In this document: one piece after another, positions 1-57,244 of the stretch
Position numbering within the stretch: position 1 is the first letter of the stretch
Layout of the letters: every line of letters begins with the position of its first letter
DNA from: Clostridia bacterium
GTDB lineage: Bacteria > Bacillota > Clostridia > RUG12999
Direction of reading: 5' to 3'
NCBI GenBank assembly: GCA_045580815.1
Contig: JAZNOL010000014.1
Coordinates: 1 to 57,244 of the forward strand
DNA length: 57,244 nt
Made by a program: the position numbers and the translations under genes
The notes under the pieces: model-generated
Databases searched by the model: none
The model's input: the letters and a program-made list of their open reading frames with translations, nothing else
Told to the model about the DNA's origin: nothing

Positions 1-2
1 TG

Positions 3-1280
3 ACAATTAAACCGCCAAAAAAGAAAACTATGTACGCAAAAGAAGGGTTTATTACAGTTGCATTAAGCTGGATTGTAATGAGTGTTTTTGGTGCAATCCC
101 ATTTATTATATCCGGCAGTATTCCGAATTTCATAAATGCTGTTTTTGAAACTGCATCAGGATTCACAACAACAGGGGCTTCTGTTTTGACGGATGTTGAG
201 GTTTTACCCAAAAGTGTGCTTTTTTGGAGAAGTTTTACTCATTGGATAGGTGGAATGGGTGTTCTCGTGTTTTTGGTTGCTTTTTTACCACTTTCCGGTG
301 GCGACAACCAATACTTGATTAAAGCAGAAAGTCCCGGTCCGTCTGTTACAAAACTTGTCCCTCGTGTAAAATCCAGTGCAAAAATCTTATACTTAATATA
401 TATATTTATTACCGTTGTCGAAATAAGTCTGCTTCTTATCGGAAAAATGCCTTTATTTGAGGCGTTGACAACAACCTTCGGTACAGTTGGCACCGGTGGC
501 TTCGGGGTTAAAAATTCAAGTATTGCTAATTATTCGCCGTACATTCAGAATGTGATAACAGTATTTATGATAATTTCCGGTATTGATTTTACTTTTTATT
601 ATCTTATTTTAATAAAACGGTTCAACTCTGCATTCCATATGGAAGAAATCAGAACCTACTTACTGATAATTCTGACATCATCCATTATAATATTCATAAA
701 TTGTCGCGATATGTTTTCTACTTTTTCCGAAGGACTACGGCACAGCTTTTTTCAAGTAAGTACAATAATAACAACCACCGGATTTGCAACAATAGATTTT
801 GATCAGTGGCCTGAACTTTCAAAAAGCATTCTTGTTTTACTAATGTTTATAGGTGCGTGTGCCGGCAGTACCGGTGGCGGTATAAAGGTTTCAAGAATAG
901 TGATATTTTTAAAAAGCATCGTAAAAGAAATTAAAATTGCCGCCCATCCAAGAAGCACAATTAAAACAAAAATGAACGGACGTACAATTGAGCACGAAAC
1001 AATTCGTGCCGTAAATGTTTATATGGCTGCATATATTACAATACTTGCCGTATCAATTTTATTGATAAGTGTTGACAACCGTGATTTTACAACAAATTTT
1101 ACTGCTGTTGCTGCAACGCTCAACAACATAGGTCCCGGACTTGCCGGCGTAGGTCCTACATCCAACTTTTCAGAGTATTCATGTTTTTCAAAAATAATTT
1201 TAACTTTTGATATGCTTATTGGAAGGCTGGAAATATTCCCACTATTAGTATTATTTTCACCTAACGCATGGAAAAAATAA
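3..1280 (+). CDS. trkH: TrkH/KtrB-family potassium uptake membrane protein (5' end outside the window)
   Basis: Frame is open from base 3. Pore-loop motifs FETASGFTTTG, GTGGF, TTTGF and LNNIGPG, the GACAGSTGGG motif and the C-terminal GRLE are typical of TrkH. Confidence 0.93.
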   Translation, partial: TIKPPKKKTMYAKEGFITVALSWIVMSVFGAIPFIISGSIPNFINAVFETASGFTTTGASVLTDVEVLPKSVLFWRSFTHWIGGMGVLVFLVAFLPLSGGDNQYLIKAESPGPSVTKLVPRVKSSAKILYLIYIFITVVEISLLLIGKMPLFEALTTTFGTVGTGGFGVKNSSIANYSPYIQNVITVFMIISGIDFTFYYLILIKRFNSAFHMEEIRTYLLIILTSSIIIFINCRDMFSTFSEGLRHSFFQVSTIITTTGFATIDFDQWPELSKSILVLLMFIGACAGSTGGGIKVSRIVIFLKSIVKEIKIAAHPRSTIKTKMNGRTIEHETIRAVNVYMAAYITILAVSILLISVDNRDFTTNFTAVAATLNNIGPGLAGVGPTSNFSEYSCFSKIILTFDMLIGRLEIFPLLVLFSPNAWKK

Positions 1281-1284
1281 TATT

Positions 1285-1330
1285 AAAAAAGGCTTTAGCA
1301 AAATGAAATCATTTTACTAAAGCCTTTTTT
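1285..1330. terminator. Bidirectional intrinsic terminator between convergent trkH and the 1337-1858 gene
   Basis: AAAAAAGGCTTTAG...CTAAAGCCTTTTTT inverted repeat with A/T tracts on both sides. Confidence 0.85.
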
Positions 1331-1336
1331 TGTGGA

Positions 1337-1858
1337 CTATTTTAAATTTTTAAGATATTTTTCTGCCATAACAAAAAACTGATTGCCGAATATACTTAAA
1401 AAAACGTCATACAGCACCATGATCAAAATTTCGCCAAAAAACAAGGCAATATACACATAACCTGTTATTTTCTGACTCTCCGCTGCAAAGATATAAAATC
1501 CTATAAGAAAAACAGCGGATATAACCGCAAAACAGATAATTTTTAAAATCCATTCGATTTTTATATTGTTTTTCTGTTCAATAAAGGATTTTACAATTGC
1601 ATACAATCCAAAAAACAATGTATACCCTGCGGCATAAAATTTGTTGGGTAAAAGTATAAACAATAATGCTGCAACCGCTCCGTAGTGTGCAAATGCAAAT
1701 TTTCTGCCGCATGTTTTTGTTGTCAGCATTACTGCAAGTGTCGAAAGAGCCACTGCCGCAAGCTGCAAAGTGCCAACAGCGGTTGCAATATATAAAACTG
1801 CAACAATAACAGCGGCAAGCACAGCTGAAAAAGTAAGTTTTGAAGTGTTCGTTTTCAT
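1337..1858 (-). CDS. Hypothetical integral membrane protein (about 5 TM helices)
   Basis: 173 aa, mostly hydrophobic; AAAGGA RBS; directly downstream of tlyA on the same strand. Confidence 0.7.
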   Translation of the reverse strand: MKTNTSKLTFSAVLAAVIVAVLYIATAVGTLQLAAVALSTLAVMLTTKTCGRKFAFAHYGAVAALLFILLPNKFYAAGYTLFFGLYAIVKSFIEQKNNIKIEWILKIICFAVISAVFLIGFYIFAAESQKITGYVYIALFFGEILIMVLYDVFLSIFGNQFFVMAEKYLKNLK

Positions 1859-1876
1859 TTTTTTATTTCCTTTTGA

Positions 1877-2680
1877 CTAGTTGTCAAGCATATCATGAGC
1901 GTTTTTTACAACTGCTTTTATTTCGCTCTCAAGCACTGTTGTTTCGCCGTTTTTTTCAATATATATAAGATATTCTATGTTGCCTTCGGGTCCTTTTATC
2001 GGTGAAAAATCAAGACCCTTTACACCAAGTCCGTTATCGTTGCAAAAAGTGTAAATAGCTTCAACAACTTCTTCGTGAACAGCAGGGTCACGTACAACGC
2101 CTTTTTTGCCTACCTTTTCACGTCCGGCTTCAAACTGTGGTTTTATCAGGCACATAACATGTCCGTTTTCAGAAAGCAGTTCTTTTATGACAGGTAAAAC
2201 AAGTTTAAGTGAAATAAAAGACACATCCACAGAAGTAAAATCAATTTCGTCCGGAACATTTTCGTGTGTAAGATAACGGGCGTTTGTTCTTTCAAGATTT
2301 ACAACACGCTCATCGCAACGCAGTTTCCATGCAAGCTGTCCGTAGCCCACATCAACTGAATAAACCTTAACTGCTCCGTTTTGAAGCATACAATCGGTAA
2401 AGCCGCCTGTTGATGCACCCACATCCATACATACACAGCCGATAAGGTCAATTGAAAAGCTGTCAACCGCCTTTTCCAATTTGTAGCCGCCTCGGCTTAC
2501 ATAGGGCATCTGCTTGCCTCTCATTTCAACGACATCGTCCTCTTTAATCATTGTTCCGGCTTTGTCTTCTTTCTGGTCGTTTACAAAAATTATTCCCGAC
2601 ATAATGTATGCTTTTGCCTTTTCACGCGTTTCAGCATAACCGTTTTCTGTCAGATATACATCAAGCCTTTGCTTTGGCAT
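1877..2680 (-). CDS. tlyA: TlyA-family rRNA 2'-O-methyltransferase (S4 + FtsJ-like domain)
   Basis: N-terminal S4 (RLDVYL..G), YVSRGGYKL, SAM motif DVGASTGGFTD, DVSFISL, LIKPQFEAG and GNIEYL; usual position after dxs. Confidence 0.95.
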   Translation of the reverse strand: MPKQRLDVYLTENGYAETREKAKAYIMSGIIFVNDQKEDKAGTMIKEDDVVEMRGKQMPYVSRGGYKLEKAVDSFSIDLIGCVCMDVGASTGGFTDCMLQNGAVKVYSVDVGYGQLAWKLRCDERVVNLERTNARYLTHENVPDEIDFTSVDVSFISLKLVLPVIKELLSENGHVMCLIKPQFEAGREKVGKKGVVRDPAVHEEVVEAIYTFCNDNGLGVKGLDFSPIKGPEGNIEYLIYIEKNGETTVLESEIKAVVKNAHDMLDN

Positions 2681-4523
2681 TTAAAAATTCATCTCCTGTA
2701 ATTTTTGCAATATTTTCGGCATCAAGCCCGCAATTTTTCATAAGAATATCACGTTTTCCGTGATTAAGCGGCACATTTTCAATTGATAAGCATTTCAGCC
2801 GGCAATCCGGGTTCAGATTTGAATGTAATAAAGCTATTTCCTCCCCTAATCCGCCGTCAGAAATATTATCTTCAACAGTAACCATAACTGAGTATTTATC
2901 AAAAAGTTGTTTGATTAGCTCTGTATCAATAGGCTTTACAAATCTCATATCTGCAACTGCAACGTTTATCCCTTGGCTATCAAGCCTGCTTGCAGCATCA
3001 AGTGCCACAGAAACGGTGCTTCCGGCAGTAATTATAACAGCATCTTTGCCGTCTTTTAAAATCTCGCCTTTTCCGTATTCAATATCAGTTTTGTATTCAA
3101 TGTTTTTTTCTTCCGAGCCTCTCGGGTATCTTACAGCAACCGGACCACTACATTTGTTTACAGCAAAATCAAGCATTTTCTCAAGCTCGCTGTAACATGA
3201 CGGCGCCATAACCATCATGTTCGGAATAGTCCTCAAATACGATAAATCATATATTCCCTGATGTGTTGCACCGTCGGCACCTACAATTCCTGCTCTGTCA
3301 ACAGCAAAAACAACATGAAGGTTCTGCAAAGCAACATCATGCAGAATCTGGTCATATGCTCTTTGTAAAAATGTTGAATATACAGCAAAAACAGGAATAA
3401 TACCCATTTTAGCCATACCGGCACACATGGTTACTGCGTGCTGTTCGGCAATACAAACATCGAAATACCTTTCGGGAAATTTGTTTCTGAACTCTGTTAA
3501 ACCTGTGCCGTCAGGCATTGCCGCTGTAACCGCAACAATTTTCTCGTTGTTTTCAGCAAGCGTACAGAGGTGTTTTCCAAAAACCGAAGAATAGTCGCTG
3601 TTTCCAGAAAAAATTTCACCGGTTTCAACATCAAAACACGAAACGCCGTGAAATCTTTTTGGTTTTTCTTCGGCAGGAATATAGCCTTTTCCCTTTTTAG
3701 TAATGACATGTATTACAACATTTTCGTCGGTATTTTTTACCCGCTGAAAAATCTTTATAAGGGTTTTGATGTCATGACCGTCATAGGGGCCAAGGTATCT
3801 AAATCCAAGTGCTTCAAAAATGTTTTCTTTAAGAAAAAGCCTTTTTACAGTTTCTTTAAATCCGTATGCAATTTTCCAAAGTGTTTTCTTATTAGAAAGA
3901 GATTTTTCTGTTGCACGCTTAATTCTATTGTAAACATTACCGCTTCTAAGATTACTCAGTTGCCTGGATAATCCGCCGACATTTCTTGAAATAGACATCT
4001 GGTTGTCATTTAAAACAACAATCATGCCCTGGTCTTTTTGCCCTGCATCTGCTAATGCCTCACAAGCCATTCCGCCGGTTAATGCACCGTCTCCGATAAC
4101 GCTGACAACTTTATAATCTTTGCCCAAAAGCTCTCTTGCCCGTATCATTCCTAAAGCGGCAGACACTGATGTGCTGCTGTGCCCTGTGTCAAAACAGTCC
4201 GCTTCATTTTCGGCAGTTTTGGGGAAACCGGAAATACCACCATAGGTACGCAGGCTGTTAAAACTGTCTTTGCGTCCGTTGATTATTTTGTGAACATAGC
4301 ATTGGTGACCTACGTCCCATATAATCTTATCTTCGGGAACATCAAAAACATAATTAAGTGCAACTGTAATTTCTGTAACTCCCAAATTTGAAGCAAGATG
4401 TCCGCCTGTTTTTGAAATTGTTTCAACAAGAAGTTTTCTGACCTCTTCACAATATTCAGACAATTGGTTTATATTTAATTTTTTTAAGTCTTCGGCATTG
4501 TTTACTGTATCTAAAATATTCAA
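2661..4523 (-). CDS. dxs: 1-deoxy-D-xylulose-5-phosphate synthase
   Basis: GGHLASNLG, WDVGHQ, TPP motif GDGALTGG...LNDN, IAEQH, FLQRAYDQ, DGATHQG. Start re-assigned to TTG at 4523, 7 nt after a GGAGG RBS (the ORF track starts at 4595). Confidence 0.97.
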   Translation of the reverse strand: MNILDTVNNAEDLKKLNINQLSEYCEEVRKLLVETISKTGGHLASNLGVTEITVALNYVFDVPEDKIIWDVGHQCYVHKIINGRKDSFNSLRTYGGISGFPKTAENEADCFDTGHSSTSVSAALGMIRARELLGKDYKVVSVIGDGALTGGMACEALADAGQKDQGMIVVLNDNQMSISRNVGGLSRQLSNLRSGNVYNRIKRATEKSLSNKKTLWKIAYGFKETVKRLFLKENIFEALGFRYLGPYDGHDIKTLIKIFQRVKNTDENVVIHVITKKGKGYIPAEEKPKRFHGVSCFDVETGEIFSGNSDYSSVFGKHLCTLAENNEKIVAVTAAMPDGTGLTEFRNKFPERYFDVCIAEQHAVTMCAGMAKMGIIPVFAVYSTFLQRAYDQILHDVALQNLHVVFAVDRAGIVGADGATHQGIYDLSYLRTIPNMMVMAPSCYSELEKMLDFAVNKCSGPVAVRYPRGSEEKNIEYKTDIEYGKGEILKDGKDAVIITAGSTVSVALDAASRLDSQGINVAVADMRFVKPIDTELIKQLFDKYSVMVTVEDNISDGGLGEEIALLHSNLNPDCRLKCLSIENVPLNHGKRDILMKNCGLDAENIAKITGDEFLNAKAKA

Positions 4524-4576
4524 GTAATGTGCCTCCATATATTTTTCATTAGCAAATCTAAACATATTATATAATA

Positions 4577-4605
4577 ATAATACCACATTTAACACGTTTT
4601 GTAAA
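4577..4605 (-). promoter_or_regulatory. sigmaA promoter for dxs-tlyA-membrane protein
   Basis: TTTACA-17 nt-TATTAT with extended TG on the minus strand. Confidence 0.6.
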
Positions 4606-4643
4606 GCAAAACCACGATTTTTTTATAATTTTTTGCAATTCTA

Positions 4644-4672
4644 TTGAAAAAAAACAAAAATTGTGATATAAT
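4644..4672 (+). promoter_or_regulatory. sigmaA promoter for mnmE-tsaD
   Basis: TTGAAA-17 nt-TATAAT with extended TG; divergent from the dxs promoter. Confidence 0.7.
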
Positions 4673-4709
4673 GGCAATGTTAATATTATAATGTTAAGGA
4701 TTGTTTTTT

Positions 4710-6080
4710 ATGATGTTTTCAGATACTATTGTCGCTATTGCAACTCCGCCGGGATTTGGCGGAATAAGCATAGTCCGGCTCAGCGGAAAAAACAGCATTG
4801 ATATTGTAAATAAACTATTTTCCAAGGACATCGGTAATGCTGACGGTTACACAATTCATTACGGCAAAATAACCGATAATAACGGCAAAGTTCTTGACGA
4901 GGTGCTTGTGAGCGTTTTTCGTGCACCAAAGTCGTATACAGGAGAAAACTCGGTTGAGATTAACTGTCACGGCGGCATGACCGGAGCAAACGCAATTTTA
5001 TTGCAATGCATTAAAAGCGGTGCAAGGGCGGCACTTGGCGGCGAATTTACAAAACGTGCTTTTTTAAACGGCAAAATTGATTTGGCACAGGCAGAAGCTG
5101 TTGCGGATATTATTAATTCCAACAGCGAAAAAGCTCTCTCTCTTGGTGTAAATCAGCTTGGTGGTGCTCTTTCTGGGCAGATTAACAAAGCCCGTGAGCA
5201 TCTTATTACAATAATGGCACAAATAAGTTCTGAGGCAGATTTTCCCGATGAGGGCGTGTCAGGCTTTTCTGATGACAGTTTAAAATCAGAAATATCCGCA
5301 AGTCTTGAAATTCTTTCAAAGCTCCTCGAAACTGCTCATGAAGGCAGATTGGTTCGTGACGGCATTTCTGTTGCTCTTTTGGGAAAACCAAACGCCGGAA
5401 AATCATCTCTTCTCAATGCACTCCTTAATAAAAACAGAGCGATTGTAACAGCTATTCCCGGCACAACACGAGATACTGTTGAAGATTATATGCAGCTTGA
5501 CGGAATAGCCCTCAAAATCATTGATACCGCCGGAATCCGAACTGCATCGGACGAGGTTGAAAAAATTGGTATTGATCTTTCAAAAAAAGCAGCTCAGGAA
5601 GCGGATATATCCATATATGTTGCCGATTTATCAACTGAGCCTGACGCTGACGATAAGCAAATTGCCACACTTTTGAAAGATAAAAAGGTTGTTCTTGTAT
5701 TAAATAAAACCGATATTGCAAAAGACGGATTGGACGAAAAATATAAATTGATTTTTGAAAATGCACCTGTGTGTTATATTTGTGCACAGACAAGCGAAGG
5801 CATTGGCGGCGTAAAAGATACAATCAAAACTATTATAAATACTCAGAATATAAACACCGCTTCATCGGCTATGCTTACAAACATACGCCATATTGAAGCT
5901 GTAACAAACGCATATAATCTTGTTAAAAATTCCATTGACGCATATAACACCGGTATTCCGGCAGATTTTATTTCTGTGGATTTACAGTCTGCAATTGAGC
6001 ACCTTGGTTCTGTTACCGGAATGAATGTTTCTGAAGAGATTGTTGATCGTGTGTTTAAAGATTTTTGCGTCGGAAAATGA
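4710..6080 (+). CDS. mnmE: tRNA modification GTPase MnmE (TrmE)
   Basis: [37 protein letters not shown]1 [22 protein letters not shown] and C-terminal FCVGK. Start probably ATG 4710 or 4713. Confidence 0.97.
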
Positions 6081-6103
6081 TTTTTTTGCGGAGGAAACAC
6101 AAA

Positions 6104-7123
6104 TTGAAATATATACTTGGAATAGAAAGTTCCTGTGATGAAACATCTGTTGCAGTTGTTTCTGACGGAAGAAAAATTCATTCAAATGTAATATCTACGC
6201 AGATAGAAACTCACAAACAGTTTGGCGGTGTTGTTCCGGAAATAGCATCAAGAATGCACACCGAGGCAATAAACGCCGTATATAAACAAGCACTTAAAGA
6301 AAGCGCTATTTCTGTTAATGACATTTCAGCAATTGCAGTTACTGCCGGTCCCGGTCTTGTGGGTGCGTTGCTTGTGGGTGTGTCATTTGCCAAATCTCTT
6401 GCGTATGCAACAGACAAACCTCTTGTTCCTGTTCATCATATTGAGGGACACATTGCCGCAAACTATCTGGCTCATGAGAATTTAGAGCCGCCGTTTGTTT
6501 GTCTTGTGGCATCTGGCGGGCACAGTCATATTGTTTATGTTAAAAATCATTATGAGTTTGAAATTTTAGGAAGAAGCCGTGACGACGCGGCAGGAGAAGC
6601 CTTTGACAAAGTTTCGCGCGTGCTTGGTTTCGGTTATCCCGGTGGTCCTGCAATTGAACGCGAAGCAAAAAACGGTGACAAGGATGCAATAAAGTTTCCC
6701 CGTGTTCACTTTGAAAACAGCCTTGATTTCAGCTTTAGCGGAGTCAAAACCTCAGTAATTAACTACCTGCACAAGGCTGAGCAAAAAGGCGAAGAAATCA
6801 ATAAAAACGATGTTGCGGCATCTTTCCAGAATGCAGCAGTTGAAATTTTAACCGAAAATACAATCAAAGCCGCAATTCAGAAACAGGTTAAAACAATTTG
6901 TCTTGCCGGCGGAGTTGCCTCAAACACTGCCCTTAGACAGTCGCTTTATAACAAGGCAAAGCAGATAGGTGCCGAGCTTTACTATCCCCCACCCGTTTTA
7001 TGTACTGACAACGCAGCAATGATTGCGGCGGCGGGTTTTTATGAATTTGAAAACAAAACACAAGCTGATTTATCACTTAACGCCTATCCATCGGTTTCTC
7101 TTGGTGATAAATTTGCTCTTTGA
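6104..7123 (+). CDS. tsaD: tRNA N6-threonylcarbamoyladenosine biosynthesis protein TsaD (Gcp/Kae1)
   Basis: [56 protein letters not shown]. Start is TTG 6104 after GGAGG. Confidence 0.97.
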
Positions 7124-7127
7124 AAAA

Positions 7128-7176
7128 TGTGTATAATGTGCAAAACTTTATCCACAACACCAAAAACTGTGGATAA
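7128..7176. promoter_or_regulatory. DnaA-box cluster (4 boxes)
   Basis: TGTGTATAA 7128-7136, TGTGCAAAA 7137-7145 (1 mismatch), TTATCCACA 7148-7156 and TGTGGATAA 7168-7176, compared with consensus TTATNCACA. Confidence 0.85.
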
Positions 7177-7258
7177 GTTACTATACAACTTACTTTTTCA
7201 GACATTTAATGTTAAAAAGTGTGTTGAAAACCAAAAAATATTGTGGAGGTAATTACAA

Positions 7259-8926
7259 ATGAAAACAGACATTGAAATTGCAAGAGAATGCAAATTGCAG
7301 CCTATTGAAGAAATTGCTGCAAAAATCGGTATAAGCCGCGACGACCTTGAGTTTTACGGCAAATACAAAGCAAAACTCAGCGATGAGCTTATTGAAAAGC
7401 TTTCCTCAAACAAAGAGGGTAAACTCATTCTTGTTACAGCTATTAACCCAACACCTGCCGGCGAAGGAAAATCAACAGTTTCGGTTTCTCTTGCCCAGGC
7501 GATGAGCAAAATCGGCACAAAAACAATGCTTGCACTGCGTGAGCCTTCACTTGGTCCGGTTTTCGGTATTAAAGGCGGTGCCGCAGGTGGCGGTTATTCA
7601 CAGGTTGTTCCTATGGAAGATATTAATCTGCATTTCACAGGCGACCTGCACGCTATGACAGCGGCAAACAATCTGCTTTCTGCTCTTATAGACAACCATC
7701 TTCAGCAGGGCAACGAACTCGGAATCAATCCTAAAAGAATTGTATGGAAACGTTGTCTCGACATTAACGACAGAGCACTCCGCAGCGTTATTGTAGGTAT
7801 GGGTGCACCGGCTGACGGTGTTGTTCGTCAGGATGGTTTCCAGAATACTGTTGCTTCTGAAATTATGGCAATTATGTGTCTTGCAGAAAATATGGAAGAC
7901 CTTAAAAACAGACTTTCAAAAATTATTGTTGCATATACTTACGCAGGCAAACCGGTTACTGCTGCTGATTTAAAAGCTGTTGGTTCAATGGCTGTTCTGC
8001 TTAAAGACGCACTTAAACCTAACCTTGTTCAGACGCTGGAAAACACACCCTGTCTTATCCACGGCGGACCTTTTGCGAACATCGCTCACGGCTGTAACAG
8101 TGTACGTGCAACAAAAACAGCACTTCGTCTTGGTGATTACTGCGTAACCGAAGCAGGCTACGGTGCTGACCTTGGCGGTGAAAAATTCCTTGATATAAAA
8201 TGTGTTCTTGCAGGTCTTAAACCTCAGGCTGTTGTGGTTGTTGCAACAGTTCGTGCACTTAAATATAACGGCGGCGTTGCAAAAGATGCACTCACAACAG
8301 AAAATGTTGAGGCACTCAAAAAAGGTCTCCCCAACCTTGGCAAACACATCGAAAACATTCAGTCAACCGGAATCAATCCCATTGTTGCTCTTAACCGTTT
8401 TGCTTGTGATACTGATGCAGAGCTTAAAACAGTTATGGAATATTGTGAAAACTTAGGCGTAAGTGTAAGCCTTTGTGAAGGCTTTGCCAAAGGTGGCGAA
8501 GGTGCAATTGACCTTGCAAATAAGGTTGTGGCAGCAACAGAAAATTATGTGGATTACAAACCGTTCTACGACAAAAATGCACCTATTAAAGAAAAAATTG
8601 AAACAATTGTTAAAAAAGTTTACGGTGGTAGCGGCGTATCATACAGCGCAGCAGCAGAAAAAGCAATCAAAGAAATTGAAGCACTTGGTTTTGACAAAAT
8701 CCCTGTATGTATGGCAAAAACTCAGTATTCACTTTCCGATAACGCAACACTTCTGGGTCGCCCCGAAGGCTTTACCGTAAATGTTCGTGAAGTAAGAGTT
8801 TCAGCAGGTGCAGGCTTTGTTGTTGCAATAACGGGCGAAATTATGACAATGCCCGGTCTGCCCAAAGTTCCGGCGGCAAACAACATCGATATTGACGAAA
8901 ACGGCGTAATCGACGGACTGTTCTAA
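7259..8926 (+). CDS. fhs: Formate--tetrahydrofolate ligase
   Basis: [74 protein letters not shown]; GGAGG RBS. Confidence 0.98.
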
Positions 8927-8942
8927 AAATATTCATGATATG

Positions 8943-8977
8943 AAAAAGCGTGCACCGCTAAGCGGTGCACGCTTTTT
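8943..8977. terminator. Bidirectional intrinsic terminator between fhs and the nitrogenase-like operon
   Basis: Perfect 16-bp inverted repeat AAAAAGCGTGCACCGC-TAA-GCGGTGCACGCTTTTT. Confidence 0.92.
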
Positions 8978-8985
8978 GCTCAGTA

Positions 8986-10101
8986 TTAAAACCCACTTCC
9001 TGCTTCCTGCGATGGCTCAAAGATGGATTTTGCCTGGCTGTCTGTAAGTTCTATACCAAAAACTTCTTTATAATATTTTTTTGTTTCTGCTGTGATGTCG
9101 ATATCTTCAAACAACTGCGGATATGTGTTTTTTGCAAGCCACATTAAAGTTATGGGAGTATCTGCACCGGGCGTATAGCTTCTGTATATACCAAGCGGCA
9201 TTTTAAACACATTTTTGTTCTGCACAGCCTTTATACCGCTCCAGTCATATGCACCGACAGTATTTTCGTATAAATCTTTCGGAAAAGCCTCTGTAAAATT
9301 GCTTATAAATATTGTATCGGGATTCCAGACGTAAACCTGCTCAATATTAACGTGCTGTTCATTGTCTCCCGAAAGCTCTTTTGCAACATTTTTTGCACCG
9401 ATTGCATCAGCCCACCAATCACCGAAAAAGTTGTCTCCGGCGGTGACAATCGCGCTGTCGTTATATTTGAACAAGAAAAATACTTCTGCTTTTTCTTCGT
9501 CAGAAAGATTTTTAACACGTTCTTGTATCATATTGTACACATTGTTGCTATACTCTGCAACAGTATCTGCTTTGCTGTTTTCGGGAAACATCTGATTAAG
9601 AAGTGAAATCCAGTTATTTAAGGTTTCTATACAATTATACTCCCATTTGTTAACCGATACGGCAACAGCATTAAATCCGGCGTTCTTAAGCTGTTCTCCC
9701 TGTTTGGGCTTTGATGCACTGTAAATAACCACATCGGGATTTAATTTCATAAGCTCTTCGGTGTTAAGCTCTCCGCCGGCAAGAAAACCGGTGGAAGCAT
9801 TTAAAATTTCGGGATACAGTTTTGAAAGCAGGCTGTTTTTTGCAGCATTCATACTTCCGGGAGCCATTGCAACAATTTTTTCTCCACTATCAAAAAAGGT
9901 TGCTATAACCGATGGAAGCGGCAATATGTCGCAAACAGCAATACGCTCGATTTTTGCCGGAAGTACAACTTCGTTGTCAAGATGGTCAATAACAGTAATT
10001 GTATCGCCTAAAACCTGTTTTTCTGCCGGTGAACACGCAGAAAGTGTCAATATTAATACCACAGCTAAAATAAGTGATAATTTTCTAAAAATTTTTTTCA
10101 T
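8986..10101 (-). CDS. ABC transporter substrate-binding lipoprotein, helical-backbone (BtuF/FhuD/FepB-like) class
   Basis: Signal peptide with lipobox LSAC; ITVIDHLDNEV.LP..IERI, NTEELMKLNPDVVI, VNIEQV..WNPD.IFI, W..IKAVQN..V; AGGAGG RBS; last gene of the operon. Confidence 0.88.
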   Translation of the reverse strand: MKKIFRKLSLILAVVLILTLSACSPAEKQVLGDTITVIDHLDNEVVLPAKIERIAVCDILPLPSVIATFFDSGEKIVAMAPGSMNAAKNSLLSKLYPEILNASTGFLAGGELNTEELMKLNPDVVIYSASKPKQGEQLKNAGFNAVAVSVNKWEYNCIETLNNWISLLNQMFPENSKADTVAEYSNNVYNMIQERVKNLSDEEKAEVFFLFKYNDSAIVTAGDNFFGDWWADAIGAKNVAKELSGDNEQHVNIEQVYVWNPDTIFISNFTEAFPKDLYENTVGAYDWSGIKAVQNKNVFKMPLGIYRSYTPGADTPITLMWLAKNTYPQLFEDIDITAETKKYYKEVFGIELTDSQAKSIFEPSQEAGSGF

Positions 10102-10112
10102 TCTTATCCTCC

Positions 10113-11240
10113 TTAAATTTCCGTTTCAAGCAGATTAGAAATATTTTCCCGATACATTCTTCCGGAAAATGCTTCGTGGGGAAAATCATAAAATTTTGCA
10201 GATGGGGGGCATATTTTTTCAAAAAGCGGGTCTGCCGCAACAATCGATGCATTTTTTAAAATATTTTTGATATGCTCCTCGTCTTTCATGATTATGCACC
10301 CAAAATTTTTAAAATCCGCATCTGTATCGGGCGGGCATACAACAGTAGGTGTTACGCCGTATTTCTCTTTTATTGCTTTTGCAAGTGATAAGCCTGTAAC
10401 AGCCTCGGAAACAATAAAAATACCGCTGTCGGTGTTGGTATTTCTAATGCATTTGTTCTCCCCTGTTTCTCCGCATTGTTTTATAATATTTATAAACTTT
10501 TCTTCAAAGAATTTTTTTACAGGCAATGCAACAACATACGGTGTGCCATATATCCTGTTTAAATATTTTGCCGCTGCATATCCGCAGGATGAAACAACAA
10601 GATTAACATGTGCCGATGATGCATTTTGAATTTCGTCAAGATTTCCGCCTATACCGAAACGTGATACAACCTCGATGTCATATTTATAAAGCAAATCTTC
10701 TAACCCATTACAATATCCGGTTAACGAAAAATCAAGAGGTGTTGTTCCTATAATATTAACCGACAAATTTTTAGTTTTTTCTTTTTTCTCCGTAACAAAC
10801 CGTTTTGCAATTGCTTCAAACGCCATTGACGCACCGCTTATATAACTGTGCATTCCATTTGTAGAAAAACCAAAACACGGTATATCCGTCATATTTTCAA
10901 TGATTTTAGCAACCGCTTTAAGGTCTGTTCCTGTAATCATAGGAAGCGGTGTTCCGGCAATAGCTATAAATTTGGGACTCAGGCTTTGAGCTGTGCTTAC
11001 AATATCATTAATAAGTTTTTCGTCATCGCCCATAATCATATCCATTTCGGATATTGCTGATATAAAAACAAGACTGTCAAAATCATACCAGCGCGGTTCG
11101 TCGTGGGTATTATAAGTGGAATTGCACCCGGAAGCATCATCAATAACCGTCATTCCGCCCATTTCAAAAAGAGCTGAGGCAACACCTGAAACATCGGCTG
11201 TATATGTTGAAATAAAAGATGAAGCCTGATTTACAGACAT
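10113..11240 (-). CDS. Nitrogenase component-1-like oxidoreductase subunit (NifK/BchB/CfbD superfamily), divergent
   Basis: DASGC, SAISEMDMIMGDDEKL, SPKFIAIAGTP...GTDL and FSTNG match the oxidored_nitro fold layout; 375 aa; start overlaps the upstream gene. Confidence 0.8.
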   Translation of the reverse strand: MSVNQASSFISTYTADVSGVASALFEMGGMTVIDDASGCNSTYNTHDEPRWYDFDSLVFISAISEMDMIMGDDEKLINDIVSTAQSLSPKFIAIAGTPLPMITGTDLKAVAKIIENMTDIPCFGFSTNGMHSYISGASMAFEAIAKRFVTEKKEKTKNLSVNIIGTTPLDFSLTGYCNGLEDLLYKYDIEVVSRFGIGGNLDEIQNASSAHVNLVVSSCGYAAAKYLNRIYGTPYVVALPVKKFFEEKFINIIKQCGETGENKCIRNTNTDSGIFIVSEAVTGLSLAKAIKEKYGVTPTVVCPPDTDADFKNFGCIIMKDEEHIKNILKNASIVAADPLFEKICPPSAKFYDFPHEAFSGRMYRENISNLLETEI

Positions 11241-12571
11241 GACTCACACCCCAATCCTTTTACCTGAATAAGTTTTTGCGTTTCCTTTTCTGTCAAAAAT
11301 GCGTCTTCAATCTCACTGCAAAGACGGACTATACCGTCAAAGCCCCAATGACCGCCGCCTTCAACGATATTTACAAAATTGCGACTTCCCGTAAAATACG
11401 CCGCTTTTTGACCTATACATACAATTTTGTCGTTAAATTTTCTTGGCAGAACACGCATTGTAGGATGAACTGTCGGATACACTTCCAAATCAGGTTTAAT
11501 CAGTTTTAATTTTTCAAACGCCGGTTTATCTTCGGCTGTAACGCTGTCTGCATACACACGCACAACGTTAACTGCATTTTCCGAAAACAGAAGAGCCAGC
11601 TCGAAAGGGCGTGAAACTGCTGTATAATCAATTGCAACAGGAACATTACCTATTACAGCTTTCATTTTTTCGATGGCATTTTGTGCGTTTTTTTGCAAAT
11701 CTTCAATATCAAGCACTTCCGCTGTTCCAAGAGTTTCAACAAGCATTTTTATATGATTTTTTATTGTTTCAAAGTTGAAACTGCACGGAATATACAAATG
11801 CTTTTGCCCAAATTTTTCAGCAAGCTCGTCTCCGGCACATTTTGCCGCCGGATAATAGGTTATATTTAAAGCAGACGAAGCCATTGACTGATATTCATTG
11901 TATGTTTTACAGTTTGTAATTTCTTTAACATTAAAACCGCTTGATTTGAGAATTTCAATAAGCTCACTTGATTCATCGGTGGAAAAATCGTTACCTATAA
12001 TATTAACTGATTTAAAATCTGTCTGCGTGGGTTTTAACAGCGAATAAAGCTGTTTTCTCATTATCTGGTCAGGAGTAAGTCCGCTTTTTCGCATAATGGG
12101 ATTCATGTAGCAATCAGTAAAATCTATATCAGGAAAATTGGTTTTCAATGTTTTAAAAACATAATCCATATCACAACCCATAAAGTGGTGAATACAGCTT
12201 GTATACAGCAAAATCGCAGCTGGTTTATACGGCAATTCGGATAAAATTTTTGAAACTCCGTCAATAATAAGAGTTTCCATACTTCCGTCAAGAACATTGT
12301 GCTCTTTGATTTCTATTGTAGAAAACCGCCCTGATGCACCCATTTCTGCCGCTGTCAGCACAACGCCACGCAAACAGCCTGCTGCACATACAAAAATCTG
12401 ATGCGCCCCCGGAATAAGCATTCCGGTGTGAACAATGTTCCACGTTCCCCTTGCCGGAGCACCGTATTCAAGAGTGCTTTCAAAAAGTTTTGATGAATCG
12501 GCATCTTTGATTTTTTTACATATTTCCGGCATGATTTCGGTTTTATTGTCAGGTCTGATTTGTTTAAGCAT
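11231..12571 (-). CDS. Nitrogenase component-1-like oxidoreductase subunit (NifD/NifE/BchN superfamily), divergent
   Basis: VCAAGC (C62/C66), LYTSCI (C126), VNIIG and LNITYYP..KCAG..L..KFG..H; adjacent to the NifH-like gene. Confidence 0.82.
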   Translation of the reverse strand: MLKQIRPDNKTEIMPEICKKIKDADSSKLFESTLEYGAPARGTWNIVHTGMLIPGAHQIFVCAAGCLRGVVLTAAEMGASGRFSTIEIKEHNVLDGSMETLIIDGVSKILSELPYKPAAILLYTSCIHHFMGCDMDYVFKTLKTNFPDIDFTDCYMNPIMRKSGLTPDQIMRKQLYSLLKPTQTDFKSVNIIGNDFSTDESSELIEILKSSGFNVKEITNCKTYNEYQSMASSALNITYYPAAKCAGDELAEKFGQKHLYIPCSFNFETIKNHIKMLVETLGTAEVLDIEDLQKNAQNAIEKMKAVIGNVPVAIDYTAVSRPFELALLFSENAVNVVRVYADSVTAEDKPAFEKLKLIKPDLEVYPTVHPTMRVLPRKFNDKIVCIGQKAAYFTGSRNFVNIVEGGGHWGFDGIVRLCSEIEDAFLTEKETQKLIQVKGLGCESCL

Positions 12572-13331
12572 CTGATACCTCCTTAAACTGAGCCATCATA
12601 GCATCAGCAAGTTTTTCGTATTCTTTTGCCATTTCACTTTCAGGAAACGCTTCAATTACAGTTTTACCAAGCTCTTCTGCATCAAGAACGATTTCGCTTC
12701 TATTTAAACTGCCAACTATTTTGGTTTCAAGGTCATCGGCAAGCTCGGCAACCTTTTCTTCTTCATTTTTTACGTTACGTCTGTTTAAAATTATACCGCC
12801 AAGACGGGCATATCCCCTGCCTTTAAAATTCTGCGTTGCCATACCGATATTTGCCGCCGCATGAATCGACATATTCTCTCCGCTTGTAATTACGAAAACC
12901 TTTTCGGCATATCCGGGACGCATAGGCATTGTAAATCCGCCGCACACAACATCGCCCAGCACATCATAAAATACTATATCGGGTTTGTAGACCTCAAAAG
13001 CACCTTTTTCTTCGAGCTTTTCAAGGGATGCTATTATCCCTCTGCCTGCACAGCCCATGCCTGGTGCAGGTCCTCCTGCCTCAACGCACAGCACACCCCC
13101 AAAGCCTTTTATCACCATGTCATCAAGGGTGAAATTATTTCCTTTTTCACGGATAAGGTCAAGCACAGTAGAAACTTCTTTTTTCCCGCGAAGTAAAACC
13201 GTTGAATCTGCTTTCGGGTCACAGCCTATCTGCATAACGGTAAGCCCTTTTTTTGCAAGCGATGCTGATATATTTGAAACTGTGGTAGATTTCCCTATAC
13301 CGCCTTTTCCGTAAATTGCCGCTTTTATCAT
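12564..13331 (-). CDS. NifH/BchL/CfbC-like Fe protein (nitrogenase-reductase-like ATPase)
   Basis: GKGGIGKST P-loop, QIGCDPKAD, EAGGPAPGMGCAGRG (C94) and YDVLGDVVCGGF (C130). At 255 aa it lacks the C-terminal tail of canonical NifH. Confidence 0.95.
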   Translation of the reverse strand: MIKAAIYGKGGIGKSTTVSNISASLAKKGLTVMQIGCDPKADSTVLLRGKKEVSTVLDLIREKGNNFTLDDMVIKGFGGVLCVEAGGPAPGMGCAGRGIIASLEKLEEKGAFEVYKPDIVFYDVLGDVVCGGFTMPMRPGYAEKVFVITSGENMSIHAAANIGMATQNFKGRGYARLGGIILNRRNVKNEEEKVAELADDLETKIVGSLNRSEIVLDAEELGKTVIEAFPESEMAKEYEKLADAMMAQFKEVSDA

Positions 13332-14386
13332 ATTTTTGTTTCTCCTTTATAAAAATCTCCTCTGCCTATAACGGCTTCATATCCTATTTCTTTCAATTTT
13401 TCTTCAAAATCCTTTTTATGATTAACTGTTTGACCGGTTGTTCCCACTTTGTTGTCATAAAGCATATATTTTGCTTTTACCTCCTGCGGAGATAAGTTGA
13501 GCATTATTACGTTTGCACCGGCAAGGATTCCTTTTATACGTCCGTCTTTTTCTGCTGTTCCGAGAGCTGTTGTTGACGGAAGTAAAACTGCCGGAAGCAT
13601 TATTCTTGTAAGTGCAAGTAAAAATAATGTCAATGTTACATCTCCGGCAGATTCTTTTGCAAATGGTGTATCTTTGTGAGGAATAAACGGACCTATCCCC
13701 ACCATGTGTGGCTTAAAATCACCCAGAAACATCATATCTTCAGCCAGATTTTCAACTGTCTGATAAGGCGAGCCTACCATAAACCCTGCACCAACCTGAA
13801 AGCCTATATTTTTCAGATTAAAGAGACACTCTTTTCGTGTAGCAGGAGACATCTTTTCGGGATGCAGTTTTGCATAATGGTCACCGTTTGCCGTTTCATG
13901 GCGAAGCAGGTATCTGTCTGCACCGGCATCGAAATATTTTTTATATGTTTCTTTTGTTTTTTCGCCTAAAGACAACGTAACCGCACAATCGGGATATTTC
14001 TTTTTTAGTGTTTTAATAATATCACACATGATTTCGTCGGTATAATGCAAATCTTCGCCGCCTTGCAGCACAAAAGTGCGAAACCCAAGCACATACCCTT
14101 CATCAGCGCACATTAAAATATCTTCTTTTGAAAGTCGATATCTGGCGGCGTTTTTGTTGCCGCAACGTATGCCGCAATAATAACAGTCATTTTTGCAGTA
14201 ATTTGATATTTCTATAAGACCGCGCATAAAAATTTTGCTGCCGTATATTTTCTTTACAATTTCGGTTGCAAGAGATATTGCATAATTGCAATCGTCTTCT
14301 GTATAACTGCCTATAAGTGTTATCCATTCCTGCTTTGAAAGTGTTTTTTCTTTATTCAGTTTATCAATTAAAAATTTATTGTTCAC
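13328..14386 (-). CDS. hydE: HydE-like radical SAM protein (BioB/HydE/PylB superfamily)
   Basis: CKNDCYYC (C64/68/71), RYLLRHETAN, GIGPFIPH.DTP, LPSTTAL, GANVIM and Y.LYDNK are HydE-family signatures; GTG start. Confidence 0.88.
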   Translation of the reverse strand: MNNKFLIDKLNKEKTLSKQEWITLIGSYTEDDCNYAISLATEIVKKIYGSKIFMRGLIEISNYCKNDCYYCGIRCGNKNAARYRLSKEDILMCADEGYVLGFRTFVLQGGEDLHYTDEIMCDIIKTLKKKYPDCAVTLSLGEKTKETYKKYFDAGADRYLLRHETANGDHYAKLHPEKMSPATRKECLFNLKNIGFQVGAGFMVGSPYQTVENLAEDMMFLGDFKPHMVGIGPFIPHKDTPFAKESAGDVTLTLFLLALTRIMLPAVLLPSTTALGTAEKDGRIKGILAGANVIMLNLSPQEVKAKYMLYDNKVGTTGQTVNHKKDFEEKLKEIGYEAVIGRGDFYKGETKI

Positions 14387-14401
14387 GTGTTACCACCTTG
14401 T

Positions 14402-15466
14402 TTACTGTTCGTCCTCATAAATAGTTTTTACGTTAATGCCTTTCATTGACGAGAGCTTCAGCTCCATGCCCTTTAACTTTGACTGCGGGCCGTCAAGTGT
14501 AAGGTTTATTACTCTGATGTCATATTTTTTGTACGGCATACCCATTCTGCCGACAATATATTTTCCGTATTCATGAATACATTTGTTTACTTCATCAACC
14601 GATGCATCATTTTTAACGGTTACCGACATAACCGCCAACTTATTTCCGAACTCAGAAATTTTCAGCTTCGCTGTATTTTCGGAAGATATTTCAACGGGCA
14701 CAATATCATGTAAAGCATTTTTTTCTGTTTCAACCGTGCCGATGACGGTTTTTACCCCAAACGCCGCTTCAATATTCTTTTCTGTAACAACCTCGGCAGT
14801 ATTTCCAAACAATACTCCCCCATGTTTGCTTATAAGCAACGATTTGTTTGCTCTTCGCAGTGCATGAGCCGGATAATGTGTATTAAAAATACAGCAAACG
14901 CCTGATTGTGCCAACTGAGATATTGTATCAAGCACAATTATCTGATTTTTAAAATCAAGGTTTGATTCAGGCTCGTCCAGAATAAGAATCTGCGGATTTG
15001 AAACAAGTGCTCGTGCAATCAGCACCATCTGTAACTGTCCGCCGCTTATTTCGTTACACTGTTTTTCGGCAATGCTTTCTATATTAAGTCTTTTCATAAC
15101 CTCAAACGCATCAGCAACATCTTTTGATGACGGTGTTTCAAAAAAATTCAAGCTTCCGCTTTTTCCAAGAAGTATCATTTCCCGAACGGTCAGCGATGAT
15201 GTGCTCTGTTTTGCCTGTGGAACGTAAGAAACAATGTTCCACAGCTGTTTCGGGGAAAGATTTTTTATGTTTTTTCCGCCGATTATGCTTTCTCCGCTAC
15301 GCCATTTCAAAAATCCCATTATGCATTTAAGAAGTGTTGTTTTTCCTACACCGTTTGGCCCGAGAATAGCAATAACATCCCCTTTTTGTGCATCAAAATT
15401 TATATTTTCCAATATGTTATTCTGTTTCGCATATCCGAAACAACCATTTTTAACCGACAATATCAC
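14402..15466 (-). CDS. FepC/BtuD-type ABC ATPase fused to a C-terminal TM1266-like (iron-only hydrogenase system regulator, ACT-like) domain
   Basis: GPNGVGKTT, ISGGQ, LILDEP and NTH; C-terminal EVNKCIHEYGKYIVGRMGMPY...LTLDGP...GINVKT resembles TM1266. The real start is GTG 15466 in a GTGA overlap with the permease stop; the ORF-track extension to 15739 is spurious. Confidence 0.85.
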   Translation of the reverse strand: MILSVKNGCFGYAKQNNILENINFDAQKGDVIAILGPNGVGKTTLLKCIMGFLKWRSGESIIGGKNIKNLSPKQLWNIVSYVPQAKQSTSSLTVREMILLGKSGSLNFFETPSSKDVADAFEVMKRLNIESIAEKQCNEISGGQLQMVLIARALVSNPQILILDEPESNLDFKNQIIVLDTISQLAQSGVCCIFNTHYPAHALRRANKSLLISKHGGVLFGNTAEVVTEKNIEAAFGVKTVIGTVETEKNALHDIVPVEISSENTAKLKISEFGNKLAVMSVTVKNDASVDEVNKCIHEYGKYIVGRMGMPYKKYDIRVINLTLDGPQSKLKGMELKLSSMKGINVKTIYEDEQ

Positions 15467-16500
15467 AGCTGCCACCCCTTTCCTCTGCGAAGAAGGAATA
15501 TGAAAAACGGTGCGCCTATTATGGCTGTCAGCACAGAAATTGGAATTTCTGATACAGAAGCCGACCTTGCAACCGTGTCTGTAAGCATCATAAATGCCGC
15601 ACCGAGACTTATTGATGCCGGCACAATAGAAAGATGGTTTGCACCAAATTTCATGCGGCATATATGAGGAATTATAAGCCCTACCCATCCAACCTGACCG
15701 CACATTGCAATGCTTGCGGCGGTAACAGCAGTTGAACAAATAACGGTTACTATCCGTGTGAGTTTTAAATTGACACCTGTTGACTGAGCCTCTTCATCTG
15801 AAAGCACAAGAATATTAAGTCGCCACCTGATTATATATAATACTAAAACACCAATGGCAATTACGGTTATTCCGGGTATGATGGAAGAAAATCCGGCACC
15901 GTTTAAACTTCCCATAAGAAAATATGTTATTGCCGGAAGCTGCGTTTCGGAATCGGCAAGAAATTTTACCAACGAAACAAGAGCTGAAAACAGGGAGCTT
16001 ATCATTATACCGGACAAAACCACGCTACTCATTCCCCTACCAAGTTTTGAACCTGAAAACCAGGTGAGAGCAACAGCACCAAGTCCAAAAGCAAAGGCAC
16101 AGATATGGATTCCAAGTGTGTTAAATCCAAGAAGAATTCCAAGTGCCGCACCAAAGCTTGCTCCACCCGCCGCACCGAGGGTATCGGGCGTTGCAAGAGG
16201 ATTGGCAAAAAGGCTCTGATATGCACAACCGCTGACAGAAAGACCCGCCCCTACAAATGCCGCAAGAAGAATGCGCGGAAGACGTATTGTGTTTATTATT
16301 GTTGTGATTTGTGCAGGAAGCCCGGAATTTGCGTTAAAAAGCTCCGCAAGTGCCTTAAAAGTGTCAGGCAGGGAAATTATCATTCTTCCGCTGCAAAGAG
16401 CAATAATCGCTGCAAAAACCGGAATAATCAGTAATAATATTTTTGCTTTAACGGATAATCCGCCGGGTGCTGTTTTCTTTAAAGATTTACTTCTGTTCAT
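15463..16500 (-). CDS. FecCD/BtuC-family ABC permease
   Basis: IRLPRILLA..VGAGLSVSG..YQ.LF.NPLA.PD.LG...GA, EEAQSTGVN, GQVGWVGLIIPHI.R, EIPISVLTAIIGAPFF. Confidence 0.95.
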   Translation of the reverse strand: MNRSKSLKKTAPGGLSVKAKILLLIIPVFAAIIALCSGRMIISLPDTFKALAELFNANSGLPAQITTIINTIRLPRILLAAFVGAGLSVSGCAYQSLFANPLATPDTLGAAGGASFGAALGILLGFNTLGIHICAFAFGLGAVALTWFSGSKLGRGMSSVVLSGIMISSLFSALVSLVKFLADSETQLPAITYFLMGSLNGAGFSSIIPGITVIAIGVLVLYIIRWRLNILVLSDEEAQSTGVNLKLTRIVTVICSTAVTAASIAMCGQVGWVGLIIPHICRMKFGANHLSIVPASISLGAAFMMLTDTVARSASVSEIPISVLTAIIGAPFFIFLLRRGKGWQL

Positions 16501-16514
16501 TTTAGTTTCCTTTC

Positions 16515-16550
16515 AAAAACAAAAAGCTGTGCTTCTTTCGAAAGCACAGC
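16515..16550 (-). terminator. Intrinsic terminator (attenuator) in the 5' leader of the nitrogenase-like operon
   Basis: GCUGUGCUU-loop-AAGCACAGC followed by UUUUUGUUUUU, just before the AAAGGA RBS of the first gene and downstream of the promoter. Confidence 0.8.
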
Positions 16551-16673
16551 CTGCATATGCATAACAAACAGATTTAACCTAAAAAGGCTAAATCAACTGT
16601 AAACAAAGGTCATCGGCTTTCATCTCAAAACGTATTTTTGATGTCAGGGTCATAACATTTAGTTTGTATTTAT

Positions 16674-16702
16674 ATTATATATTAAATTCAAAGGTTTGTC
16701 AA
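16674..16702 (-). promoter_or_regulatory. Consensus sigmaA promoter of the nitrogenase-like operon
   Basis: Exact TTGACA-17 nt-TATAAT, giving a leader of about 165 nt. Confidence 0.88.
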
Positions 16703-16709
16703 TAATTTA

Positions 16710-17315
16710 TCAAAAATTATTATATAAAATTTTTAAAGCGTTTGATGCAATAAGCGGTTTTGCGTGTTCGGCAAGATAAGATGCAAAAAGCTCTGCGTGC
16801 CTTATTTTTTTGCCATATTCACAAACCGAAGCATTAAATTTTTTTGTGTATCCCCTAAGTGCATTAGGAACATTTATAACAAGACGGTATTCTCCGTTTG
16901 TTTTATAAAGGCTGTTATTTCCGTCAAAAAGAAGACAGAAATACAGATTATTTTTTGCAAAACGGCATACATTGTCAAAGTTTTCAAACGCAAAAATTAT
17001 TACTGCCTGGTTTTCTTCGGTTTGCTCCGTTTTTGGTTTGTATTTATATCGCTTAACGCCGGAAGAAGTTTTTTCGCTTTTTGTTATATAAACAACCGTG
17101 CTTGACATATCCTTTTGCATTACCTCAATAGTGAGGCGGCAGTTTTCAAAGGTTATACCTGTTTCTTTTGATGCAAGTTTTATAAGATTCCAGAACATTT
17201 CGTTTGACTTAGGGTTTTCGGGGCTGAAATTCTGAAATTTAATATTTAATTTTAACATATCCTGCGATGTAAGGGTTATCTTGACAGCGCTGTCTGAAAT
17301 TTTTTCGATTTTCAT
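16710..17315 (-). CDS. mecA: MecA-family ClpC adaptor protein
   Basis: MKIEKISD..VKITLT..DM N-terminus, IFAFENFD.V and S.LYK..GEY.L; start ATG 17315 after GGAG. Confidence 0.8.
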   Translation of the reverse strand: MKIEKISDSAVKITLTSQDMLKLNIKFQNFSPENPKSNEMFWNLIKLASKETGITFENCRLTIEVMQKDMSSTVVYITKSEKTSSGVKRYKYKPKTEQTEENQAVIIFAFENFDNVCRFAKNNLYFCLLFDGNNSLYKTNGEYRLVINVPNALRGYTKKFNASVCEYGKKIRHAELFASYLAEHAKPLIASNALKILYNNF

Positions 17316-17404
17316 AGAATTCTCCAACTAATAAAATATTACCTTTATATATTATACTATGTTTTTTCAGGTTTGTAAAGATTATTTTAAAAATATTTTT
17401 GCTG

Positions 17405-17995
17405 TCAGGACTTTTCTTTAAAAATAACCGGCTGAAGCTGTCTGCCGTTAAGTGCCTCGGATAAGGTTTCTTTTACAAGTGAATACTGTGCAATCAGAGA
17501 ATTTGCCTTTTGCTTGGGGTCATCCTGTGAAAACGGCACAAAATATATATTTTTTGTGTTAAGCAGTAATCCAAGATTTTTTGCATTTGCACCAAGGGCA
17601 TCATTTGATGCAATCGCAAGAATAACGGGTCTGCCGTTTCTCATGTGAGATTTTGCACTCATTGTAACAGGAGTATCGGTAATTCCGTTTGCAATTTTTG
17701 CCATAGTATTTCCGGTACATGGCATAATTATAAGAGCATCAAGAAGCCGCTTGGGTCCGATGGGTTCTGCATCCTTGATGGATGATACCGGTTCTTTTCC
17801 GCATATTTCATAAAGACGGGTTTTAAAAAACTCACTACTACCAAACCGTGTATCTGTTTCGTTTACCGTATTGCTTATTATAGGAACAAGATTTATGCCC
17901 TCTTTGGTAAGCTCTTCAGCCCAAACAAGAGCATCGTTTATTGTACAAAACGAACCGGTAATAGCAAAACCAACTGCAAGTCCGTGTAAATCCAT
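17405..17995 (-). CDS. dpaB: Dipicolinate synthase subunit B (SpoVFB)
   Basis: GFAITGSFCT, DTRFG, AEPIGPK, PCTGNT.AKIANGITDTPVTM.AKSH.RN.RPV, NDALG, PFSQDDP. Confidence 0.95.
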   Translation of the reverse strand: MDLHGLAVGFAITGSFCTINDALVWAEELTKEGINLVPIISNTVNETDTRFGSSEFFKTRLYEICGKEPVSSIKDAEPIGPKRLLDALIIMPCTGNTMAKIANGITDTPVTMSAKSHMRNGRPVILAIASNDALGANAKNLGLLLNTKNIYFVPFSQDDPKQKANSLIAQYSLVKETLSEALNGRQLQPVIFKEKS

Positions 17996-18027
17996 ATATT
18001 TTCACTCTCCTTTCAATGCAGAGAATA

Positions 18028-18876
18028 TTATTCGCTTAATATATTTATAATTGTGTCGGAGATAACTTTTCCGGCAGTTTGCGGAGCAACCTTGCCCGGA
18101 ATAGACAACGCCCATATGACCTTTTTGTTAAGCCTTTGTGCCGCTTCAAAATCCACACCGCCGGGTTTTGAAGCTAAATCTATAATAACAGTATTTTTAC
18201 TGATGTTTTCAAGTATATCGGCAGAAATTATCTTGTGCGGAACTGTGTTGAATATAATATTTGCATTTTCTGCCGCAGATTTAATAAGTTTTGCCTCAAC
18301 AGGCTTTCCTCCAAGCACTTCAATCCATGATTTGTCTTTTTGTTTCCGGTAGGTGCAATAAACCTCACAACCGAGCGAAATAAGCAGTTTAGCAAGGGTT
18401 TTGCCCACGTTTCCAAATCCGCAGACAAGAGTTTTTGCACCGTGAAGCGTATAAGGAGTTTCTTTCATTGCAATTTCGATGGCACCTTCGGCAGTGGCGA
18501 TGGTATTAAGAACAGTCAGTTCTTCACGCTCAAAATAGTCAAAATATTTTATAGCTTTTTCCTCGCATAGCTCTTTGATTTGGTATGATAACCTGCCACC
18601 CAGCAGAATTTGCCCTACTGTCATGGAATTTATCAGCTCTTCGATTTTTATTTTACCGCTGAAATTTTTTGCACAAATGTAATCTCCATCGGTTGACGGA
18701 ACACCTAAAATAACAGCATCAGCACCTTGTGCGGCATCATGAAGAGATATTTTAAGACAATCCTTTACATCGTCAAAAACCTCATCAAAACCGTAAATTC
18801 TGACATCAAAATTCTGTTTTAAATATTTTGCCGCATAAATCTGCCTAAAGTCGCCGCCGATAATTGCAATTTTCAT
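18028..18876 (-). CDS. dpaA: Dipicolinate synthase subunit A (SpoVFA)
   Basis: IIGGDFRQ, N.IATAEGAI, GFGNVGK, IFNTVP, IDLASKPGG.DF.AA, IPGKVAP.TAG. Confidence 0.95.
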   Translation of the reverse strand: MKIAIIGGDFRQIYAAKYLKQNFDVRIYGFDEVFDDVKDCLKISLHDAAQGADAVILGVPSTDGDYICAKNFSGKIKIEELINSMTVGQILLGGRLSYQIKELCEEKAIKYFDYFEREELTVLNTIATAEGAIEIAMKETPYTLHGAKTLVCGFGNVGKTLAKLLISLGCEVYCTYRKQKDKSWIEVLGGKPVEAKLIKSAAENANIIFNTVPHKIISADILENISKNTVIIDLASKPGGVDFEAAQRLNKKVIWALSIPGKVAPQTAGKVISDTIINILSE

Positions 18877-18902
18877 TTATTTATTCACTCCTTTTTATAA
18901 TA

Positions 18903-18930
18903 TATTTTATGCCTCGGGAATTTTGTAGGT
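18903..18930 (-). promoter_or_regulatory. Putative sigmaK (mother-cell) promoter of dpaAB
   Basis: AC-17 nt-CATAAAATA fits AC...CATAnnnTA; spoVFAB is sigmaK-controlled in Bacillus. Confidence 0.45.
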
Positions 18931-18933
18931 TAC

Positions 18934-18979
18934 AAAAAAAGACCGTCTTATCCAACATTGGCTTAAAAGACAGTCTTTT
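18934..18979 (-). terminator. Intrinsic terminator after the GH43 gene
   Basis: AAAAGACUGUCUU...AAGACGGUCUUUU stem followed by a U tract on the minus strand. Confidence 0.7.
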
Positions 18980-18989
18980 AAAGATATAT

Positions 18990-19943
18990 TTAATTAATGC
19001 ATCCGATTATTTTTTCTGTTATTTCGCCGGTTTCATCAACACCAAATTTTACCTTGCCGATAACAGCACGTCTGTCTGCACCGGGATTTTCAGGGTTTGT
19101 CTGCACATGAAACGATGTGTAAATTTCGCCGTCTTTTGTTTTAAAAAATGCATTATGCCCTGCGCCAAACAACACTCCGTCATTTGAAAATATCGGGTTA
19201 TATTTTGATTTTGTCCACGGACCCATGGGGTTATCGGCATATGCCATACATATTGCATAATAATTGCTTCTGTAATGGTTTGTTGAATAATTCATTATGT
19301 ATTTGCCATTGTATTCAATAACATTGGGACCTTCATTCCAGAATTGTCCCCTTGGTAGTGAAAGACGCTCATAAGGCTGATCGGGAGTTGTCATAAGTTT
19401 ATGCTCACCAACGGTTTTTGTAAGTGTATCATCAAGCCTTACGCAATAAACCTGACCGGTCATTATTCCGTCGATAACATGACCATAGCCATCTTTTGCA
19501 TAATACATATAATTGCCGTTTTCTGTAACAAGCACCGATGCATCAATTGCAGCATAACCAAAATCAAACATAGGCTCACCGTAAACATCAACAAACGGAC
19601 CCAGCGGACTGTCGCTGACTGCAACACCTATCCGGAAACGCCATTTAAAACGCTTGTTATCGTCACCTGCTGAATAATGCATAACAAATTTTCCGTTATG
19701 ATAAGTTACTTCTGGTGCCCAATAAAAATCATCTGCCCATGCATTTGAAACCGGATTTTTTTTATCAAAACATCTGACCGGCTCGCTCCAGTTAATTAAA
19801 TCCTTGCTTGTTCTTACATGATAACCGCGAGTTGCTTCTGCGGTTGAATACATATAGTATGTGTCTTCATAAAGCAAAATCTGTGGGTCGCCGATTTTTG
19901 TAATATCAGTAATAATAAATTTATTATTTTCTTCACCAGACAT
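18990..19943 (-). CDS. Glycoside hydrolase family 43 (no signal peptide)
   Basis: IGDP (general base), WAPEV, GPF.D, AIDA (pKa modulator), NEGP (general acid), GHN. Confidence 0.92.
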   Translation of the reverse strand: MSGEENNKFIITDITKIGDPQILLYEDTYYMYSTAEATRGYHVRTSKDLINWSEPVRCFDKKNPVSNAWADDFYWAPEVTYHNGKFVMHYSAGDDNKRFKWRFRIGVAVSDSPLGPFVDVYGEPMFDFGYAAIDASVLVTENGNYMYYAKDGYGHVIDGIMTGQVYCVRLDDTLTKTVGEHKLMTTPDQPYERLSLPRGQFWNEGPNVIEYNGKYIMNYSTNHYRSNYYAICMAYADNPMGPWTKSKYNPIFSNDGVLFGAGHNAFFKTKDGEIYTSFHVQTNPENPGADRRAVIGKVKFGVDETGEITEKIIGCIN

Positions 19944-19972
19944 TGTTATTTTCCTTTCGCCTGCTTCGTTTT

Positions 19973-20009
19973 AAAGAGGCTGAAAAATCTTTTGTTTTTC
20001 AGCCTCTTT
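19973..20009. other. Strong intergenic stem-loop between the 1812-aa gene and the GH43 gene
   Basis: AAAGAGGCTGAAAA...TTTTCAGCCTCTTT, 14 bp; weak U tract on the coding (minus) strand. Confidence 0.65.
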
Positions 20010-20046
20010 GGAGAGGAATTGCTGCATCAGTTGCAGCATCTGATAT

Positions 20047-23000
20047 TTACTTGTTTTCTATTATGCAGCCTGCATTTGCAAGTTCCTGAACAAACAAGGC
20101 ATAACCGCTTGTGGTCATATGAATTCCGTCAGATTTAAGCATATTGGATGTGAATTTTGAAGATGTGTCGATAAATGTCACATAATCTTTATAGGTTTCA
20201 CTTTCACACCATGCTTTTATAAGTGCATTTGCACTGTTTACGTTATCCATATAATTTGAACGCTGTGTTATACTGAAATAATAGATTTTTGTATCAGGAT
20301 ACATTTCATGAATTGTTTCGCATATATCTTTCAGATTTTCTGATACAACCGATGTTGCCGTGCTTGGAATATCATTTGTACCAAGATGTATTACAACATT
20401 TTTAGGTGCAATTTCACCAAACAAATCATCTACACACGGTTTCCAGTCGGTTGTACGTGAGCCGCCAATACCGACAAGTGCCACATCTTTACCACTGTAT
20501 GTAGTTGAGAAATTTGACCAGAAATTTGATGTGAAGAATGAGTCACCGATAAATGCTGTGGTTTTGCCGCTGTTTGCATTTGCCCAGGTTGCCAGATGAT
20601 TTTTAAACGTTGCTACATAACGTGATTTTACAATATCACTTGTTTTTTCATAAGTGCAACCGACTATTTTCTGGACAATATTACCCTCATCATCCTCTTC
20701 AAACACAACTCTGCCGACAACAAGACGGCGGTTTCCGCTGGGAGATATTGAATCTGTCTGAACATGGAAAGATGTATATAGGTTTCCGTCTTTTCCTGTA
20801 AAGAACGCATTGTGACCTGCCCCAAACAGATCGCCGTTGTTTGAAAGCACAGGGTTCCATTCAGGTTTTGTCCACGGACCCATAGGGTCATCGGCAATCG
20901 CCATACAAATTGCATAATCATTTGTCCTGTAGTGATTTGCCGAATAGTTCATAATATATTTTGTTTCGCCGTTTTTTGTTGTATATTCAATTACCGTCGG
21001 ACCCTCGTTCCATATCTGTCCTACCGTTGATGCGGATTTAAGCTCATAATCATACTCAGGAGTTACCATAAGCTTGGGCTCGCCTATTACTTTTGTGAGA
21101 GTATCGTCAACCTCTACGCAATAGGTCTGGCTTACATTAAGACCGTCTATTACATTGCCGTAGCCGTCTTTTGAATAATACAGATAGTTACCCTCGTCTG
21201 TAACAAGCACCGATGCATCAATTGCAGCATATCCATAATCAAACATAGGTGCACCGTGCACGTCAATAAACGGACCCTTTGGACTGTCGCTGACTGCTAC
21301 ACCCACTCTGTATCTGTATGCATATTTGCTGTCATTTCCTGCCGAATAATGCATAACAAACTTGCCGTTGTGGTATGTTACCTCAGGTGCCCAGAAATAA
21401 TCATACGCCCATGCATTTGAGGTGTCTTCATGGAAACAGTATTCTGCTTCACTCCAGTTTTTAAGATCCTTGCTTGTTCTAACCATGTAGCCGGTAGATG
21501 CTGCGTTTGATGCATACATATAATATGTGTCTTCATAAAGCAAAATCTGCGGGTCACCAATGTTTACAACATCGGTTATTATAAATTCGGGTTCTCTGTA
21601 ATACGAAAGCGATTTATATGCCGGTGTTGCGTCTGCAACGTCCCCGTTCCAGATATAAACTTTTACATAATCATACTCATCAGTAACTGCAAAGTCTTTC
21701 TGAATATACTCATCAAAATTTGTAACCTCTTTTGCTTCGACACTTAAAACGGTATTATTATTGCCCTCATAAAACGCGGCAATTATCTGTAATTTTTCCA
21801 TATCCTCTATGCCGTCAATTGCTTCGGGTGAAAATTCTACCGAAACTTTATCGTCATAAACATCACATCTGGGATAAGTAACAGAAGTGCGTTTTGCAGA
21901 GAAGTTGTCAAAATAAGTGTAATTGTATTGCTGACCTGCACCAAACAGTGCAAGTGATGCTTCTTTTGAAACAAGCGGCTCGGGGTCTGTATAGCTACCT
22001 GTCTGAACAACTGCTTTTGTTGAGGTGTCGGTTACTGTCCAGCGGATATAACCGTCAATTACAGTTAATTCTACAGTGTACCACTTGCTTTGTGCAAGCA
22101 TATTGTTTCCGAGAGTTCCCGAAACAGAAACAACGTCATTTGAAAGACGTGTATACGCTCCGTCAGAAGTCAGCTTTGAAAGAGATGTTTTAAGTGTTCC
22201 GTCGCCATAGCCGTTTGTACCCTGGAAATACAGTTCATAAAATGATGTCCATTTGCCGGTTTTATTGAAACGGATACCGCCGCCACCCTGTGAGCCTGCA
22301 CGGTAAATATCAAATTTGTAGGTTGTGCCATAAGTTGTATCAATTTTCAGATTGCTTGGTTCAACAGGAACAAAATATCTCGGAGAATTATATGCCGCCT
22401 TTGCTTCAACAGCAAGCACATTGTTGCCTGCCGGGCTTTCTATAATAGCTGTTCCCGGTGTGTTTGTTGCGCTGAATCCCCAGTTTATACCAGCTGTTAT
22501 CCACTGACCGGCTACAACAGCATTATTTTGATAGTTATAATCATCTGTGCTTGAAACAGCCGTATAGCTTTCAAAATCATCTTCGTCAGCTTCAGGTGTG
22601 GGAACAGGCTCAGGCTCAGGATCCGGCTCGGGTTCAGGATCGGGTTCCGGGTCAGGTTCGGGATCGGGATCAGGATCAGTATTGTCTTCATTTATATATT
22701 TTTCTACTGAAACATTGTCAAAATATGTATATGTATTATACTGACCGCCTGCGAAAAACGCAAAACTTGTTATCTCTGTTGTTATCGGATTGGAATCTGT
22801 CCAGCTACCGGTCTGAATAACATCATCAAGTCCATCGTTGTCAGAATCTGTACCTTTATTTCTTACAACCCAGCTGATTACACCTTTGTCAAAGGTTACC
22901 TCTACTGTTTTCCAGCTACCGGAAGCAATATAATGGCTGCCGGAACGTGAGCCTGCTGTATATGTGCCGTTTGTTGTTGAAATTGTAGCATCGGTTACAC

Positions 23001-25485
23001 GGACACCATTTTTAATTAAAGCAGTTGAATAAAGGTCAGAGTCGCTTGTTTCATATCCGTAAGCATGGTCGCCTTTGCCAACAAAATCAAGTGCATAATA
23101 CGAAGAGTTGCCTACTGCTGTGTTGTTACTGCCGCCATAGTTAAATATAATGCCGCCGCCTGACAGGCTTGTGCCACGCATATAATCAAATTTGTAAACG
23201 TATTTATCATTATAATTTACATCCAGATTCTGATAAATAACACGGGGTTTGCTGTTCCATGCTGTATATGCCGCACGACCTTCAATTGCAAGCACATTGT
23301 CTGTTTCGTTGGTCTCTTCAAGTTTTTGAGGATTTTGGACAATACCTGCACGTGCGTTGCTGTCAGCACCAAATCCCCATCCTGCCGCATACCATGTTGT
23401 TGCATTAATTGTGGGGCTTACATCGGTTGTTTCCCCTTCTTCAGGCTCAACATAATCGGGATTTGTCATTTTTGCAACATAGCGTCCGCCTCTTTGTGTA
23501 AGATTTGAAACTGTTTCTGTTTCTTGAACATAAGATTCAAAATCGTCTGAAGCAACCTCGTTTTCATTTGGTGTCGGTTCTTCCTCTTCCTCCGGTTCGG
23601 GAGTGGTTTTTGTTACTGTAACGTTATCAAACATAACATATTCACTACCCTGACCTGCGGCAAACAATCTCATAGAGAAATTATCGCCGGAGAAAGGTGT
23701 TGTATCTGTCCATGTACCCGTCTGAACAGCTGTTTGCGAGCCTCTTGGTGTAACGGTCCAGTCAATTTTACCTTTATTGTCAATTGTAACACTTACTGTA
23801 TACCATGTTTTTTTATTGAGCATGTTGTCTGTAAGTGTTGATGATATAGTGGGTTCAAGAAGTGTATAAGTGCTGTTTTCAACTTTTGAAAGTGATGTTT
23901 TCTTTGTTCCGGTTGTTGCACCGTTGTTACCCATGAAATAAAGTTCATAGAAATTTCCGCCGCTTAAACTGAAACGAATACCGCCGCCGGCGTTGTTATA
24001 TGAACCGCCGTCTCTGTAAATATCAAATTTGTAGTTATAGATGTTGTCACTATCCATTCTGACGGTAACATATTCAACGGACGGTGCAGAAAGACGTGCA
24101 TTTGAGGCAGACGTGCCTTCCCAGCCTGTTTGAGCATTGATTGTGAGGGCGTTGTCTCCTGTTTCGCCGCCTGGTGCTGCAATAATCGCTGTGCCTACAC
24201 TACCTGAGTTCCAGCCACCCCAGTTTTTTGAGGTTGCATTTACCCAGTTTCCTGCAACAATAACATTTGCTCCTATTGAATAATCAGCAGTGCTTGTTTT
24301 TGCTTCGTATGAATTGAAATCATCCGAAATAATTGCTCCGTCTGCAAGCTCGGTTGTTTCAAATGCAGTAATTTCATAGGGTTTTGCTACTGCATTTTTT
24401 ACGCTTTCGATTGCAACATCAATATGAGGCTGCAAGAAATATGTTGCACCGCTTGGAACATAGTTAAGCTCATCAATCGGCAGACCTGTGATTTTGTGGA
24501 ACCATGCAAGCCCTGCAATATATCTGCCTATATAATTGTCAAGATGATAACCGTCACGGTTAAGATTGTCACCAATAAAGCTTGTACGCGCATTCTGGAT
24601 TGCTGTTCCCGACGGAATAACAAAATCTATACCGTCATGCTCTTCTGCTGTTTTTGATGCAGAAACAATGGCGTTATACATTGATTTCTGGCTATTGTTG
24701 TAGTTTGCAAATCCGCTGTGCGTACTGTCCTGTGCATACGCCCATGTCATGTGCCATGCTGTTTTTGCATAAGGATTTGTCTTATTATTATTGATATATT
24801 CAATAAGATTAGTAAGGTACGGTTCAAAGGTACTTGATAAACCGGAATCCTGGCTCACCTGCTGAACAGTAATAAGGTTCCAGTCTTCATCCTGAAGTGC
24901 ACTAAGGAGAGTTTGTGATGATGTGGTTGACCATGAACCGGATGTGTTTTTAGCGTATGAATAATTTGCCAGATTGTTTGCCGCATTATCAGCGTGTGTC
25001 TTTAATGAGCATCCACCAATGTTGGCATTGCCAAGCACAATATTATCAATGCCAAGATTTTCGGCAATACCGTAAAGCCACTGCATAGCATCAACGCTGA
25101 AGCTGTTGCCTATTGCCAGCACTTTAAGGCTGTAAATTGTTTTTTCTGCCGGGTCAATTACGGTTTTACCGCCGCTTGTTTCAATATACGCTTTTGTGGG
25201 CTGTACATTCGCAACAATATCTGCTGAAAGTGAAAATTCGTTTGTGCCCTCAACAACCTGAGCATCGTCCGAAATGTCTGTTTTTAAAACAGAGCCGTCA
25301 TCACCATATGTTTCAAGCACAACATTGTAGGTTTCTCCAACAGCATCGCCGCCGTTAAAAGAGCCACTTACAACAATTTGTCCGCCAACACAGCTGATAT
25401 CAATGCCGGTTTCCGCCAAAGCAGTTACTCCGGAAAAAACACCGAGCACCATAACTGCCGCAAGTAATAAAAGTAACTTTTTCAT
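20047..25485 (-). CDS. Secreted 1812-aa modular CAZyme: signal peptide, DUF4886-like SGNH esterase, 3x ConA/LamG-like module, Ig-like module, GH43, GDSL/SGNH esterase
   Basis: Signal peptide (..TALA); LAIGNSFS..QQVSQ..DGYH; three DDF(E/N)SY..GGGI.F..FDN repeats; GDP/AIDA/NEGP; FIGDSF..GIGG..LGTND..DGIH. Confidence 0.88.
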   Translation of the reverse strand: MKKLLLLLAAVMVLGVFSGVTALAETGIDISCVGGQIVVSGSFNGGDAVGETYNVVLETYGDDGSVLKTDISDDAQVVEGTNEFSLSADIVANVQPTKAYIETSGGKTVIDPAEKTIYSLKVLAIGNSFSVDAMQWLYGIAENLGIDNIVLGNANIGGCSLKTHADNAANNLANYSYAKNTSGSWSTTSSQTLLSALQDEDWNLITVQQVSQDSGLSSTFEPYLTNLIEYINNNKTNPYAKTAWHMTWAYAQDSTHSGFANYNNSQKSMYNAIVSASKTAEEHDGIDFVIPSGTAIQNARTSFIGDNLNRDGYHLDNYIGRYIAGLAWFHKITGLPIDELNYVPSGATYFLQPHIDVAIESVKNAVAKPYEITAFETTELADGAIISDDFNSYEAKTSTADYSIGANVIVAGNWVNATSKNWGGWNSGSVGTAIIAAPGGETGDNALTINAQTGWEGTSASNARLSAPSVEYVTVRMDSDNIYNYKFDIYRDGGSYNNAGGGIRFSLSGGNFYELYFMGNNGATTGTKKTSLSKVENSTYTLLEPTISSTLTDNMLNKKTWYTVSVTIDNKGKIDWTVTPRGSQTAVQTGTWTDTTPFSGDNFSMRLFAAGQGSEYVMFDNVTVTKTTPEPEEEEEPTPNENEVASDDFESYVQETETVSNLTQRGGRYVAKMTNPDYVEPEEGETTDVSPTINATTWYAAGWGFGADSNARAGIVQNPQKLEETNETDNVLAIEGRAAYTAWNSKPRVIYQNLDVNYNDKYVYKFDYMRGTSLSGGGIIFNYGGSNNTAVGNSSYYALDFVGKGDHAYGYETSDSDLYSTALIKNGVRVTDATISTTNGTYTAGSRSGSHYIASGSWKTVEVTFDKGVISWVVRNKGTDSDNDGLDDVIQTGSWTDSNPITTEITSFAFFAGGQYNTYTYFDNVSVEKYINEDNTDPDPDPEPDPEPDPEPEPDPEPEPVPTPEADEDDFESYTAVSSTDDYNYQNNAVVAGQWITAGINWGFSATNTPGTAIIESPAGNNVLAVEAKAAYNSPRYFVPVEPSNLKIDTTYGTTYKFDIYRAGSQGGGGIRFNKTGKWTSFYELYFQGTNGYGDGTLKTSLSKLTSDGAYTRLSNDVVSVSGTLGNNMLAQSKWYTVELTVIDGYIRWTVTDTSTKAVVQTGSYTDPEPLVSKEASLALFGAGQQYNYTYFDNFSAKRTSVTYPRCDVYDDKVSVEFSPEAIDGIEDMEKLQIIAAFYEGNNNTVLSVEAKEVTNFDEYIQKDFAVTDEYDYVKVYIWNGDVADATPAYKSLSYYREPEFIITDVVNIGDPQILLYEDTYYMYASNAASTGYMVRTSKDLKNWSEAEYCFHEDTSNAWAYDYFWAPEVTYHNGKFVMHYSAGNDSKYAYRYRVGVAVSDSPKGPFIDVHGAPMFDYGYAAIDASVLVTDEGNYLYYSKDGYGNVIDGLNVSQTYCVEVDDTLTKVIGEPKLMVTPEYDYELKSASTVGQIWNEGPTVIEYTTKNGETKYIMNYSANHYRTNDYAICMAIADDPMGPWTKPEWNPVLSNNGDLFGAGHNAFFTGKDGNLYTSFHVQTDSISPSGNRRLVVGRVVFEEDDEGNIVQKIVGCTYEKTSDIVKSRYVATFKNHLATWANANSGKTTAFIGDSFFTSNFWSNFSTTYSGKDVALVGIGGSRTTDWKPCVDDLFGEIAPKNVVIHLGTNDIPSTATSVVSENLKDICETIHEMYPDTKIYYFSITQRSNYMDNVNSANALIKAWCESETYKDYVTFIDTSSKFTSNMLKSDGIHMTTSGYALFVQELANAGCIIENK
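22600..22680 (-). repeat. Degenerate 6-bp coding repeat encoding a (D/E)P linker
   Basis: Encodes DPDPDPEPDPEPDPEPEPDPEPEP. Confidence 0.9.
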
Positions 25486-25555
25486 TTTTGACCTCCTGAT
25501 TTTTATTTTTATGTAATATTACATTTATTATTATATCATATTTTTTTGTAAAAAA

Positions 25556-25588
25556 GGTGAGTAATATCGTCATCTTTGGTGAGTAATA
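25556..25588. promoter_or_regulatory. Direct-repeat candidate activator site upstream of the 1812-aa CAZyme gene
   Basis: GGTGAGTAATA at 25556-25566 and 25578-25588 (22-bp period), overlapping the -35 position of a TG-TATAAT promoter whose -35 is poor. Confidence 0.55.
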
Positions 25589-25655
25589 CACGCATTTTTT
25601 AGGAATGTTTTATTCCTATTTTTTGAAAAAAGCCCCTAAAACAGGGATAAACACC

Positions 25656-25690
25656 AAAAAGCCGAAAGAACGTGATTTCCTTCGGCTTTT
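25656..25690 (-). terminator. Intrinsic terminator of nrdDG
   Basis: AAAAGCCGAA...UUCGGCUUUUU on the minus strand just after the nrdG stop. Confidence 0.8.
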
Positions 25691-25702
25691 GTTATTTTAG
25701 TT

Positions 25703-26224
25703 TTAATCTTCCCACAGTACAACATTGCCGCTTTCAAGACTTGCCGGAACATCAATAATTCTTTGATTTTCCGAGCCTTTAAAACGCAGATTAAGTGTTG
25801 CCTTGTCTTTTTCAAATCTTCCATCAACAAGCACATCGCACATCTCAAGCAGATTTTTCATTTGTTCATTAACCGCAATCTGCTCAAATGTATAGCCCGA
25901 ATATGCCCATATAGTCTTATTTGTATAATGTTTTAAATACTTCGCAAGAATGCAGAGCTCTTCCGCCTGGCAAAAGGGTTCTCCCCCGCTGAATGTCACG
26001 TTTGTTATGGAACTTTGGGTGAGTTTGTCATACACCTCTTTTAAAGTGACATCTTTGCCGTTTTCTTTATCCCACGTTTGAGGATTGTGACAGCCCTCAC
26101 AACGGTGCGGACAGTAATTTACGAAAAGTGTATCACGAAATCCACTTCCGTCAACAGCCGAGCTGAAAGTAATATCCATTATACGCAAGGTGACTTTTTC
26201 AAGTTCTTCCAGATTAAAATCCAT
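25703..26224 (-). CDS. nrdG: Anaerobic ribonucleotide reductase activating protein (radical SAM)
   Basis: VDGSGFR, CPHRCEGCHNP, TFSGGEPF, DVLVDGRF, FKGSENQR.I; overlaps the nrdD stop. Confidence 0.95.
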   Translation of the reverse strand: MDFNLEELEKVTLRIMDITFSSAVDGSGFRDTLFVNYCPHRCEGCHNPQTWDKENGKDVTLKEVYDKLTQSSITNVTFSGGEPFCQAEELCILAKYLKHYTNKTIWAYSGYTFEQIAVNEQMKNLLEMCDVLVDGRFEKDKATLNLRFKGSENQRIIDVPASLESGNVVLWED

Positions 26225-28421
26225 GAGTTACCCTATCCTTGAGTTCTGCTTTTTTTGCGGAGTTCCAGCTGTTTACGCTACCAACAAGGTAACCTGTGAT
26301 ACGCTGAATAACATCAATGTTTTCGCTGCCGCAAACAGGGCATTTTTCAATGTCTTTTTCAGAGTTTTCAAATCCGCAGTCAAGACATCTTGTTCTTGTA
26401 TGGTTAACAGAACCGTAACCGATGTTGTATTTATCCATAAGGTCAACTGTCTGCATGATGCAATCAGGATTATGTGTCGCATCGCCGTCAAGTTCAACGT
26501 AGAAGATATGACCGGCATTTTCAAGATCATGATACGGACCTTCAATTTTGGCTTTGTGTTCTACGCTGCATTTGTACCAAACCGGAACGTGAGAGCTGTT
26601 TGTGTAATATTCTTTATCAGTAATATTTTCGATTTCGCCAAACATTTCTCTGTCACGTTTTGTAAATCTGCCACTGAGACCTTCTGCCGGTGTTGCAAGA
26701 AGTGTATAGTTGAGATTTTTATCATCAGCGATACGGTCAATTTTGTCTCTCATGAATTTAACAATTTTAAGACCGAGTTCCTGTGCAAGCTCACTTTCGC
26801 CGTGGTGTTTGCCGACAAGTGCAATAAGAGCCTCCGCAAGACCGATAAAGCCGATTGAAAGTGTACCTGATTTGAGGATATCTTCAAGTTTATCGTTAGG
26901 ACCTGCATTTTCACTACCGAACCACATTCCGCTCATAAGAAGCGGGAACTGTTTTTTCAGTGCTGTACGCTGGAATGTGTAACGGTCATAAAGCTGTTCT
27001 GCAACAACATCAATACATTTGTCAAGTTTTTTGAAAAATGTGCTGATTTTTTCATCATAGTTTTCAATATTCATGCACTCAAGAGCAAGACGAACGATGT
27101 TGATTGTCGAGAACGAGAGATTACCTCTTCCGATAGAGCATTTTTCACCGAAACGGTTTCCGTAAACTCTTGTACGGCATCCCATTGTTGCAACTTCATG
27201 CATATAACGTTTCGGGTCGTCTGCTTTCCACAGCTCATCCTGGTTATATGTTGCATCAAGGTTGAGGAAATTGGGGAAAAATCTTTTTGCAGTTACTTTA
27301 CATGCGAGTTTGTAAAGGTCGTAGTTTCTGTCTTCAGGCAGATAGCTTACGCCTCTTTTCTTTTTCCAGATCTGAATCGGGAAAATAGGTGTTTCCCCGT
27401 TGCCTACGCCACGGTATGTTGAATTGAGAATTTCACGAATAATGCAACGTCCCTCAGCGGAAGTATCGGTACCGTAGTTGATTGATGAGAATACAACCTG
27501 GTTACCACCACGGGAATGGATTGTATTCATATTGTGAATAAAGGATTCCATTGCTTGATGAACACGGTTGACAGTCTGGTTCATAGCGTGCTGAACATAT
27601 CTTTCGTCACCTTCAAGACCGTCAAGCGGTTTTTCAAGATAATCATCAAACTCAATATCTTTAAGTGCACTCAAATCTTTACCTGTAAGACCCTCAAGCT
27701 GTTTGATTTCTTCCTGATATGTATATCTTACATAAGGTGCAAGATAAAAATCAAACGCAGGGATTGCCTGTCCGCCATGCATTTCATTTTGAACAGATTC
27801 CATTGATATGCAAGCGATTATTGCCGCTGTTTCAATTCTTTTTGCCGGTCTTGATGCACCGTGACCCGCCCTGAATCCGTTTTCAAGAATCATATCAAGA
27901 GGATGCTGCAGACAGGTAAGTGATTTTGTGGGATAATAGTCAGCATCGTGAATATGGATATAGTTGCTCTTCACATAGTCACGTGTCTGCTGTGACACAA
28001 GCATATCCATAACGAAAGGCTTGGATGTTTCACTTGCAAACTTCATCATCATACCTGCCGGAGTTTCGGCGTTCATGTTTGCGTTTTCTTTTGTAATATC
28101 GTTAGCAATCGTGTTAACGATACCCATATACATTTCGTAAGTTTTACGACCCCTTGCGATATTTCTCTTTTCACGGTACAAGATATAGTCTTTTGCTACA
28201 TTTTTGTACTGTGATTTCATAAGCTCGCCTTCAACAAGGTTCTGAACTTCTTCAATATCAATTACATCAACGTCAAGTGCTTCAATTTTATCAGCAATTT
28301 CGTTTGCACATTTGATGTCATTAACAAAGCTGTGGTTCATAGCTTTGAGTATGGCACTGGTGATTTTTTCTTTGTCAAAATTTTCAATTCTTCCGTCACG
28401 TTTACGAATGTTTCTTACCAT
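26214..28421 (-). CDS. nrdD: Class III anaerobic ribonucleoside-triphosphate reductase with ATP cone
   Basis: KRDGRIENFD ATP cone, IHIHD, HGGQ, MGCR, GRGNLSF, TPAEGL, YYTNS, CLDC/CPVC and glycyl-radical RITGYL; start ATG 28421 after GGAGG. Confidence 0.97.
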   Translation of the reverse strand: MVRNIRKRDGRIENFDKEKITSAILKAMNHSFVNDIKCANEIADKIEALDVDVIDIEEVQNLVEGELMKSQYKNVAKDYILYREKRNIARGRKTYEMYMGIVNTIANDITKENANMNAETPAGMMMKFASETSKPFVMDMLVSQQTRDYVKSNYIHIHDADYYPTKSLTCLQHPLDMILENGFRAGHGASRPAKRIETAAIIACISMESVQNEMHGGQAIPAFDFYLAPYVRYTYQEEIKQLEGLTGKDLSALKDIEFDDYLEKPLDGLEGDERYVQHAMNQTVNRVHQAMESFIHNMNTIHSRGGNQVVFSSINYGTDTSAEGRCIIREILNSTYRGVGNGETPIFPIQIWKKKRGVSYLPEDRNYDLYKLACKVTAKRFFPNFLNLDATYNQDELWKADDPKRYMHEVATMGCRTRVYGNRFGEKCSIGRGNLSFSTINIVRLALECMNIENYDEKISTFFKKLDKCIDVVAEQLYDRYTFQRTALKKQFPLLMSGMWFGSENAGPNDKLEDILKSGTLSIGFIGLAEALIALVGKHHGESELAQELGLKIVKFMRDKIDRIADDKNLNYTLLATPAEGLSGRFTKRDREMFGEIENITDKEYYTNSSHVPVWYKCSVEHKAKIEGPYHDLENAGHIFYVELDGDATHNPDCIMQTVDLMDKYNIGYGSVNHTRTRCLDCGFENSEKDIEKCPVCGSENIDVIQRITGYLVGSVNSWNSAKKAELKDRVTHGF

Positions 28422-28493
28422 AAATAACCTTCCTCCAAATCCATTTTTATCGTATTGTATCAGCCGCAAACCATTTGTGCGGCAATCTTTTTA

Positions 28494-28541
28494 TCGCAAC
28501 ATCTCGTGTTTGATGTCGCCTTCAAACACAATATCTTGTGT
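28494..28541. promoter_or_regulatory. Tandem NrdR boxes
   Basis: ACACAATATCTTGTGT (28526-28541) plus degenerate TCGCAACATCTCGTGT (28494-28509), 32 bp apart, between the promoter and nrdD. Confidence 0.85.
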
Positions 28542-28554
28542 TAGTGCGTTTATA

Positions 28555-28582
28555 ATTATATCATTTTATAGAAAAATGTCAA
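28555..28582 (-). promoter_or_regulatory. sigmaA promoter of nrdDG
   Basis: TTGACA-16 nt-TATAAT with extended TG. Confidence 0.75.
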
Positions 28583-28741
28583 TACTTTTTTCAATAATTT
28601 TTGCAAAAAAATTATTTTTGTACACTATATACAATTTTTGTGCTATGTTTTTGTGGATTTTTTTGTTTACAGAAAAAAAGAACATTTTCAGCGGTTGGTC
28701 TTAAAGATGAATCGCCGTTCATATTCCCCTTTTTCATTATA

Positions 28742-31700
28742 TTATCTTATTATTTCAAGTTCAGGAGATTTCAAGATACCAACCTTTTTAAGACAGTATT
28801 CATAACTCCATTCATCCCCTGTTGTTTTCCATGATGCCGGTCCCAACCATTCGTATTTATCAAGTGGCAGATGTAGGTTTCCAAACGTATTTACGCGGTT
28901 ACCGTACAATTTAAATTCTACTGTGTGTTTGCCGGATTTCAGATTTTCAAAAGATGCCGTATATGGTGCAAAAACGATTATTCTACTTTCTTGACCATCC
29001 AGTGTAACACGCACAAGTGCACCCTCATAATGCGGAACACGGATATTTAGTTTTCTACATTGCGGCAAATCAACTTCGGTTTTATAAGTGATATTCCCAC
29101 CGTAAAACGGCATTCCCTGCGATGTTATATCGCTAAACGCGATGTCTGCTGTCTTTTGCACAATAGTTTTTTCACACCCTCTTACTTTAACATCAAAATC
29201 ACCTGTTATATACATATTTTCAAGGGTGATTCTGTTTGTTACTGGAACAAGTACTTCAAATGTATTTTCTCCTTTTTTCAGTGCAGGCAGGTTATAGCGC
29301 TTAATTGACTTGTCAACAAACCAGCCGTTTTCTTTAAGCTCAACATTTCTGCCGTTGACTTTCAAATTAATAAGTTCCTCTGCACATAAATACACATCGT
29401 TAAGTTCAATTTCGGAATTAACATTAAATATATATGTAACAAAATGCTCGGGTGTTTGAGGGTTAAGCACCCACGGCTGAACAAGACTTGTTTCTATACC
29501 GCATTTTTTGCGAACAATATCATCTATTCGCAAAACTTCCTCTTCGGGATAAATCTTTTCATTGTCGTCAATTTTGTATGAAACCATATCAACAACATAG
29601 ACATTATCTTCTTCACGCTGAAAATAAACACATTTACGAAATGAAAAAATGTCACCGGATTCTTCTGTTCTTTCTTCTTTCTGCACTGGTTTTACAGTAT
29701 AGTCAGTCAGTTTATAAAGCAAGCTGTCGCACGCATTTACTGTTTTTTTAATAATGGTTTTTCCGTCTGATACATCTGCATTTACAGGATAAATTTCGCC
29801 TGTAATCGTATCATAAAGAGTAACGTCAAACTCACCGCTTAATACAAAACGGACTTTTTTTGCTTTCGGAGCATTTTTGTTATCAGATTGCGGGTTATTG
29901 TTGTAAACTGTTTTCCCGTGTGCAATAAACAGCCATTTGCAGTCATTATCCTCACGCAAAGAATAAAGAAGCTCATTACAACTATTGTTGTCTATTGCAT
30001 TTCTCATATCAACAAATCTGTATGGTAGCAACTCCGAAAGAATTGACGCTTTATCAAAAGCAACATGCTTTGATACGTCATAAAGCGGCTTAACATCATT
30101 TGTAATGCTTCCGCCAATCATTTTGGGACAGTCACCTGTAAATATGAGTTCTCCCCCGTTTTTGACGTATTTTTCAAGAATTTTAAGGGTAGATTCACGA
30201 AGATTGATACAACCAGGTACAATTACAGTGCTGTATTTCATTTCCTGCATTTTAAGAAATTTACCGTCGGCATCACCGTCTTTTTCAAGAAGTGATTCAG
30301 AAATAAAATCGAAATCAATTCCACCAAAAAGAAGCCACTCTGTCAGTGTTTCAAAATTTTTATTAAGTTGATTTATTATTTCGCCGTTTCGGTCGTTGGG
30401 TCCCCACGATACCCATGTGCTTTCAACTGGATGGATTACTGCAACATCAACTATAGCTTTACCTCGTGTCATTACTGTGTTTAATCTTGAAAAATGATTT
30501 TCTATATAAGAATATTCTTTATACCACGGTGCCTGATAATTTATGCTTGCCGGATAATCACGTTTTGCCGTTCCTTTCATAGAAACCCAGGACAAATGCG
30601 GAACACGCAATGTTATACCGAGAGCTGCCTGCCAGTCACCCTGCAATTTGTGTCCTCTGAAATCATAATGCCATCCCGTAACGCCGTACAGTTCTGACAT
30701 AACTCCTTCTTTGCCATACTGACGTGCAACAGACTGCACTTGTTTTGCCGTATTATAATTGTGCCAATCACAAAGCATATCTATTCCGGGGATGCCAAAA
30801 TGCTTATAATGCCTCATGGCTTCTCCCAAAACTACTGTCTGACTAATGAGATTATCTTCACTCAGCAAATGACCTGTAAAATGTATTCCGTTTTTTTCGC
30901 ACCAATCGCCACATTGTTTCACGTATGCTTTCCGGAACATTTCACAGGAACATTCGTGGTAAAAATAGCGAACACTTCTGTCTCCGTCTTTTCTGTCCCA
31001 AATAAGCTCAGGCAGACGTTTTTTGATATCAATACCATAATTTTTCATCATTATATCCGGCAGAGAAAATGTCCAGGCGATACCGCCTATTTTATCTGTC
31101 GATTTGCATGATTCCGGTCTTGAAACAAAACCTCTTGCCGGTTCGTCAGTAAATATTGACGGCACAGTTCTATCAAACTCGTCACCGACAGCCTGTTTGT
31201 ATTCTTCATAAGTTATATCAATAAAGTTTTTGATTGCTTCTTCGTTTAATGTATCAACATACGCCTGATTATTATATCGCGGATTGTCTTTTTCGGTATC
31301 AACATACGCATACCATTTTGTTCCGGTTGTCTTTTCGTCTTCGTCAATTTTTCGATAGCTTTCAAGAAGACCATCCTTGTCAAGAACCACATCATAAGTA
31401 GCCAAAAGATAATCTCCACCTGTTTTTACTGCATCTTCAAAAGGTATTGTATCTTCTCTTTTTCTAATTGTCATTACCAAATCTTTTTTACGAAACCGTT
31501 TTTCTTTTGTTACAAGACCTCCGGCAAAACCCGATGGCCATCGGTCTTCATCATAAAGGTACGAAAGCATCTTTTCTTTTTTGGCTTTATCTGTACAAGC
31601 TTTTACTAAATCCATAAACTCTTTGCTAAGATATTCTGTTGCCATACCGGCACGACTGTGCATATGGAATCCACCAAAGCCCATTTCTTTTAAAATATCT

Positions 31701-31831
31701 ATTTGACGAAGAAGCTCATCCTTATTTAGTTCACAGTTCCACGCCCAAAATGGCGTTCCTTTGTATTCACTTGTCGGATTTTTAAAAAGTTCTTTTGAAA
31801 GTTTTGCTTCTACAGTTTTTTTATACAGCAT
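28742..31831 (-). CDS. Large cytoplasmic glycoside hydrolase, GH106 (alpha-L-rhamnosidase)-like
   Basis: PFWAWN, GFGGFHMHSRAG, LYDEDRWPSG, IFTDEP, TGH, PGID, SELYG, LGI..RVPH, C-terminal GMPFYGG beta-sandwich; no signal peptide; start ATG 31831 after AGGAG. Confidence 0.75.
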   Translation of the reverse strand: MLYKKTVEAKLSKELFKNPTSEYKGTPFWAWNCELNKDELLRQIDILKEMGFGGFHMHSRAGMATEYLSKEFMDLVKACTDKAKKEKMLSYLYDEDRWPSGFAGGLVTKEKRFRKKDLVMTIRKREDTIPFEDAVKTGGDYLLATYDVVLDKDGLLESYRKIDEDEKTTGTKWYAYVDTEKDNPRYNNQAYVDTLNEEAIKNFIDITYEEYKQAVGDEFDRTVPSIFTDEPARGFVSRPESCKSTDKIGGIAWTFSLPDIMMKNYGIDIKKRLPELIWDRKDGDRSVRYFYHECSCEMFRKAYVKQCGDWCEKNGIHFTGHLLSEDNLISQTVVLGEAMRHYKHFGIPGIDMLCDWHNYNTAKQVQSVARQYGKEGVMSELYGVTGWHYDFRGHKLQGDWQAALGITLRVPHLSWVSMKGTAKRDYPASINYQAPWYKEYSYIENHFSRLNTVMTRGKAIVDVAVIHPVESTWVSWGPNDRNGEIINQLNKNFETLTEWLLFGGIDFDFISESLLEKDGDADGKFLKMQEMKYSTVIVPGCINLRESTLKILEKYVKNGGELIFTGDCPKMIGGSITNDVKPLYDVSKHVAFDKASILSELLPYRFVDMRNAIDNNSCNELLYSLREDNDCKWLFIAHGKTVYNNNPQSDNKNAPKAKKVRFVLSGEFDVTLYDTITGEIYPVNADVSDGKTIIKKTVNACDSLLYKLTDYTVKPVQKEERTEESGDIFSFRKCVYFQREEDNVYVVDMVSYKIDDNEKIYPEEEVLRIDDIVRKKCGIETSLVQPWVLNPQTPEHFVTYIFNVNSEIELNDVYLCAEELINLKVNGRNVELKENGWFVDKSIKRYNLPALKKGENTFEVLVPVTNRITLENMYITGDFDVKVRGCEKTIVQKTADIAFSDITSQGMPFYGGNITYKTEVDLPQCRKLNIRVPHYEGALVRVTLDGQESRIIVFAPYTASFENLKSGKHTVEFKLYGNRVNTFGNLHLPLDKYEWLGPASWKTTGDEWSYEYCLKKVGILKSPELEIIR

Positions 31832-31868
31832 AAATATCTCTCCTATTTTTGACGCATATAATTTTAAC

Positions 31869-31897
31869 AATAAAACCGCCAAGAAGGCGGTTTTATT
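31869..31897 (-). terminator. Intrinsic terminator after the FnlA-like gene
   Basis: AATAAAACCGCC-AAGAA-GGCGGTTTTATT abutting the stop codon. Confidence 0.85.
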
Positions 31898-32937
31898 TAT
31901 TTGTTATTCCATGTTGCAAGTTCATCTCTTACATATTGAATTGTCAAAAGTTTTTCTTTAACTTCTTCAATAGAAAGCTGAGTAGTATTGTTTGAGTTAA
32001 ATTCTACCGGTTTTTCTGCATGTATCGTTCCTTTTACAAAGAATTTATCGTAATTTAAATCGCGGTTATCTGCACTAACTTGATAAAACTTACCTTTATC
32101 AACCGCACGTGCACATTCTTCTGTTGTGAGCAATGTTTCATACATTTTTTCGCCATGACGTATTCCTATTATCTGAATTTCGTTATCGGCATTAAACAGC
32201 TCTTTAACTGCTTGTGCAAGCACACCAATTGTGCATGCAGGTGCTTTCTGAATAAGAATATTACCACTGTCGGCATTTTCGAATGCATACAGAACAAGTT
32301 CAACAGCTTCTTCAAGACTCATCAAAAATCTGGTCATATCAGGATCTGTGACTGTAAGAGGAAGACCAGTTTTTATTCTATCGATAAAAAGCGGAATTAC
32401 CGAGCCCCTCGAGCACATAACGTTGCCATATCTTGTGCAACAAATAAGTGTCTCTTTAGGGTCAATAGTTCTGGATTTAGCAATAGCGACACTTTCCATC
32501 ATTGCCTTCGACTTACCCATGGCATTGATGGGATACGCAGCTTTATCGGTAGAAAGACATATTACTTTTTTTACTCCGTTTGCTATTGCCGCAGTAAGAA
32601 CATTATCTGTTCCTATTACATTTGTACGTACAGCCTCCATAGGAAAAAATTCACATGACGGCACTTGTTTTAGTGCAGCGGCATGAAAAACATAATCCAC
32701 TCCGCGCATCACTGTCATAACAGAATCAAGATTACGCACATCACCTATATGAAATTTTATTTTATTCGCATATTCCGGGTACAGTTCCTGATATTCGTGG
32801 CGCATATCATCCTGTTTTTTTTCATCACGGGAAAATATGCGTATTTCTTTAATATCTGTACTAAGAAAACGTTTAAGTGTTGCGTTCCCAAAAGAACCGG
32901 TACCTCCGGTTATTAATAAAACCTTATCTTTAAACAT
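31897..32937 (-). CDS. fnlA: UDP-GlcNAc 4,6-dehydratase/epimerase, FnlA/WbjB/CapE type (polysaccharide biosynthesis protein)
   Basis: LITGGTGSFG, IFSRDEKKQDDMR, HAAALKQVPSCEFFP.EAV.TN, LSTDKA.YP.NAMG.SKA, TRYGNVM.SRGSVIPLF, GIRHGEK.YETL, DNRDLNY. Confidence 0.88.
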   Translation of the reverse strand: MFKDKVLLITGGTGSFGNATLKRFLSTDIKEIRIFSRDEKKQDDMRHEYQELYPEYANKIKFHIGDVRNLDSVMTVMRGVDYVFHAAALKQVPSCEFFPMEAVRTNVIGTDNVLTAAIANGVKKVICLSTDKAAYPINAMGKSKAMMESVAIAKSRTIDPKETLICCTRYGNVMCSRGSVIPLFIDRIKTGLPLTVTDPDMTRFLMSLEEAVELVLYAFENADSGNILIQKAPACTIGVLAQAVKELFNADNEIQIIGIRHGEKMYETLLTTEECARAVDKGKFYQVSADNRDLNYDKFFVKGTIHAEKPVEFNSNNTTQLSIEEVKEKLLTIQYVRDELATWNNK

Positions 32938-32962
32938 AAAAACCTTCTCTTTTCACTATGAT

Positions 32963-33451
32963 TTAGCTGATGAGCCATCCCAAAAAAGGTGCTACACCGC
33001 TTGCAATAAGATAATATACAACAGAAACAATAATTGCCGCAATACAAACACCCAGAAGTATTGCCGGTAATGCGTATTTAAAACGCATATCTAAAAGTGC
33101 GGCAATCAGAGCACCTGTCCAAGCTCCAGTACCGGGAAGTGGGAGTGCAACAAACAACACCAAACCCCAAGCACTGTATTTCATAACATTTCCCGATTTT
33201 TTAAAGGCTTTTCCTTCTATTTTTTGTACAACAGGAGCAATGCGTTCTCTTTTTTTTAGCCAATTAAATATTCGCCGAACAAAAAGAAGTATGAATGGTA
33301 TTGGCAACATATTTCCAATTACACATATAACTGCAGCCACAACAACATGAATATCATGTGCCAATGCATATGGCAATGCGGCACGAAGTTCTACGACAGG
33401 AAGCATAGATATGAAAAATGTCCACAATGTTTCCGAAACCAGATTATCCAT
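32963..33451 (-). CDS. Small multi-drug-export-like membrane protein (COG2426-like)
   Basis: SMLPVVELRAALP, GNMLPIPFIL and LFVALPLPGTGAWTGAL.A.LL. Confidence 0.85.
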   Translation of the reverse strand: MDNLVSETLWTFFISMLPVVELRAALPYALAHDIHVVVAAVICVIGNMLPIPFILLFVRRIFNWLKKRERIAPVVQKIEGKAFKKSGNVMKYSAWGLVLFVALPLPGTGAWTGALIAALLDMRFKYALPAILLGVCIAAIIVSVVYYLIASGVAPFLGWLIS

Positions 33452-33469
33452 TTATAAAACTCCTATTAA

Positions 33470-34576
33470 TTAATATATATATGGAACAGGATTAACCTTT
33501 TTGCCGTTGATAATTACTTCAAAATGCAAATGAGGACCGGTTGACCATCCGGTATTTCCAACAGCTGCAATCGCTTCACCACGTTGTACCGTTTGACCTT
33601 GAGTAACGTATATTTTGCTTGCATGAGCATAAAGAGTTGAGCTTCCGTCACCATGGTTGATTATGACATATTTTCCGTAACCATAGCTTCCGTTAACAAC
33701 ACGTGTAACTGTACCGGACTCTGCTGCAAGAATTGATTTTCCGTGTATTCCTGCTGCAGCCAGATCAATGCCTGTGTGATTGCTGGGAGCAGGGTCTGTA
33801 CGATATCCAAAAGGACATGTCATATAGGCACTTACAGCAAGAGGCCAGTGCATCTTACCACCTTTAGGAGTATATGTAACATTTGATTCAACAGCCGAAC
33901 GCGATCTGGCTTCTTCCTCTTGCATCTGTCTTACAGCTTTTTCATATTCTTTTCTATAAGCTGCCTGATCGGCTTTTAACTCATTCATGAGTGCGTTTTG
34001 TTTTGCTGATAAAACCTCATATTGTTCTTGCTGAGCAATAACAATAGATCTTGCCTCATCCTGCTGAATTCGTTTTGCTTCAATTTGAGATTTTTCGGTT
34101 TCAATACCGCTTTTTATAGCAGCAATTTCATTAATCATGTTTTTGTCATGACGAACTATATCACCAACAAGTGTAAGTCGTAATAAGAAATCCGAAAAAC
34201 TTTTTGCCCCAAAAATAACATCAAGATATGTAAACGAACCATTTTCTTGTAAAGCACGCAATCGCTCTTCAAAACTCTCTTGTTTTATTTCAAGCTTTTT
34301 TTGAGCTTCACCAATACGTGTATTACAATCTGCTATTTCAACATCCAAACCGCGAATAATACCATTGTAATATTCGATATCATCATCTAATTCATCGGCA
34401 AGGCTATCATAATACAGTTTTTTCGATTCTGCATCAGAATATTCTTTTTCGGCTTTTTCAATTTTTCTTTGCATTTCTGCTTTCTTTTCTGCGGCAGTTT
34501 GAGCCAATACATTAAGCGAAGAAAACGCAATTACAAATGCAAGTAAACAATAAATAAACTTTTTTGTTGTACGCAT
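33470..34576 (-). CDS. Secreted coiled-coil + M23 peptidase (FtsEX-partner murein hydrolase/activator)
   Basis: Signal peptide, long coiled coil, HTGID, YG.YVIINHG, TLYAH and STGPHLHFEV (metal ligands intact); follows ftsX. Confidence 0.92.
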   Translation of the reverse strand: MRTTKKFIYCLLAFVIAFSSLNVLAQTAAEKKAEMQRKIEKAEKEYSDAESKKLYYDSLADELDDDIEYYNGIIRGLDVEIADCNTRIGEAQKKLEIKQESFEERLRALQENGSFTYLDVIFGAKSFSDFLLRLTLVGDIVRHDKNMINEIAAIKSGIETEKSQIEAKRIQQDEARSIVIAQQEQYEVLSAKQNALMNELKADQAAYRKEYEKAVRQMQEEEARSRSAVESNVTYTPKGGKMHWPLAVSAYMTCPFGYRTDPAPSNHTGIDLAAAGIHGKSILAAESGTVTRVVNGSYGYGKYVIINHGDGSSTLYAHASKIYVTQGQTVQRGEAIAAVGNTGWSTGPHLHFEVIINGKKVNPVPYIY

Positions 34577-34591
34577 AAAATCTCCTATTTA

Positions 34592-35479
34592 TCAATCTGT
34601 ATGAAGATATTTTCTTACAGAAAGTGTACTACCTATTGCACCGAGCAATCCGCCTGACAGAATAAACATAATAAATAACATCATTGAAATCTCGTTTAGC
34701 GGAATAAGTTTAAAAAGACCTATAAGCAATCCGGACCACCATCCTACTATCGCTTTATAGCCGAAATATATGGGTAAATATGCTATAATTCCGCCAATAA
34801 GACCAACTATTATACCTTCAATAACAAACGGATTTCTTATAAAAGCATTTGTTGCTCCTACCGACTTCATAATCGCAATTTCACGTTTTCTTGACATAAG
34901 AGCAAGCTTAATAGTGTTGGAAATAATAAACACCGCTATAATTGAAAAAATAAGCATTGCAAACAAACTTACATGACTTGCTACACTTGTAAAAGTAGTT
35001 ATGCCGTTTAATATATCAGTCCTGTTTGATACACTGGATATTCCTTCAATTACTTTTAGTGAATTTTCAACTTCGCTCGCTTTTGAAATGTCTGTCAAAG
35101 TAATTTTATATGAAAATTTAAGCGGATTATCTTCCTCAAGCCCGGTTAATGCAGCATCATTATCCATCATGCCACGCACAACTTCAAGTGCTTCTTCTTT
35201 TGTTGAAAATTTTGCAGCTTTTACTCCTGCAACAGCATCTATGTTATGTTGTAGTGCACGCGCTTGTTCTTCTGTATACTCAAGCTCAACAAAAGCATGT
35301 ACCTCAAACTGCGATTCAAGTTGAGTGGAAATATAATTTAGATTTACGCCAAAAATCGTGGCAATTCCAAGTAAAAAAAGACTAAACAAAATTGTGGTTA
35401 TGCTTATAAAAACCATAAGCTTATTTTTGAAAATATTTTCAAATGATTGGGAAATATAATATCTTACCGCATTAAACAT
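34592..35479 (-). CDS. ftsX: Cell division permease FtsX
   Basis: TM1 plus periplasmic domain (NPL..SY.I), IISNTIKL....KREIAIMK.VGAT..FIR.PF.IEG; start ATG 35479 overlapping the ftsE stop. Confidence 0.93.
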   Translation of the reverse strand: MFNAVRYYISQSFENIFKNKLMVFISITTILFSLFLLGIATIFGVNLNYISTQLESQFEVHAFVELEYTEEQARALQHNIDAVAGVKAAKFSTKEEALEVVRGMMDNDAALTGLEEDNPLKFSYKITLTDISKASEVENSLKVIEGISSVSNRTDILNGITTFTSVASHVSLFAMLIFSIIAVFIISNTIKLALMSRKREIAIMKSVGATNAFIRNPFVIEGIIVGLIGGIIAYLPIYFGYKAIVGWWSGLLIGLFKLIPLNEISMMLFIMFILSGGLLGAIGSTLSVRKYLHTD

Positions 35480-36152
35480 AACTGTATCCTCCCTGCTCAT
35501 CGTGCACAACTTCACCTTTTTCAATTGTTATAACACGTTTTTGCATTTCGTCAACAATAGACGTTGAATGCGTTACCATAACAACGGTTGTCCCCTGTTT
35601 ATTTATATCATCAAGGATTTGCATAATATCAGCCGCTGTTTTAACATCAAGGTTTCCGGTAGGCTCATCTGCAATTATAAGATGTGGTTTGTTTGCAAGT
35701 GCCCTGGCAATACCAACTCTCTGTTGTTCTCCGCCGGAAAGCTGATTTGGATAAGACTTTGCTTTTGATGTAAGATTTACCATACTTAAAACATCAGGTA
35801 TTCTTCTTCTGATTTGTCTTCTGCTGGCACCGATAACCTCCATAGCAAAAGCAATATTTTCATAGACTGTTTTATTGGGAAGAAGTCTAAAATCCTGAAA
35901 AACAATGCCCATACTACGCCTTAAATAAGGCACGTCTTTCTTTTTCATATTAGTTACATCAAACTGACCCACCCGAACATGCCCGCTATCAGGCAGTTCT
36001 TCGTGAGTCATGAGTTTTGTTATTGTTGATTTTCCGGCACCGCTGGGTCCGACTATAAATACAAATTCGCCTTTCTGTATATGAAAGGATGCATTTTGCA
36101 GTGCCGTAAGTTTTCCATCATATATTTTTGTAACATTGTCAAAAAATATCAT
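35472..36152 (-). CDS. ftsE: Cell division ATP-binding protein FtsE
   Basis: GEFVFIVGPSGAGKST, RR.MGIVFQDFRLL..KTVYEN, LSGGEQQR, ADEPTGNLD. Confidence 0.96.
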   Translation of the reverse strand: MIFFDNVTKIYDGKLTALQNASFHIQKGEFVFIVGPSGAGKSTITKLMTHEELPDSGHVRVGQFDVTNMKKKDVPYLRRSMGIVFQDFRLLPNKTVYENIAFAMEVIGASRRQIRRRIPDVLSMVNLTSKAKSYPNQLSGGEQQRVGIARALANKPHLIIADEPTGNLDVKTAADIMQILDDINKQGTTVVMVTHSTSIVDEMQKRVITIEKGEVVHDEQGGYSYV

Positions 36153-36185
36153 ATCAAAATTCCTCTTTTGAATTCTAAAAAACCA

Positions 36186-37268
36186 TCAATATTTTGTTGT
36201 GTTTGATGAAAGATACTTTTTAACCATCATTGCCACTTTAAATGTAACTGCCTGGTCAAATTCTCTCAAGTCAAGACCTGTAATTTTTTCAATTTTATCA
36301 AGTCGGTAAACAAGAGTATTTCTGTGAACAAACAGTTCACGTGCAGTTTCAGATACATTAAGATTGTGTTTGAAAAATTTCTGTATTGTGAGTATAGTTT
36401 CTTGATCAAGAACATCAATAGATTCTTTTCTGAACACTTCAGCAAGGAAAAGTTCGCACAACGTTGTCGGCAACTGATAAATAAGTCTGCCAATACCAAG
36501 GCTCTCATAATTAATAATCTGTTTTTCAGTATCAAAAACTTTGCCCACATCAAGAGCAACCTGGGCGTCTTTGTAACTCATTGCAAGGTCACGTATGTTG
36601 GAGCTTGCACTACCTATACCTATATATGCTTTAACAAGTGCTTCTGTATAAAGAGTGTCCGCAATTGACTTTGCTGTTTTTTCAAGTTCTTTTGCATCAA
36701 CATCGTTACGTACCTCTTTAACAAGAGCAATATATTTTTCATCTATATTTATAATAAAGTTTTTACCCTTTTCTGGGAACATATTCTGTAATATATCATA
36801 AATAGAGAAATTGCTGGTGTTAACTGTTTCCACAAGGAATACAACACGGTTAACATCAACAGCCAGATGAAGTTCTTTTGCTTTGATAAGAATATCACCC
36901 GGAAGAATGTTGTCCATAAGAATGCTTTTTACGAGGTTATTTTTGTCATACTTTTCATCATGCAACAGTTTTATATTTGAAAGTGCTATTGCAAGCACAC
37001 TGCAACATGTACGGGATGTTTCATCAACACCCTCGCAGAAAGTAATAAAATCAAGTTTGTTTCTGTTGCCTACCGGTTTGTATGTATATCCGTTATAAGA
37101 ATAGAAAGCTGCCGGATCTGCATACTTCTCTAAAATGTGCTCCACCGTTGCAGCATCAAGAATGCCATAGGTGCAAGCTGTTACATTGCCGGTTGTGTCA
37201 ATAACACCGAGCTTTCTGTTATACAAATCTTTAAGCTGAAGAATAACGTTCTGGTATATTCTGCTCAT
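36186..37268 (-). CDS. CdaR/PucR-family transcriptional regulator
   Basis: C-terminal HTH NLNVSETARELFVHRNTLVYRLDKIEKITGLDL, with Y..LGIGRLIY; usual Clostridia position upstream of ftsEX. Confidence 0.9.
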   Translation of the reverse strand: MSRIYQNVILQLKDLYNRKLGVIDTTGNVTACTYGILDAATVEHILEKYADPAAFYSYNGYTYKPVGNRNKLDFITFCEGVDETSRTCCSVLAIALSNIKLLHDEKYDKNNLVKSILMDNILPGDILIKAKELHLAVDVNRVVFLVETVNTSNFSIYDILQNMFPEKGKNFIINIDEKYIALVKEVRNDVDAKELEKTAKSIADTLYTEALVKAYIGIGSASSNIRDLAMSYKDAQVALDVGKVFDTEKQIINYESLGIGRLIYQLPTTLCELFLAEVFRKESIDVLDQETILTIQKFFKHNLNVSETARELFVHRNTLVYRLDKIEKITGLDLREFDQAVTFKVAMMVKKYLSSNTTKY

Positions 37269-37433
37269 TTTGAAACCTCCTAAAATGTTCCTTTTTTATC
37301 TTTTGAAAAATACTCACATATATATAATAATATAAAATTTGAAATTTTGCAAGTGTTTTTTATAAATTTTTTACAAAAATTTAAAATTTTCTTGATTTTT
37401 TTTATTTTTACAGTAAAAATTTTCATAAATCCC

Positions 37434-37463
37434 TTTACTTTTTATATAAGAATGTGGTACAAT
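37434..37463 (+). promoter_or_regulatory. Putative sigmaA promoter for the hypothetical-pncB unit
   Basis: TTTACT-18 nt-TACAAT with extended TG. Confidence 0.45.
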
Positions 37464-37514
37464 ATAAAGAGTATAATAAAAATAGAAAGATAAATTTCAG
37501 GAGGTTTGCTAAAA

Positions 37515-37808
37515 ATGGCTGCAAAAAAAGAAAATGAGTTTAAACTGACCTATAAAGATAAACCTATGATGCGTCGTGGGGATAAAATCTATTACGGTGA
37601 CCTTTCCAAACAGTATTATGTGGAATTTACCGTGTTGTCAACAGAAAAATCAGGAGATCTTGATATTGCAACAAATGTGCTGGTAGAACTTAAGTACACA
37701 AGCAATTTCGGCAAGGACAAAAATATAAAAAAGGCTGAAAGAGAAAATCTTTATAAAGCGCTTGATATTGGAGAATACTGGCTCAGTGAGGCTTTGGATG
37801 AGCTTTAA
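37515..37808 (+). CDS. Hypothetical 97-aa protein
   Basis: AGGAGG RBS 10 nt before ATG 37515; compact soluble protein directly upstream of pncB. Confidence 0.75.
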   Translation: MAAKKENEFKLTYKDKPMMRRGDKIYYGDLSKQYYVEFTVLSTEKSGDLDIATNVLVELKYTSNFGKDKNIKKAERENLYKALDIGEYWLSEALDEL

Positions 37809-37825
37809 ACCGGAGATGATTTATT

Positions 37826-39268
37826 ATGCTTAGAAGTGACCAGCTTGCAACTCTGTCCGATTTTTATGAATTCACAATGGCTGATGGTTTTATCAGTGCA
37901 GGAAAACAAGATGAAATCTGTTATTTTGACCTATATTTCCGCAGTGTTCCCGACGGTGGTGGTTTTGTTATTGCCGCAGGATTAGACAGTGTTGTAGATT
38001 ATATCAAAAATTTAAAATTTACAGACAGCGACATTGAATATTTTAAAAACACCAATAAATTCAGTGATGAGTTTATTGATTATCTTAAAAACTTCAATTT
38101 CTGCTGTGACGTATGGGCTGTTCCGGAAGGAACACCGGTTTTCCCCGGCGCACCGCTTGTTATTGTAAGAGGTCCGGCAATTCAGGCACAGATTATGGAA
38201 ACCATGCTTCTTTTATGCATTAATCACCAGAGTCTTATTGCCACAAAAGCAAACAGAATTGTCCGTGCGGCAAAAGGCAGACCGGTTATGGAATTCGGTG
38301 CACGCCGTGCACAGGGTTTTAGTGCTGCTGTTTTAGGAACGCGTGCGGCATATATAGGAGGGTGTAGTTCTACATCATGCACCATAGCAGATAAAGAATA
38401 CGGTATTCCTGCATCAGGAACAATGGCTCATAGCTGGGTAAGTCTTTTTGACAGCGAATATGAAGCATTTAAGGCTTATGCTCTTAAATACCCCGACAGT
38501 TGCCTGTTGCTTATAGACACCTATAATGTTCTTAAAAGCGGACTTCCCAATGCTATAAAGGTTTTTGACGAGGTGTTAAAGCCGATGGGTAAACGTCCTG
38601 TCGGCATCCGTATTGACAGCGGAGATATAACATATCTTACAAAGAAAGTTCGCCAAAGGCTCGATAATGCCGGTTACAGCGACTGTAAAATTGTTATTTC
38701 AAACTCTCTGGATGAGCATATTATTCACGATATAATCATGCAAGGGGCTGTTGTTGATTCTTTTGGTGTAGGAGAACGCCTTATCACATCAAAATCCTCC
38801 CCTGTTCTCGGTGGAGTTTATAAACTTACCGGCGTTGAAAAAAACGGCGAAATTATTCCTAAAATAAAATTGAGCGAAAACGTAGCAAAAATCACAACCC
38901 CGTGTTTCAAGCAGGTTTATCGTTTATATTCAAAAGATAATAATATGGCCATTGCCGATGTTATCACTTTACATGACGAAACAATTGATGATTCACAGCC
39001 CTATGAAATTTTCGACCCCGAATACACATGGAAACGCAAAAACGTTACCGATTTTTATGCACGTCCCCTGCTTGTCAAAATTTTTGATAAAGGGCAATGT
39101 GTATACAAGTTGCCTGATGTACAAGATATCAAAGCCTATTGCAAACAGCAGGTAGACACCATATGGGACGAAGTAAAGCGTTTTGAAAATCCACATAAAT
39201 ATTATGTTGATTTATCTCAGAAATTATGGGATATAAAACATAATATGTTGGCAGAATACTCAAAATAA
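37826..39268 (+). CDS. pncB: Nicotinate phosphoribosyltransferase
   Basis: DFYEFTM, LYFR..P..GGF, EFGARRAQG, GTMAHSWV, LIDTY, GIRIDSGD, SNSLDE, FGVGE.LIT, GGVYKL. Confidence 0.96.
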   Translation: MLRSDQLATLSDFYEFTMADGFISAGKQDEICYFDLYFRSVPDGGGFVIAAGLDSVVDYIKNLKFTDSDIEYFKNTNKFSDEFIDYLKNFNFCCDVWAVPEGTPVFPGAPLVIVRGPAIQAQIMETMLLLCINHQSLIATKANRIVRAAKGRPVMEFGARRAQGFSAAVLGTRAAYIGGCSSTSCTIADKEYGIPASGTMAHSWVSLFDSEYEAFKAYALKYPDSCLLLIDTYNVLKSGLPNAIKVFDEVLKPMGKRPVGIRIDSGDITYLTKKVRQRLDNAGYSDCKIVISNSLDEHIIHDIIMQGAVVDSFGVGERLITSKSSPVLGGVYKLTGVEKNGEIIPKIKLSENVAKITTPCFKQVYRLYSKDNNMAIADVITLHDETIDDSQPYEIFDPEYTWKRKNVTDFYARPLLVKIFDKGQCVYKLPDVQDIKAYCKQQVDTIWDEVKRFENPHKYYVDLSQKLWDIKHNMLAEYSK

Positions 39269-39338
39269 TATCACATCATCTGGTGATTTCACTTATTATG
39301 CATCCCAATATATTGTAAAAACGAAAGGAATATTTAAT

Positions 39339-40040
39339 ATGAAAAAATTTATAACCATTATCACCCTGATTGCACTTTGTTTGGCTTGCTGTGGTTGTAA
39401 TTCAAACGAAACCACAAACAATACAAATTTTACCACAAGTGAAACAACACAGGATTCTTCCGTAAACACAACAAAAGAAGAGTCTGTTACCGAAAATCTC
39501 AATACAAAACCGGAAACCGACAGTGACGATACCGACACATATGGTGAAGTTACAATCGAAATGGAAAGCGGCGATATAATCACAATAGGATTATACCCTC
39601 AATACGCACCTAAAACAGTTGAAAATTTTGTAAAACTCGTAAACGAAGGTTTTTACGATGGACTTATTTTCCACCGTGTAATTGAAAACTTTATGATTCA
39701 GGGCGGCGACCCCACCGGCACAGGCATGGGTGGCAGTGACAAAAATATTGTCGGAGAATTTAAAGCCAACGGTTTTGCACAAAACACTATTTCTCACACA
39801 CGTGGTGTAATTTCTATGGCACGTTCACAGTCTTTTGATTCTGCAAGCAGCCAATTCTTTATTGTGCATGCAGACTCAACATATCTTGATGGTCAGTATG
39901 CAGCATTTGGTAAAGTTCTCAGCGGAATGGAAACCGTTGATAAAATTGCTTCTGTTCAAACCAATGCAAACGACAAACCTTTAACTGATGTTGTTATGAA
40001 AAAAGTTACAATCACCAAAGAACTTAATTACAATAACTAA
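39339..40040 (+). CDS. Cyclophilin-type peptidyl-prolyl isomerase, lipoprotein
   Basis: Lipobox LAC-C, T/N/S/E-rich linker, APKTVENF, FHRVI..FMIQGGDP, H.RGVISMAR, SQFFI, LDGQYAAFG.V. Confidence 0.92.
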   Translation: MKKFITIITLIALCLACCGCNSNETTNNTNFTTSETTQDSSVNTTKEESVTENLNTKPETDSDDTDTYGEVTIEMESGDIITIGLYPQYAPKTVENFVKLVNEGFYDGLIFHRVIENFMIQGGDPTGTGMGGSDKNIVGEFKANGFAQNTISHTRGVISMARSQSFDSASSQFFIVHADSTYLDGQYAAFGKVLSGMETVDKIASVQTNANDKPLTDVVMKKVTITKELNYNN

Positions 40041-40059
40041 AAAGCGAGGACATTAATAT

Positions 40060-40545
40060 ATGGAAAACGTAAAAATTTTAATTGAAATGGCTGACGGCGA
40101 CACAATGACCGCCGAGCTTTATCCCGAAGTTGCACCCAAAACAGTTGAAAATTTTGTTGGTCTTATCAATAAAGGCTTTTATGACGGAATAATTTTTCAC
40201 CGTGTAATTGAAGGTTTTATGATTCAGGGTGGCGACCCCACCGGCACAGGTATGGGCGGCAGCGGTGAAAACATTGAAGGTGAATTCAAATCAAACGGAC
40301 ATCCTGAAAACACTCTTAAACACTTGAGAGGTGTTCTTTCAATGGCAAGAGCTATGAGTCCCAATTCTGCAAGCAGTCAGTTCTTTATCATGCACAAAGA
40401 TGCCCCCCATCTTGACGGTCAGTATGCAGCTTTTGGCAAGATTATCGAAGGCATTGAAGTGGTTGACAAAATTGCAACTGTACAGACAGACATGCGTGAC
40501 AAGCCTTTAAATGACGTTGTTATCAAAACAATGAAAGTTCTTTAA
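40060..40545 (+). CDS. ppiB: Cytoplasmic cyclophilin-type peptidyl-prolyl isomerase
   Basis: APKTVENF, FHRVIEGFMIQGGDP, HLRGVLSMAR, SQFFI, HLDGQYAAFG. Confidence 0.95.
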   Translation: MENVKILIEMADGDTMTAELYPEVAPKTVENFVGLINKGFYDGIIFHRVIEGFMIQGGDPTGTGMGGSGENIEGEFKSNGHPENTLKHLRGVLSMARAMSPNSASSQFFIMHKDAPHLDGQYAAFGKIIEGIEVVDKIATVQTDMRDKPLNDVVIKTMKVL

Positions 40546-40558
40546 TTTAAAATTTATC

Positions 40559-40582
40559 AGGGCGATGAAACAGCATCGCCCT
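40559..40582 (+). terminator. GC-rich stem-loop after ppiB (possible weak terminator)
   Basis: AGGGCGATG-AAACAG-CATCGCCCT; poor U tract. Confidence 0.5.
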
Positions 40583-40618
40583 TACATATGAAATACACTA
40601 CACGGAAGGTGATTTAAC

Positions 40619-42004
40619 ATGGCTAAACTCTGGGGCGGCAGATTTCAGAAATCAACCGATAAAAAAGTTGACGATTTCAATTCTTCAATACGCTTTGACA
40701 GCCGTATGTACAAACAGGATATAGAAGGTAGTATCGCACACGCAACAATGCTGGGAAAACAGGGTATCATTGAAGAAAAAGATGCAGAAACTATTGTCTG
40801 CGGATTAAAAGAAGTTCTTGCTGACATTGAAAACGGCAATGCACAGTTTGAAATTGATGCAGAAGATATTCACATGAACGTTGAAAAACTTCTTACCGAA
40901 AAAATAGGCGATGCCGGCAAACGACTTCATACCGCACGAAGCAGAAACGATCAGGTTGCTCTTGACATACGTATGTATCTGCGTGGCGAATCGGAAGAAA
41001 TTCTTGCAATGCTCAAAAATCTTCTTGAATGTATTCTTGACATTGCTAAAAACAATCTTGAAACAGTTATGCCCGGATACACACATCTTCAAAAAGCACA
41101 GCCAATCACTCTCGCTCATCATATGATGGCGTATTTTGAAATGCTTCGTCGCGACTGCACAAGAATTTATGATGCAAAAAACCGCATGAACAGTTTGCCA
41201 CTCGGCAGTGGTGCTCTCGCTGCAACAACATACCCTCTTGACAGACAGTTTGTTGCAGAAAAACTTGGGTTTGATTCAATAACACCCAACAGTCTTGATG
41301 CTGTAAGTGACCGAGATTTTGTAATTGAGCTTGCAAGTGCATTTTCTATTGTTATGATGCATTTAAGCAGATTTTCGGAAGAACTGATTTTGTGGAGCAC
41401 AAACGAATTTGCATTTGTGGAAATGGATGATGCATTTTCCACAGGCAGTTCTATAATGCCACAGAAGAAAAACCCTGATGTTGCAGAGCTTATACGCGGT
41501 AAAACAGGACGTGTTTACGGCAATTTAATGTCAATATTAACCGTTATGAAAGGCATTCCTCTTGCATATAACAAAGATATGCAGGAAGACAAAGAAGGCA
41601 TTTTTGATTCTGTTGATACACTCAAAATGTGTCTGCCTGTTTTCTGTGATATGATTAAAACTATGAAAATCAACAAAGAAAACATGCGTAAAGGTGCCGG
41701 CGGCGGATTCACTAATGCTACCGATGCGGCTGATTATCTTGTAAAAAAAGGACTTCCTTTCAGAAGTGCTCACGAGGTTATTGGAAAGATTGTATTTTAC
41801 TGCGTTAGCCTCAACAAATCTCTTGAAGAAATGTCTCTTGAAGAATACAAACAGTTTTCAGATATTTTTGAAGAAGATATTTACGAGGCAATTAACCTTG
41901 AAAACTGCGTTTCGCTACGTAAAGTTCCCGGCGGACCGGCAAAAGAAATGGTTGAAAATCATATAACTTCAGGTCAAAACTGGCTAAATGATTTTTTTAA
42001 CTAA
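40619..42004 (+). CDS. argH: Argininosuccinate lyase
   Basis: [42 protein letters not shown]-like [40 protein letters not shown]. Confidence 0.98.
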
Positions 42005-42011
42005 AAACCAA

Positions 42012-42049
42012 AAATAAAAAGACTGAATTAATTTTCAGTCTTTTTATTT
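42012..42049. terminator. Bidirectional terminator between argH and the response regulator
   Basis: AAATAAAAAGACTGAA-TTAATT-TTCAGTCTTTTTATTT. Confidence 0.85.
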
Positions 42050-42730
42050 ATTTGATTTTAAAATTTCAAATACTCCCATTTGAGATAAATCTTTAATAAG
42101 TACTTTTGTATTACTGTAGTTAAACTTTTTGAGAATTGATGTTATTTGTTTATTGATTGTATCACGCTCAACAAAACGTTCTTTTGCAATATCTTTTCTG
42201 CTCTTTCCGGCTGCCAGTAGCTTTAAAATTTCCAACTCTGTGTTTGTAAGAGTAGTTGTGATGTTTAGCATGTAGAGAAAACTTCCCTCTCTCCGTTTCA
42301 TCCTTGAAAATTCCCCAAATATTTTTTGCGCAATGTCCGGGCGCAACATTATTTTGTTGTTATAAACAGCACGAATAGAATTTTTAATTTCTTCAACATC
42401 AGATGTTTTTACAATATAATCAATTGCCCCGGCTATATATGATTTAAAAATCAAATCATCTTTTTCATGAATAGTAACAATAATTACCTTTACATCGGGA
42501 AATTGTTGTTTGATTTGTTCAGTTGCCCAAATGCCAGCTTCTCCACTTTCCATCTGAATATCCATAAGAACAACATCAGGGCGCATACTAGCGACTGTTT
42601 CTACACCCTCTTTTGCCGTAGCACAGGCACCGACACACTGCATATCATCCGTACTGTCAATAATATTCTGAAAATATTCACGTATTTGTTTCATATCATC
42701 ACAAATAATTACTTTAATTTTTTTCTTCAA
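42044..42730 (-). CDS. NarL/LuxR-family response regulator
   Basis: ICDD, PDVVLMDIQM (phospho-Asp), GA.DYIVK, C-terminal LT.TELEILKLLA.G.S.K.IA; TTG start after GGAGG. Confidence 0.93.
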   Translation of the reverse strand: MKKKIKVIICDDMKQIREYFQNIIDSTDDMQCVGACATAKEGVETVASMRPDVVLMDIQMESGEAGIWATEQIKQQFPDVKVIIVTIHEKDDLIFKSYIAGAIDYIVKTSDVEEIKNSIRAVYNNKIMLRPDIAQKIFGEFSRMKRREGSFLYMLNITTTLTNTELEILKLLAAGKSRKDIAKERFVERDTINKQITSILKKFNYSNTKVLIKDLSQMGVFEILKSNK

Positions 42731-42749
42731 AACTTTGTGCCTCCATACC

Positions 42750-44252
42750 TTAAAGTTTCATATCTGTTTCTTTCTCTGCTATTGGCAAAATAATTTCAAA
42801 CTTTGTATATTTTTCTTCTGCACTACGCACAGAAATAACTCCCATATGTGCATAAACAATATTATGCACGTAAGCTAAACCAACACCCCAGTTGGTTTGG
42901 GTATTTTTTGTACTGTTAAGCGGTTTAAAAATTTTTTTGTAATTCTTTTTAGGAATTCCGCAACCATTATCTGTTATATCAATACTAAGCCATCCTGCTT
43001 CGTGATAAACTTCAATGTCAATTTTCCCATTTGATATATTTTTCACTTTGATAGCTTCAAAGCTGTTAATAAGCAAATTATACAGAGCTTCTGTCATATA
43101 ATATTTATCTATAAACAATGTACTGCGATCTTCTTTTACTTTTATATCAAAATTTATAGTAATATTGCTTTGAGGAAGTCTGGATACAGCTTCATATATG
43201 CAGTCAACTACATTTACATATTCACAATTTATTTTGACATTGTTAAAAACATCCAGCATTTTCGCCAAATTTTTCATCGACTCTCCTGCTGTTTTTTCAA
43301 TCTGTAAAAATGTTGTTTTTGTTTCCTCTTCATTGGTATGATTAACACCCTTTCTAGAAGAAATAACAATTGAAAACAGCGTATTCTTATATGAATGTAA
43401 CACTCCGTATATATCTTTACTCACACTTCGTATACGTCTTCGTACATCCTTTGCATGTGCCATTTCATTTGTATATACAACATTAAATTTGAAAATAAAC
43501 ACTGTCAACACTATAATAAGTGCCAATATAATAACCGGCATAAAATAGCTGTAGTATCCGATGCTCTGTGCATATGTGGTCGCATTTTTAAGGAAGTCGT
43601 TACTGTAATTTGATAAGTTTTTAAAAGAACCAACCACAAAAAAGCCAAAATAAAATACATCTATAAGCAATAAAATTAACGAAAGTAAAATAACTTGCTT
43701 TTTATTATACGATATTTTAATTTTATTATATACAACGAAGCATCGTACAAGCGGAAATGCCATATATGAAATAAGCACCACAATGTTAAAATATGCAAAT
43801 ATATGTGATAAAAACAGATATATTGAATTTATTTTTTCAACATTGTTAGATGCAAGGTACATCATATATGTTGTTTCTGGATCATTAATCCATAAATAAA
43901 ACAGCATTGGGATTGCGCACAGCACAACAGAAATAGCATATTTTTTATCAATAGGTCCATAGATGCAGGCAAATACCGCCATGGAATACATAAATAACGC
44001 CGTTGCTACATTGAATATTCTTGATATATTATAGTAATTTATCTTAAGATGATATAAAAAAACAAGAAATTCTCGTTCTGCATATAAATTAGTGGGATAA
44101 TATGATAATTTACTAACATAACAGAGCATCGCAAAGCACATAAGAGCAAGTCCGGCAAATTGAAGTGCAAATGTCCATGCATATTTATTTCTGTACTTTT
44201 TAATTACAAGTAATGCCAAAAATATAATTATAACCGTTATCGCATATATCAA
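42750..44252 (-). CDS. Multi-TM sensor histidine kinase
   Basis: About 8 hydrophobic segments; H box LHSYKNTL; HATPase NLLINSFEA, DNGCGI, F.P..STK, WGVGL. Confidence 0.88.
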   Translation of the reverse strand: MIYAITVIIIFLALLVIKKYRNKYAWTFALQFAGLALMCFAMLCYVSKLSYYPTNLYAEREFLVFLYHLKINYYNISRIFNVATALFMYSMAVFACIYGPIDKKYAISVVLCAIPMLFYLWINDPETTYMMYLASNNVEKINSIYLFLSHIFAYFNIVVLISYMAFPLVRCFVVYNKIKISYNKKQVILLSLILLLIDVFYFGFFVVGSFKNLSNYSNDFLKNATTYAQSIGYYSYFMPVIILALIIVLTVFIFKFNVVYTNEMAHAKDVRRRIRSVSKDIYGVLHSYKNTLFSIVISSRKGVNHTNEEETKTTFLQIEKTAGESMKNLAKMLDVFNNVKINCEYVNVVDCIYEAVSRLPQSNITINFDIKVKEDRSTLFIDKYYMTEALYNLLINSFEAIKVKNISNGKIDIEVYHEAGWLSIDITDNGCGIPKKNYKKIFKPLNSTKNTQTNWGVGLAYVHNIVYAHMGVISVRSAEEKYTKFEIILPIAEKETDMKL

Positions 44253-44301
44253 TCAGCAACACATCCGTTTTTCTAATAAAATTTCTTGGTTTTTTAAATA
44301 T

Positions 44302-44337
44302 AAAGCACTTCACCCGCCGAAACAGCTGAAGTGCTTT
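44302..44337 (-). terminator. Stem-loop ending the secreted-protein cluster
   Basis: AAAGCACTTCA...TGAAGTGCTTT inverted repeat 6 nt after the 44344 stop. Confidence 0.7.
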
Positions 44338-44343
44338 TGTCTA

Positions 44344-45408
44344 TTATCTTAACAAATAAGTTTTAATAACCGGATTTTTTACATAATACGGTATTTCGGG
44401 TTTTTTACAGACAATTTCCTCTATCTCGCCCGGATTTACTGTAACCGATTGAGCATTTACCAAAGCAAGTCTGTCACCATCATAAAGAACAGCACATAAC
44501 GTTGCCGGAACATCATATTCTGAGTCATTAATTATCTGAACACTACAGTTATCTCCGTTATCGGTTATCTCCCCTATTGTTACAGAAAGATTGAATTTTA
44601 CCAAAAAATTATCTTCCAGGTCAAAAAATTTACAATTAACCTCTACCACTCCATCTGTTTTGCCTGTGTAGACAAGATTATTATTCTTATCTATATAAGC
44701 ACTTCCGGAAACAACTGTATTTTCAAACAAGTCGGTTGTCTGGATTTTTGAAGCTGTTCCAATAGCATCATAACCAATGACATTAATCTTGTTTAATGAA
44801 ACAGTTGATGTCTGTGACGATATATCATTTGCGTAAATAGACATAGGAAGAAGTCTTGCACTGTGATCATCATAATAAATCTTTGCAAGACCATCATCTG
44901 CTTTATACGTGTATCCGAAATTCATGGATATTGTAGTAGCATCGTAATCATTTGTGTTTACAATTTTCCAGTTTCTTACCCAGCCGTTTTCATCAGCTTC
45001 ATCCTGATTAAGAGTAGCTGTTTTTGCCGGTTGCACTTCGGCAATGTCGTTATAATACCATATGGATGCATGGGTAGAAGTGTCGTTATCTTTTTTAACA
45101 TAGCCTTCAAAAAGCAGTCTGTTATTTTTCAAACCGCTTGTGCTTACCTGAAACTGTTGTGTATATTGTTTTGTGTTTTTTGTAGGCGATTTTGTATCAA
45201 TGTAATATGAATAACCGCCTGTGTGTGATATATCGGTTGTTTTGCCTATGGTAAAGCCGCCATTATTATGGTTTGTAATATATGTTGCTGTCGAGCCTTC
45301 CATTGTCGCACTTTTGACAAGAGCACCATACTGATAATTTGCAGCAGAAACAGATACAGCAGAAAGTGCTGCAAATGCAACAAATAAACCCAAAATAATT
45401 TTTTTCAT
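44344..45408 (-). CDS. Secreted protein: CBM4/9-like jelly-roll plus C-terminal Ig-like module
   Basis: Signal peptide (..VSA); SHTGGYS, FEGYVK and YYDD..A pattern; C-terminal LYDGDRL...K.YL module. Confidence 0.6.
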   Translation of the reverse strand: MKKIILGLFVAFAALSAVSVSAANYQYGALVKSATMEGSTATYITNHNNGGFTIGKTTDISHTGGYSYYIDTKSPTKNTKQYTQQFQVSTSGLKNNRLLFEGYVKKDNDTSTHASIWYYNDIAEVQPAKTATLNQDEADENGWVRNWKIVNTNDYDATTISMNFGYTYKADDGLAKIYYDDHSARLLPMSIYANDISSQTSTVSLNKINVIGYDAIGTASKIQTTDLFENTVVSGSAYIDKNNNLVYTGKTDGVVEVNCKFFDLEDNFLVKFNLSVTIGEITDNGDNCSVQIINDSEYDVPATLCAVLYDGDRLALVNAQSVTVNPGEIEEIVCKKPEIPYYVKNPVIKTYLLR

Positions 45409-45418
45409 TTCAGCACCC

Positions 45419-48013
45419 TCACTTTACTATGTAATAATCCGTATGCGGTTTAATACTCGACATATCTTCCCAAGTATAAAGTTTCACAGCACCAATATTT
45501 GTATCCGAAACTGCAATATTCATACTGTAATCTTTTTCCTCGCCACCGGCATAAGATATAGTATCTCCGGCTGTTGTCGAAATAAGTTTACCTGCTTTAT
45601 CATAAACACTCATTATAAGCTTGCAGTTTTTGTCACTATCCGTAATATTTTTATAACGAACCTGAATTTCAGATGTATCTGTAATATTTTTCAGAGTAAG
45701 TTTACTTCCGCCGGCTGTTTTTGCCGGCGAAATAATCTGCAATGCTTCGTTAGGCTTAATAAAAGCAAAATCTTTTTCGCAAAGCTCAGTTTTACCTGTT
45801 TCATTTGTGTAATAAGCAGAAATTTTATAATCACCGCTGATTGCATCAATCGGCATATAAAATTCATAGTCGGTAAAGCTGTCTTTTTTATCCACTTCTC
45901 CGACACTTACAATTTCACCGGAGTTATTTTTTACCTCAACGGTTATATCTGTACCTACGGACACAGATTTTTCAGTAGCGATACTTACTTCTGCCTTATA
46001 CGAATTGTTGTTGATATAATCATAGCCGCCGTTATTGATGACAATGGCTGTAATCTTATCGCTTTTCAACTCTTTTTCATACACAAAATTAACGTACATA
46101 GCAGCATTTCCGTCTGTTATTTTAGCCGTATAATTACCGTTTTCAAAACGAGCAGGAATTTCAAATTCAAAATGAACGCCGCCGTTTATAGCTGTTTTCT
46201 GTTCAAAATAAGCCAAATCAAAAATATTTGAAAAATCTGAGCCTTCAGGAGCAACCATCAGTGCAATGTTTTTTGAGTTTGCCATCTCTTTATTTTCTAT
46301 AATATCAACATCAATATCCAGTTTTCCGTTTATAGCATTTATTTTCTGGTAATCAGATGTGATAGGCCTATTATTGATTTTCACATCGGCAATTCTGTCT
46401 TTAAATGCTGCATCCATAGGAGAAAGATAAAGAACAACCACGCTCTGGTTTGGCACTGTATATGTTGAAAACTCTGTTTCTTCGTTATAAAGATATGTTT
46501 TTGCGTATATCGCTTCAGGTGTATCTATATTATTTTCAGCCTGCAAATTATCCGATGTAAGAACCTCGGCCTTTTCAAGTTTATACTGTTTGTTTGCGTT
46601 GAACATTATTTTGTGTTTTACATCAGGATTTGAGTTGTTGATTATAACATTAAGCCCACCATCTTCACGGGTATGAGCTGTAGCTGTAATCATTCTTGAG
46701 CCGTTTGATGATGCTGTTGAATCATCAACGCAAAGATTATGGTTGACTCCGGACATAGCGGTTTTTACCACATCTTTACCAAAGGCATTATTCAGCAGTT
46801 TGAAAAGCTCGCCTTCAGCAGAAACATAACTGTCTCCGCCGTTATATTCACGTATAATGCCCCAGCAATGTCCCGGGTATCCGCTTTCTGTACATCCGGT
46901 AGCAACAAAACAATGAAAAGCTGCCAAAGCAACATCTTCATCGTTGCAAAGTCTGTTTATAACCTCTCCTGTTGTCAGAACGCCCTTAAGCGATGTAGCA
47001 AGAGTTTTGTTGTCTGTCGAACAATCTGCCGGATTTTGCCATATTGCATGTTCCGAAAGAAAAATTTTGGGTTTGTTTTCTGTTTCAAGTTCGTTCACAT
47101 ATTTTAAAATCATATTATCAAATCTGTTATATAATGCATATGCCTGATTGCCAACATAATGATAATAGTAATGGTGAACTATGTAATCTGTGCTTGCACC
47201 GAGTTCAGGAATAACAGCACTGTTCCACATATCATAAACGTTACGTCCGTCATGAGGCTGTGAATAAGAAAGTATAGATGTTTTTGCATTGGGATTAGCT
47301 CTTTTAACCGCTTCTATACGTTCTCTTGTGCGGGGAATATAATAGTCGATGCCTGTTTGAAGATTTGTTTTCCATTCTTCAAGGGTTGTCCCCTGTCTGA
47401 AACTGTTATCTGTTTCGTTACCCATTTCAAAGCAGGCAACATTAACAGGTTCAGGAATGCCAAGTTCAATACGTTTGAGAGCCCAGTTTGTTCCATCACT
47501 GCCAACAGCATTTTCATCCTGCGGATTAAGCGTTAAAAACCTTACGAGGTCAGCAATATTTTCCGGGTCATCGTTAAGATTAATTGTTATAACAAACTGT
47601 ACATCCGGTGTTACCGCCTGTGCAGTTTTTATCCATTCAACAAGACCGAACGCAAGAAGTTTTCCAAAGCCATCATAACCTCTTTCGCTCATATTGCCAA
47701 TCGTTTTTTTCCATTCCAGATTATGAAAAAATCCTCTTATCATAGGAATTTCTATCATATTATTCTGCAAAGCATTATAATAATCCGGATTTTGAAGCTG
47801 TGTCGATGCCGCTGAAGAAAAACCGTCATGCAATCTCCAACCTGCACTTTGCCATGTCGAATCGTCATTATAACCAAGCAGGCCTTTATCGGCCTGCTTG
47901 ATTACTGTGTTCTCGTCTATGGTCATGATTGTTGTGTACTCTGCCACATCCGCCATAACACAAATACCAAATGCAATCGACATGATAATCAATAATGATA
48001 ATACACGTCTCAT
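45419..48013 (-). CDS. Secreted clan GH-A glycoside hydrolase, GH51 (arabinofuranosidase)-like, with C-terminal Ig-like modules
   Basis: Signal peptide; FEMGNE (acid/base), HHYY, FLSEH (nucleophile), GH51-like C-terminal beta-sandwich (VLT....AEN..D.P..I...VP..SV.VL.L). Confidence 0.72.
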   Translation of the reverse strand: MRRVLSLLIIMSIAFGICVMADVAEYTTIMTIDENTVIKQADKGLLGYNDDSTWQSAGWRLHDGFSSAASTQLQNPDYYNALQNNMIEIPMIRGFFHNLEWKKTIGNMSERGYDGFGKLLAFGLVEWIKTAQAVTPDVQFVITINLNDDPENIADLVRFLTLNPQDENAVGSDGTNWALKRIELGIPEPVNVACFEMGNETDNSFRQGTTLEEWKTNLQTGIDYYIPRTRERIEAVKRANPNAKTSILSYSQPHDGRNVYDMWNSAVIPELGASTDYIVHHYYYHYVGNQAYALYNRFDNMILKYVNELETENKPKIFLSEHAIWQNPADCSTDNKTLATSLKGVLTTGEVINRLCNDEDVALAAFHCFVATGCTESGYPGHCWGIIREYNGGDSYVSAEGELFKLLNNAFGKDVVKTAMSGVNHNLCVDDSTASSNGSRMITATAHTREDGGLNVIINNSNPDVKHKIMFNANKQYKLEKAEVLTSDNLQAENNIDTPEAIYAKTYLYNEETEFSTYTVPNQSVVVLYLSPMDAAFKDRIADVKINNRPITSDYQKINAINGKLDIDVDIIENKEMANSKNIALMVAPEGSDFSNIFDLAYFEQKTAINGGVHFEFEIPARFENGNYTAKITDGNAAMYVNFVYEKELKSDKITAIVINNGGYDYINNNSYKAEVSIATEKSVSVGTDITVEVKNNSGEIVSVGEVDKKDSFTDYEFYMPIDAISGDYKISAYYTNETGKTELCEKDFAFIKPNEALQIISPAKTAGGSKLTLKNITDTSEIQVRYKNITDSDKNCKLIMSVYDKAGKLISTTAGDTISYAGGEEKDYSMNIAVSDTNIGAVKLYTWEDMSSIKPHTDYYIVK

Positions 48014-48036
48014 ATTAAAGCTCCAATCTAAAAAGA

Positions 48037-51027
48037 TTATCTAAGTCCGTTATAAATAATATACTGTCTTGCACCACCATGAACAGGGATGAAGAATATC
48101 AGCGAGGCATTTTCTGCACCATCAGAATACACACTCTTAAGGTCGCCGAACACACCGGTACGAACTACAGGTTTTTCTTTAGATTTTGTAGCATCAAAAA
48201 GAATTGTTCCGTAATGCTGCCATGCTGTGTTTGTATTTACATGACCTGTAAACTGGAATTCTCTTTCGTTTGTATCAGTATCAATAATCTGACCTGCCTG
48301 AACTACAAATGTGTTACTTGAAGATGTTGCGTAAACTTCACCAAATCTTGTATAGTAATAGTTGCTTGTTCCGGCTTTCCAAAATCTGTTTCCGTCTGCA
48401 TCAACAGTTACACTGTTTACAAAATCAAATTTTCCTGCTTCCACGTTTGCCGCAGTAATCGGAATATCGTTGTAGGTTACTCTTTCATAACTTGATACAA
48501 TGTCTTTACCTTTTGTTTTAATTCTAATCATATCGCCGGGTTTAAGACCGTCAAGAACCTTTGCACTTTCCGCCATATACTGTTTTTCAGCAACACCGGT
48601 AATAACCGAAAGCTGTGCTGTCGGGAAACCATCTTCATCTTTTGCCATAGTTACATCTTTAACCATAACAGCAGACTGATATGCGGTTGTATAGATATAA
48701 GTGTCACCGGTTGTTGATGCTTCGTATTTAAGAGCAATCGCAGGTTTAAGCAGATTAACATCATAAAGCTCAATTTCCTGATTGCTGTAATTTGTTACGC
48801 CACCAACAGAAAATACCGTGTCATCATCAGGCGTTTCTTTGGACGGAACATTAAAATATTTAGTCGGAATAAAGTATGCACCGAGGCTCTCGTGCTGTGA
48901 TACACGTGTTTTAATACGTCCGCTTGTATCGTTTTCAACGTTATAGTTTTCGGGCAAAGCATCACGGTTTAAATGTGTTTTTTCCGCACCCGCCGGAAGG
49001 CCTACCGACTGAAGAACAGTCTGGATGTCTGTGATTTCACCGTCAGCATTAGTTTTATATTTTATCAGCTGTGACATTGTGAAATCTTTGCGGAGCATTG
49101 CCGCTGTTTTCTGAAGTGCCTTATAAATATTTGCGTGACTTTCTTTTGTGCCGTTAAGACGCACATTTTCAGAAAGCTTAAACACAGTTTTGTCACCGTC
49201 GTATGTTAAAAGCTTTATTTCTAAATTTGAAGCAATTGTTCCTGCAAAAGCCGCATTTATAATGTAACCGTAGGTATAGTCACCTGTGCTGTCGTCGCTT
49301 TTTGTGAAAGAAACAATTTTTCCGTAGCAGTCAAGACTGAATATACCTTTGTCTCCGAGGTTACAAAGCGAATTTTTTTCATCCATAAAATGACTGGGAG
49401 CAAGCTCGTATTCTTTGCCGTCAATTACATATGCACCTGTTTCGGTATCAAAAGCTTCAAGTGTTCCTTCAACTTTTTCTTCAGACACAATAACTTTAAT
49501 ATATTTTGCTGTTTCTGCCGGAAATACATGTCCGCGCTGTTGTGTAGAGTCAAATTCATCAGCAAATATACTGATTACACTATCTGTAGGAACTTTACTA
49601 AAATCCATTGATGTCATCTGTTTACCGTTTGCATCATAAACACCAACAAGTGCCACAATATAATTTATCAGACTACCATCAATTCTTGTAATATCAAGCG
49701 TTACATCGTTGCTAAGATCAATTTCGATATTTTTGTAGTCATATTCAGGCACAAAAGTCACTTTGTTATCAGAACCCGAGATACTGCTTAAAATAAAGTT
49801 CGAATACTGATTAATCATAACGGTTGAGTAATTTTCTGTGCCGTCATTTGCAATAAGTCTAACACTACCGCTTGATATATCAAACAGGTTTTCTTTATAT
49901 TCTTTAAGATATGAACCGTTATAGATAAGTTTGTGAATCATATTAATTTTTGCTTCGCGTGTTTTTTCTTCACTTTCAGCATATCTGTATGTAAGATTAC
50001 TGAAACTCAAAATATCATCCGCTTTAATTTCCAGTTCTTTAACATCTTTGTGTTTCGACATATAAATCACGGTTTTTGTATCGTTGTCATCTTTATAGAA
50101 AAATTCAACTTTGTAACCGAGATAGTTCTGGTAATTGTTATTTGTTGTGGTATATCGTGTTGAGCCGATAACCATGCTGTTTGATGTAAACGGCAATTCA
50201 CATATTGTTGTGATATTGTTCGTATTTACAACACCGTCACCTTTAAAGATATTAAAATATTTGCTCAAAGGTGTAACGTTTTTGTTCTTTGCTGTCTGAA
50301 TGTCATCACCAAAGCTTACCTGCTCCATAATCGGACTTTGCAGTGCATTGAAAACAAGCGTTGCAGCTTCAGCACGTGAAAGAGCATTTGCATCTTTACA
50401 CGAAATTCCTTTTAAGAAACCTGCCTCCTGTGCCGTTACAAGGTATCCGGTGGGGTATCCGCCGTTAAGCTGTGCATAACGTTCATAACCAAGAACTCTT
50501 GCAAGAATTGTTACAAGTTCTATATAAGAAATATTATTGTTAGGACGGAAAGTATTATCGTCGTATCCTGTAATAATTCCCATTGCAACAGCCGAAGAAA
50601 TGTCATTATAGAACATATCCCCTTCTGCTACATCATAGAAATTGCCGGCAAGAGTACCAACTTTATCAATATTATAGTTATACATACGCATAACAACCGC
50701 TGACATTTCGCCACGGGTAATATTGTTATCAGGACCGAATGTTCCGTCTCCATATCCTCCGAATATACCAAGAATATTTAAAAATTCTGCATATTTACTT
50801 ACTTTTTCATCTTTTATATCACTAAAAGCTTTGTTTGTATCAATAACAGTTGTTTCAATAATAACCTGGTCTTTCTGTGCTGCTTCAAGGTCGATGTTAT
50901 CATACTCATGACCCGCACCGCTGTTACTTGCCATTTCGTTTTCTGCCGCAATTGCCACACCTGCAAATAACTGAACAAACATTGAAATAAGCAGCATTGC
51001 AATTATTGATATTTTCGTCTTTTTCAT
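48037..51027 (-). CDS. S-layer homology (SLH) domain surface protein
   Basis: Signal peptide; N-terminal SLH repeats FSDI..GIFGGYGDGTFGPDNNITRGE, FYDV..GIITGYDDNTFRPNNNIS, LSRAEAA.L.FNAL. Confidence 0.9.
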   Translation of the reverse strand: MKKTKISIIAMLLISMFVQLFAGVAIAAENEMASNSGAGHEYDNIDLEAAQKDQVIIETTVIDTNKAFSDIKDEKVSKYAEFLNILGIFGGYGDGTFGPDNNITRGEMSAVVMRMYNYNIDKVGTLAGNFYDVAEGDMFYNDISSAVAMGIITGYDDNTFRPNNNISYIELVTILARVLGYERYAQLNGGYPTGYLVTAQEAGFLKGISCKDANALSRAEAATLVFNALQSPIMEQVSFGDDIQTAKNKNVTPLSKYFNIFKGDGVVNTNNITTICELPFTSNSMVIGSTRYTTTNNNYQNYLGYKVEFFYKDDNDTKTVIYMSKHKDVKELEIKADDILSFSNLTYRYAESEEKTREAKINMIHKLIYNGSYLKEYKENLFDISSGSVRLIANDGTENYSTVMINQYSNFILSSISGSDNKVTFVPEYDYKNIEIDLSNDVTLDITRIDGSLINYIVALVGVYDANGKQMTSMDFSKVPTDSVISIFADEFDSTQQRGHVFPAETAKYIKVIVSEEKVEGTLEAFDTETGAYVIDGKEYELAPSHFMDEKNSLCNLGDKGIFSLDCYGKIVSFTKSDDSTGDYTYGYIINAAFAGTIASNLEIKLLTYDGDKTVFKLSENVRLNGTKESHANIYKALQKTAAMLRKDFTMSQLIKYKTNADGEITDIQTVLQSVGLPAGAEKTHLNRDALPENYNVENDTSGRIKTRVSQHESLGAYFIPTKYFNVPSKETPDDDTVFSVGGVTNYSNQEIELYDVNLLKPAIALKYEASTTGDTYIYTTAYQSAVMVKDVTMAKDEDGFPTAQLSVITGVAEKQYMAESAKVLDGLKPGDMIRIKTKGKDIVSSYERVTYNDIPITAANVEAGKFDFVNSVTVDADGNRFWKAGTSNYYYTRFGEVYATSSSNTFVVQAGQIIDTDTNEREFQFTGHVNTNTAWQHYGTILFDATKSKEKPVVRTGVFGDLKSVYSDGAENASLIFFIPVHGGARQYIIYNGLR

Positions 51028-51041
51028 TGTTTATGCCCTCC

Positions 51042-53336
51042 TTATTTCACTAAACCGTTAAGTCTGTACAGCATTGAAGCCATCTGAGCTCTTGTTGCCT
51101 TGCTGGTAGGTCTTAAATAGCCATTTTCATACATACGGTAGAAAATTCCAAGCTGTGTTGCTGTTGCAACAGATGTTTTTGCCCAAGGCGAAATTTCTGA
51201 TTTATACACAAAATCATAAAGAACAGAATCTTCATCTACTGCCGGTATTTCTGTATTGTAATGTTTATAAATTCTGCAAAGTGTTACAGCAGCCTCTTCA
51301 AGTGTAATGTTGTCATTCGGTCTGAATGAACCATCTGTGTCACCTTTAAGGAATCCTTCAATCTGCATTGCATTTACATAAGGCATAAACCAATCGCTGT
51401 CGTTTACGTCTTTAAAATATGAGCCTGTGTAATTTGTGTCAAGCTCAAGCATTCTGCTTACCATTGCTGCAAACTCAGCACGTGTAACGTTTTCACGGGG
51501 AGCAAATTTTCCGTCACCCTTACCGTTGATAACGCCCATTTCGCTCATTTTGAGAATTTCATTTTTAGCCCATACGTTATCAATGTCATCAAATGTACCC
51601 TCAAGTTCTTCGCTTATAACAAGGTCTGCTCCGTCATCAACACCACCGACTGAAACTTCTTCACCGAAAAGCGGAAGGTCTTTATTTGACTCAAGAGTAA
51701 GAACGATAAGGCTCTTTGTAGGCATATAATACTCTTTGAAATTCTTTTCGTTTTTCTCTGTTGTTACAGGGTCACACATATCAAGTGTATCTTTGTCAAC
51801 AATATATGATGTATAGTTTGGTCCTGTAAGTACAGTTTCTGATTTAAGAGTATATTCATTTTCAAAATCAAATGTAAGGTTGAGGTCAACTGTAGGTGAG
51901 TCATTTGTTAAAATGAGGTTCATTGTACGTTTACCTTCAGGAGAAGCAAGAACCGTAAACTTACGTTCCGCACTGTCTACATCTGTGATTTTGTCACCGT
52001 TACTGTCAATTTCATCATATACTATACGGTCACCAAGGCCTGAATCGTATACACGGAACATTTTTGACATAACTGTTTCGGTCAGCTTGCCGTCTATAAT
52101 ATTGTAGAGTGCCCACATTCTGCCGTTATAGAAAATGTTATGGTATGTTGCACCGTAAATATTATCGTAGTGATACATTCTGGAAAACCACTGTGCAACA
52201 GAAAGTGCCGCATCAAGGCTGTTAGAACGTCCGTTATCAAGCGGTGATGTCCATGTTGAATGCTCGGTCATAATCATTTTAATGCCATTATCTTCGCCAA
52301 GAACGCTTGCCAAGTCGGCAGTATATTTCTGATGATAGTCCTCCTGCTGTGCAGTAGAAACGCCATCATAATACGGGTGACAAGACATAAAATCAATATC
52401 CTCACCGAGTGCCTGAGCAATTCCTATTGTCCAGTCGCCCCAGTTTGCGTTGTTGTTTTCCCAAGGACATGATTTACCAACAGCCATAAATTTTATATCC
52501 GGGCAAAGCTCACGGATTGCATCAATATGTCTTTTTGCCATTGCTGTGTACCAGTCAAGTCTGGGCTGGCTGAAACGGAATATACCTGCCGGGTTTGTTG
52601 AGTCGTGGTCAAGCTCGTTACCAAGTTCAACACAAACAACATCAATAGGCTCTATAATTCCGTAAGATGCACGAAGTGCACCGTATTCCGATTCATCTGC
52701 CTTGTGTGTCCAGAATGCGGCAACTTTTGCATTTTCTTCAGGAGAAGCTGTACTGAGCGACAAACAAAGAACCATTTTAAATTCCGGATTGTTTGCCTGG
52801 GCATATTTCATAAACTCAATAGGTCCGAAACGTTGTGCACCGCCGGCAACCTTGCCACGATTCTGCTCATAATATGTATCATCGGTAAATTTTGAGTCGG
52901 TTCGTTTGTCAAGAGGACCGATATTGTTCCACTGGTTAGTGTTTTCCATTGATGAGCCGCCCCATCTGTAAAGAGGACATTTAAACCAGTTTGCTGCAAA
53001 TGTTTTATATTCATTGGTCAGTTCCAGAGAATCGTTGAGAAAAAACTGGTCGCTACCGAAAAGCTCACACTGTGCACCAAGCAAATAGTTATCAGCTTCA
53101 CGAATAATATTGCTTTCTTTTATTGTAACAGTTGCGTCAACCGTTCTTTCAACATAAGTGTTTTCAATTTGGACAAGTTCTTTAACTTTAACCTGGTCAT
53201 CTTTTGCATTCGCTTCAAAAATTGCATCCTGAATCTCTTGCCAGCCCATTTCATCAGCAGCTAAAACGCTGACCGTTGAAAACGCCATAAGAGATGCAAG
53301 TGCAACCGAAGCTGCTTTTTTAAATAATTTATTCAT
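51042..53336 (-). CDS. Secreted GH51-like glycoside hydrolase with three C-terminal SLH domains
   Basis: Signal peptide; YRWGG, VELGNE, CHPYY, MTEH..W; C-terminal FDDIDNVWA..F.P...VTRAEF, FKDV.DSDWF..FRPNDNITLEE, S.WAK..ATRAQMA. Confidence 0.82.
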   Translation of the reverse strand: MNKLFKKAASVALASLMAFSTVSVLAADEMGWQEIQDAIFEANAKDDQVKVKELVQIENTYVERTVDATVTIKESNIIREADNYLLGAQCELFGSDQFFLNDSLELTNEYKTFAANWFKCPLYRWGGSSMENTNQWNNIGPLDKRTDSKFTDDTYYEQNRGKVAGGAQRFGPIEFMKYAQANNPEFKMVLCLSLSTASPEENAKVAAFWTHKADESEYGALRASYGIIEPIDVVCVELGNELDHDSTNPAGIFRFSQPRLDWYTAMAKRHIDAIRELCPDIKFMAVGKSCPWENNNANWGDWTIGIAQALGEDIDFMSCHPYYDGVSTAQQEDYHQKYTADLASVLGEDNGIKMIMTEHSTWTSPLDNGRSNSLDAALSVAQWFSRMYHYDNIYGATYHNIFYNGRMWALYNIIDGKLTETVMSKMFRVYDSGLGDRIVYDEIDSNGDKITDVDSAERKFTVLASPEGKRTMNLILTNDSPTVDLNLTFDFENEYTLKSETVLTGPNYTSYIVDKDTLDMCDPVTTEKNEKNFKEYYMPTKSLIVLTLESNKDLPLFGEEVSVGGVDDGADLVISEELEGTFDDIDNVWAKNEILKMSEMGVINGKGDGKFAPRENVTRAEFAAMVSRMLELDTNYTGSYFKDVNDSDWFMPYVNAMQIEGFLKGDTDGSFRPNDNITLEEAAVTLCRIYKHYNTEIPAVDEDSVLYDFVYKSEISPWAKTSVATATQLGIFYRMYENGYLRPTSKATRAQMASMLYRLNGLVK

Positions 53337-56190
53337 TAACTGTCTCCTCCTGTGCCTCTTCTTCCACCGGTTCGGGCTCTACATATGCTTTCTTCACAGC
53401 ACCGTAAATCATTTTTGCACTTTCAGCTCTTGTTGCGTTTGCTTTCGGCAGGAAATTGCCTGAGCCATCACCATTAATAATGTCTGCAATCTGCATTTTT
53501 GAGATTGCGCCATATGCCCAATCTGCAATATCTGCATCATCATCAAAACGAACAAGACCATTTGTTTTAGGAAGAACTTTATCCTGCATTTTAACTACAC
53601 GGTCAATCATAACTGCGATTTCCTGACGTGAAATCAAAACATTAGGATTAGCATTTCCGCCATCGCCAAGGACAACACCTGCATTGTTTGCCGCAACAAA
53701 ATAAGGTGTAAACCAATCTGTTGCTGCAATATCTGCAAACGGAAGTTCATCCTCCTCGCCTATTGTCGGGATTTCAATTTCAAATGCAACCATCAGTATT
53801 TTTACAAACTCACTACGAGTAATCTGATTGTTGGGCTTGAATGTGGAATCTTCATATCCCGAAACAGCATCAACAGCAGAAAGATAACGTATACCGTCAT
53901 AAGCCCAGTGTTCAACCGGAACATCAGGATAAAGCTGTTTTTTAGCAACAACGGTATTATCAGCATTAGGAGTGTTTGTTGTTATAACAGTTGCAGGCAT
54001 TGATATGGAACTGCCACCTCCGCCACCGCCTCCGCCGCCACCGTAGCTTCCATAGTAGCGGTCAGAAGAGCTTGTTTCTTCTTCCTCTTCTTCAGGTGCT
54101 TCAAAATTGTCAATAAAATCTTTTACTGCATCAATTGTTGTTAAATCATCCTGATTGAGTTTTAAATCTTCATAAAGAGCAGTTTTTGCCCCGTCAATTT
54201 CATCAAGCTTTTCAAATTTATCTGCATCATATCCAATTTCTTCGCCACATTCGCTTACAATGACTCCGATTGTTTCATAACCTAAAGCATCAGCAAATGC
54301 AGTCATAACATATGTATCTGCAAAATATTTCTGCAAATCCATGATGTTTTCAAAGTTTTTGTTCTGCATAGCAGTAAGAACTTCTTCTTTGTAATCAGCA
54401 TAATATTTGTTTTCAAGAGGCAAACCGTAACTGCTGTTGTTTGTAGTGATTGCGTTTTCAATTGCAGTATTATCAGTAAGATTTATAACTTCAAGAAGTT
54501 TTATTTCATCTGTAATTGTCTGCATAAAATCACGCACATCGTCAATTTTTTTAATATCAAATGTGTAATCAATAAGTGCCTGAGCAACGTGGTTTAATTC
54601 ATCGTCTGAAAGAGCATTGATTGCATCCATATCAAAATCCTTGATATCCGAAAGTTTAGTTTCTCCTGTTCCTTTCATGATATCATAAATTATCTGTTTG
54701 TCTGTTGCATCACTGATTGCATCAATTATGGGTGCTTTTTCTGCAATATATGCGTCTTCTGTACCGTTGATCTCAGCATCTTTCATTTCGCCGATAATGT
54801 TAATAGAAAAGTTTTTTGCAACGCCTGTGCCATAAACTGTTGCACTGACATTTCCATCACGAAGTGCTGTTATGGCTGAGACAGCAGGTGAAAGTCTGTA
54901 AGAATCGGAAACGACGATATGCGGCTCGCCTACATCTTTACCTTTTTCACGAAGAACAAGGTTCAAACTTTTTCCAACACTTACATCAAAACTTTCACCG
55001 CCCTCAACTTCGCAGTATATGTTAATATTATCTGCTACTGATTCATCCGAGAATTTAATATATCTCGCTTTTTCTTCCGAAACAGTATTGATCCATTTGC
55101 CGCTGTCGAGTATTACTTCAATGTCGGTATAGTTTTCACCGTCTTCGGAAATGCTCATTGTAAATGAGCTTACTGTGTCTGATGTGATACGGCGGATTTT
55201 TGAGGTATTTAAAATATCATAAACACCTTCACTTACGCGCATAATATCAGATGCATTATAATACAGATTGTTGTCTGCTTCTGTTTTGCCGTCAAGCCAG
55301 GGATTATATTCATTTAAAACGATATTGTCAAACAGTGTATACTCTGTACCCTGACCGCTTGCCATGAATTTAAGGGCAACATCGCCGTTGGCAGCTATTT
55401 TCTGCTCTGTTACGGTAACGGTACCGTCACCGTTGTCTACAATATTTGCAGGCTGCAAGAACGAACCGCTGAAATCAGCGTTTTCTACACCTGTGTTTTT
55501 ATTTACAGCACTCCAGCTTGCTTCACCGTTTGCAAAGATAACAGTCATGTGATGCCATGTTGCAACCGGAAAAGCCCCTGACGGATATACACCGCTTTTT
55601 GTAGTTACGGCATTTGTATCAAGACGGTTAGCTACTGAGTTTTTTGATACAGCTATTGATTTTGTGCCGTCAGTCCAACGGTTGCCGCCCGGCCAGTAAA
55701 TCTGATAAAAATTACCGCCGCCAACCATAAAACGGATACCACCGCCGGCTCTGCCGCCTGTTGCTCCTGTATCTGTTTTGTTAGGAGTGTACATATCAAA
55801 TTCAAGCTTATAGGTTTTTGCCGGATCAAGATTCATAAGATCCAGGTTTTCCATAACCGGAGCAGCATCTTTCTGATATTCACTTCTTCCTTCAAGAGCA
55901 AGAACCTTGTTATCAGGATTTGTCGGGTCTAAAGCTATTTTTGCCTGACCTCCGCTGTCATAACCGAAGCTTGTATCTTCAGATGCTCTCCATGTTTCTG
56001 TAAGAAAATGACCTTTACCTTTAACTGCTGCATCTGTGCTGTAACTTTCAAAATCTTCCTCAAAAAGATTTACGGGAGTTGTATCTTCCGCACCATCACC
56101 GGCTAAAACCGGAACAGCTGAAAATACAAGTCCTGCACAAACAGTTACTGACAAAAATTTTGAAAGTGATTTTTTAATTTTGCCTGACAT
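53329..56190 (-). CDS. SLH-anchored surface protein: ConA-like module, helical repeats, Gly-rich linker, 3x SLH
   Basis: Signal peptide from ATG 56190 (GGAGG RBS); EEDFESY..GGGIRF..FDN module; SYGGGGGGGGGGSS linker; YPDVPVEHWA..ITRSEF, FADIAATDWF, FDDDADIADWA..ATRAESA. Confidence 0.85.
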   Translation of the reverse strand: MSGKIKKSLSKFLSVTVCAGLVFSAVPVLAGDGAEDTTPVNLFEEDFESYSTDAAVKGKGHFLTETWRASEDTSFGYDSGGQAKIALDPTNPDNKVLALEGRSEYQKDAAPVMENLDLMNLDPAKTYKLEFDMYTPNKTDTGATGGRAGGGIRFMVGGGNFYQIYWPGGNRWTDGTKSIAVSKNSVANRLDTNAVTTKSGVYPSGAFPVATWHHMTVIFANGEASWSAVNKNTGVENADFSGSFLQPANIVDNGDGTVTVTEQKIAANGDVALKFMASGQGTEYTLFDNIVLNEYNPWLDGKTEADNNLYYNASDIMRVSEGVYDILNTSKIRRITSDTVSSFTMSISEDGENYTDIEVILDSGKWINTVSEEKARYIKFSDESVADNINIYCEVEGGESFDVSVGKSLNLVLREKGKDVGEPHIVVSDSYRLSPAVSAITALRDGNVSATVYGTGVAKNFSINIIGEMKDAEINGTEDAYIAEKAPIIDAISDATDKQIIYDIMKGTGETKLSDIKDFDMDAINALSDDELNHVAQALIDYTFDIKKIDDVRDFMQTITDEIKLLEVINLTDNTAIENAITTNNSSYGLPLENKYYADYKEEVLTAMQNKNFENIMDLQKYFADTYVMTAFADALGYETIGVIVSECGEEIGYDADKFEKLDEIDGAKTALYEDLKLNQDDLTTIDAVKDFIDNFEAPEEEEEETSSSDRYYGSYGGGGGGGGGGSSISMPATVITTNTPNADNTVVAKKQLYPDVPVEHWAYDGIRYLSAVDAVSGYEDSTFKPNNQITRSEFVKILMVAFEIEIPTIGEEDELPFADIAATDWFTPYFVAANNAGVVLGDGGNANPNVLISRQEIAVMIDRVVKMQDKVLPKTNGLVRFDDDADIADWAYGAISKMQIADIINGDGSGNFLPKANATRAESAKMIYGAVKKAYVEPEPVEEEAQEETVNE

Positions 56191-56250
56191 ATTGTTTCCT
56201 CCAAATTTTTCACTAATAAAAATATGTAAATTATTTAAATACGCATTTGT

Positions 56251-56344
56251 GTAGGGACATAAATAATCGCCCCGGAGTACGGACAATTTTCAGACCGTCC
56301 CCACAATCATTGTGGATTCCTACCCCTCATTTGAGGGGTAGGAA
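56251..56344. repeat. REP-like inverted pair plus a perfect hairpin in the intergenic region
   Basis: GTAGGGAC(56251)...GTCCCCAC(56304) inverted ends with internal GC palindromes; CCACAAT-C-ATTGTGG; TTCCTACCCCTC-ATTT-GAGGGGTAGGAA (56317-56344). Confidence 0.5.
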
Positions 56345-56359
56345 AACCTATGATTTTAA

Positions 56360-57244
56360 TTATTCTACCGGAATTGCTTCATATGCAGGAGCCGCATCTG
56401 CAAGCTCACCATTCCAGATATAGATTTTTGCAAAAGCACCGGCTGTTTCGTTGAGCACAAAGTCCTCAACAACTTTTTCTGTTAAATCAAGAACCTCTTT
56501 AACCTCAACACTGAGAAGTTCTTTTGTTTCGCCATCATAGTATGCAACAATAACCTGAACCTTTTCTGCGTCAACATCTAATGTATCAGCAGTGAATGAT
56601 ACTGTAAGTTTATCATCAAAAATTGTATAATCAGGTTCTTCCGATACAGGTGTTGTTACAACAAAGTTATCAAAGTAAACAAACTGGTTGTTCTGACCTG
56701 CACCAAAGAGTGCAACTGCCGCTTCGGTCGGAGCATAAGGTGCCGGATCGCTGTAGCTACCTGTCTGAACAACAGCATTTGTAGCTTTGTCTGTTACAGT
56801 CCAGTTAATATCGCCGCCGTTTACATTAAGTTCAACAGAATACCATGTTGACTGTGCAAGCATATTGTTCGCAAGTGTTCCTGTAATAGTAACTTCTGTT
56901 TCAGGAATACGTGTGTATGTGTATGCACCTGTACCATCATCTACACGTTTTGCAAGTGATGTTTTAAGAGTACCGTCAGTATAACCGTTGCCTGCCTGGA
57001 AGTAAAGCTCATAGTAAGCAGCTGTTGTTTTGTCTCCTGTTTTATTGAAGCGGATACCGCCACCGCCCTGAGCATTTACACTATAATAGTCAAATTTATA
57101 AGTATACGGTTTTGTTGCATCAACAACAAGATCTGAGGGTTCAACAGGCACAAAGAATGTGTTGCTGTTGTATGCTGCCTGTGTTTCAACTGCAAGAACA
57201 TTGCTGCCTGACGGACCTGCGATTACAGCCGCACTGGGTACATC
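56360..57244 (-). CDS. C-terminal part of a modular secreted protein (ConA-like module + Ig-like module); 5' end outside the window
   Basis: Frame is open to the window edge (DVPSAAVIAGPSGSNVLAVE...) and clearly paralogous to the third repeat plus Ig-like module of the 1812-aa protein. Confidence 0.85.
   Translation of the reverse strand, partial: DVPSAAVIAGPSGSNVLAVETQAAYNSNTFFVPVEPSDLVVDATKPYTYKFDYYSVNAQGGGGIRFNKTGDKTTAAYYELYFQAGNGYTDGTLKTSLAKRVDDGTGAYTYTRIPETEVTITGTLANNMLAQSTWYSVELNVNGGDINWTVTDKATNAVVQTGSYSDPAPYAPTEAAVALFGAGQNNQFVYFDNFVVTTPVSEEPDYTIFDDKLTVSFTADTLDVDAEKVQVIVAYYDGETKELLSVEVKEVLDLTEKVVEDFVLNETAGAFAKIYIWNGELADAAPAYEAIPVE

Follow-up and report, generated by a model that had tools for sequence, protein, structure and literature searches.

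Operon structure and leader RNA

The locus analysed here raises the question of why genes for an ABC importer, the radical SAM maturase HydE and a divergent nitrogenase-like enzyme are combined in one operon. It lies on a stretch of 57,244 nucleotides from a Clostridia bacterium (contig JAZNOL010000014.1, assembly GCA_045580815.1), which is referred to as the window at its full length. The initial annotation described seven minus-strand genes bounded by a consensus promoter and a perfect terminator, and the gene families, coordinates, overlaps and gaps were borne out by an ORF check and profile matches (Table 1). The genes encode a FecCD permease, an ABC ATPase with a TM1266 domain, HydE, NifH-, NifD- and NifK-like proteins (NflH1, NflD1, and NflK1), and a lipoprotein SBP, and are translationally coupled: neighboring genes overlap by 4, 4, 8, or 10 nt at four junctions and are 15 or 11 nt apart at the other two. 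The mechanical ORF list placed the start of the ATPase gene at a TTG (15739), but the real start is a GTG (15466) that overlaps with the stop codon of the permease gene in the sequence GTGA. The strong terminator at the downstream end, visible in the sequence, consists of an 11-bp GC-rich stem (8972..8948) followed by T5, and is common to the operon and the convergent fhs gene. As had been annotated, no nifB, nifEN, hydA, hydF, hydG, bch, or cfb genes were found within the window. The same gene order was repeated in 63 of 80 related loci across different families and phyla, and therefore the arrangement is far beyond chance.

Table 1. Features of the operon, in the direction of transcription
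Feature	Coordinates	Strand	Evidence
Sigma-70-type promoter, TTGACA-17-TATAAT	16674..16702	-	12/12 consensus match
Conserved leader RNA motif near transcript 5' end, YCUGACAYC-RAAA-N-UU-GAGRUGRAAG	16602..16653	-	Regex and covariance model
Intrinsic terminator (attenuator) in leader, just before permease gene RBS	16524..16552	-	12-bp stem, then T-run
FecCD/BtuC-type ABC importer permease	15463..16500	-	PF01032, 258 bits; under all specific NCBIfam cut-offs
ABC ATPase with C-terminal TM1266-like domain (~14423-14641)	14402..15466	-	PF00005, 112 bits; PF21699, 68 bits
HydE, radical SAM H-cluster maturase	13328..14386	-	TIGR03956, 543 bits (cut-off 254.6)
NflH1, NifH-like ATPase/[4Fe-4S] reductase	12564..13331	-	PF00142, 290 bits
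NflD1, very divergent nitrogenase component-1-like subunit	11231..12571	-	PF00148, 80 bits
NflK1, partner component-1-like subunit	10113..11240	-	PF00148, 109 bits
Lipoprotein SBP of importer (class III, Peripla_BP_2)	8986..10101	-	PF01497, 79 bits; LSAC lipobox
Bidirectional intrinsic terminator, A5-GCGTGCACCGC-TTA-GCGGTGCACGC-T5	8943..8977	.	Direct sequence reading

In the leader of approximately 165 nt that follows the promoter, a conserved RNA motif was detected, as was a strong intrinsic terminator just 5' of the RBS, which suggests that the operon is controlled by attenuation, beyond simple drive from the consensus promoter. A regular expression for the motif matched 20 loci, with one match in each, and had a single match in the window's own 2.09-Mb genome. 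Its covariance model (R1) matched in 27 loci, invariably on the coding strand and upstream of the cluster, and the window's leader scored 47 bits (E = 1.6e-9). One helix pair covaried (UA 11, CG 6, UG 1), the leader fold had a z of -3.2, and no matching family was found in Rfam. Equivalent terminators were located 3' of the motif in five loci (L014, L022, L042, L043, and L047). The motif was common to importer-type clusters and one nflH2-hypFDE cluster (L127).

HydE and the host genome

The initial annotation described a "HydE-like" enzyme in a self-contained operon. The operon is not self-contained, and the protein is neither an extra copy nor a repurposed paralogue: a genome-wide profile search gave the operon HydE as the sole HydE of the host genome (G000), which also encoded two [FeFe] hydrogenases (HydA) and, on contig C80, HydF. 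The search for a separate hydEFG set, which had been proposed, thus yielded HydF elsewhere, whereas neither a second HydE nor HydG was detected. HypF, HypD, HypE, any other Hyp genes, and a second Nfl set were likewise not found in this genome, which is 85% complete, so that hydG could be situated in the missing part. In the HydE tree, the operon protein fell within a clade of in-cluster HydEs. The HydEs of Nfl genomes were interleaved with HydG-partnered HydEs (G188 and G320 being sisters, 98/99), and therefore HydE probably retains the same job.

Nitrogenase-like proteins and the importer

NflH1 was under the cut-offs for nifH (318 bits vs. 394) and CfbC (312 vs. 402), its P-loop and cluster cysteines C94 and C130 were invariant among 78 sequences, and its top PDB match was NifH (1cp2, E = 1e-72). 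The best PDB sequence match of NflD1 had an E of 0.026, and sequence matches to MarD were not significant. Its AlphaFold model (pLDDT 83) gave a TM of approximately 0.6 to NifEN, NifDK, MarDK, and BchNB, all of which were equally far by fold. Invariant residues of NflD were C62, C66, C126, C154, H48, H57, and H128. NflK1 (best PDB sequence match, E = 2e-7) retained only C39 and H46 as invariant, and the pair thus lacks a 3+3 cysteine P-cluster set. On the clade of these proteins, which had been left as a question, NflD and NflK fell outside all characterised clades, with every NCBIfam match far under cut-off.

Of 55 related ATPases, 46 had the same fusion to TM1266, and the first gene of the cluster was often a stand-alone tm1266; according to the family description, the TM1266 domain resembles the C-terminal metal-sensing fold of NikR. 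Nearest to the AlphaFold model of the SBP (pLDDT 87) were the structures 4ovk, MolA (3psa), Ni-(His)2 CeuE (4ls3), and YiuA; judged by this model, its closest structural relatives are binders of small metal species, not of heme or B12. Conserved Cys or His residues indicating a particular ligand were not found in the SBP. The import-and-process module of the initial annotation proved to be a conserved module (80 loci), but the corrinoid, tetrapyrrole, or organosulfur cargoes suggested for it received no support, because the relatives of the SBP bind small metal species and sulfur or tetrapyrrole gene context was absent.

Distribution of the cluster and its relation to HydG

The NflD family comprised at least 3955 homologues in at least 587 species genomes. 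Among the 80 nfl loci, hydE adjoined in 49 and hydF was next after sbp in 26; in approximately 40% of clusters, hydE was located elsewhere. The linkage of hydE and TM1266 with nfl genes, which could have been a chance juxtaposition, was kept across Clostridia, Erysipelotrichia, Synergistaceae, and Victivallales. All 30 nfl host genomes contained HydE, nearly always as a single copy, and 29 contained an [FeFe] hydrogenase. HydG, a tyrosine-lyase radical SAM enzyme that is the source of the Fe(CO)2(CN) synthon, was over cut-off in only three (G008, G019 Intestinibacter bartlettii, and G022). These three combined HydG with an importer-type cluster, and therefore mutual exclusion is not strict.

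An evenly drawn sample of the class (399 genomes scored) contained 257 HydE-positive genomes, of which 236 harbored HydG and 21 lacked it. A strong NflD match was present in 11 genomes, every one of them HydE-positive and HydG-negative, and in none of the 236 with both maturases (Fisher p = 5e-14, not phylogeny-corrected). These 11 genomes represented 8 families, and 10 were 93-100% complete, the remaining one being the window's own genome. NflD was wholly absent from 10 of the 21 HydG-negative genomes; HydG can thus be lacking without Nfl, through assembly gaps or another route. Furthermore, HydG-positive genomes (G188 and G370 of genus g70, G326 of genus g177, and G287) carried tm1266-hydE-hydG-hydF, whereas Nfl-positive congeners carried ...hypE-tm1266-nflD1-nflK1-hydF (G100, G242, and G268) or perm-ATPase~tm1266-nflHDK-sbp-hydF (G399), and hydG was not found in these four. 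The Nfl module therefore occupies the operon position of hydG in congeneric genomes.

The cluster occurred in two exclusive forms, either the importer type of the window or type B, which contains a second Nfl set and HypFCDE. HypF, HypC, HypD, and HypE produce Fe-bound cyanide from carbamoyl phosphate. Genome-wide, HypF was present in all 8 hosts with an importer-less nfl locus, each time beside nflH2D2K2, and in 0 of 23 importer-type hosts; no locus contained both modules, and HydG was found in 0 of 14 type B genomes. The replacement of the importer by this de novo module in other lineages suggests that the importer variant may salvage the module's product. Acetogens of the C. ljungdahlii group possess active [FeFe] hydrogenases, HydE, HydF, and HypCDEF without HypA/B; the authors could find no convincing HydG and offered no explanation (PMC9431212).

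Proposed role and alternative explanations

Gene content, clustering with hydE, hydF, and tm1266, anti-correlation with hydG, and the importer/HypF dichotomy indicate that the cluster belongs with the genes for [FeFe]-hydrogenase maturation. Because the nfl genes are situated at the place of HydG and almost only in HydG-less genomes, they probably provide a HydG-independent supply of iron-CO/cyanide. With moderate confidence, we favor an H-cluster maturation pathway that operates without HydG; the operon would be its importer (salvage) variant and would take the place of HydG. What is imported, how it is converted, and in which direction the pathway runs are inferred from comparative evidence. 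The SBP and the FecCD-type importer would scavenge a small complex that contains iron (or bears CN/CO) from anoxic surroundings in the gut or rumen; that such an organometallic cargo occurs free in the gut is speculative. The TM1266 tail of the ATPase may sense a pathway intermediate and gate uptake. NflH1 would be the ATP-driven electron donor to NflD1K1, a putative scaffold/reductase resembling NifEN, with a single bridging [4Fe-4S] cluster in place of a P-cluster, and from the cargo they would together generate the Fe(CO)x(CN) synthon that is otherwise a product of HydG. The operon HydE and the HydF encoded elsewhere would then complete the [2Fe] subcluster and transfer it to both HydA proteins. 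In other lineages, the second Nfl set with HypF, HypC, HypD, and HypE would act as a de novo module in place of the importer. If true, the [FeFe] hydrogenases of hundreds of anaerobes would receive their iron-CO/cyanide building block through the Nfl cluster, independently of HydG. We know of no nitrogenase-like enzyme that makes or handles Fe-CO/CN species.

Part of this evidence would also fit a cluster that contributes to maturing or repairing the H-cluster without performing the HydG step, for instance by delivering sulfide or iron, by reducing an intermediate for HydE/HydF, or by recycling damaged [2Fe] subclusters; CO and CN in HydG-less genomes would then come from another, yet unrecognised source. 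Co-location with hydE, hydF, and tm1266 is consistent with such a role, as are the three genomes with both HydG and Nfl and the 10 HydG-negative genomes without Nfl, which may possess another HydG-independent route. However, an accessory role predicts co-occurrence with HydG, which was seen in 0 of 236 genomes, and type B clusters encode CN-ligand machinery of their own in genomes without HydG (0/14); we give this explanation a small probability. General iron or metal-chelate acquisition is unlikely as well. Here, NflHDK would be an ATP-driven low-potential reductase that releases imported metal, HydG would not be replaced, and operons with hydE/hydF would reflect iron-hungry, co-regulated hydrogenase maturation. 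The FecCD permease, class III SBP, and FepC-like ATPase fit this purpose, as do the iron binders YiuA and CeuE among the SBP neighbors, the NikR-like fold of TM1266, and the retention of HydG beside the cluster in three hosts. Acquisition leaves unexplained, however, why NflD was confined to HydG-negative genomes (11/21 vs. 0/236), why congeners that have lost hydG carry the module precisely at the site between tm1266 and hydF, and why the importer is exchanged for Nfl2 and HypFCDE, which is cyanide-ligand machinery and not iron uptake.

The initial annotation also suggested that HydE builds the NflDK cofactor in place of NifB. In its extended form, NflDK would act on an unrelated substrate (organosulfur, tetrapyrrole, or another import), and HydE, elsewhere HypCDEF and HydF, would build its cofactor. 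The cluster indeed contains no NifB-like gene, the invariant Cys and His residues of NflD exceed the needs of one [4Fe-4S] cluster, and Groups IV-VI nitrogenase-like enzymes act on non-N2 substrates (PMC13474568). On the other hand, HydE is single-copy in genomes that need it for HydA, forms no distinct subfamily in the tree, and is encoded away from approximately 40% of clusters; moreover, the exclusion of HydG is left without a reason and a sulfur or tetrapyrrole gene context is absent. This idea is accordingly disfavored and appears very improbable.

Comparison with known systems

Consistent with the initial annotation, no characterised system with the present gene set was found in the literature, and the 2026 NFL review mentions neither HydE nor this cluster. 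The canonical tm1266-hydE-hydG-hydF operon shares with it the TM1266 protein or domain, the HydE equivalog, HydF, [FeFe]-hydrogenase hosts, and, in congeners, the operon position, but the Nfl cluster has a NifH/D/K-like trio instead of HydG, plus an ABC importer or Nfl2 and HypFCDE. HypCDEF, which assembles Fe(CN)2(CO) of [NiFe] hydrogenases, is encoded in type B as hypF-hypC-hypD-hypE between two Nfl sets, and the Ni-insertion proteins HypA and HypB are absent in the C. ljungdahlii group; in contrast, the window's genome has no Hyp genes, and the importer would fill that role.

NifH and NifEN are likewise an ATP-dependent Fe protein and a heteromeric pair of the component-1 type, whose fold is also seen in the NflD1 model. 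Genus g70 has a single NflH for two D/K pairs, just as NifEN and NifDK are both served by NifH, and the proposed role of Nfl in metallocofactor assembly is similar. However, identity is just 12-17%, the Nif, Vnf, Anf, and NifE models are all far under cut-off, and Nfl lacks the P-cluster cysteine set, NifB, NifX, and homocitrate genes, its partners being Hyd and Hyp maturases. Group IV-VI systems (MarBHDK, IsrBHDK, NfaBHDK, CfbCD, DPOR/COR, and Group VI NflHDK of Elusimicrobia) belong to the same superfamily and have the same H plus D/K architecture, and a non-N2 function would be expected for the Nfl trio. Its 3+1 cysteine pattern is closer to the NB-cluster of DPOR than to the P-cluster, although the operon differs from these systems in lacking a NifB-like (NflB) partner and a sulfur or tetrapyrrole gene context. 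Type II small-metal importers (MolABC, H. pylori CeuE/FecDE for Ni-(His)2, and BtuCDF) also consist of a FecCD permease and a class III SBP, and the trans-inhibition domains of ModC and MetN are regulatory ATPase tails comparable to the ligand-binding-type C-terminal domain here. In the operon, however, this tail is TM1266, otherwise a stand-alone protein in hyd maturation operons, and the importer genes flank a nitrogenase-like enzyme.

NifHEN-like genes beside hydrogenase maturation genes and beside ABC transporters were reported in Firmicutes, including Coprococcus catus, and a role in metallocluster assembly was suggested (Dos Santos et al., 2012; PMC3464626). These genes very probably represent the present family in the same two contexts. 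That report devoted one sentence to them, whereas the present analysis adds the absence of HydG, the importer/Hyp dichotomy, the leader RNA, and the distribution of the family.

Operon Structure and Genomic Setting

Seven consecutive genes on the minus strand (16500 to 8986 in the ORF list of the window) form a conserved and uncharacterised operon, with overlaps of 4, 4, 8, and 10 nt and gaps of 15 and 11 nt at the gene junctions. The GTG start of the ATPase gene sits within the permease stop, as GTGA. The seven-gene operon described in the initial annotation was confirmed in its order, families (Pfam, NCBIfam), junctions, promoter, and terminator. The terminator hairpin can be read as a symmetric A5-stem-loop-T5 (8943-8977) that could also stop the convergent formate-tetrahydrofolate ligase gene (fhs, 7259-8926); this hairpin was not listed by the consensus scan. 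The flanking genes mecA, dpaA/B-like, and GH43 and the convergent fhs, tsaD, and mnmE were rejected as operon partners and are unrelated. Neither nifB nor nifEN was found in the window, and the 80 related loci contained none either.

Features of the hydE-nfl operon and its leader in the window
Feature	Position	Strand	Family match or remark
Promoter	16702..16674	-	12/12 match
Conserved leader motif, ~32 nt	16602-16653	-	CUGACAYC...GAGRUGRAAG
Intrinsic terminator in leader	16524-16552	-	3' of motif
FecCD permease		-	PF01032
ABC ATPase with C-terminal TM1266-like domain	GTG start 15466	-	PF00005, PF21699
HydE		-	TIGR03956, 543 bits vs. cut-off 254.6, full model length
NifH-like ATPase (NflH1)		-	under nifH and CfbC cut-offs
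Two component-1-like proteins (NflD1, NflK1)		-	PF00148, just 80 and 109 bits
Class III substrate-binding lipoprotein (SBP)		-	PF01497
Operon terminator	8972..8943	-	11-bp GC-rich hairpin, then T5

Hydrogenase Maturation Genes in the Same Genome

The own assembly of the window (2.09 Mb, 85% complete) contained a single HydE match, the operon gene, which keeps the CX3CX2C radical SAM motif (C64, C68, and C71). HydF was found on contig C80 (560 bits), and two [FeFe]-hydrogenase large subunits (Fe_hyd_lg_C) were detected. The assignment as HydE is based on the score, the motif, and a host genome with HydF and [FeFe] hydrogenase. The HydG model TIGR03955 matched only HydE (80 bits) in this 85% complete assembly, and tblastn with HydG of I. 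bartlettii as the query returned nothing besides HydE, so that the canonical HydEFG system lacks HydG in this genome. A separate hydEFG set, which the initial annotation had proposed to seek, amounted to HydF and two HydA outside the operon, with no HydG. Contrary to the initial annotation, the operon was also not self-contained, because it encodes one of the hydrogenase maturases of the genome, its sole HydE, and HydF is located elsewhere. HypF, HypD, HypE, and Nfl2 (the second set, nflH2D2K2, of other lineages) were all absent from the genome; the window carries the importer form of the Nfl cluster (type A) rather than the form with Nfl2 and HypFCDE (type B). A stand-alone TM1266 of 81 aa is encoded at C37:4236-4481, directly after htpG and far from the operon; besides the TM1266 domain of the importer ATPase, the genome thus has a second, free TM1266 module.

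The operon HydE is the housekeeping HydE of the genome. A repurposed paralogue was considered and rejected, since each genome has one copy of HydE and the tree shows it interleaved with HydEs that partner HydG. HydEs located outside the cluster interleave with those of genomes that have HydG only (G188/G320, support 98/99; G370/G020, 100/99), which argues that HydE has not turned into a different enzyme. The in-cluster HydEs formed one clade that includes Victivallales, which indicates that HydE was transferred together with the cluster. In clusters of the distant phylum of Victivallales/Lentisphaeria MAGs (L066, L076, L083, L086, and L090), HydE nests in the clostridial in-cluster clade with 97/94 support. 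This nesting indicates that the hydE-nfl cluster as a whole was transferred horizontally.

Two Forms of the Nfl Cluster

Homologues of NflD number in the thousands, and a pattern scan showed that at least 587 species genomes contain a relative. The hosts include many gut and rumen Oscillospiraceae, Lachnospiraceae, and Erysipelotrichia, as well as Intestinibacter bartlettii, Synergistaceae, Victivallales, and the acetogens C. ljungdahlii, C. ragsdalei, C. luticellarii, and C. muellerianum. The gene order in the best 80 loci of NflD relatives was [tm1266]-permease-ATPase~TM1266-[hydE]-nflH-nflD-nflK-sbp-[hydF]. Importer genes were present in 63 of these 80 loci, hydE adjoined the nfl genes in 49, and a HydF gene (PF18133/PF18128) was located 3' of sbp in 26; the TM1266 fusion was found on 46 of 55 ATPases. 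Eight or nine loci had no importer and contained instead a second NflHDK set (25% identical), followed by hypF-(hypC)-hypD-hypE. The order of this type B form is nflH2D2K2-hypF-hypD-hypE-nflH1D1K1 in acetogens and tm1266-hydE-nflH1D1K1-nflH2D2K2-hypF-hypD in Victivallales. A 122-aa ORF between hypE and nflH1 in acetogens was considered and found to be unrelated.

The importer and the Nfl2-Hyp module did not occur together in any locus. Searched genome-wide, HypF (TIGR00143) was detected in 8/8 hosts with an importer-less nfl locus and in 0/23 importer-type hosts, including the genome of the window; in G029, HypF was located on another contig, again with nflH2D2K2 ahead. The importer and Nfl2 with HypFCDE are therefore alternative partners of a core that consists of NflHDK1, HydE, HydF, and TM1266.

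Three loci (L133 and L134 in G100 and G242 of genus g70, and L146 in G268) contained a single nflH, located with D2K2, whereas nflD1K1 had no nflH of its own and was flanked by tm1266 and hydF. The two D/K pairs of genus g70 apparently share one Fe protein, as NifEN and NifDK share NifH. A third NflHDK paralogue clade (L147-L151, in G337, G225, G263, G318, and G375) has an NflD that is ~30% identical and scores 220-334 bits against the NflD1 profile. This clade occurred in genomes with and without HydE/HydG, once beside an SBP and once beside an ABC ATPase, and is apparently independent of hyd maturation.

Distribution of Nfl and HydG

In a set of 30 host genomes of the Nfl cluster, all contained HydE, nearly always as one copy, and in-cluster hydE was that copy. 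[FeFe] hydrogenases were present in 29 of these hosts, and HydG exceeded its cut-off in only three. An evenly drawn class sample of 400 genomes was searched with the NflD profile, HydG, and HydE. HydE was found in 257 genomes, of which 236 had HydG and 21 did not. Strong NflD matches (at least 478 bits) were obtained in 11 genomes, all of them among the 21 with HydE and no HydG, compared with 0/236 genomes with both maturases (Fisher p = 5e-14, without phylogenetic correction). The 11 genomes span eight families, in six of which other sampled genomes had HydG and no Nfl; ten are 93-100% complete, and the eleventh is the window's own (85%).

Comparisons within genera bear on the missing phylogenetic correction. 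In genus g70, G188 and G370 have tm1266-hydE-hydG-hydF, and G100, G242, and G268 lack hydG and have nflH2D2K2-hypF-hypD-hypE-tm1266-nflD1-nflK1-hydF. Within genus g177, hydE-hydG-hydF of G326 contrasts with permease-ATPase~tm1266-nflHDK-sbp-hydF of G399. The Nfl module thus occupies the slot of hydG between tm1266 and hydF. HydG was found in 0/14 type B genomes, and each of the three genomes that combine HydG with Nfl was of the importer type. The ten other HydE-positive, HydG-negative genomes of the class sample (G093, G104, G111, G150, G169, G195, G300, G341, G354, and G359, several of which are 98-100% complete) yielded no divergent NflD at E ≤ 1e-10.

Leader RNA

The operon transcript starts with a leader of ~165 nt, with a strong terminator directly ahead of the RBS. 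The conserved leader motif (YCUGACAYC-RAAA-N-UU-GAGRUGRAAG) was found in 20 loci by regular expression and in 27 by a covariance model, with one copy in each locus that lies 5' of the cluster and on its coding strand; the genome of the window has a single occurrence. One pair of its 4-bp helix covaries (UA 11, CG 6, and UG 1), and terminators lie downstream of the motif in several loci. The motif is also located 5' of nflH2 in a type B Nfl2-HypFDE cluster (L127), which suggests that both modules answer to one signal. Among canonical hyd operons, L128, L129, and L139 gave no match to the covariance model at E ≤ 1. By eye only, a similar CTGACGCC...GGCGGAAGG was seen before the canonical tm1266-hydE-hydG-hydF operon of L139. 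Known riboswitches were not found in Rfam, either in a gathering-threshold search of the whole window or in an E-value search of the leader, and the leader is an undescribed cis-regulatory element. That TM1266, often encoded by the first gene of the cluster, could partner the leader RNA in the manner of HutP is pure conjecture.

Properties of the Encoded Proteins

NflH1 retains the P-loop and both [4Fe-4S] cysteines and matches NifH structures at E = 1e-72. Its scores were below the cut-offs for nifH (318 vs. 394 bits), CfbC (312 vs. 402), and BchL (196 vs. 345). The D and K proteins were more divergent: nifE was the best match of both NflD (36 vs. 505 bits) and NflK (75 vs. 505), and the scores for CfbD (36 vs. 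268) and BchB (65 vs. 490) were also below the cut-offs. NflD1 matched solved nitrogenases by sequence only at E = 0.026; against MarD PDB chains, NflK gave E = 0.07 and NflD gave no match. An assignment to Group IV, V, or VI on sequence was rejected, because all curated models fell far short of their cut-offs and the PDB matches were marginal. The AlphaFold model of NflD1 (pLDDT 83) has a component-1 fold that is equally far from NifEN, Nif/Vnf/AnfDK, MarDK, and BchNB (TM ~0.6, 12-17% identity).

Among ~80 sequences, four cysteines (C62, C66, C126, and C154) and three histidines are invariant in NflD1, and one cysteine (C39) and one histidine in NflK1. This pattern excludes a 3+3 P-cluster, and a nitrogenase proper (Nif/Vnf/Anf) was rejected on the equivalog scores and the P-cluster ligand set. 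The residues fit one bridging [4Fe-4S] cluster of the DPOR-like 3+1 kind, with spare ligands that may hold a bound metal species. NflD gave no reliable alignment at the positions of the FeMo-co ligands Cys275/His442.

The FecCD permease, ABC ATPase, and class III SBP are encoded together and constitute a Type II (BtuCD/FecCD-like) importer; no substrate-specific NCBIfam cut-off was reached. The SBP model (pLDDT 87) has two lobes and a long joining helix, and class III SBPs match it at E = 1e-27. It was nearest to a Veillonella SBP, followed by MolA (molybdate), H. pylori CeuE (Ni-(His)2), and YiuA; heme and cobalamin binders were not close. The nearest solved structure, PDB 4ovk from Veillonella parvula (28% identity, TM 0.80/0.90), is a structural-genomics entry without an assigned ligand. 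No conserved Cys or His marks the SBP pocket. The C-terminal domain of the ATPase belongs to the TM1266 family (PF21699, 68 bits vs. cut-off 27), a putative iron-only hydrogenase system regulator, and canonical operons start with tm1266.

Possible Role in H-Cluster Maturation

In the prevailing view, H-cluster biosynthesis requires exactly three maturases, HydE, HydF, and HydG, and all current mechanisms that we know of begin with the tyrosine-derived Fe(CO)2(CN) synthon of HydG. Many anaerobes have active or predicted [FeFe] hydrogenases, HydE, and HydF and no HydG, among them numerous Clostridia of the gut and rumen as well as industrial gas-fermenting acetogens (the C. ljungdahlii group). 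In a 2022 survey, HydE and HydF were present in all clostridial acetogens examined, the C. ljungdahlii group had no convincing HydG and contained HypCDEF without HypA/HypB, and the authors saw no straightforward explanation for the missing HydG (PMC9431212). The two forms of the Nfl system provide a concrete candidate for the missing HydG step in this documented gap.

That the operon is part of the [FeFe]-hydrogenase maturation gene set is well supported. Distribution, position, and partners further support a reading in which the Nfl system would stand in for HydG, within limits set by the three genomes with both systems, the ten HydG-less genomes without Nfl, and the 85% complete assembly. 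NflH1D1K1 would function as an ATP-driven scaffold or reductase that hands an Fe-CO/CN unit to HydE and HydF. HypFCDE and Nfl2 would build the precursor de novo from carbamoyl phosphate, and the importer of the window would take up an equivalent small iron complex, with uptake gated by the TM1266 tail of the ATPase. The absence of HydG from type B genomes and the importer type of all genomes with both systems are as predicted by such a split between biosynthesis and salvage, but do not prove it. The initial annotation was partly right to propose an import-and-process module, but the processing most likely serves to mature the hydrogenase cofactor in the absence of HydG.

Other explanations were also considered. 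The importer could serve generic iron-chelate uptake, in line with its Type II architecture, or the Nfl proteins could carry out an accessory or repair step of maturation, which would also place them beside hydE and hydF. Alternatively, NflDK could be an unrelated enzyme for which HydE makes the cofactor. None of these explains the exclusion of HydG.

A more specific proposal, which is tentative and may well be wrong, is that gut and rumen anaerobes without HydG and HypCDEF salvage a preformed Fe-cyanide/carbonyl fragment through the SBP and the TM1266-gated importer, and that the nitrogenase-like ATP-driven enzyme re-tailors this fragment for HydE/HydF. The fragment might come from the Nfl2-HypFCDE product of other microbes or from hydrogenase cofactor debris. 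If true, an organometallic cofactor precursor would for the first time be linked to a transporter and to cross-feeding, and a nitrogenase-like enzyme to hydrogenase maturation.

Replacement of HydG by the Nfl system, if true, would extend the nitrogenase superfamily to a new function, link [FeFe] maturation with the machinery for [NiFe] cyanide ligands, and explain orphan HypCDEF genes without HypAB. The importer form would then suggest that members of anaerobic communities exchange a precursor of the hydrogenase cofactor. A missing hydG is often taken as a sign of a non-functional hydrogenase in genome predictions, and genome-based prediction of hydrogen metabolism would be revised. The question is testable directly in genetically tractable acetogens and is relevant to heterologous [FeFe] hydrogenase production.

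Comparison with Known Nitrogenase-Like Systems

No literature was found in which HydG or the H-cluster is tied to a nitrogenase-like system, and on the Nfl-HydE system nothing was found beyond the 2022 survey (PMC9431212) and one sentence of Dos Santos et al. (2012), which states that Firmicutes NifHEN-like proteins adjoin hydrogenase maturation proteins and that others adjoin ABC transporters (PMC3464626). HydE and the Nfl cluster go unmentioned in a 2026 Chemical Reviews article on nitrogen-fixation-like proteins, which describes the functions of most of Group IV/VI as unknown (PMC13474568). In a 2026 mBio screen, Group IV-C alone showed methylthio-alkane reductase activity (PMC13753814). 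A Methanococcus voltae pyrite proteome paper and an Elusimicrobia Group VI paper were unrelated to the Nfl-hyd cluster.

Group IV NFL systems (Mar, Isr, and Nfa) have an NflB/NifB-like radical SAM partner, whereas HydE is the only radical SAM enzyme of the operon. Furthermore, Group IV systems have a sulfur-metabolism context and a P-cluster-like Cys set; in contrast, the neighbours of Nfl are hyd/hyp maturases or an importer. CfbCD has a single D-type subunit, whereas the operon encodes two different D/K subunits with scores under the cut-offs. With respect to DPOR and COR, no equivalog score was reached and no bch genes were present, and only the 3+1 pattern of cluster ligands is DPOR-like.

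Follow-up and report, generated by a model that had tools for sequence, protein, structure and literature searches.

Two adjacent genes in the window (the whole stretch of 57,244 nucleotides analysed here, from a Clostridia bacterium) encode NifD/K-like subunits, designated D and K, with a non-canonical set of potential Fe-S ligands, and the question raised by this locus is which cluster such a pair could hold and what reaction it could serve. The first-pass annotation had proposed a single [4Fe-4S] cluster with Asp ligation as in DPOR, or a new ligand arrangement, and an organic substrate rather than N2. Both open reading frames and all of the residues it named are present. In D the first-position segment (A38-P-A-R41-G-T-W44, containing the ARGTW motif) has no Cys, and C62 (codon 12386-12388), C66 (12374-12376), C126 (12194-12196), C133 and C154 follow; in K there are D16 (in TADVSG, 11193-11195), C39 (in SGC, 11124-11126) and P98 (in GTP, 10947-10949), all of these codons having been checked.

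Gene content of the cluster

The genes are listed in Table 1. The stop codon of HydE overlaps the start of the NifH-like gene, and the ABC ATPase likely starts at the GTG at 15466 rather than with the longer ORF that reaches 15739. The NifH-like protein carries a GKGGIGKS P-loop at residue 8, switch I (CDPKADS) at residue 37 and the cluster cysteines C94 (in CAGRG) and C130 (in CGGF); it scored 318 bits against TIGR01287 and 312 bits against CfbC, both below cut-off. The TM1266-like domain is the 'iron-only hydrogenase system regulator', and the closest solved relatives of the binding lipoprotein are binders of metal chelates or oxyanions. D ends in a C442-x2-C445 tail, and in K an invariant loop (H46-D-E-P-R-W51) comes after C39. 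A leader riboswitch of known class gave no Rfam match at E ≤ 1.

Table 1. Features of the gene cluster, with positions in the window
Feature	Position	Strand	Characteristics
Cluster-A (Peripla_BP_2) substrate-binding lipoprotein	8986..10101	(-)	lipobox LSAC
K-like subunit, 375 aa	10113..11240	(-)	fold nearest BchB
D-like subunit, 446 aa	11231..12571	(-)	nitrogenase component-1 fold
NifH-like ATP-dependent reductase, 255 aa	12564..13331	(-)	P-loop + cluster Cys motifs
HydE radical-SAM maturase	13328..14386	(-)	TIGR03956 543 bits, cut-off 255
Type-II ABC importer ATPase with C-terminal TM1266-like domain fusion	14402..15466	(-)	PF00005 + PF21699
FecCD/BtuC-type permease	15463..16500	(-)	

Relationship to known nitrogenase-like systems

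Both subunits belong to the nitrogenase component-1 superfamily and have its three-domain Rossmann-like fold, with PF00148 scores of 80.2 bits for D and 108.6 bits for K (cut-off 28.6) and a Foldseek probability of 1.0 to NifD/K/E/N, MarD and BchB; the best fold match of the predicted K structure is BchB (TM 0.69-0.71). The assignment of D was made by profile searches and AlphaFold/Foldseek, which replaced single-sequence phmmer: searching the PDB with the D sequence alone returned a spurious top match to a leucine-rich-repeat protein (3goz) and weak matches to VnfD and NifE. By BLAST the similarity of D to NifD was not significant.

As in NifDK and NifEN there is a NifH-type partner and, in a two-set variant of the operon (see below), paralogous pairs of catalytic-like and scaffold-like subunits, but the Cys275/His442 pair is lacking and neither subunit has the three Cys with which Mo, V and Fe nitrogenases (NifDK, VnfDK, AnfDK) bind their [8Fe-7S] cluster. 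Against the NCBIfam models K scored 51.7 bits for nifD (cut-off 653) and 22.9 for nifK (cut-off 427), and D matched neither, with 36.5 bits for nifE (cut-off 505). The window's genome has no second NifH/D/K-like set. The absence of a FeMoco-type Cys/His motif, which the first-pass annotation had noted, was borne out, since Tyr occupies the C275 position and the H442 position has no conserved His, and its reading of the pair as a nitrogenase relative that does not reduce N2 is supported.

MAR (Group IV-C) has a P-cluster-type Cys set and ISR (Group IV-F) has NifD C88 with NifK C70, C95 and C153, and both have a NifB-like radical-SAM partner and a sulfur-metabolism context; here the Cys pattern differs, the radical-SAM partner is a HydE equivalog rather than NifB-like, and no sulfur-assimilation genes adjoin the cluster. 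CfbD uses the same two positions as D (the NifD C88 and C154 equivalents), but it forms a homodimer whose symmetric cluster has only Cys ligands, whereas the window encodes two distinct subunits, forming a heteromer in which K lacks position 3; against TIGR03282 (cut-off 268) K scored 36 bits and D gave no match. In the DPOR test (TIGR01278) the score was 64.9 bits against a cut-off of 490, and unlike DPOR the window's system has no chlorophyll genes, although the two are alike in the NifH-like ATP-dependent donor and in having no FeMoco.

The closest published description, by Dos Santos and co-workers (2012; PMC3464626), is of a clade with 2 Cys + 1 Cys (Mlab_1040/1039, Dhaf_1539/1540 and proteins of Coprococcus catus and Dorea longicatena). 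They linked this clade to hydrogenase maturation proteins as well as ABC transporters and proposed that, as in DPOR, one ligand is not a Cys. Judged by that description, D and K are members: Cys are found only at the equivalents of NifD C88/C154 and NifK C95, the FeMoco ligands are absent and the genetic linkage is the same. The pattern of cysteines is thus not new. The 2012 description names no ligand residue and proposes no link to HydG; the present analysis adds the invariance of Asp16, the variability of the extra Cys, the comparison with D2/K2 and the anticorrelation with HydG.

Candidate cluster ligands

Profile alignments, together with the predicted secondary structure, were used to assign equivalent positions. 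Of the six Cys positions of the P-cluster, three are retained: D-Cys66 (NifD C88, BchN position 2), D-Cys126 (NifD C154) and K-Cys39 (NifK C95, which is BchB D36). The third position of K (NifK C153) is occupied by P98. Helix 16-24 of K is N-capped by Asp16, which lies at most one residue from NifK C70, the first position, where the alignment is accurate only to within one residue. In D the first position falls in a disordered segment (32-46) followed by a helix (46-52), according to the BchN alignment and predicted secondary structure. An hhalign comparison with a single NifD (probability 0.2%) dropped the position-2 unit and put D-Cys62 opposite Cys62 of NifD. It was rejected because Cys66 is placed at position 2 by the alignment to BchN (probability 69%) and by the succession of strand 56-63 and helix 64-76.

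The orthologue set covered 80 species (50-63% identity). C62, C66, C126 and C154 of D were each found in 81/81 orthologues, D16 and C39 of K in 73/73 and P98 in 72/73. The alignment restored no canonical 3+3 Cys set and the unusual residues proved to be conserved, so that neither of the two outcomes that the annotation had named as speaking against it was obtained. Its list of cysteines stood in part: C66, C126 and C39 are invariant and occupy P-cluster positions, but C154 aligns with the non-ligand C183 of NifD and varies (C/S/T/A) in the wider clade, and is therefore an unlikely ligand, and C133, conserved in 89% of orthologues, specific to the D family and absent from D2, is likewise unlikely. 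In 11 of the 81 D orthologues residue 38 is a Cys, and this residue may correspond to the first position. Other residues invariant in the D family are H48, H57, H128, R161 and K162, while about 90% conservation is seen for H129, C133 and the CxxC at the C terminus; these His, Cys, Arg and Lys residues may line a substrate pocket in place of a FeMoco-type site.

The comparison could be extended to D2/K2, a paralogous family with 26-31% identity to D/K that also includes fused D2-K2 proteins. Across D/K, D2/K2 and the fusions only four candidate ligands are invariant (D-Cys66, D-Cys126, K-Cys39 and K-Asp16); they are conserved in 118/118 K2 proteins, in 21/21 intact fused D2-K2 proteins and in 7 D2 and 9 K2 paralogues from two phyla, and of the 92 D-type representatives spanning a given D-side position at least 90 have a Cys there. 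Many D-type relatives, three D2 members among them, lack the extra Cys of D (Cys62; Cys65 in D2). This combination of four invariant residues and a non-universal extra Cys favours a single [4Fe-4S] cluster between the subunits, ligated by 3 Cys + 1 Asp. Most likely there would be one such cluster per D/K interface, at the nitrogenase P-cluster position, held by Cys66 and Cys126 of D (positions 2 and 3) and by Cys39 (position 2) and Asp16 (position 1) of K, with D-Cys62 as a nearby auxiliary or alternative ligand. Such a cluster would resemble that of DPOR in its inter-subunit location and its 3 Cys + 1 Asp composition, but the set is a 2+2 permutation: DPOR has Cys at BchN positions 1, 2 and 3 and Asp at BchB position 2 (Asp36), whereas D has no Cys at position 1 and K places Cys39 at the Asp36 site. 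The proposed Asp ligation therefore gains comparative support, D16 being one of the four invariant candidates, but not in the DPOR-like detail.

Asp16 could instead be conserved as a helix N-cap or proton relay, and D-Cys62 could be the true fourth ligand of a DPOR/NifEN-like 3+1 set. A cluster of this all-Cys kind, with Cys62, Cys66 and Cys126 of D and Cys39 of K as in NifEN, would have Cys62 (Cys65 in D2) replace the lost position-1 Cys and leave Asp16 in the second sphere, for example as a proton donor or helix cap. The invariance of Cys62 within the D orthologues and its place at the end of the strand leading into the C66 helix are consistent with this, as are the tandem CC at 65-66 in D2, the C-P-x-x-C motif of many distant D-type relatives and a Sporomusa relative with 3 Cys in D, 1 Cys in K and no K Asp. 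We nevertheless regard it as rather unlikely: the extra Cys is missing where already described, one D2 lacking it is fused to a K2 half that keeps both Asp16 and Cys39, and Asp16 is conserved without exception in those cases where D lacks the Cys of position 1.

Operon context and loss of HydG

The operon, which is widespread in gut and rumen, typically comprises the TM1266 domain, the chelate-type ABC importer, HydE, NifH-like, D, K and the binding protein, often with HydF. Among 80 loci H was found in 80, K in 79, TM1266 in 61, the binding protein in 59, ABC in 58 and HydE in 51. This synteny, and the fact that carrier genomes, like the window's genome, usually have no HydE besides that of the cluster, led to the rejection of HydE as a chance neighbour. 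In other lineages H2-D2-K2-HypFCDE takes the place of the importer; D2-K2-HypF-HypD-HypE adjoins the cluster in Clostridium and Victivallales loci and never co-occurs with the importer. As in the canonical TM1266, HydE, HydG, HydF operon, a TM1266-type domain accompanies HydE, and HydF, which lies immediately downstream in 29/80 relatives, but HydG is absent and the NifH/D/K-like trio with the importer (or H2-D2-K2-HypFCDE) is found in its place.

A census of maturation genes was made against an even background sample of 150 Clostridia genomes, in which HydG and HydF are usually adjacent. The window's genome has HydE, HydF and two HydA-type genes; HydG is absent from it (at 85% completeness), so that it does not hold the full HydE + HydF + HydG set. 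Among the carriers examined HydE and HydF were present in 22/22 and HydG in 3/22. Within the 150-genome sample all four carriers were HydF+ HydG-, against 95 of the 98 other HydF+ genomes with HydG (Fisher p = 8e-6), and a same-genus pair in this sample fits the contrast (G083 vs G166). When pooled, canonical HydG was present in 3/25 carrier genomes (absent from 22) vs 95/98 HydF+ Clostridia without the cluster (Fisher p = 4e-18), the census genomes being mostly MAGs. There are exceptions in both directions, as three carriers retain HydG and three HydF+ HydG- genomes lack the cluster, and these count against the explanation preferred below; the latter three, which have no D-like gene, have no K/K2-type genes either. 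It should be noted that co-occurrence and synteny are not the same as function.

A putative role in [FeFe]-hydrogenase maturation

The organic substrate of the first-pass annotation is too generic, because HydE, HydF, TM1266, HypFCDE and the loss of HydG point to an iron-carbonyl/cyanide cofactor pathway. On the evidence of gene content and comparison, the system probably takes over the part of HydG in building the H-cluster. The D/K pair would act as the catalytic component of a nitrogenase-like reductase, ATP-driven and very divergent, that receives its electrons from the NifH-like neighbour. The enzyme would form part of an [FeFe]-hydrogenase maturation operon in genomes that lost HydG, where we infer that it supplies or processes an iron-carbonyl/cyanide building block normally made by HydG. 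The substrate would be a compound imported by the chelate-type ABC importer in the window's variant or, alternatively, one made by H2-D2-K2-HypFCDE in the acetogenic Clostridium and Victivallales variant. Overall, a nitrogenase-like reductase with a 3 Cys + 1 Asp cluster and a HydG-replacing role in maturation is the best explanation, one that we consider about evenly balanced between right and wrong. The fuller proposal, that this is the long-missing substitute for HydG and that its precursor or ligand source is scavenged from the community (importer variant) or made by H2-D2-K2-HypFCDE, is put forward tentatively and with somewhat less confidence. The importer variant has no obvious source of cyanide, there being no HypE/F in the window's genome, and this too counts against the best explanation.

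An improbable alternative is an enzyme that acts on an imported metal chelate or a tetrapyrrole/corrinoid, reducing it so as to release the metal or salvage a cofactor. It would be unrelated to hydrogenase maturation, with HydE, HydF and TM1266 as accidental neighbours. The importer is of the BtuCD/FecCD type, the characterised nitrogenase-like enzymes with a single [4Fe-4S] (DPOR, COR and CfbCD) reduce tetrapyrroles (PMC13474568), HydE is absent from the cluster in about one-third of loci, and in Sporomusa a related cluster lacks HydE but includes an importer and a TonB siderophore receptor. Such a reductase would, however, leave unexplained the loss of HydG in 22/25 carriers vs 3/98 non-carriers, the siting between HydE and HydF, the fusion of a TM1266 domain to the importer ATPase and the mutually exclusive HypFCDE/D2K2 module. 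That D/K is a new metalloenzyme with an Fe-CO/CN cofactor built by HydE/HydF/HypFCDE, a client of the maturases rather than a substitute for HydG and with D2/K2 as a NifEN-like scaffold, is suggested by the two-set architecture resembling NifDK + NifEN and by the extra conserved His/Cys and CxxC tail of D that D2 lacks, but is very unlikely, as it leaves HydA maturation without HydG unexplained and the cluster HydE is usually the sole HydE in carriers.

To our knowledge Asp ligation of a catalytic [4Fe-4S] cluster is known only in DPOR. A second, permuted 3 Cys + Asp set, kept in paralogues of 26-31% identity, would if true mean that carboxylate ligation recurs in the superfamily as a way of tuning clusters. 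HydG is missing from C. ljungdahlii and C. ragsdalei, which retain HypCDEF without HypAB, and this was left unexplained where it was reported (PMC9431212); a literature search found no described link between nitrogenase-like enzymes and HydG. The operon replacing HydG as proposed above may answer this puzzle of [FeFe]-hydrogenase maturation without canonical HydG, in these species and in many gut Clostridia, and may also explain why HypCDEF is kept. If HydG is indeed replaced, this would be a new biosynthetic route to Fe-CO/CN centres, of relevance to hydrogenase engineering and to syngas-fermenting production strains, and a new reaction class for the nitrogenase superfamily.

Operon organization and synteny

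The genes for the D-like (D) and K-like (K) nitrogenase component-1 subunits overlap each other on the minus strand and lie within a seven-gene operon whose reading frames overlap or nearly abut (see table). Both proteins scored far under the cut-off of all NCBIfam equivalog models (NifD/K/E/N, BchB and CfbD). The longest reading frame of the ABC ATPase gene starts with TTG at 15739 (window 14402-15739) and overlaps the permease gene by 277 bases; the likelier start is a GTG at 15466, from which a protein of 354 aa is read. Homologues align with this protein from residue 1, and its start shares only 4 bases with the stop of the permease gene. The long leader 5' of the permease gene (window 16501-16702) gave no Rfam match at E <= 1. 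A second TM1266-like gene, free-standing and 38% identical to the ATPase tail, was seen in genome G000 (contig C37, 4245-4475), where it adjoins an HtpG-like gene and is distant from any hyd gene.

Genes of the seven-gene operon, in window coordinates
Gene product	Position	Strand	Supporting match or feature
Permease, FecCD/BtuC-type	15463-16500		
ABC ATPase with fused TM1266-like domain	14402-15466		
HydE equivalog	13328-14386		543 bits (cut-off 255)
NifH-like protein	12564-13331		P-loop, switch I and both cluster cysteines intact
D, 446 aa	11231-12571	-	Pfam nitrogenase component-1, 80 bits (cut-off 28.6)
K, 375 aa	10113-11240	-	Pfam nitrogenase component-1, 109 bits (cut-off 28.6)
Peripla_BP_2 binding protein, lipoprotein-type	8986-10101		

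The gene neighbourhood is strongly conserved: of 80 related loci, many of them truncated, all have a NifH-like gene, 79 have K, 61 TM1266 (fused or as a gene of its own), 59 the binding protein, 58 the ATPase, 53 the permease and 51 HydE; in 29 loci HydF comes immediately next, on the same strand. A paralogous second pair, D2/K2, is found in several loci (26% identity of D2 to D and 31% of K2 to K); H2 denotes a second NifH-like protein. The gene order is D2-K2-HypF-HypD-HypE-NifH-D-K in acetogenic Clostridium and TM1266-HydE-H-D-K-H2-D2-K2-HypF...HypD-HypE in Victivallales; the importer and the D2K2/Hyp module were never found in one locus among the relatives' loci examined. A related arrangement is seen on Sporomusa termitida plasmid pSPTER (NZ_CP036260.1 13879-32559), where a TonB-dependent siderophore receptor, an AraC regulator and a FecCD-type importer precede a related NifH (60% identical) and D/K-like genes, followed by an alpha/beta hydrolase; this locus has no HydE.

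Candidate cluster ligands in D and K

All of the residues that the first-pass annotation had named were found in the D and K sequences. AlphaFold2 monomer models were confident overall (pLDDT 83.5 for D and 83.8 for K; pTM 0.85 and 0.86). In D, strand 56-63 ends near Cys62, Cys66 is at the start of helix 64-76 and Cys126 follows strand 119-124; in K, helix 16-24 begins with Asp16, Cys39 comes after strand 30-34 and helix 98-102 begins with Pro98. The P-cluster ligands of NifDK sit at the same strand-to-helix junctions as D Cys66 and Cys126 and K Asp16, Cys39 and Pro98. Residue equivalences were taken from HMMER and hhalign alignments, which place D-Cys66 with the position-2 Cys of BchN and NifD Cys88, D-Cys126 with NifD Cys154, K-Cys39 with NifK Cys95 and BchB Asp36, K-Pro98 with NifK Cys153, and K-Asp16 no more than one residue away from NifK Cys70 with either flanking glycine as anchor. 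Position 1 of D (the A-R-G-T-W region) lacks Cys, and of the FeMoco sites the Cys275 equivalent is Tyr and the His442 equivalent lacks a conserved His, so that the overall pattern is none, Cys, Cys in D and Asp, Cys, Pro in K. A Cys at residue 38 in 11/81 D orthologues possibly aligns with position 1.

The family is large, with thousands of matches in the protein collection, and the motifs ARGxWNIVH and H[QE]xx[VI]CAxxC occur in at least 587 GTDB species, including Clostridium ljungdahlii, C. ragsdalei, C. luticellarii, Intestinibacter bartlettii, many Oscillospiraceae and Lachnospiraceae, Synergistaceae and Victivallales. In a set of 80 species (50-63% identity) Cys62, Cys66, Cys126 and Cys154 of D and Asp16 and Cys39 of K are invariant, K Pro98 is kept in 72/73, and D Cys133, Cys442 and Cys445 reach about 90% conservation. 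Several of the residues conserved specifically in the D family (H48, H57, H128/H129, C133, R161, K162 and the C-terminal CxxC) fall in segments to which the monomer models give low pLDDT (D 32-46, 158-163 and 438-446; K 38-53), as would be expected if these loops became ordered only on complex formation or ligand binding.

The paralogues narrow the choice of ligands. Asp16, Cys39, Pro98 and the D-E-P-R-W loop are kept in 118/118 K2 proteins. D2 representatives of 770-1000 aa (22/150; P0361-P0394, representatives of L062:154-1458) have an intact K2 as C-terminal half in 21 cases, the remaining one being garbled, and are thus D2-K2 fusions in a single polypeptide; all 21 intact polypeptides, from diverse 50%-identity clusters, keep the same K2 residues and loop. 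Such fusion shows that the two subunits act together. D2 retains Cys66 and Cys126 and has Cys65 instead of Cys62, and the wider D-type set has the extra Cys at 62 in some representatives, at 65 in others and not at all in the rest. Three D2 members are among those without it, and in one of these the fused K2 half retains Asp16 and Cys39. Cys154 corresponds to the non-ligand NifD Cys183 and varies (C/S/T/A) in the wider D-type set. Four candidate ligands alone are therefore unchanged throughout D/K, D2/K2 and the fusions, namely D-Cys66, D-Cys126, K-Cys39 and K-Asp16, and it is mainly for this reason that a single [4Fe-4S] cluster ligated by three Cys and one Asp is plausible. A serious rival is an all-Cys 3+1 cluster using D-Cys62, and the S. 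termitida plasmid relative, with three Cys in D, one in K and no Asp, is in its favour; against it stands the variable extra Cys of the D-type set. K2 (P0241-P0360) also has two near-invariant Cys around Cys39 (C-x4-C-x4-C; query-equivalent positions 34 and 44), and in D2 there is a tandem CC, so the cluster of D2/K2 may be larger than that of D/K, or an additional one may be present.

Relation to known nitrogenase-like systems

A 2026 review of nitrogenase-like systems gives the ligands as three BchN Cys and a BchB Asp in DPOR, positions 2 and 3 of each monomer in CfbD and, as predicted, NifD C88 with NifK C70/C95/C153 in ISR (PMC13474568). The D/K arrangement matches none of these. D resembles CfbD in having positions 2 and 3, but K has Cys where BchB has Asp and carries its own Asp at position 1 instead. 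Asp ligation as proposed in the first-pass annotation is plausible and now has comparative support, although the arrangement differs from that of DPOR. By fold, BchB/ChlB is nearest to the K model (TM 0.69-0.71), and VnfD, NifE/N and MarD fit the D model with similar scores (TM ~0.6). The ligand pattern was already published in outline by Dos Santos et al. (2012; PMC3464626), who described a clade (Methanocorpusculum, Desulfitobacterium, Coprococcus catus, Dorea longicatena) in which the D/E-like subunit has two Cys and the K/N-like subunit one, suggested that a residue other than Cys serves as a ligand, as it does in DPOR, and noted that the clade is linked with ABC transporters and with maturation proteins of hydrogenases; we found no function reported for it in later literature. 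To this outline the present analysis adds the identity of the invariant Asp, the evidence from the paralogues and a quantitative tie to loss of HydG.

Association with loss of HydG

Of the [FeFe]-hydrogenase maturases, HydE and HydF are present in 22/22 genomes carrying the NifH-like/D/K cluster and HydG is above cut-off in only 3/22; where HydE lies in the cluster it is the sole HydE of the genome in 10/12. The window's genome has two HydA-type hydrogenase genes, HydF on a different contig and no HypE/F. As a control, an even sample of 150 Clostridia genomes, each at least 90% complete, was searched for HydF, HydG and the cluster: HydF was found in 102 and HydG in 96, and the seven genomes with HydF and no HydG comprised all four cluster-bearing genomes and three others (Fisher's exact p = 8e-6, cluster vs HydG). 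These three (G077, G094 and G148) have no K/K2-type gene and may be incomplete bins or use another route. When the data were pooled HydG was present in 3/25 carriers vs 95/98 other HydF-positive genomes (Fisher's exact p = 4e-18). Within a single genus (g59), genome G083 has the cluster beside HydF and no HydG, and G166 has HydG-HydF and no cluster. HydE and HydF without canonical HydG have been reported in C. ljungdahlii, C. ragsdalei and relatives, which also have HypCDEF without HypAB, neither gap being explained by the authors (PMC9431212).

Proposed role

The best reading is that D/K is an ATP-driven reductase and takes part in a pathway of H-cluster maturation that lacks HydG. Electrons would pass from the NifH-like dimer to the predicted three-Cys, one-Asp [4Fe-4S] cluster, placed where D and K meet, and then on to a pocket in D. 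The substrate is likely to be an organometallic iron species rather than the generic organic molecule first suggested. The complementarity of the importer and H2-D2-K2-HypFCDE variants suggests that they may represent, respectively, uptake and endogenous synthesis of one and the same intermediate.

Follow-up and report, generated by a model that had tools for sequence, protein, structure and literature searches.

The window, a stretch of 57,244 nucleotides from a Clostridia bacterium, contains a minus-strand operon in which the components of an ABC importer, the maturase HydE and three nitrogenase-like proteins are encoded together. As read from the sequence, a promoter (TTGACA-17-TATAAT) and a leader RNA of about 165 nt occupy positions 16504..16711 (minus strand); the leader ends in an intrinsic terminator just before the ribosome-binding site of the first gene (15463..16500, minus strand), which encodes a FecCD/BtuC-type permease of a type II ABC importer (345 aa; Pfam FecCD, E 1.3e-76). 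The permease stop is overlapped, as GTGA, by the GTG start of the gene at 14402..15466 (minus strand), whose product (354 aa plus stop) is an ABC ATPase fused to a TM1266-like domain, as defined by the open reading frame together with Pfam and NCBIfam matches. Its translation is continuous in frame and free of internal stops: the coordinates given by the sequence-only reading are thus right, and the strand is minus. After a gap of only 15 nt comes the gene for HydE, a radical-SAM [FeFe]-hydrogenase maturase (13328..14386, minus strand; TIGR03956, 542.8 bits against a cut-off of 254.6), which is the single HydE match in the whole genome.

Three nitrogenase-like genes follow on the same (minus) strand. 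The NifH-like ATP-dependent reductase component (12564..13331; Fer4_NifH, E 1.9e-86) lies below the equivalog cut-offs of NifH, CfbC and BchL. The NifD/E-like component-1 subunit (446 aa; 11231..12571; Oxidored_nitro, E 1.8e-22) is very divergent, and a sequence search of the PDB returned no solved relative; the NifK/N-like component-1 subunit (375 aa; 10113..11240; Oxidored_nitro, E 4.3e-31) has weak PDB matches to NifD, NifE and BchB. The lipoprotein substrate-binding protein of the importer (8986..10101, minus strand; Peripla_BP_2, Pfam E 3.4e-22) completes the set. Its nearest solved structure is 4ovk (for which no ligand is named), with HI_1472 (MolA) second and Ni- and Fe-chelate binders after that. 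The ligands of the relatives beyond 4ovk are molybdate/tungstate, Ni-(His)2 or Fe chelates, and the similarity to each of these proteins is low.

The nucleotide-binding domain of the ATPase spans residues 1-260 (14687..15466, minus strand), including a C-terminal beta-hairpin (238-260), as delimited by motifs and Foldseek. ABC_tran (PF00005) matches residues 19-166 (E 3.5e-32, Pfam search), and the ATPase motifs – Walker A GPNGVGKT, Q84, SGGQ (141-144), Walker B ILILDE (160-165), the D-loop SNLD and H197 – are intact, and invariant or nearly so in an alignment of 120 homologues. The AlphaFold2 model of the full-length protein has a pLDDT of 88.8 and a pTM of 0.85. Best Foldseek matches of the nucleotide-binding domain are type II importer ATPases, namely 2nq2 (HI1470), BhuV, HmuV and BtuD (target TM-scores 0.83-0.89, rmsd 2.3-2.9 Å against 2nq2, 5b58, 4g1u and 4fi3). 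The ATPase, the FecCD-family permease and the Peripla_BP_2 (class III) binding protein make the type II importer set complete at this locus, as it also is in related loci. Judged by its sequence, the gene product is the ATPase subunit of a BtuCD/MolBC-class (type II) ABC importer, with import activity predicted. It falls below every equivalog cut-off tried (FecE, 147 bits against 375; BtuD, 111 against 281). Among the closest solved ATPases are those of HI1470/71 (MolBC), with 34% identity in the Foldseek alignment, and of the haem importers BhuUV-T and HmuUV, with 26-27%; because identity is so low, the substrate specificity of these systems is not transferable. None of them has an additional C-terminal domain, unlike the ATPase described here.

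That domain is joined to the ATPase by a linker of 14 residues (261-274; 14645..14686, minus strand), variable in length and sequence: its alignment columns are unconserved and gap-rich, and the AlphaFold2 model gives it no secondary structure. Beyond the linker, residues 275-350 (14417..14644, minus strand) form a TM1266-like beta-alpha-beta-beta-alpha-beta domain, defined by PF21699, TIGR03959 and fold. The stretch LAVMSVTV...GRMGMPY...INVKT (residues 277-348) had drawn attention in the sequence-only reading, which took the tail to be a TM1266-family, ACT/NikR-C-like domain and proposed a profile search. That assignment holds: PF21699 matches residues 276-348 with E 5.3e-19 (68.4 bits; gathering score 27), and TIGR03959 (hyd_TM1266, NCBIfam) matches the isolated tail with 81.5 bits (cut-off 60.8), both above curated cut-offs. 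TM1266 of Thermotoga maritima (2nzc) is found by sequence search of the PDB with E 1.6e-4 from the single sequence and 1.2e-16 with a profile, and the model of the tail (pLDDT 91.4) superimposes on it with TM-scores of 0.87-0.94 and an rmsd of 1.0-1.3 Å over 79-81 columns. The two share family, fold, an Arg-x-Gly-x-Pro strand (GRMGMPY here, LRVGYPV in T. maritima) and a His-bearing helix, and the T. maritima family keeps, as here, the genomic company of hyd maturases; however, the T. maritima protein is free-standing (the family is of about 80 aa), whereas the domain here is the C-terminus of a 354-aa ABC ATPase.

In an alignment of 120 sequences of only about 50% overall identity, R307, P311 and K347 of the tail are invariant, and M308, G309, M310, Y312, N294 and D325 are at least 90% conserved. 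The conserved set as a whole consists of N294, H297, G306-R307-M308-G309-M310-P311-Y312, D325 and K347; it includes no His cluster, and the domain has no conserved Cys. Compared with the ACT domains of IlvN and RelA-type proteins the tail gives TM-scores of 0.66-0.73, with no match to Pfam ACT; its beta1-alpha1 loop, the ligand position of ACT domains, is unconserved, the conserved residues lying on beta2 and alpha1. We know of no TM1266 family member with an experimentally shown function, and the word "regulator" in the name of TIGR03959 (iron-only hydrogenase system putative regulator) is thus a prediction only. A literature search returned nothing on the fusion or on the function of TM1266.

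If the fusion were the product of a sequencing or assembly frameshift – an ABC ATPase gene joined to a separate TM1266 gene, as the sequence-only reading had warned – then it should be peculiar to this assembly. It is not: at least 590 species genomes encode it, which also answers a question the same reading had raised about how often the fusion occurs. PF00005 and PF21699 occur together in all 120 of the best protein clusters, at identities of only 49-58%, and all 80 loci fetched from other species match the query through residue ~350, with no decay of the tail. While free TM1266 genes do lie near the importer genes in most relatives, they lie upstream of the permease, not after the ATPase. 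With the frame continuous and the architecture conserved across species in many independent assemblies, an artefact is so improbable as to be negligible, and the fusion is genuine. In phylogenetic analysis nearly all fused TM1266 domains group in a single clade (76 of 77 rows; SH-aLRT 96), consistent with a single old, maintained fusion; both tree and conservation show the fused copies on long branches, evolving faster than free copies. Yet otherwise similar operons at four loci (L118, L146, L097 and L098) have an unfused ATPase, and the fusion is therefore dispensable. When importer-type operons were sought independently of the ATPase, few were found, and of these roughly a quarter to 40% are unfused.

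The order of genes in fusion operons is nearly constant: [free TM1266]-permease-ATPase::TM1266-[HydE]-NifH/D/K-like-binding protein-[HydF], with brackets marking genes that are not always present. The nitrogenase-like genes occur in 68 of the 70 loci that extend past the ATPase, free TM1266 in 52 of 69 operons, HydE in 45 of 70 and HydF in 28 of 55. HydE is thus optional and the nitrogenase-like trio is the constant part. The same neighbourhood was noted in Firmicutes as "NifHEN-like" by Dos Santos et al. 2012 (PMC3464626), who placed NifEN-like genes downstream of NifH and an ABC ATPase, found NifHEN-like genes beside hydrogenase maturation proteins, and suggested a role in metallocluster assembly; their account runs to one or two sentences and includes neither the TM1266 fusion nor the HydG pattern described below. 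A 2026 review of nitrogenase-like proteins (PMC13474568) assigns function only for some Group IV clades and for none in Group VI, and a word search of it for "HydE" found no occurrence.

The leader RNA is likewise shared. Its conserved core, CCUGACAUC-GAAA...UUGAGAUG-GAAG, recurs immediately 5' of the gene that opens the operon at more than 40 related loci, as well as at some tm-hydE-hydG loci, while in the present genome the element occurs once. A search of the window and seven related loci matched it to no Rfam family or known riboswitch. A 4-bp helix in the leader covaries; since the regular expression used to survey this helix was too strict (it caught 24 of 134 leaders), the survey is indicative only. 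The tail had been called the best handle on the substrate of the operon, but this overstates its value: the binding protein and the conserved leader are at least as good.

Free-standing TM1266 copies connect the operon to hydrogenase maturation. The genome carries, on another contig (C37), a free TM1266 of 81 aa, and most fusion carriers likewise possess a second, free copy. Among 80 loci of close relatives of this free copy, 39 have the arrangement tm-hydE-hydG, often with hydF as well, bearing out the earlier statement that TM1266 usually stands alone beside hyd maturase genes. Free orthologues 67-81% identical to the genome's copy head either tm-hydE-hydG(-hydF) or the importer operon, and in the tree those from classical and importer operons are intermixed. 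The distribution of maturases across genomes is equally marked. Of 399 evenly sampled Clostridia genomes, 11 carry the nitrogenase-like enzyme; each of these has HydE and none has HydG. HydG is present in 236 of the 245 HydE-bearing genomes that lack the nitrogenase-like enzyme. The operon is found in mostly HydG-less genomes and always together with HydE and [FeFe] hydrogenases; HydG and the operon do occur side by side in Intestinibacter bartlettii and Agrilactobacillus yilanensis.

The HydE of the operon might be taken for a spare, repurposed paralogue, but in 24 of the 26 genomes with the operon there is just one HydE, and the protein here is the genome's only copy and scores 543 bits against the equivalog model. 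Taken together, the operon contexts of free TM1266 and the distribution of HydE and HydG make the link between the fusion operon and hydrogenase maturation well supported. The proposal of the sequence-only reading that the fusion couples the transporter to the HydE pathway accordingly gains ground from the presence of HydE in the majority of operons, mostly as the sole HydE of the genome, and from the absence of HydG: the fusion ties the importer and the nitrogenase-like genes to [FeFe]-hydrogenase cofactor assembly in Clostridia that lack HydG. Neither HypCDEF nor an [NiFe] hydrogenase was found in this genome, which is about 85% complete. A literature search for the pattern of HydG versus nitrogenase-like genes yielded nothing; the one text bearing on the subject is the short remark in PMC3464626.

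What, then, might the tethered domain do? We give about even credence to a reading in which the tail of this type II importer ATPase binds a cytoplasmic ligand and throttles import. The two tethered domains of an ATPase dimer would probably join free TM1266 subunits in a NikR-like tetramer; this assembly would bind a small cytoplasmic ligand connected with the supply of H-cluster precursor, and binding would keep the nucleotide-binding domains either separated or joined, and import would thereby be matched to demand. Such throttling would be trans-inhibition of the kind seen in MetN (through its C2 domain), ModC and MalK, and by analogy with MetN or ModC a ligand-sensing tail that slows import is plausible. 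As here, a small C-terminal domain follows the importer nucleotide-binding domain in MetN (C2, or NIL), ModC and MalK, and two C-terminal copies would meet under the ATPase dimer; the C2 domain of MetN is, like the tail, ferredoxin/ACT-like, and in a fold search MetN chains align over both domains of ATPase::TM1266. The analogy has its limits, however. The tail has no homology to NIL/C2, TOBE or MalK regulatory domains (Pfam at E <= 0.01, and the 50 best fold matches listed); MetNI, ModBC and MalFGK are type I importers, whereas the importer here is type II (FecCD/BtuCD class); and a free paralogue of the regulatory domain is co-encoded here, unlike in the MetN, ModC and MalK systems. C-terminal regulatory domains are known on ABC ATPases but, to our knowledge, neither TM1266 nor any type II (BtuCD-class) importer is among the cases.

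The putative ligand site probably comprises H297 and the R307-M308-G309-M310-P311-Y312 patch, which profile alignment maps onto the nickel-site strand and helix of NikR. The tail might instead bind Ni2+ or Fe2+ directly and switch the importer off when metal is replete. NikR C-terminal nickel-binding domains are the best fold matches of the tail after 2nzc (TM-score 0.71-0.80), an alignment of the TM1266 profile with Helicobacter pylori NikR (E 0.03) places H297 on the helix His ligand, and distant relatives of the binding protein bind Ni-(His)2 or Fe chelates. The square-planar nickel site of NikR is built from an H-x-H motif and a Cys of one chain and a His of the neighbouring chain. In the tail, G309 and P311 stand in place of the two His of H-x-H, and no Cys is conserved, either at the NikR Cys position or elsewhere in the domain; three of the four nickel ligands are therefore absent, with only the helix His kept relative to H. 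pylori NikR. A NikR-type nickel site can thus be discarded, direct sensing of Ni2+ is unlikely on the residues present, and we regard a metal switch of any such kind as quite improbable. The candidate patch sits, by alignment, where NikR binds nickel, but its chemistry differs; nor is the protein itself a NikR, whose N-terminus is a ribbon-helix-helix DNA-binding domain where an ABC ATPase is found here.

Possible, if somewhat unlikely, is that the tethered TM1266 is not a brake at all but a docking or carrier domain, taking over imported cargo, or an intermediate that contains iron, on the cytoplasmic side of the transporter and passing it to HydE, HydF or the nitrogenase-like scaffold, with free TM1266 doing the same job in hydE-hydG operons. 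Free TM1266 occurs in operons without any transporter, and hence its core job is not transport control and could equally be that of a carrier or chaperone; because it heads maturase operons that contain neither transporter nor DNA-binding protein, a role in maturation chemistry is as likely for the family as regulation. The adjacency of the ATPase::TM1266 and HydE genes points the same way, and an anion or a soft metal would be a fitting ligand for the conserved Arg, Met, Tyr, His and Lys. In contrast to the carriers of iron or clusters that are known, however, the tail conserves neither Cys nor a His cluster; an ACT-like fold of 80 aa is typical of sensors; and 25 of 70 operons keep the fusion without HydE. 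A passive role – that of an appendage aiding dimerisation or stability, or of a neutral joining of two adjacent genes, in either case without any function that depends on a ligand – seems to us improbable. In its favour, some versions of the operon lack the fusion, the branches of fused copies in the tree are long, and the free copy is usually still present, so that the tethered one could be redundant; but the fusion persists in at least 590 species at about 50% overall identity, its invariant motif is common to fused and free TM1266, the 80 loci show no decay, and the domain is modelled with confidence (pLDDT 91).

A wider proposal, which we advance tentatively and consider unlikely, concerns the operon as a whole. 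If the NifH/D/K-like trio replaces HydG, then it would supply the iron-carbonyl-cyanide (Fe-CO-CN) building block of the H-cluster, fed in some Clostridia by the type II importer. In others, such as Blautia luti and Dorea, which have a HypFCDE-type cluster, the feed would come from another nitrogenase-like set together with HypFCDE, and the product of the HypFCDE type would be what the importer type brings into the cell. Free and tethered TM1266 would then constitute a protein-level sensor that matches import to demand, tuning uptake alongside the shared leader RNA. If true, H-cluster maturation would have a second route, one independent of a tyrosine lyase. A 2024 survey (PMC11216029) argued that an alternative maturation pathway must exist; how hydrogenases are matured in organisms without the full HydEFG set is a standing question, and the distribution of the operon makes it testable.

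The fusion also offers a direct experimental grip on TM1266 itself, in the form of a soluble domain of 80 aa with a conserved pocket and with ATPase activity as a possible readout, and it marks an operon that is widespread, occurring in hundreds of gut and rumen Clostridia. Several fusion proteins of 350-370 aa are labelled by NCBI as "TM1266 family ... putative regulator", a name that obscures their identity as transporter ATPases.

The gene at window positions 14402-15466 (minus strand) is a single ORF of 354 codons followed by TAA, and its GTG start shares the tetranucleotide GTGA with the stop of the FecCD permease gene upstream. Its product comprises a complete ABC nucleotide-binding domain (residues 1-236), a beta-hairpin (residues 238-260), directly after this an unconserved linker of 14 residues and – in the AlphaFold2 model (full length: pLDDT 88.8, pTM 0.85) – an 80-residue beta-alpha-beta-beta-alpha-beta domain (residues 275-350). 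The ATPase motifs (Walker A GPNGVGKT, Q84, signature SGGQ, Walker B ILILDE, D-loop SNLD and H197) are invariant or near-invariant in an alignment of 120 homologues. Structures nearest to the ATPase part are those of type II importer ATPases (HI1470, BhuV, HmuV and BtuD; target TM-scores 0.83-0.89), the best match of the ATPase (14687-15466) being HI1470 (2nq2) from a Haemophilus influenzae transporter. HI_1472 of the same transporter is the nearest solved relative of the operon's binding protein (8986-10101) after 4ovk, an unliganded structural-genomics entry. The importer may thus belong with HI1470/HI_1472 to a small-solute subclass of type II importers, rather than with those for siderophores, haem or B12.

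The sequence-only reading described the tail as TM1266-like, with an ACT/NikR-C-like fold, and this description is correct. Residues 276-348 score 68.4 bits on PF21699 (TM1266-like, Pfam; gathering score 27), and the tail matches TIGR03959 (NCBIfam) with 81.5 bits against a cut-off of 60.8. By sequence, the only solved structure related to it is that of TM1266 itself (PDB 2nzc; E 1.6e-4 with one sequence, 1.2e-16 with a profile). Modelled separately (pLDDT 91.4), the tail superposes on 2nzc with a TM-score of 0.87-0.94 and an rmsd of 1.0 A; next come the C-terminal domains of NikR (TM-score 0.71-0.80), followed by the ACT domains found in IlvN and RelA-type proteins. Together these matches make the assignment to the TM1266 family well supported.

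The fusion is real and old. The best 120 protein clusters from a search of 5.8 billion proteins are 49-58% identical to the fused ATPase, and all 120 carry both PF00005 and PF21699. A survey of how often the fusion occurs, proposed from the sequence, returned at least 590 relatives when each species was represented by a single genome; the best 80 of these all align through residue ~350, and their hosts include Oscillospiraceae, Lachnospiraceae, Peptococcaceae, Christensenellales, Mogibacterium, Intestinibacter bartlettii DSM 16795 and even Agrilactobacillus yilanensis. A tree of 174 TM1266 domains has a well-supported branch (SH-aLRT 96), with the fused domains (76 of 77 rows) to one side of it. 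The full fusion is present in 3 of 399 genomes sampled evenly from the class Clostridia, and unfused versions of the same operon were found at four loci (L118, L146, L097 and L098). The TM1266 family as a whole is small (1,629 clusters at 50% identity among 1.84 billion representatives). Fusions of 360-370 aa (clusters P0024, P0031 and P0037) are named 'TM1266 family iron-only hydrogenase system putative regulator' by NCBI; this naming is a systematic problem, in that the model of the small domain overrides the identity of the ABC ATPase.

The operon runs from a leader RNA through genes for the permease, the fused ATPase, HydE, NifH-, NifD- and NifK-like proteins (nflH, nflD, nflK) and the binding protein. 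Among the best 80 loci fetched around the fused ATPase (denominators differ by feature), nitrogenase-like genes are present in 68 of 70 that reach beyond the ATPase and hydE in 45 of 70; a free TM1266 gene (tm) precedes the permease in 52 of 69, and hydF follows the binding protein in 28 of 55. At 19 loci the operon takes its most frequent form, with nine genes – tm, permease, fused ATPase, hydE, nflH, nflD, nflK, binding protein and hydF – and it is reduced to seven in this genome. Here the free TM1266 gene (81 aa; 116 bits on TIGR03959), typically the operon's first gene, stands on another contig (C37:4236-4481), 23 nt past htpG and upstream of a gene for a small RelQ/YjbM-like alarmone synthetase. 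The genome's only hydF (C80:7240-8442) lies beside a glutamate dehydrogenase gene, on an 8.5-kb contig that ends ~90 bp away. A weak match to the Rfam family 'Thr_leader' just past the binding-protein gene (8869-8981, plus-strand coordinates) is apparently only the GC-rich hairpin and U-run of the operon terminator.

That TM1266 proteins are normally free-standing neighbours of hydrogenase maturase genes was background to the sequence-only reading, which proposed that the fusion ties the importer to the HydE pathway; the genomic surroundings bear both out. The top-scoring family members are nearly all free-standing, and of 80 loci fetched around close homologues (67-81% identical) of the free TM1266 in this genome, 39 read tm-hydE-hydG, six tm-hydE, about 11 belong to the importer/nitrogenase-like operon and five read nflD'-nflK'-hypF-hypC-hypD-hypE-tm-nflH-nflD-nflK; hydF completes many of these operons. 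Because free copies from hydG-type and nitrogenase-like operons are intermixed in the tree, the same small gene heads either type. With hydE in the majority of fused operons, the link of the fusion to hydrogenase maturation is well supported.

A further pattern concerns HydG. This genome (~85% complete) encodes two [FeFe] hydrogenases, a single HydE, the one in the operon, and one HydF; HydG and hyp genes were not found in it. Among 26 other genomes with the fused operon, [FeFe] hydrogenase is present in 25, HydE in 25 (as a single copy in 24 of these) and HydG in only four. In the even sample, HydE occurs in 256 of 399 genomes, 236 of which also have HydG. Orthologues of the window's NifD-like protein (at least 37% identity) occur in 11 genomes, all with HydE and none with HydG; HydE-bearing genomes lacking the orthologue comprise 236 with HydG and nine without (Fisher's exact test, P = 2.7e-14, genome relatedness not corrected for). 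The 11 genomes span eight families, and one genus has both states. Against this pattern stand four genomes, including Intestinibacter and Agrilactobacillus, in which HydG and the operon occur together, and nine HydE-positive, HydG-negative genomes with neither system.

Six of the 11 gave no importer match in the sample search. Two of these were inspected, and in place of the importer they carry HypF, HypC, HypD and HypE alongside a second nitrogenase-like set. Importer-less clusters of HydG-less genomes (L099 1574-12568; L100 4378-14517; L120 63-10684) share the order nflH'-nflD'-nflK'-hypF-hypC-hypD-hypE-(TM1266)-(nflH)-nflD-nflK; two nitrogenase-like sets flank the [NiFe]-type Fe(CN)2CO machinery, and neither hypA nor hypB was seen within these clusters. 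Since no hyp gene lies within 10 kb of any of 80 fused-importer loci, the importer and the block of Hyp genes plus second trio look, from gene content, like alternatives. This raises the possibility that one operon type imports what the other makes.

NifEN-like genes adjoining that of an ABC ATPase, and NifHEN-like genes adjacent to those for hydrogenase maturation proteins, have been noted in Firmicutes, with a role in cluster assembly guessed (Dos Santos et al. 2012, PMC3464626). An alternative route of [FeFe]-hydrogenase maturation, it has been argued, must exist (PMC11216029, 2024). In a review from 2026 on nitrogenase-like systems (PMC13474568), functions are assigned for only some Group IV clades and for none in Group VI, and a word search of it for 'HydE' gave no hit; we found no literature on the fusion or on the function of TM1266. 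The operon with the fusion is an undescribed one, probably tied to maturation of the H-cluster, into which the fusion offers an experimentally tractable way.

Residues conserved in fused and free copies (N294, H297, G306-R307-M308-G309-M310-P311-Y312, D325 and K347) are located on helix 1 and strand 2. When the profile is aligned to H. pylori NikR, H297 takes the position of the nickel-ligating helix histidine and the GRMGMPY strand that of the H-x-H strand; however, both histidines of the latter are replaced (by Gly and Pro) and conservation is absent where NikR has its cysteine. The patch therefore marks a pocket in the place of the NikR site, and a NikR nickel site is excluded. The ACT/NikR-like fold, tethering under the ATPase dimer and a co-encoded free paralogue lead us to prefer a reading in which the tail would be a ligand-responsive module gating import – plausible by analogy with MetN-C2, ModC and MalK, where an ABC ATPase likewise bears a regulatory-type domain at its C-terminus – and, as 2nzc contains four chains, two tethered and two free TM1266 domains could form a mixed tetramer. 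MetN chains align over both domains of the fusion, but with the domains oriented differently relative to each other. The main rival to a gating module is that the tail serves as a hand-off or carrier domain.

Between a mecA-like gene and the permease (16504-16711, minus strand) lies a consensus promoter and, behind it, a conserved 165-nt leader ending in a terminator; the leader matches no Rfam family. Its core, CCUGACAUCGAAA-N-UUUGAGAUGGAAG, contains a covarying 4-bp helix (CAUC/GAUG, CGCC/GGCG, CGUC/GACG, CACC/GGUG) and is followed by a variable spacer and the terminator. By iterative nhmmer searches, over 40 related operons have this element immediately before their first gene, and weaker matches precede some tm-hydE-hydG operons. 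It occurs once in this genome and was not detected in front of the free TM1266 gene, so that free copy and leader are here separated. Both the window sequence and the alignment consensus have a core whose 3' part reads as complementary to the 5' terminator strand.

Follow-up and report, generated by a model that had tools for sequence, protein, structure and literature searches.

The leader that precedes a nitrogenase-like operon in a Clostridia bacterium is, on comparative evidence, a real and conserved attenuator RNA, and the attenuation idea of the preliminary description of this DNA held. The leader contains a conserved hairpin with covarying helices, followed by an intrinsic terminator; the 3' half of the hairpin can instead pair with the 5' arm of the terminator, the two pairings being mutually exclusive, and the element is linked to genes for TM1266-like domains. 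We give an even chance to the reading that the leader is an effector-stabilised anti-antiterminator, i.e. an OFF switch, on genes for maturation of the [FeFe]-hydrogenase H-cluster, with the free TM1266-like protein as candidate effector. The leader and its operon lie on the minus strand of the window, by which we mean the whole stretch of 57,244 nucleotides that was analysed. The features of the leader and of its surroundings are as follows.

17327-16710, minus strand: mecA, upstream of the leader, with no other terminator ahead of 16552
16702-16674, minus strand: sigma-70 type promoter, TTGACA (16702-16697), 17-nt spacer, TATAAT (16679-16674); 12/12 consensus
16657-16608, minus strand: conserved putative sensor hairpin (covariance models R1 and R2, covariation, column conservation)
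16656-16652 with 16613-16609, minus strand: helix P1, GUUAU with AUGAC
16647-16646 with 16618-16617, minus strand: CU paired with AG
16645-16644 facing 16620-16619, minus strand: internal loop, GA facing AA
16643-16640 with 16624-16621, minus strand: helix P2, CAUC with GAUG
16639-16638 facing 16626-16625, minus strand: internal loop, A(A) facing GA
16637-16635 with 16630-16627, minus strand: helix P3, AAA(A) with UUU(U)
16634-16631, minus strand: terminal loop, UACG
16630-16615, minus strand: antiterminator strand UUUUGAGAUGAAAGCC, the 3' half of the hairpin, which can pair with 16551-16536 (terminator 5' arm and loop; truncated-transcript fold)
16594-16571, minus strand: variable spacer hairpin GAUUUAGCCU-UUUU-AGGUUAAAUC (sequence reading and fold)
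16552-16515, minus strand: intrinsic terminator, stem-loop 16552-16524 and U-tract UUUGUUUUU at 16523-16515 (sequence scan)
16513-16498, minus strand: RBS AAAGGA (16513-16508) and permease ATG (16500-16498) (sequence reading)
16500-8986, minus strand: controlled operon of seven genes (Pfam and NCBIfam assignments)
16500-15463, minus strand: FecCD permease, first gene of the operon (Pfam)
about 15466-14402, minus strand: ABC ATPase with C-terminal TM1266-like domain (Pfam)
14386-13328, minus strand: HydE (TIGR03956, 542.8 bits against a cut-off of 254.6; NCBIfam)
13331-12564, minus strand: NifH-like protein (Pfam)
12571-11231, minus strand: NifD-like protein (Pfam)
11240-10113, minus strand: NifK-like protein (Pfam)
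10101-8986, minus strand: substrate-binding protein (Pfam)

Leader architecture and conservation of the hairpin

The exact TTGACA-17-TATAAT promoter of the preliminary description could be verified at all 12 consensus bases, and orthologous leaders showed near-consensus TTGACA...TATAMT promoters at an equal distance upstream of the motif. Transcription would start near 16667, as we infer from the position of the promoter, and the leader then measures about 167 nt, in agreement with the approximately 165 nt described earlier; both of the hairpins that had been described in it were found, and its fold was better than those of shuffled controls (z = -3.16). The strong terminator reported directly before the RBS was also present. 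It consists of AGGCUGUGCUUU-CGAAA-GAAGCACAGCUU, with 12 pairs including 5 G-C pairs, followed by the U-tract, and its stem ends 24 nt ahead of the permease ATG. Only 14 nt remain from the U-tract to the -1 position of the start codon, too few to accommodate a promoter.

Judging from the orthologous leaders, only the first of the two hairpins, CAUC-AAAAA-UACG-UUUU-GA-GAUG at 16643-16621, is the conserved one. The second is present in the window as described but shows no sequence conservation and is a variable spacer element; several orthologous leaders carry an unrelated hairpin at its position. It survives in the antiterminator fold, in which the loop separating the two pairing strands becomes shorter through its presence. 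A sequence said to occur both at the 5' end and at the start codon, AAACUAAAUG, is not repeated exactly; the copy at the start codon is AAACUAAAAUG, and an 8-mer, AAACUAAA, is shared by the two places.

The core of the conserved hairpin reads CUGA-CAUC-AAAA...UUGA-GAUG-AAAG, the window copy being CCCUGACAUCAAAAAUACGUUUUGAGAUGAAAGCC. Across the family, P1 is followed by CUGAC, a helix of 3-4 bp and RAAA; past a variable hairpin come UUGAG, the strand complementary to that helix and GAAAG, which leads back onto P1. Membership was defined by the core YCUGAC-NNN-RAAA...UUGMG-NNN-RAAG together with a covarying 4-bp P2, all of which could be found in the window copy. Two G/A-rich 2x2 internal loops flank the 4-bp helix, and about 15 nucleotides of the internal loops are near-invariant across phyla, with G16645 and A16644 at invariant positions. 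Column conservation revealed half-sites of the form YUGA-N4-RAAR on both strands, giving the hairpin a pseudo-two-fold axis through P2. P1 of the window, which has a 4x3 internal loop, is less regular than that of most relatives. A K-turn was considered and rejected, as the loops read in the alignment are GA/AA without a 3-nt bulge.

Orthologous leaders were gathered by means of the permease protein, since similarity searches with the leader DNA in 61 related genomes gave only AT-rich chance matches. The upstream regions of the orthologous operons could not be aligned, except for one common element. A covariance model (R2) of this element, made from 23 orthologous leaders without the window and its near-identical Flexilinea relative, had 16657-16608 as its sole significant match on the 57-kb window (37.8 bits, E 5.6e-8, filters off), the runner-up scoring 13.3 bits. 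Model R1, which gave 45.8 bits for the window copy, detected the motif upstream of 26 of the 27 assessable operons of the type permease-ATPase-(HydE)-NifH-like, i.e. those with enough upstream sequence, in both Bacillota and Chloroflexota, and also matched loci outside its seed. The copy of Flexilinea (Chloroflexota) shared 31 of 32 core nucleotides with the window copy, the permeases being just 57% identical.

The proposed pairs were 83% canonical in a MAFFT alignment of 25 sequences, compared with 70% in column shuffles and at most 45% when the partners were slid; a count of paired cells gave 85%, compared with 71% in shuffles and again at most 45% with slid partners. As the sequences are phylogenetically related, these shuffle statistics, like the permutation statistics given below, overstate independence. 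Covariation was seen in P2 and P3. Among 50 distinct model-aligned sequences, the variable pairs of P2 were GC:23/AU:21, CG:37/UA:11/GC:2 and CG:29/UG:10/UA:9. The structural conservation in orthologous leaders on which the earlier proposal had been made to depend was thus present, both as R1 and R2 matches and as covariation.

The preliminary description had been unable to match the leader to cobalamin, SAM-I, TPP, T-box, NiCo, Moco or fluoride motifs, and a search of the window with Rfam 15 likewise found no family at gathering score. At E <= 10, positions 16450-16760 (311 nt) gave four chance-level matches, all with E > 2. Ten further leaders of the class also showed no Rfam match to the motif. 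A T-box leader (125.6 bits), which is unrelated to the motif, was observed downstream of hydF at L114:4549-4790. The C. difficile sRNA SQ1002 was rejected as a relative, its 11.7 bits being far below the gathering score of 128.

In a class-wide scan with R1, in which 14 candidates per genome were scored, the motif was found under strict filters in at least 15 of 399 genomes, a count that is a floor and not a frequency. Three R1 matches (L113, L115 and L117) were discarded, being located inside ORFs and having neither a TM1266 gene nor a terminator. Upstream of 40 randomly taken TM1266 genes (L124-L163), R1 gave 2 clear and about 8 borderline matches, and related variants could be recognised by eye in at least 22 of the 40 upstream regions. 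These variants comprise at least two further subtypes, e.g. CUGA-N4-6-GAGGG...CCC-GA-N3-4-AAGG and CCGA-CCGC-AAGG...CCGA-GCGG-AAAGG, which received low R1 scores; in L125, P3 was extended by an insertion of about 70 nt. The poor scores of related variants indicate that R1, and R2 likewise, models one subtype of a broader family. Two identical motif copies were present at L013:290-336 and 3859-3905, separated by 3.5 kb and with a permease match behind each, either as a duplicated operon start or as an assembly repeat. In the genome from which the window derives, only one good motif copy was detected with R1; weak matches at C3:28695-28779 (E 0.18) and C68:8010-8104 (E 0.79) are probably due to chance.

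Controlled genes and linkage to TM1266

The operon downstream of the leader encodes an importer of the metal-chelate type, HydE and NifHDK-like proteins, and its gene order (permease-ATPase-(HydE)-NifH-NifD) recurs in about 30 other genomes. A PF21699 domain (67.9 bits) was identified in the ATPase, 2.1 kb downstream of the motif. The longest ORF of the ATPase, 14402-15739 on the minus strand, has a TTG start and overlaps the permease gene by about 275 nt. Its true start probably lies near 15466, giving a protein of 354 aa that aligns with FecE-type ATPases from residue 1.

The preliminary description had tied the element to the nitrogenase-like operon. This restriction was not upheld, since the element also heads hydE/hydG/hydF operons. 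In the flanks of the R1 scan, motif and terminator preceded operons of a free TM1266 gene (81-89 aa) followed by the genes for HydE, HydG and HydF; NCBIfam assigned the genes of these operons to TIGR03959, TIGR03956, TIGR03955 and TIGR03918 far above the cut-offs, and the equivalog scores were 562 bits for HydE, 920 for HydG and 564 for HydF. Read from these gene contexts, the element is the mark of an H-cluster maturation regulon that includes the importer/NifHDK-like operon. In the window's own genome, HydE is present within the window operon. A hydF gene, with a product 60% identical to verified HydF, is located at C80:7240-8424, where it follows a gdh-like gene and its terminator and lacks the leader motif. 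A tblastn search of this assembly, which is 85% complete, detected no hydG homologue.

A TM1266-like domain was encoded on the same strand beside all of the 48 true R1 matches and beside none of the three false positives, which were located inside ORFs. In addition, all species genomes were scanned with an IUPAC pattern that used one P2 variant. Among the matches listed, a TM1266 gene adjoined 30 of 31 plausible sites, and 47 of 80 loci were chance matches in GC-rich genomes. The exception, L170, has the motif before hydF and no adjacent TM1266 gene. This locus, from an Anaerocolumna sp. MAG, showed a good motif with a consensus promoter about 400 nt upstream of hydF; in the spacer of about 370 nt, neither an ORF of at least 60 aa nor, by scan, a simple terminator was found.

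Three layouts could be distinguished. In the majority of loci (a), the motif is followed by a free TM1266 gene and then by other genes. In the second layout (b; L042-L050 and others), the free TM1266 gene comes first, has a promoter of its own and lacks the motif; motif and terminator follow, and then the other genes. In the third (c; the window and L010), the motif precedes genes in which TM1266 is represented solely by the C-terminal part of the ABC ATPase; accordingly, the window operon has no free TM1266 gene. In L042, L044, L046 and L050, the promoter of the TM1266 gene, GGTTGACA-N17-TA(C/T)GAT, lies about 300 nt upstream of the motif and leaves a very short 5' UTR; in these loci, gating would be confined to the downstream importer/HydE/NifHDK genes. 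Tandem attenuators were observed at L009:2353-2847 and L022:3421-3899; in each, a motif with terminator precedes the free TM1266 gene, and another lies between this gene and that of the permease.

The TM1266 family is annotated only as 'putative iron-only hydrogenase system regulator' and has no DNA-binding domain; 2NZC, the one relative with a solved structure, is a structural-genomics entry that carries no annotation. To our knowledge, no RNA-binding activity of TM1266 has been described. When 72 free TM1266 proteins were compared with 21 ATPase-fused domains, N22, H26, GRMGxPY, D55 and K77 were kept in both groups, whereas R4, E13, K/R43, G66, K/R67, G69 and R/K70 were kept in the free proteins only and lost in the fused domains. 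This residue pattern fits a ligand site common to both forms and a surface specific to the free form. The window's own genome encodes one canonical free TM1266 protein elsewhere (C37:4236-4481; 81 aa, 114.5 bits). Its gene starts about 20 nt after htpG and is followed by a hairpin and a gene for a RelA/SpoT-like small alarmone synthetase; there is no motif within 12 kb, and the gene is far from any hyd gene.

Proposed switch and nature of its effector

Terminators followed all of the 47 unique motif copies at a distance of 10-82 nt past the motif (55 nt in the window); 45 were obtained by scan and two, which have one mismatch or a larger loop, by eye. The resemblance among the terminator stems of the family is explained by the complementarity of each 5' arm to the 3' half of the hairpin. 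When the transcript of the window was folded as truncated before the 3' arm of the terminator, 16630-16623 paired with 16543-16536 and 16618-16615 with 16551-16548, while the 5' side of the motif formed a small alternative hairpin (16658-16653 with 16646-16641). Cognate antiterminator duplexes of the family had a mean energy of -13.4 kcal/mol, compared with -9.3 for non-cognate and -8.2 for shuffled duplexes, and none of 5000 permutations was as low, the relatedness of the sequences making this test overstate independence. The alternative pairing of the window itself (-11.9 kcal/mol) was weaker than the family mean.

Competing helices had been proposed previously on the basis of two other pairs of complements. 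Both exist in the leader, ACAAAC (16666-16661) with GUUUGU (16569-16564), which is paired in the MFE fold, and CUAAAU (16662-16657) with AUUUAG (16593-16588). No counterpart of either helix was seen in the orthologous leaders, and no leader of a close relative aligned with that of the window. The alternative that recurs throughout the family is a different one, the pairing of the hairpin's 3' half with the 5' arm of the terminator. As the 3' half of the hairpin is shared with the antiterminator, the hairpin would act as an anti-antiterminator; its stabilisation would promote termination, and we infer that the direction of the switch is OFF.

In the proposed mechanism, the nascent RNA, initiated near 16667, would fold the two-fold symmetric hairpin 16657-16608. 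Alternatively, the antiterminator could form by pairing of the 3' half of the hairpin (16630-16615) with 16551-16536, which comprise the 5' arm of the terminator and its loop. Without effector, the antiterminator would prevail and the importer-HydE-NifHDK-like operon would be transcribed. With effector, the hairpin would be clamped, the terminator (16552-16524) would form and transcription would stop at about 16515. The effector may be the free TM1266-like protein, here that of C37:4236-4481, presumably loaded with a metabolite of the pathway and acting in the manner of PyrR on the pyr leaders.

The identity of the effector is the part of the proposal on which the explanations diverge. A small TM1266-like protein is favoured over a direct riboswitch, with confidence that we place at the midpoint between belief and doubt, because of the 48/48 linkage, the regulator-first layouts, the two-fold symmetry of the hairpin and the basic residues peculiar to the free form (R4, K/R43, K/R67 and R/K70). 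Speaking against it, the free protein of the window's own genome is net acidic by charged-residue count, layout (c) and L170 have no free gene in cis, and the free gene belonging to the window sits elsewhere, after htpG. The fusion of TM1266 to an ABC ATPase makes it probable that a small molecule is bound by the domain, a property that would fit an RNA sensing the same molecule equally well.

The preliminary description had proposed attenuation by a ligand. A conserved attenuation leader without an Rfam match was indeed found; given the TM1266 linkage and the hairpin symmetry, a protein effector is at least as likely as direct sensing. A direct riboswitch is nevertheless a serious contender, if not the expected outcome: the symmetric hairpin would be an aptamer, maybe in two copies, for an H-cluster-linked small molecule or metal species, the switch would be OFF and no protein would be needed. 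TM1266 would then independently bind or carry that compound or one related to it, in a role comparable to that of free Mop proteins beside the Moco riboswitch and ModC. Consistent with this, the architecture is the classical one of OFF riboswitches (3' strand of P1 shared with the antiterminator, then a terminator), the internal-loop nucleotides are near-invariant across phyla, and the regulon combines biosynthesis genes with an ABC importer, as do those of cofactor riboswitches. Small aptamers consisting of a hairpin with an internal loop are known from the NMT1/xanthine, nhaA-I and HMP-PP classes. The ATPase-fused TM1266 domain resembles a small-molecule trans-inhibition domain, so that a diffusible effector probably exists, and the window operon and L170 manage without a free TM1266 gene in cis. 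A riboswitch accounts less well for the near-absolute linkage to one small regulator-like gene (48/48 R1 matches; 30/31 among the pattern matches listed), for the regulator-first layout with its own promoter, which is unusual among riboswitches and typical of protein-dependent attenuators, and for the strict two-fold symmetry, for which a homo-oligomeric protein would be the simplest reader. Nor does the gene set name a ligand, the obvious pathway intermediates being labile organometallic species. The narrower proposal of a new riboswitch class, in which the hairpin as aptamer would directly sense a compound specific to H-cluster assembly, seems rather unlikely to us; candidates for such a compound are intermediates and by-products of HydG/HydE chemistry and the species that the ABC/nitrogenase-like system imports and reduces.

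Quite improbable is recognition by another trans-acting factor, e.g. a different protein such as HydF, a general antiterminator or a small RNA, with the TM1266 linkage reflecting a shared pathway only. The logic of hairpin and terminator does not itself name the partner, and L170 pairs the motif with hydF where no TM1266 gene is adjacent; against this, none of the other genes shows a consistent linkage, since hydE, hydG, hydF, the importer genes and the nifHDK-like genes are each present in only a subset of the operons. The absence of any switch is highly improbable and close to refuted: a terminator that only ends the mecA transcript, with chance hairpins in an AT-rich spacer, would suit the lack of another terminator between mecA (17327-16710) and 16552, but was rejected because a 12/12 promoter lies between mecA and the terminator with no promoter room after the latter, and because the hairpin is conserved and covaries where the upstream gene differs, and attenuation through a 21-codon leader ORF (ATG at 16651, stop at 16588-16586) was rejected because this ORF, which is not a conserved one, lacks a Shine-Dalgarno sequence, the orthologues conserving pairing and not a reading frame.

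With the metabolite-loaded TM1266-like protein retained as the preferred effector, the conserved leader switch offers a concrete regulatory mechanism for hydrogenase maturation and a candidate function for TM1266, that of a ligand-gated RNA-binding protein. The shared switch would place the importer-HydE-NifHDK-like operon in the H-cluster maturation regulon, and this placement is independent evidence, from regulation and not from gene neighbourhood, that the nitrogenase-like enzyme serves the supply of hydrogenase cofactor. Whether sensed by the RNA or by TM1266, the effector should be a metabolite of the pathway, and its identity bears on the product of the nitrogenase-like enzyme. Should the riboswitch reading be true, the ligand would name the nitrogenase-like substrate and show the source of the [2Fe] subcluster in HydG-less bacteria.

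Comparison with known systems

A full-text literature search gave no description of the motif and none of a function of TM1266, and the papers searched contained nothing on RNA-level control of hydE, hydG or hydF; the conserved leader-RNA class is thus apparently undescribed. The closest parallel to the preferred mechanism is PyrR-dependent attenuation of the Bacillus pyr operon (RF00515), in which an effector-loaded protein stabilises an anti-antiterminator and the terminator forms, as is proposed here. Attenuators are also similarly placed, in the 5' leader as well as behind the regulator gene and ahead of the gene that follows it, as observed in L009 and L022 (motif, TM1266, motif, permease). 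In contrast, the motif RNA is unrelated to the PyrR-binding RNA in sequence and structure and has no Rfam match, and PyrR is a protein of PRTase fold sensing UMP/UTP, whereas TM1266 has an ACT/NikR-C-like fold and is a putative RNA binder.

The layout of L042-L050 resembles that of the hut operon, in which the gene of the regulator HutP comes first with its own promoter and is followed by an RNA site and a terminator gating the structural genes. The RAT hairpin recognised by the CAT domains of LicT and SacY has two quasi-symmetric internal loops suiting a dimer, as does the motif hairpin. Binding of HutP and of CAT domains, however, prevents termination (ON), whereas binding to the motif hairpin should promote it, and neither HutP nor LicT/SacY has any relationship in sequence or fold to the motif system.

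OFF riboswitches for cofactors and related compounds, such as Moco (RF01055) and NMT1/xanthine, likewise control biosynthesis genes and an ABC importer of one cofactor pathway, share the 3' strand of P1 with the antiterminator and have conserved internal loops between covarying helices. The motif differs from these riboswitches in that it matches no Rfam model and in its near-obligate linkage to one small protein gene, a linkage that is absent there.
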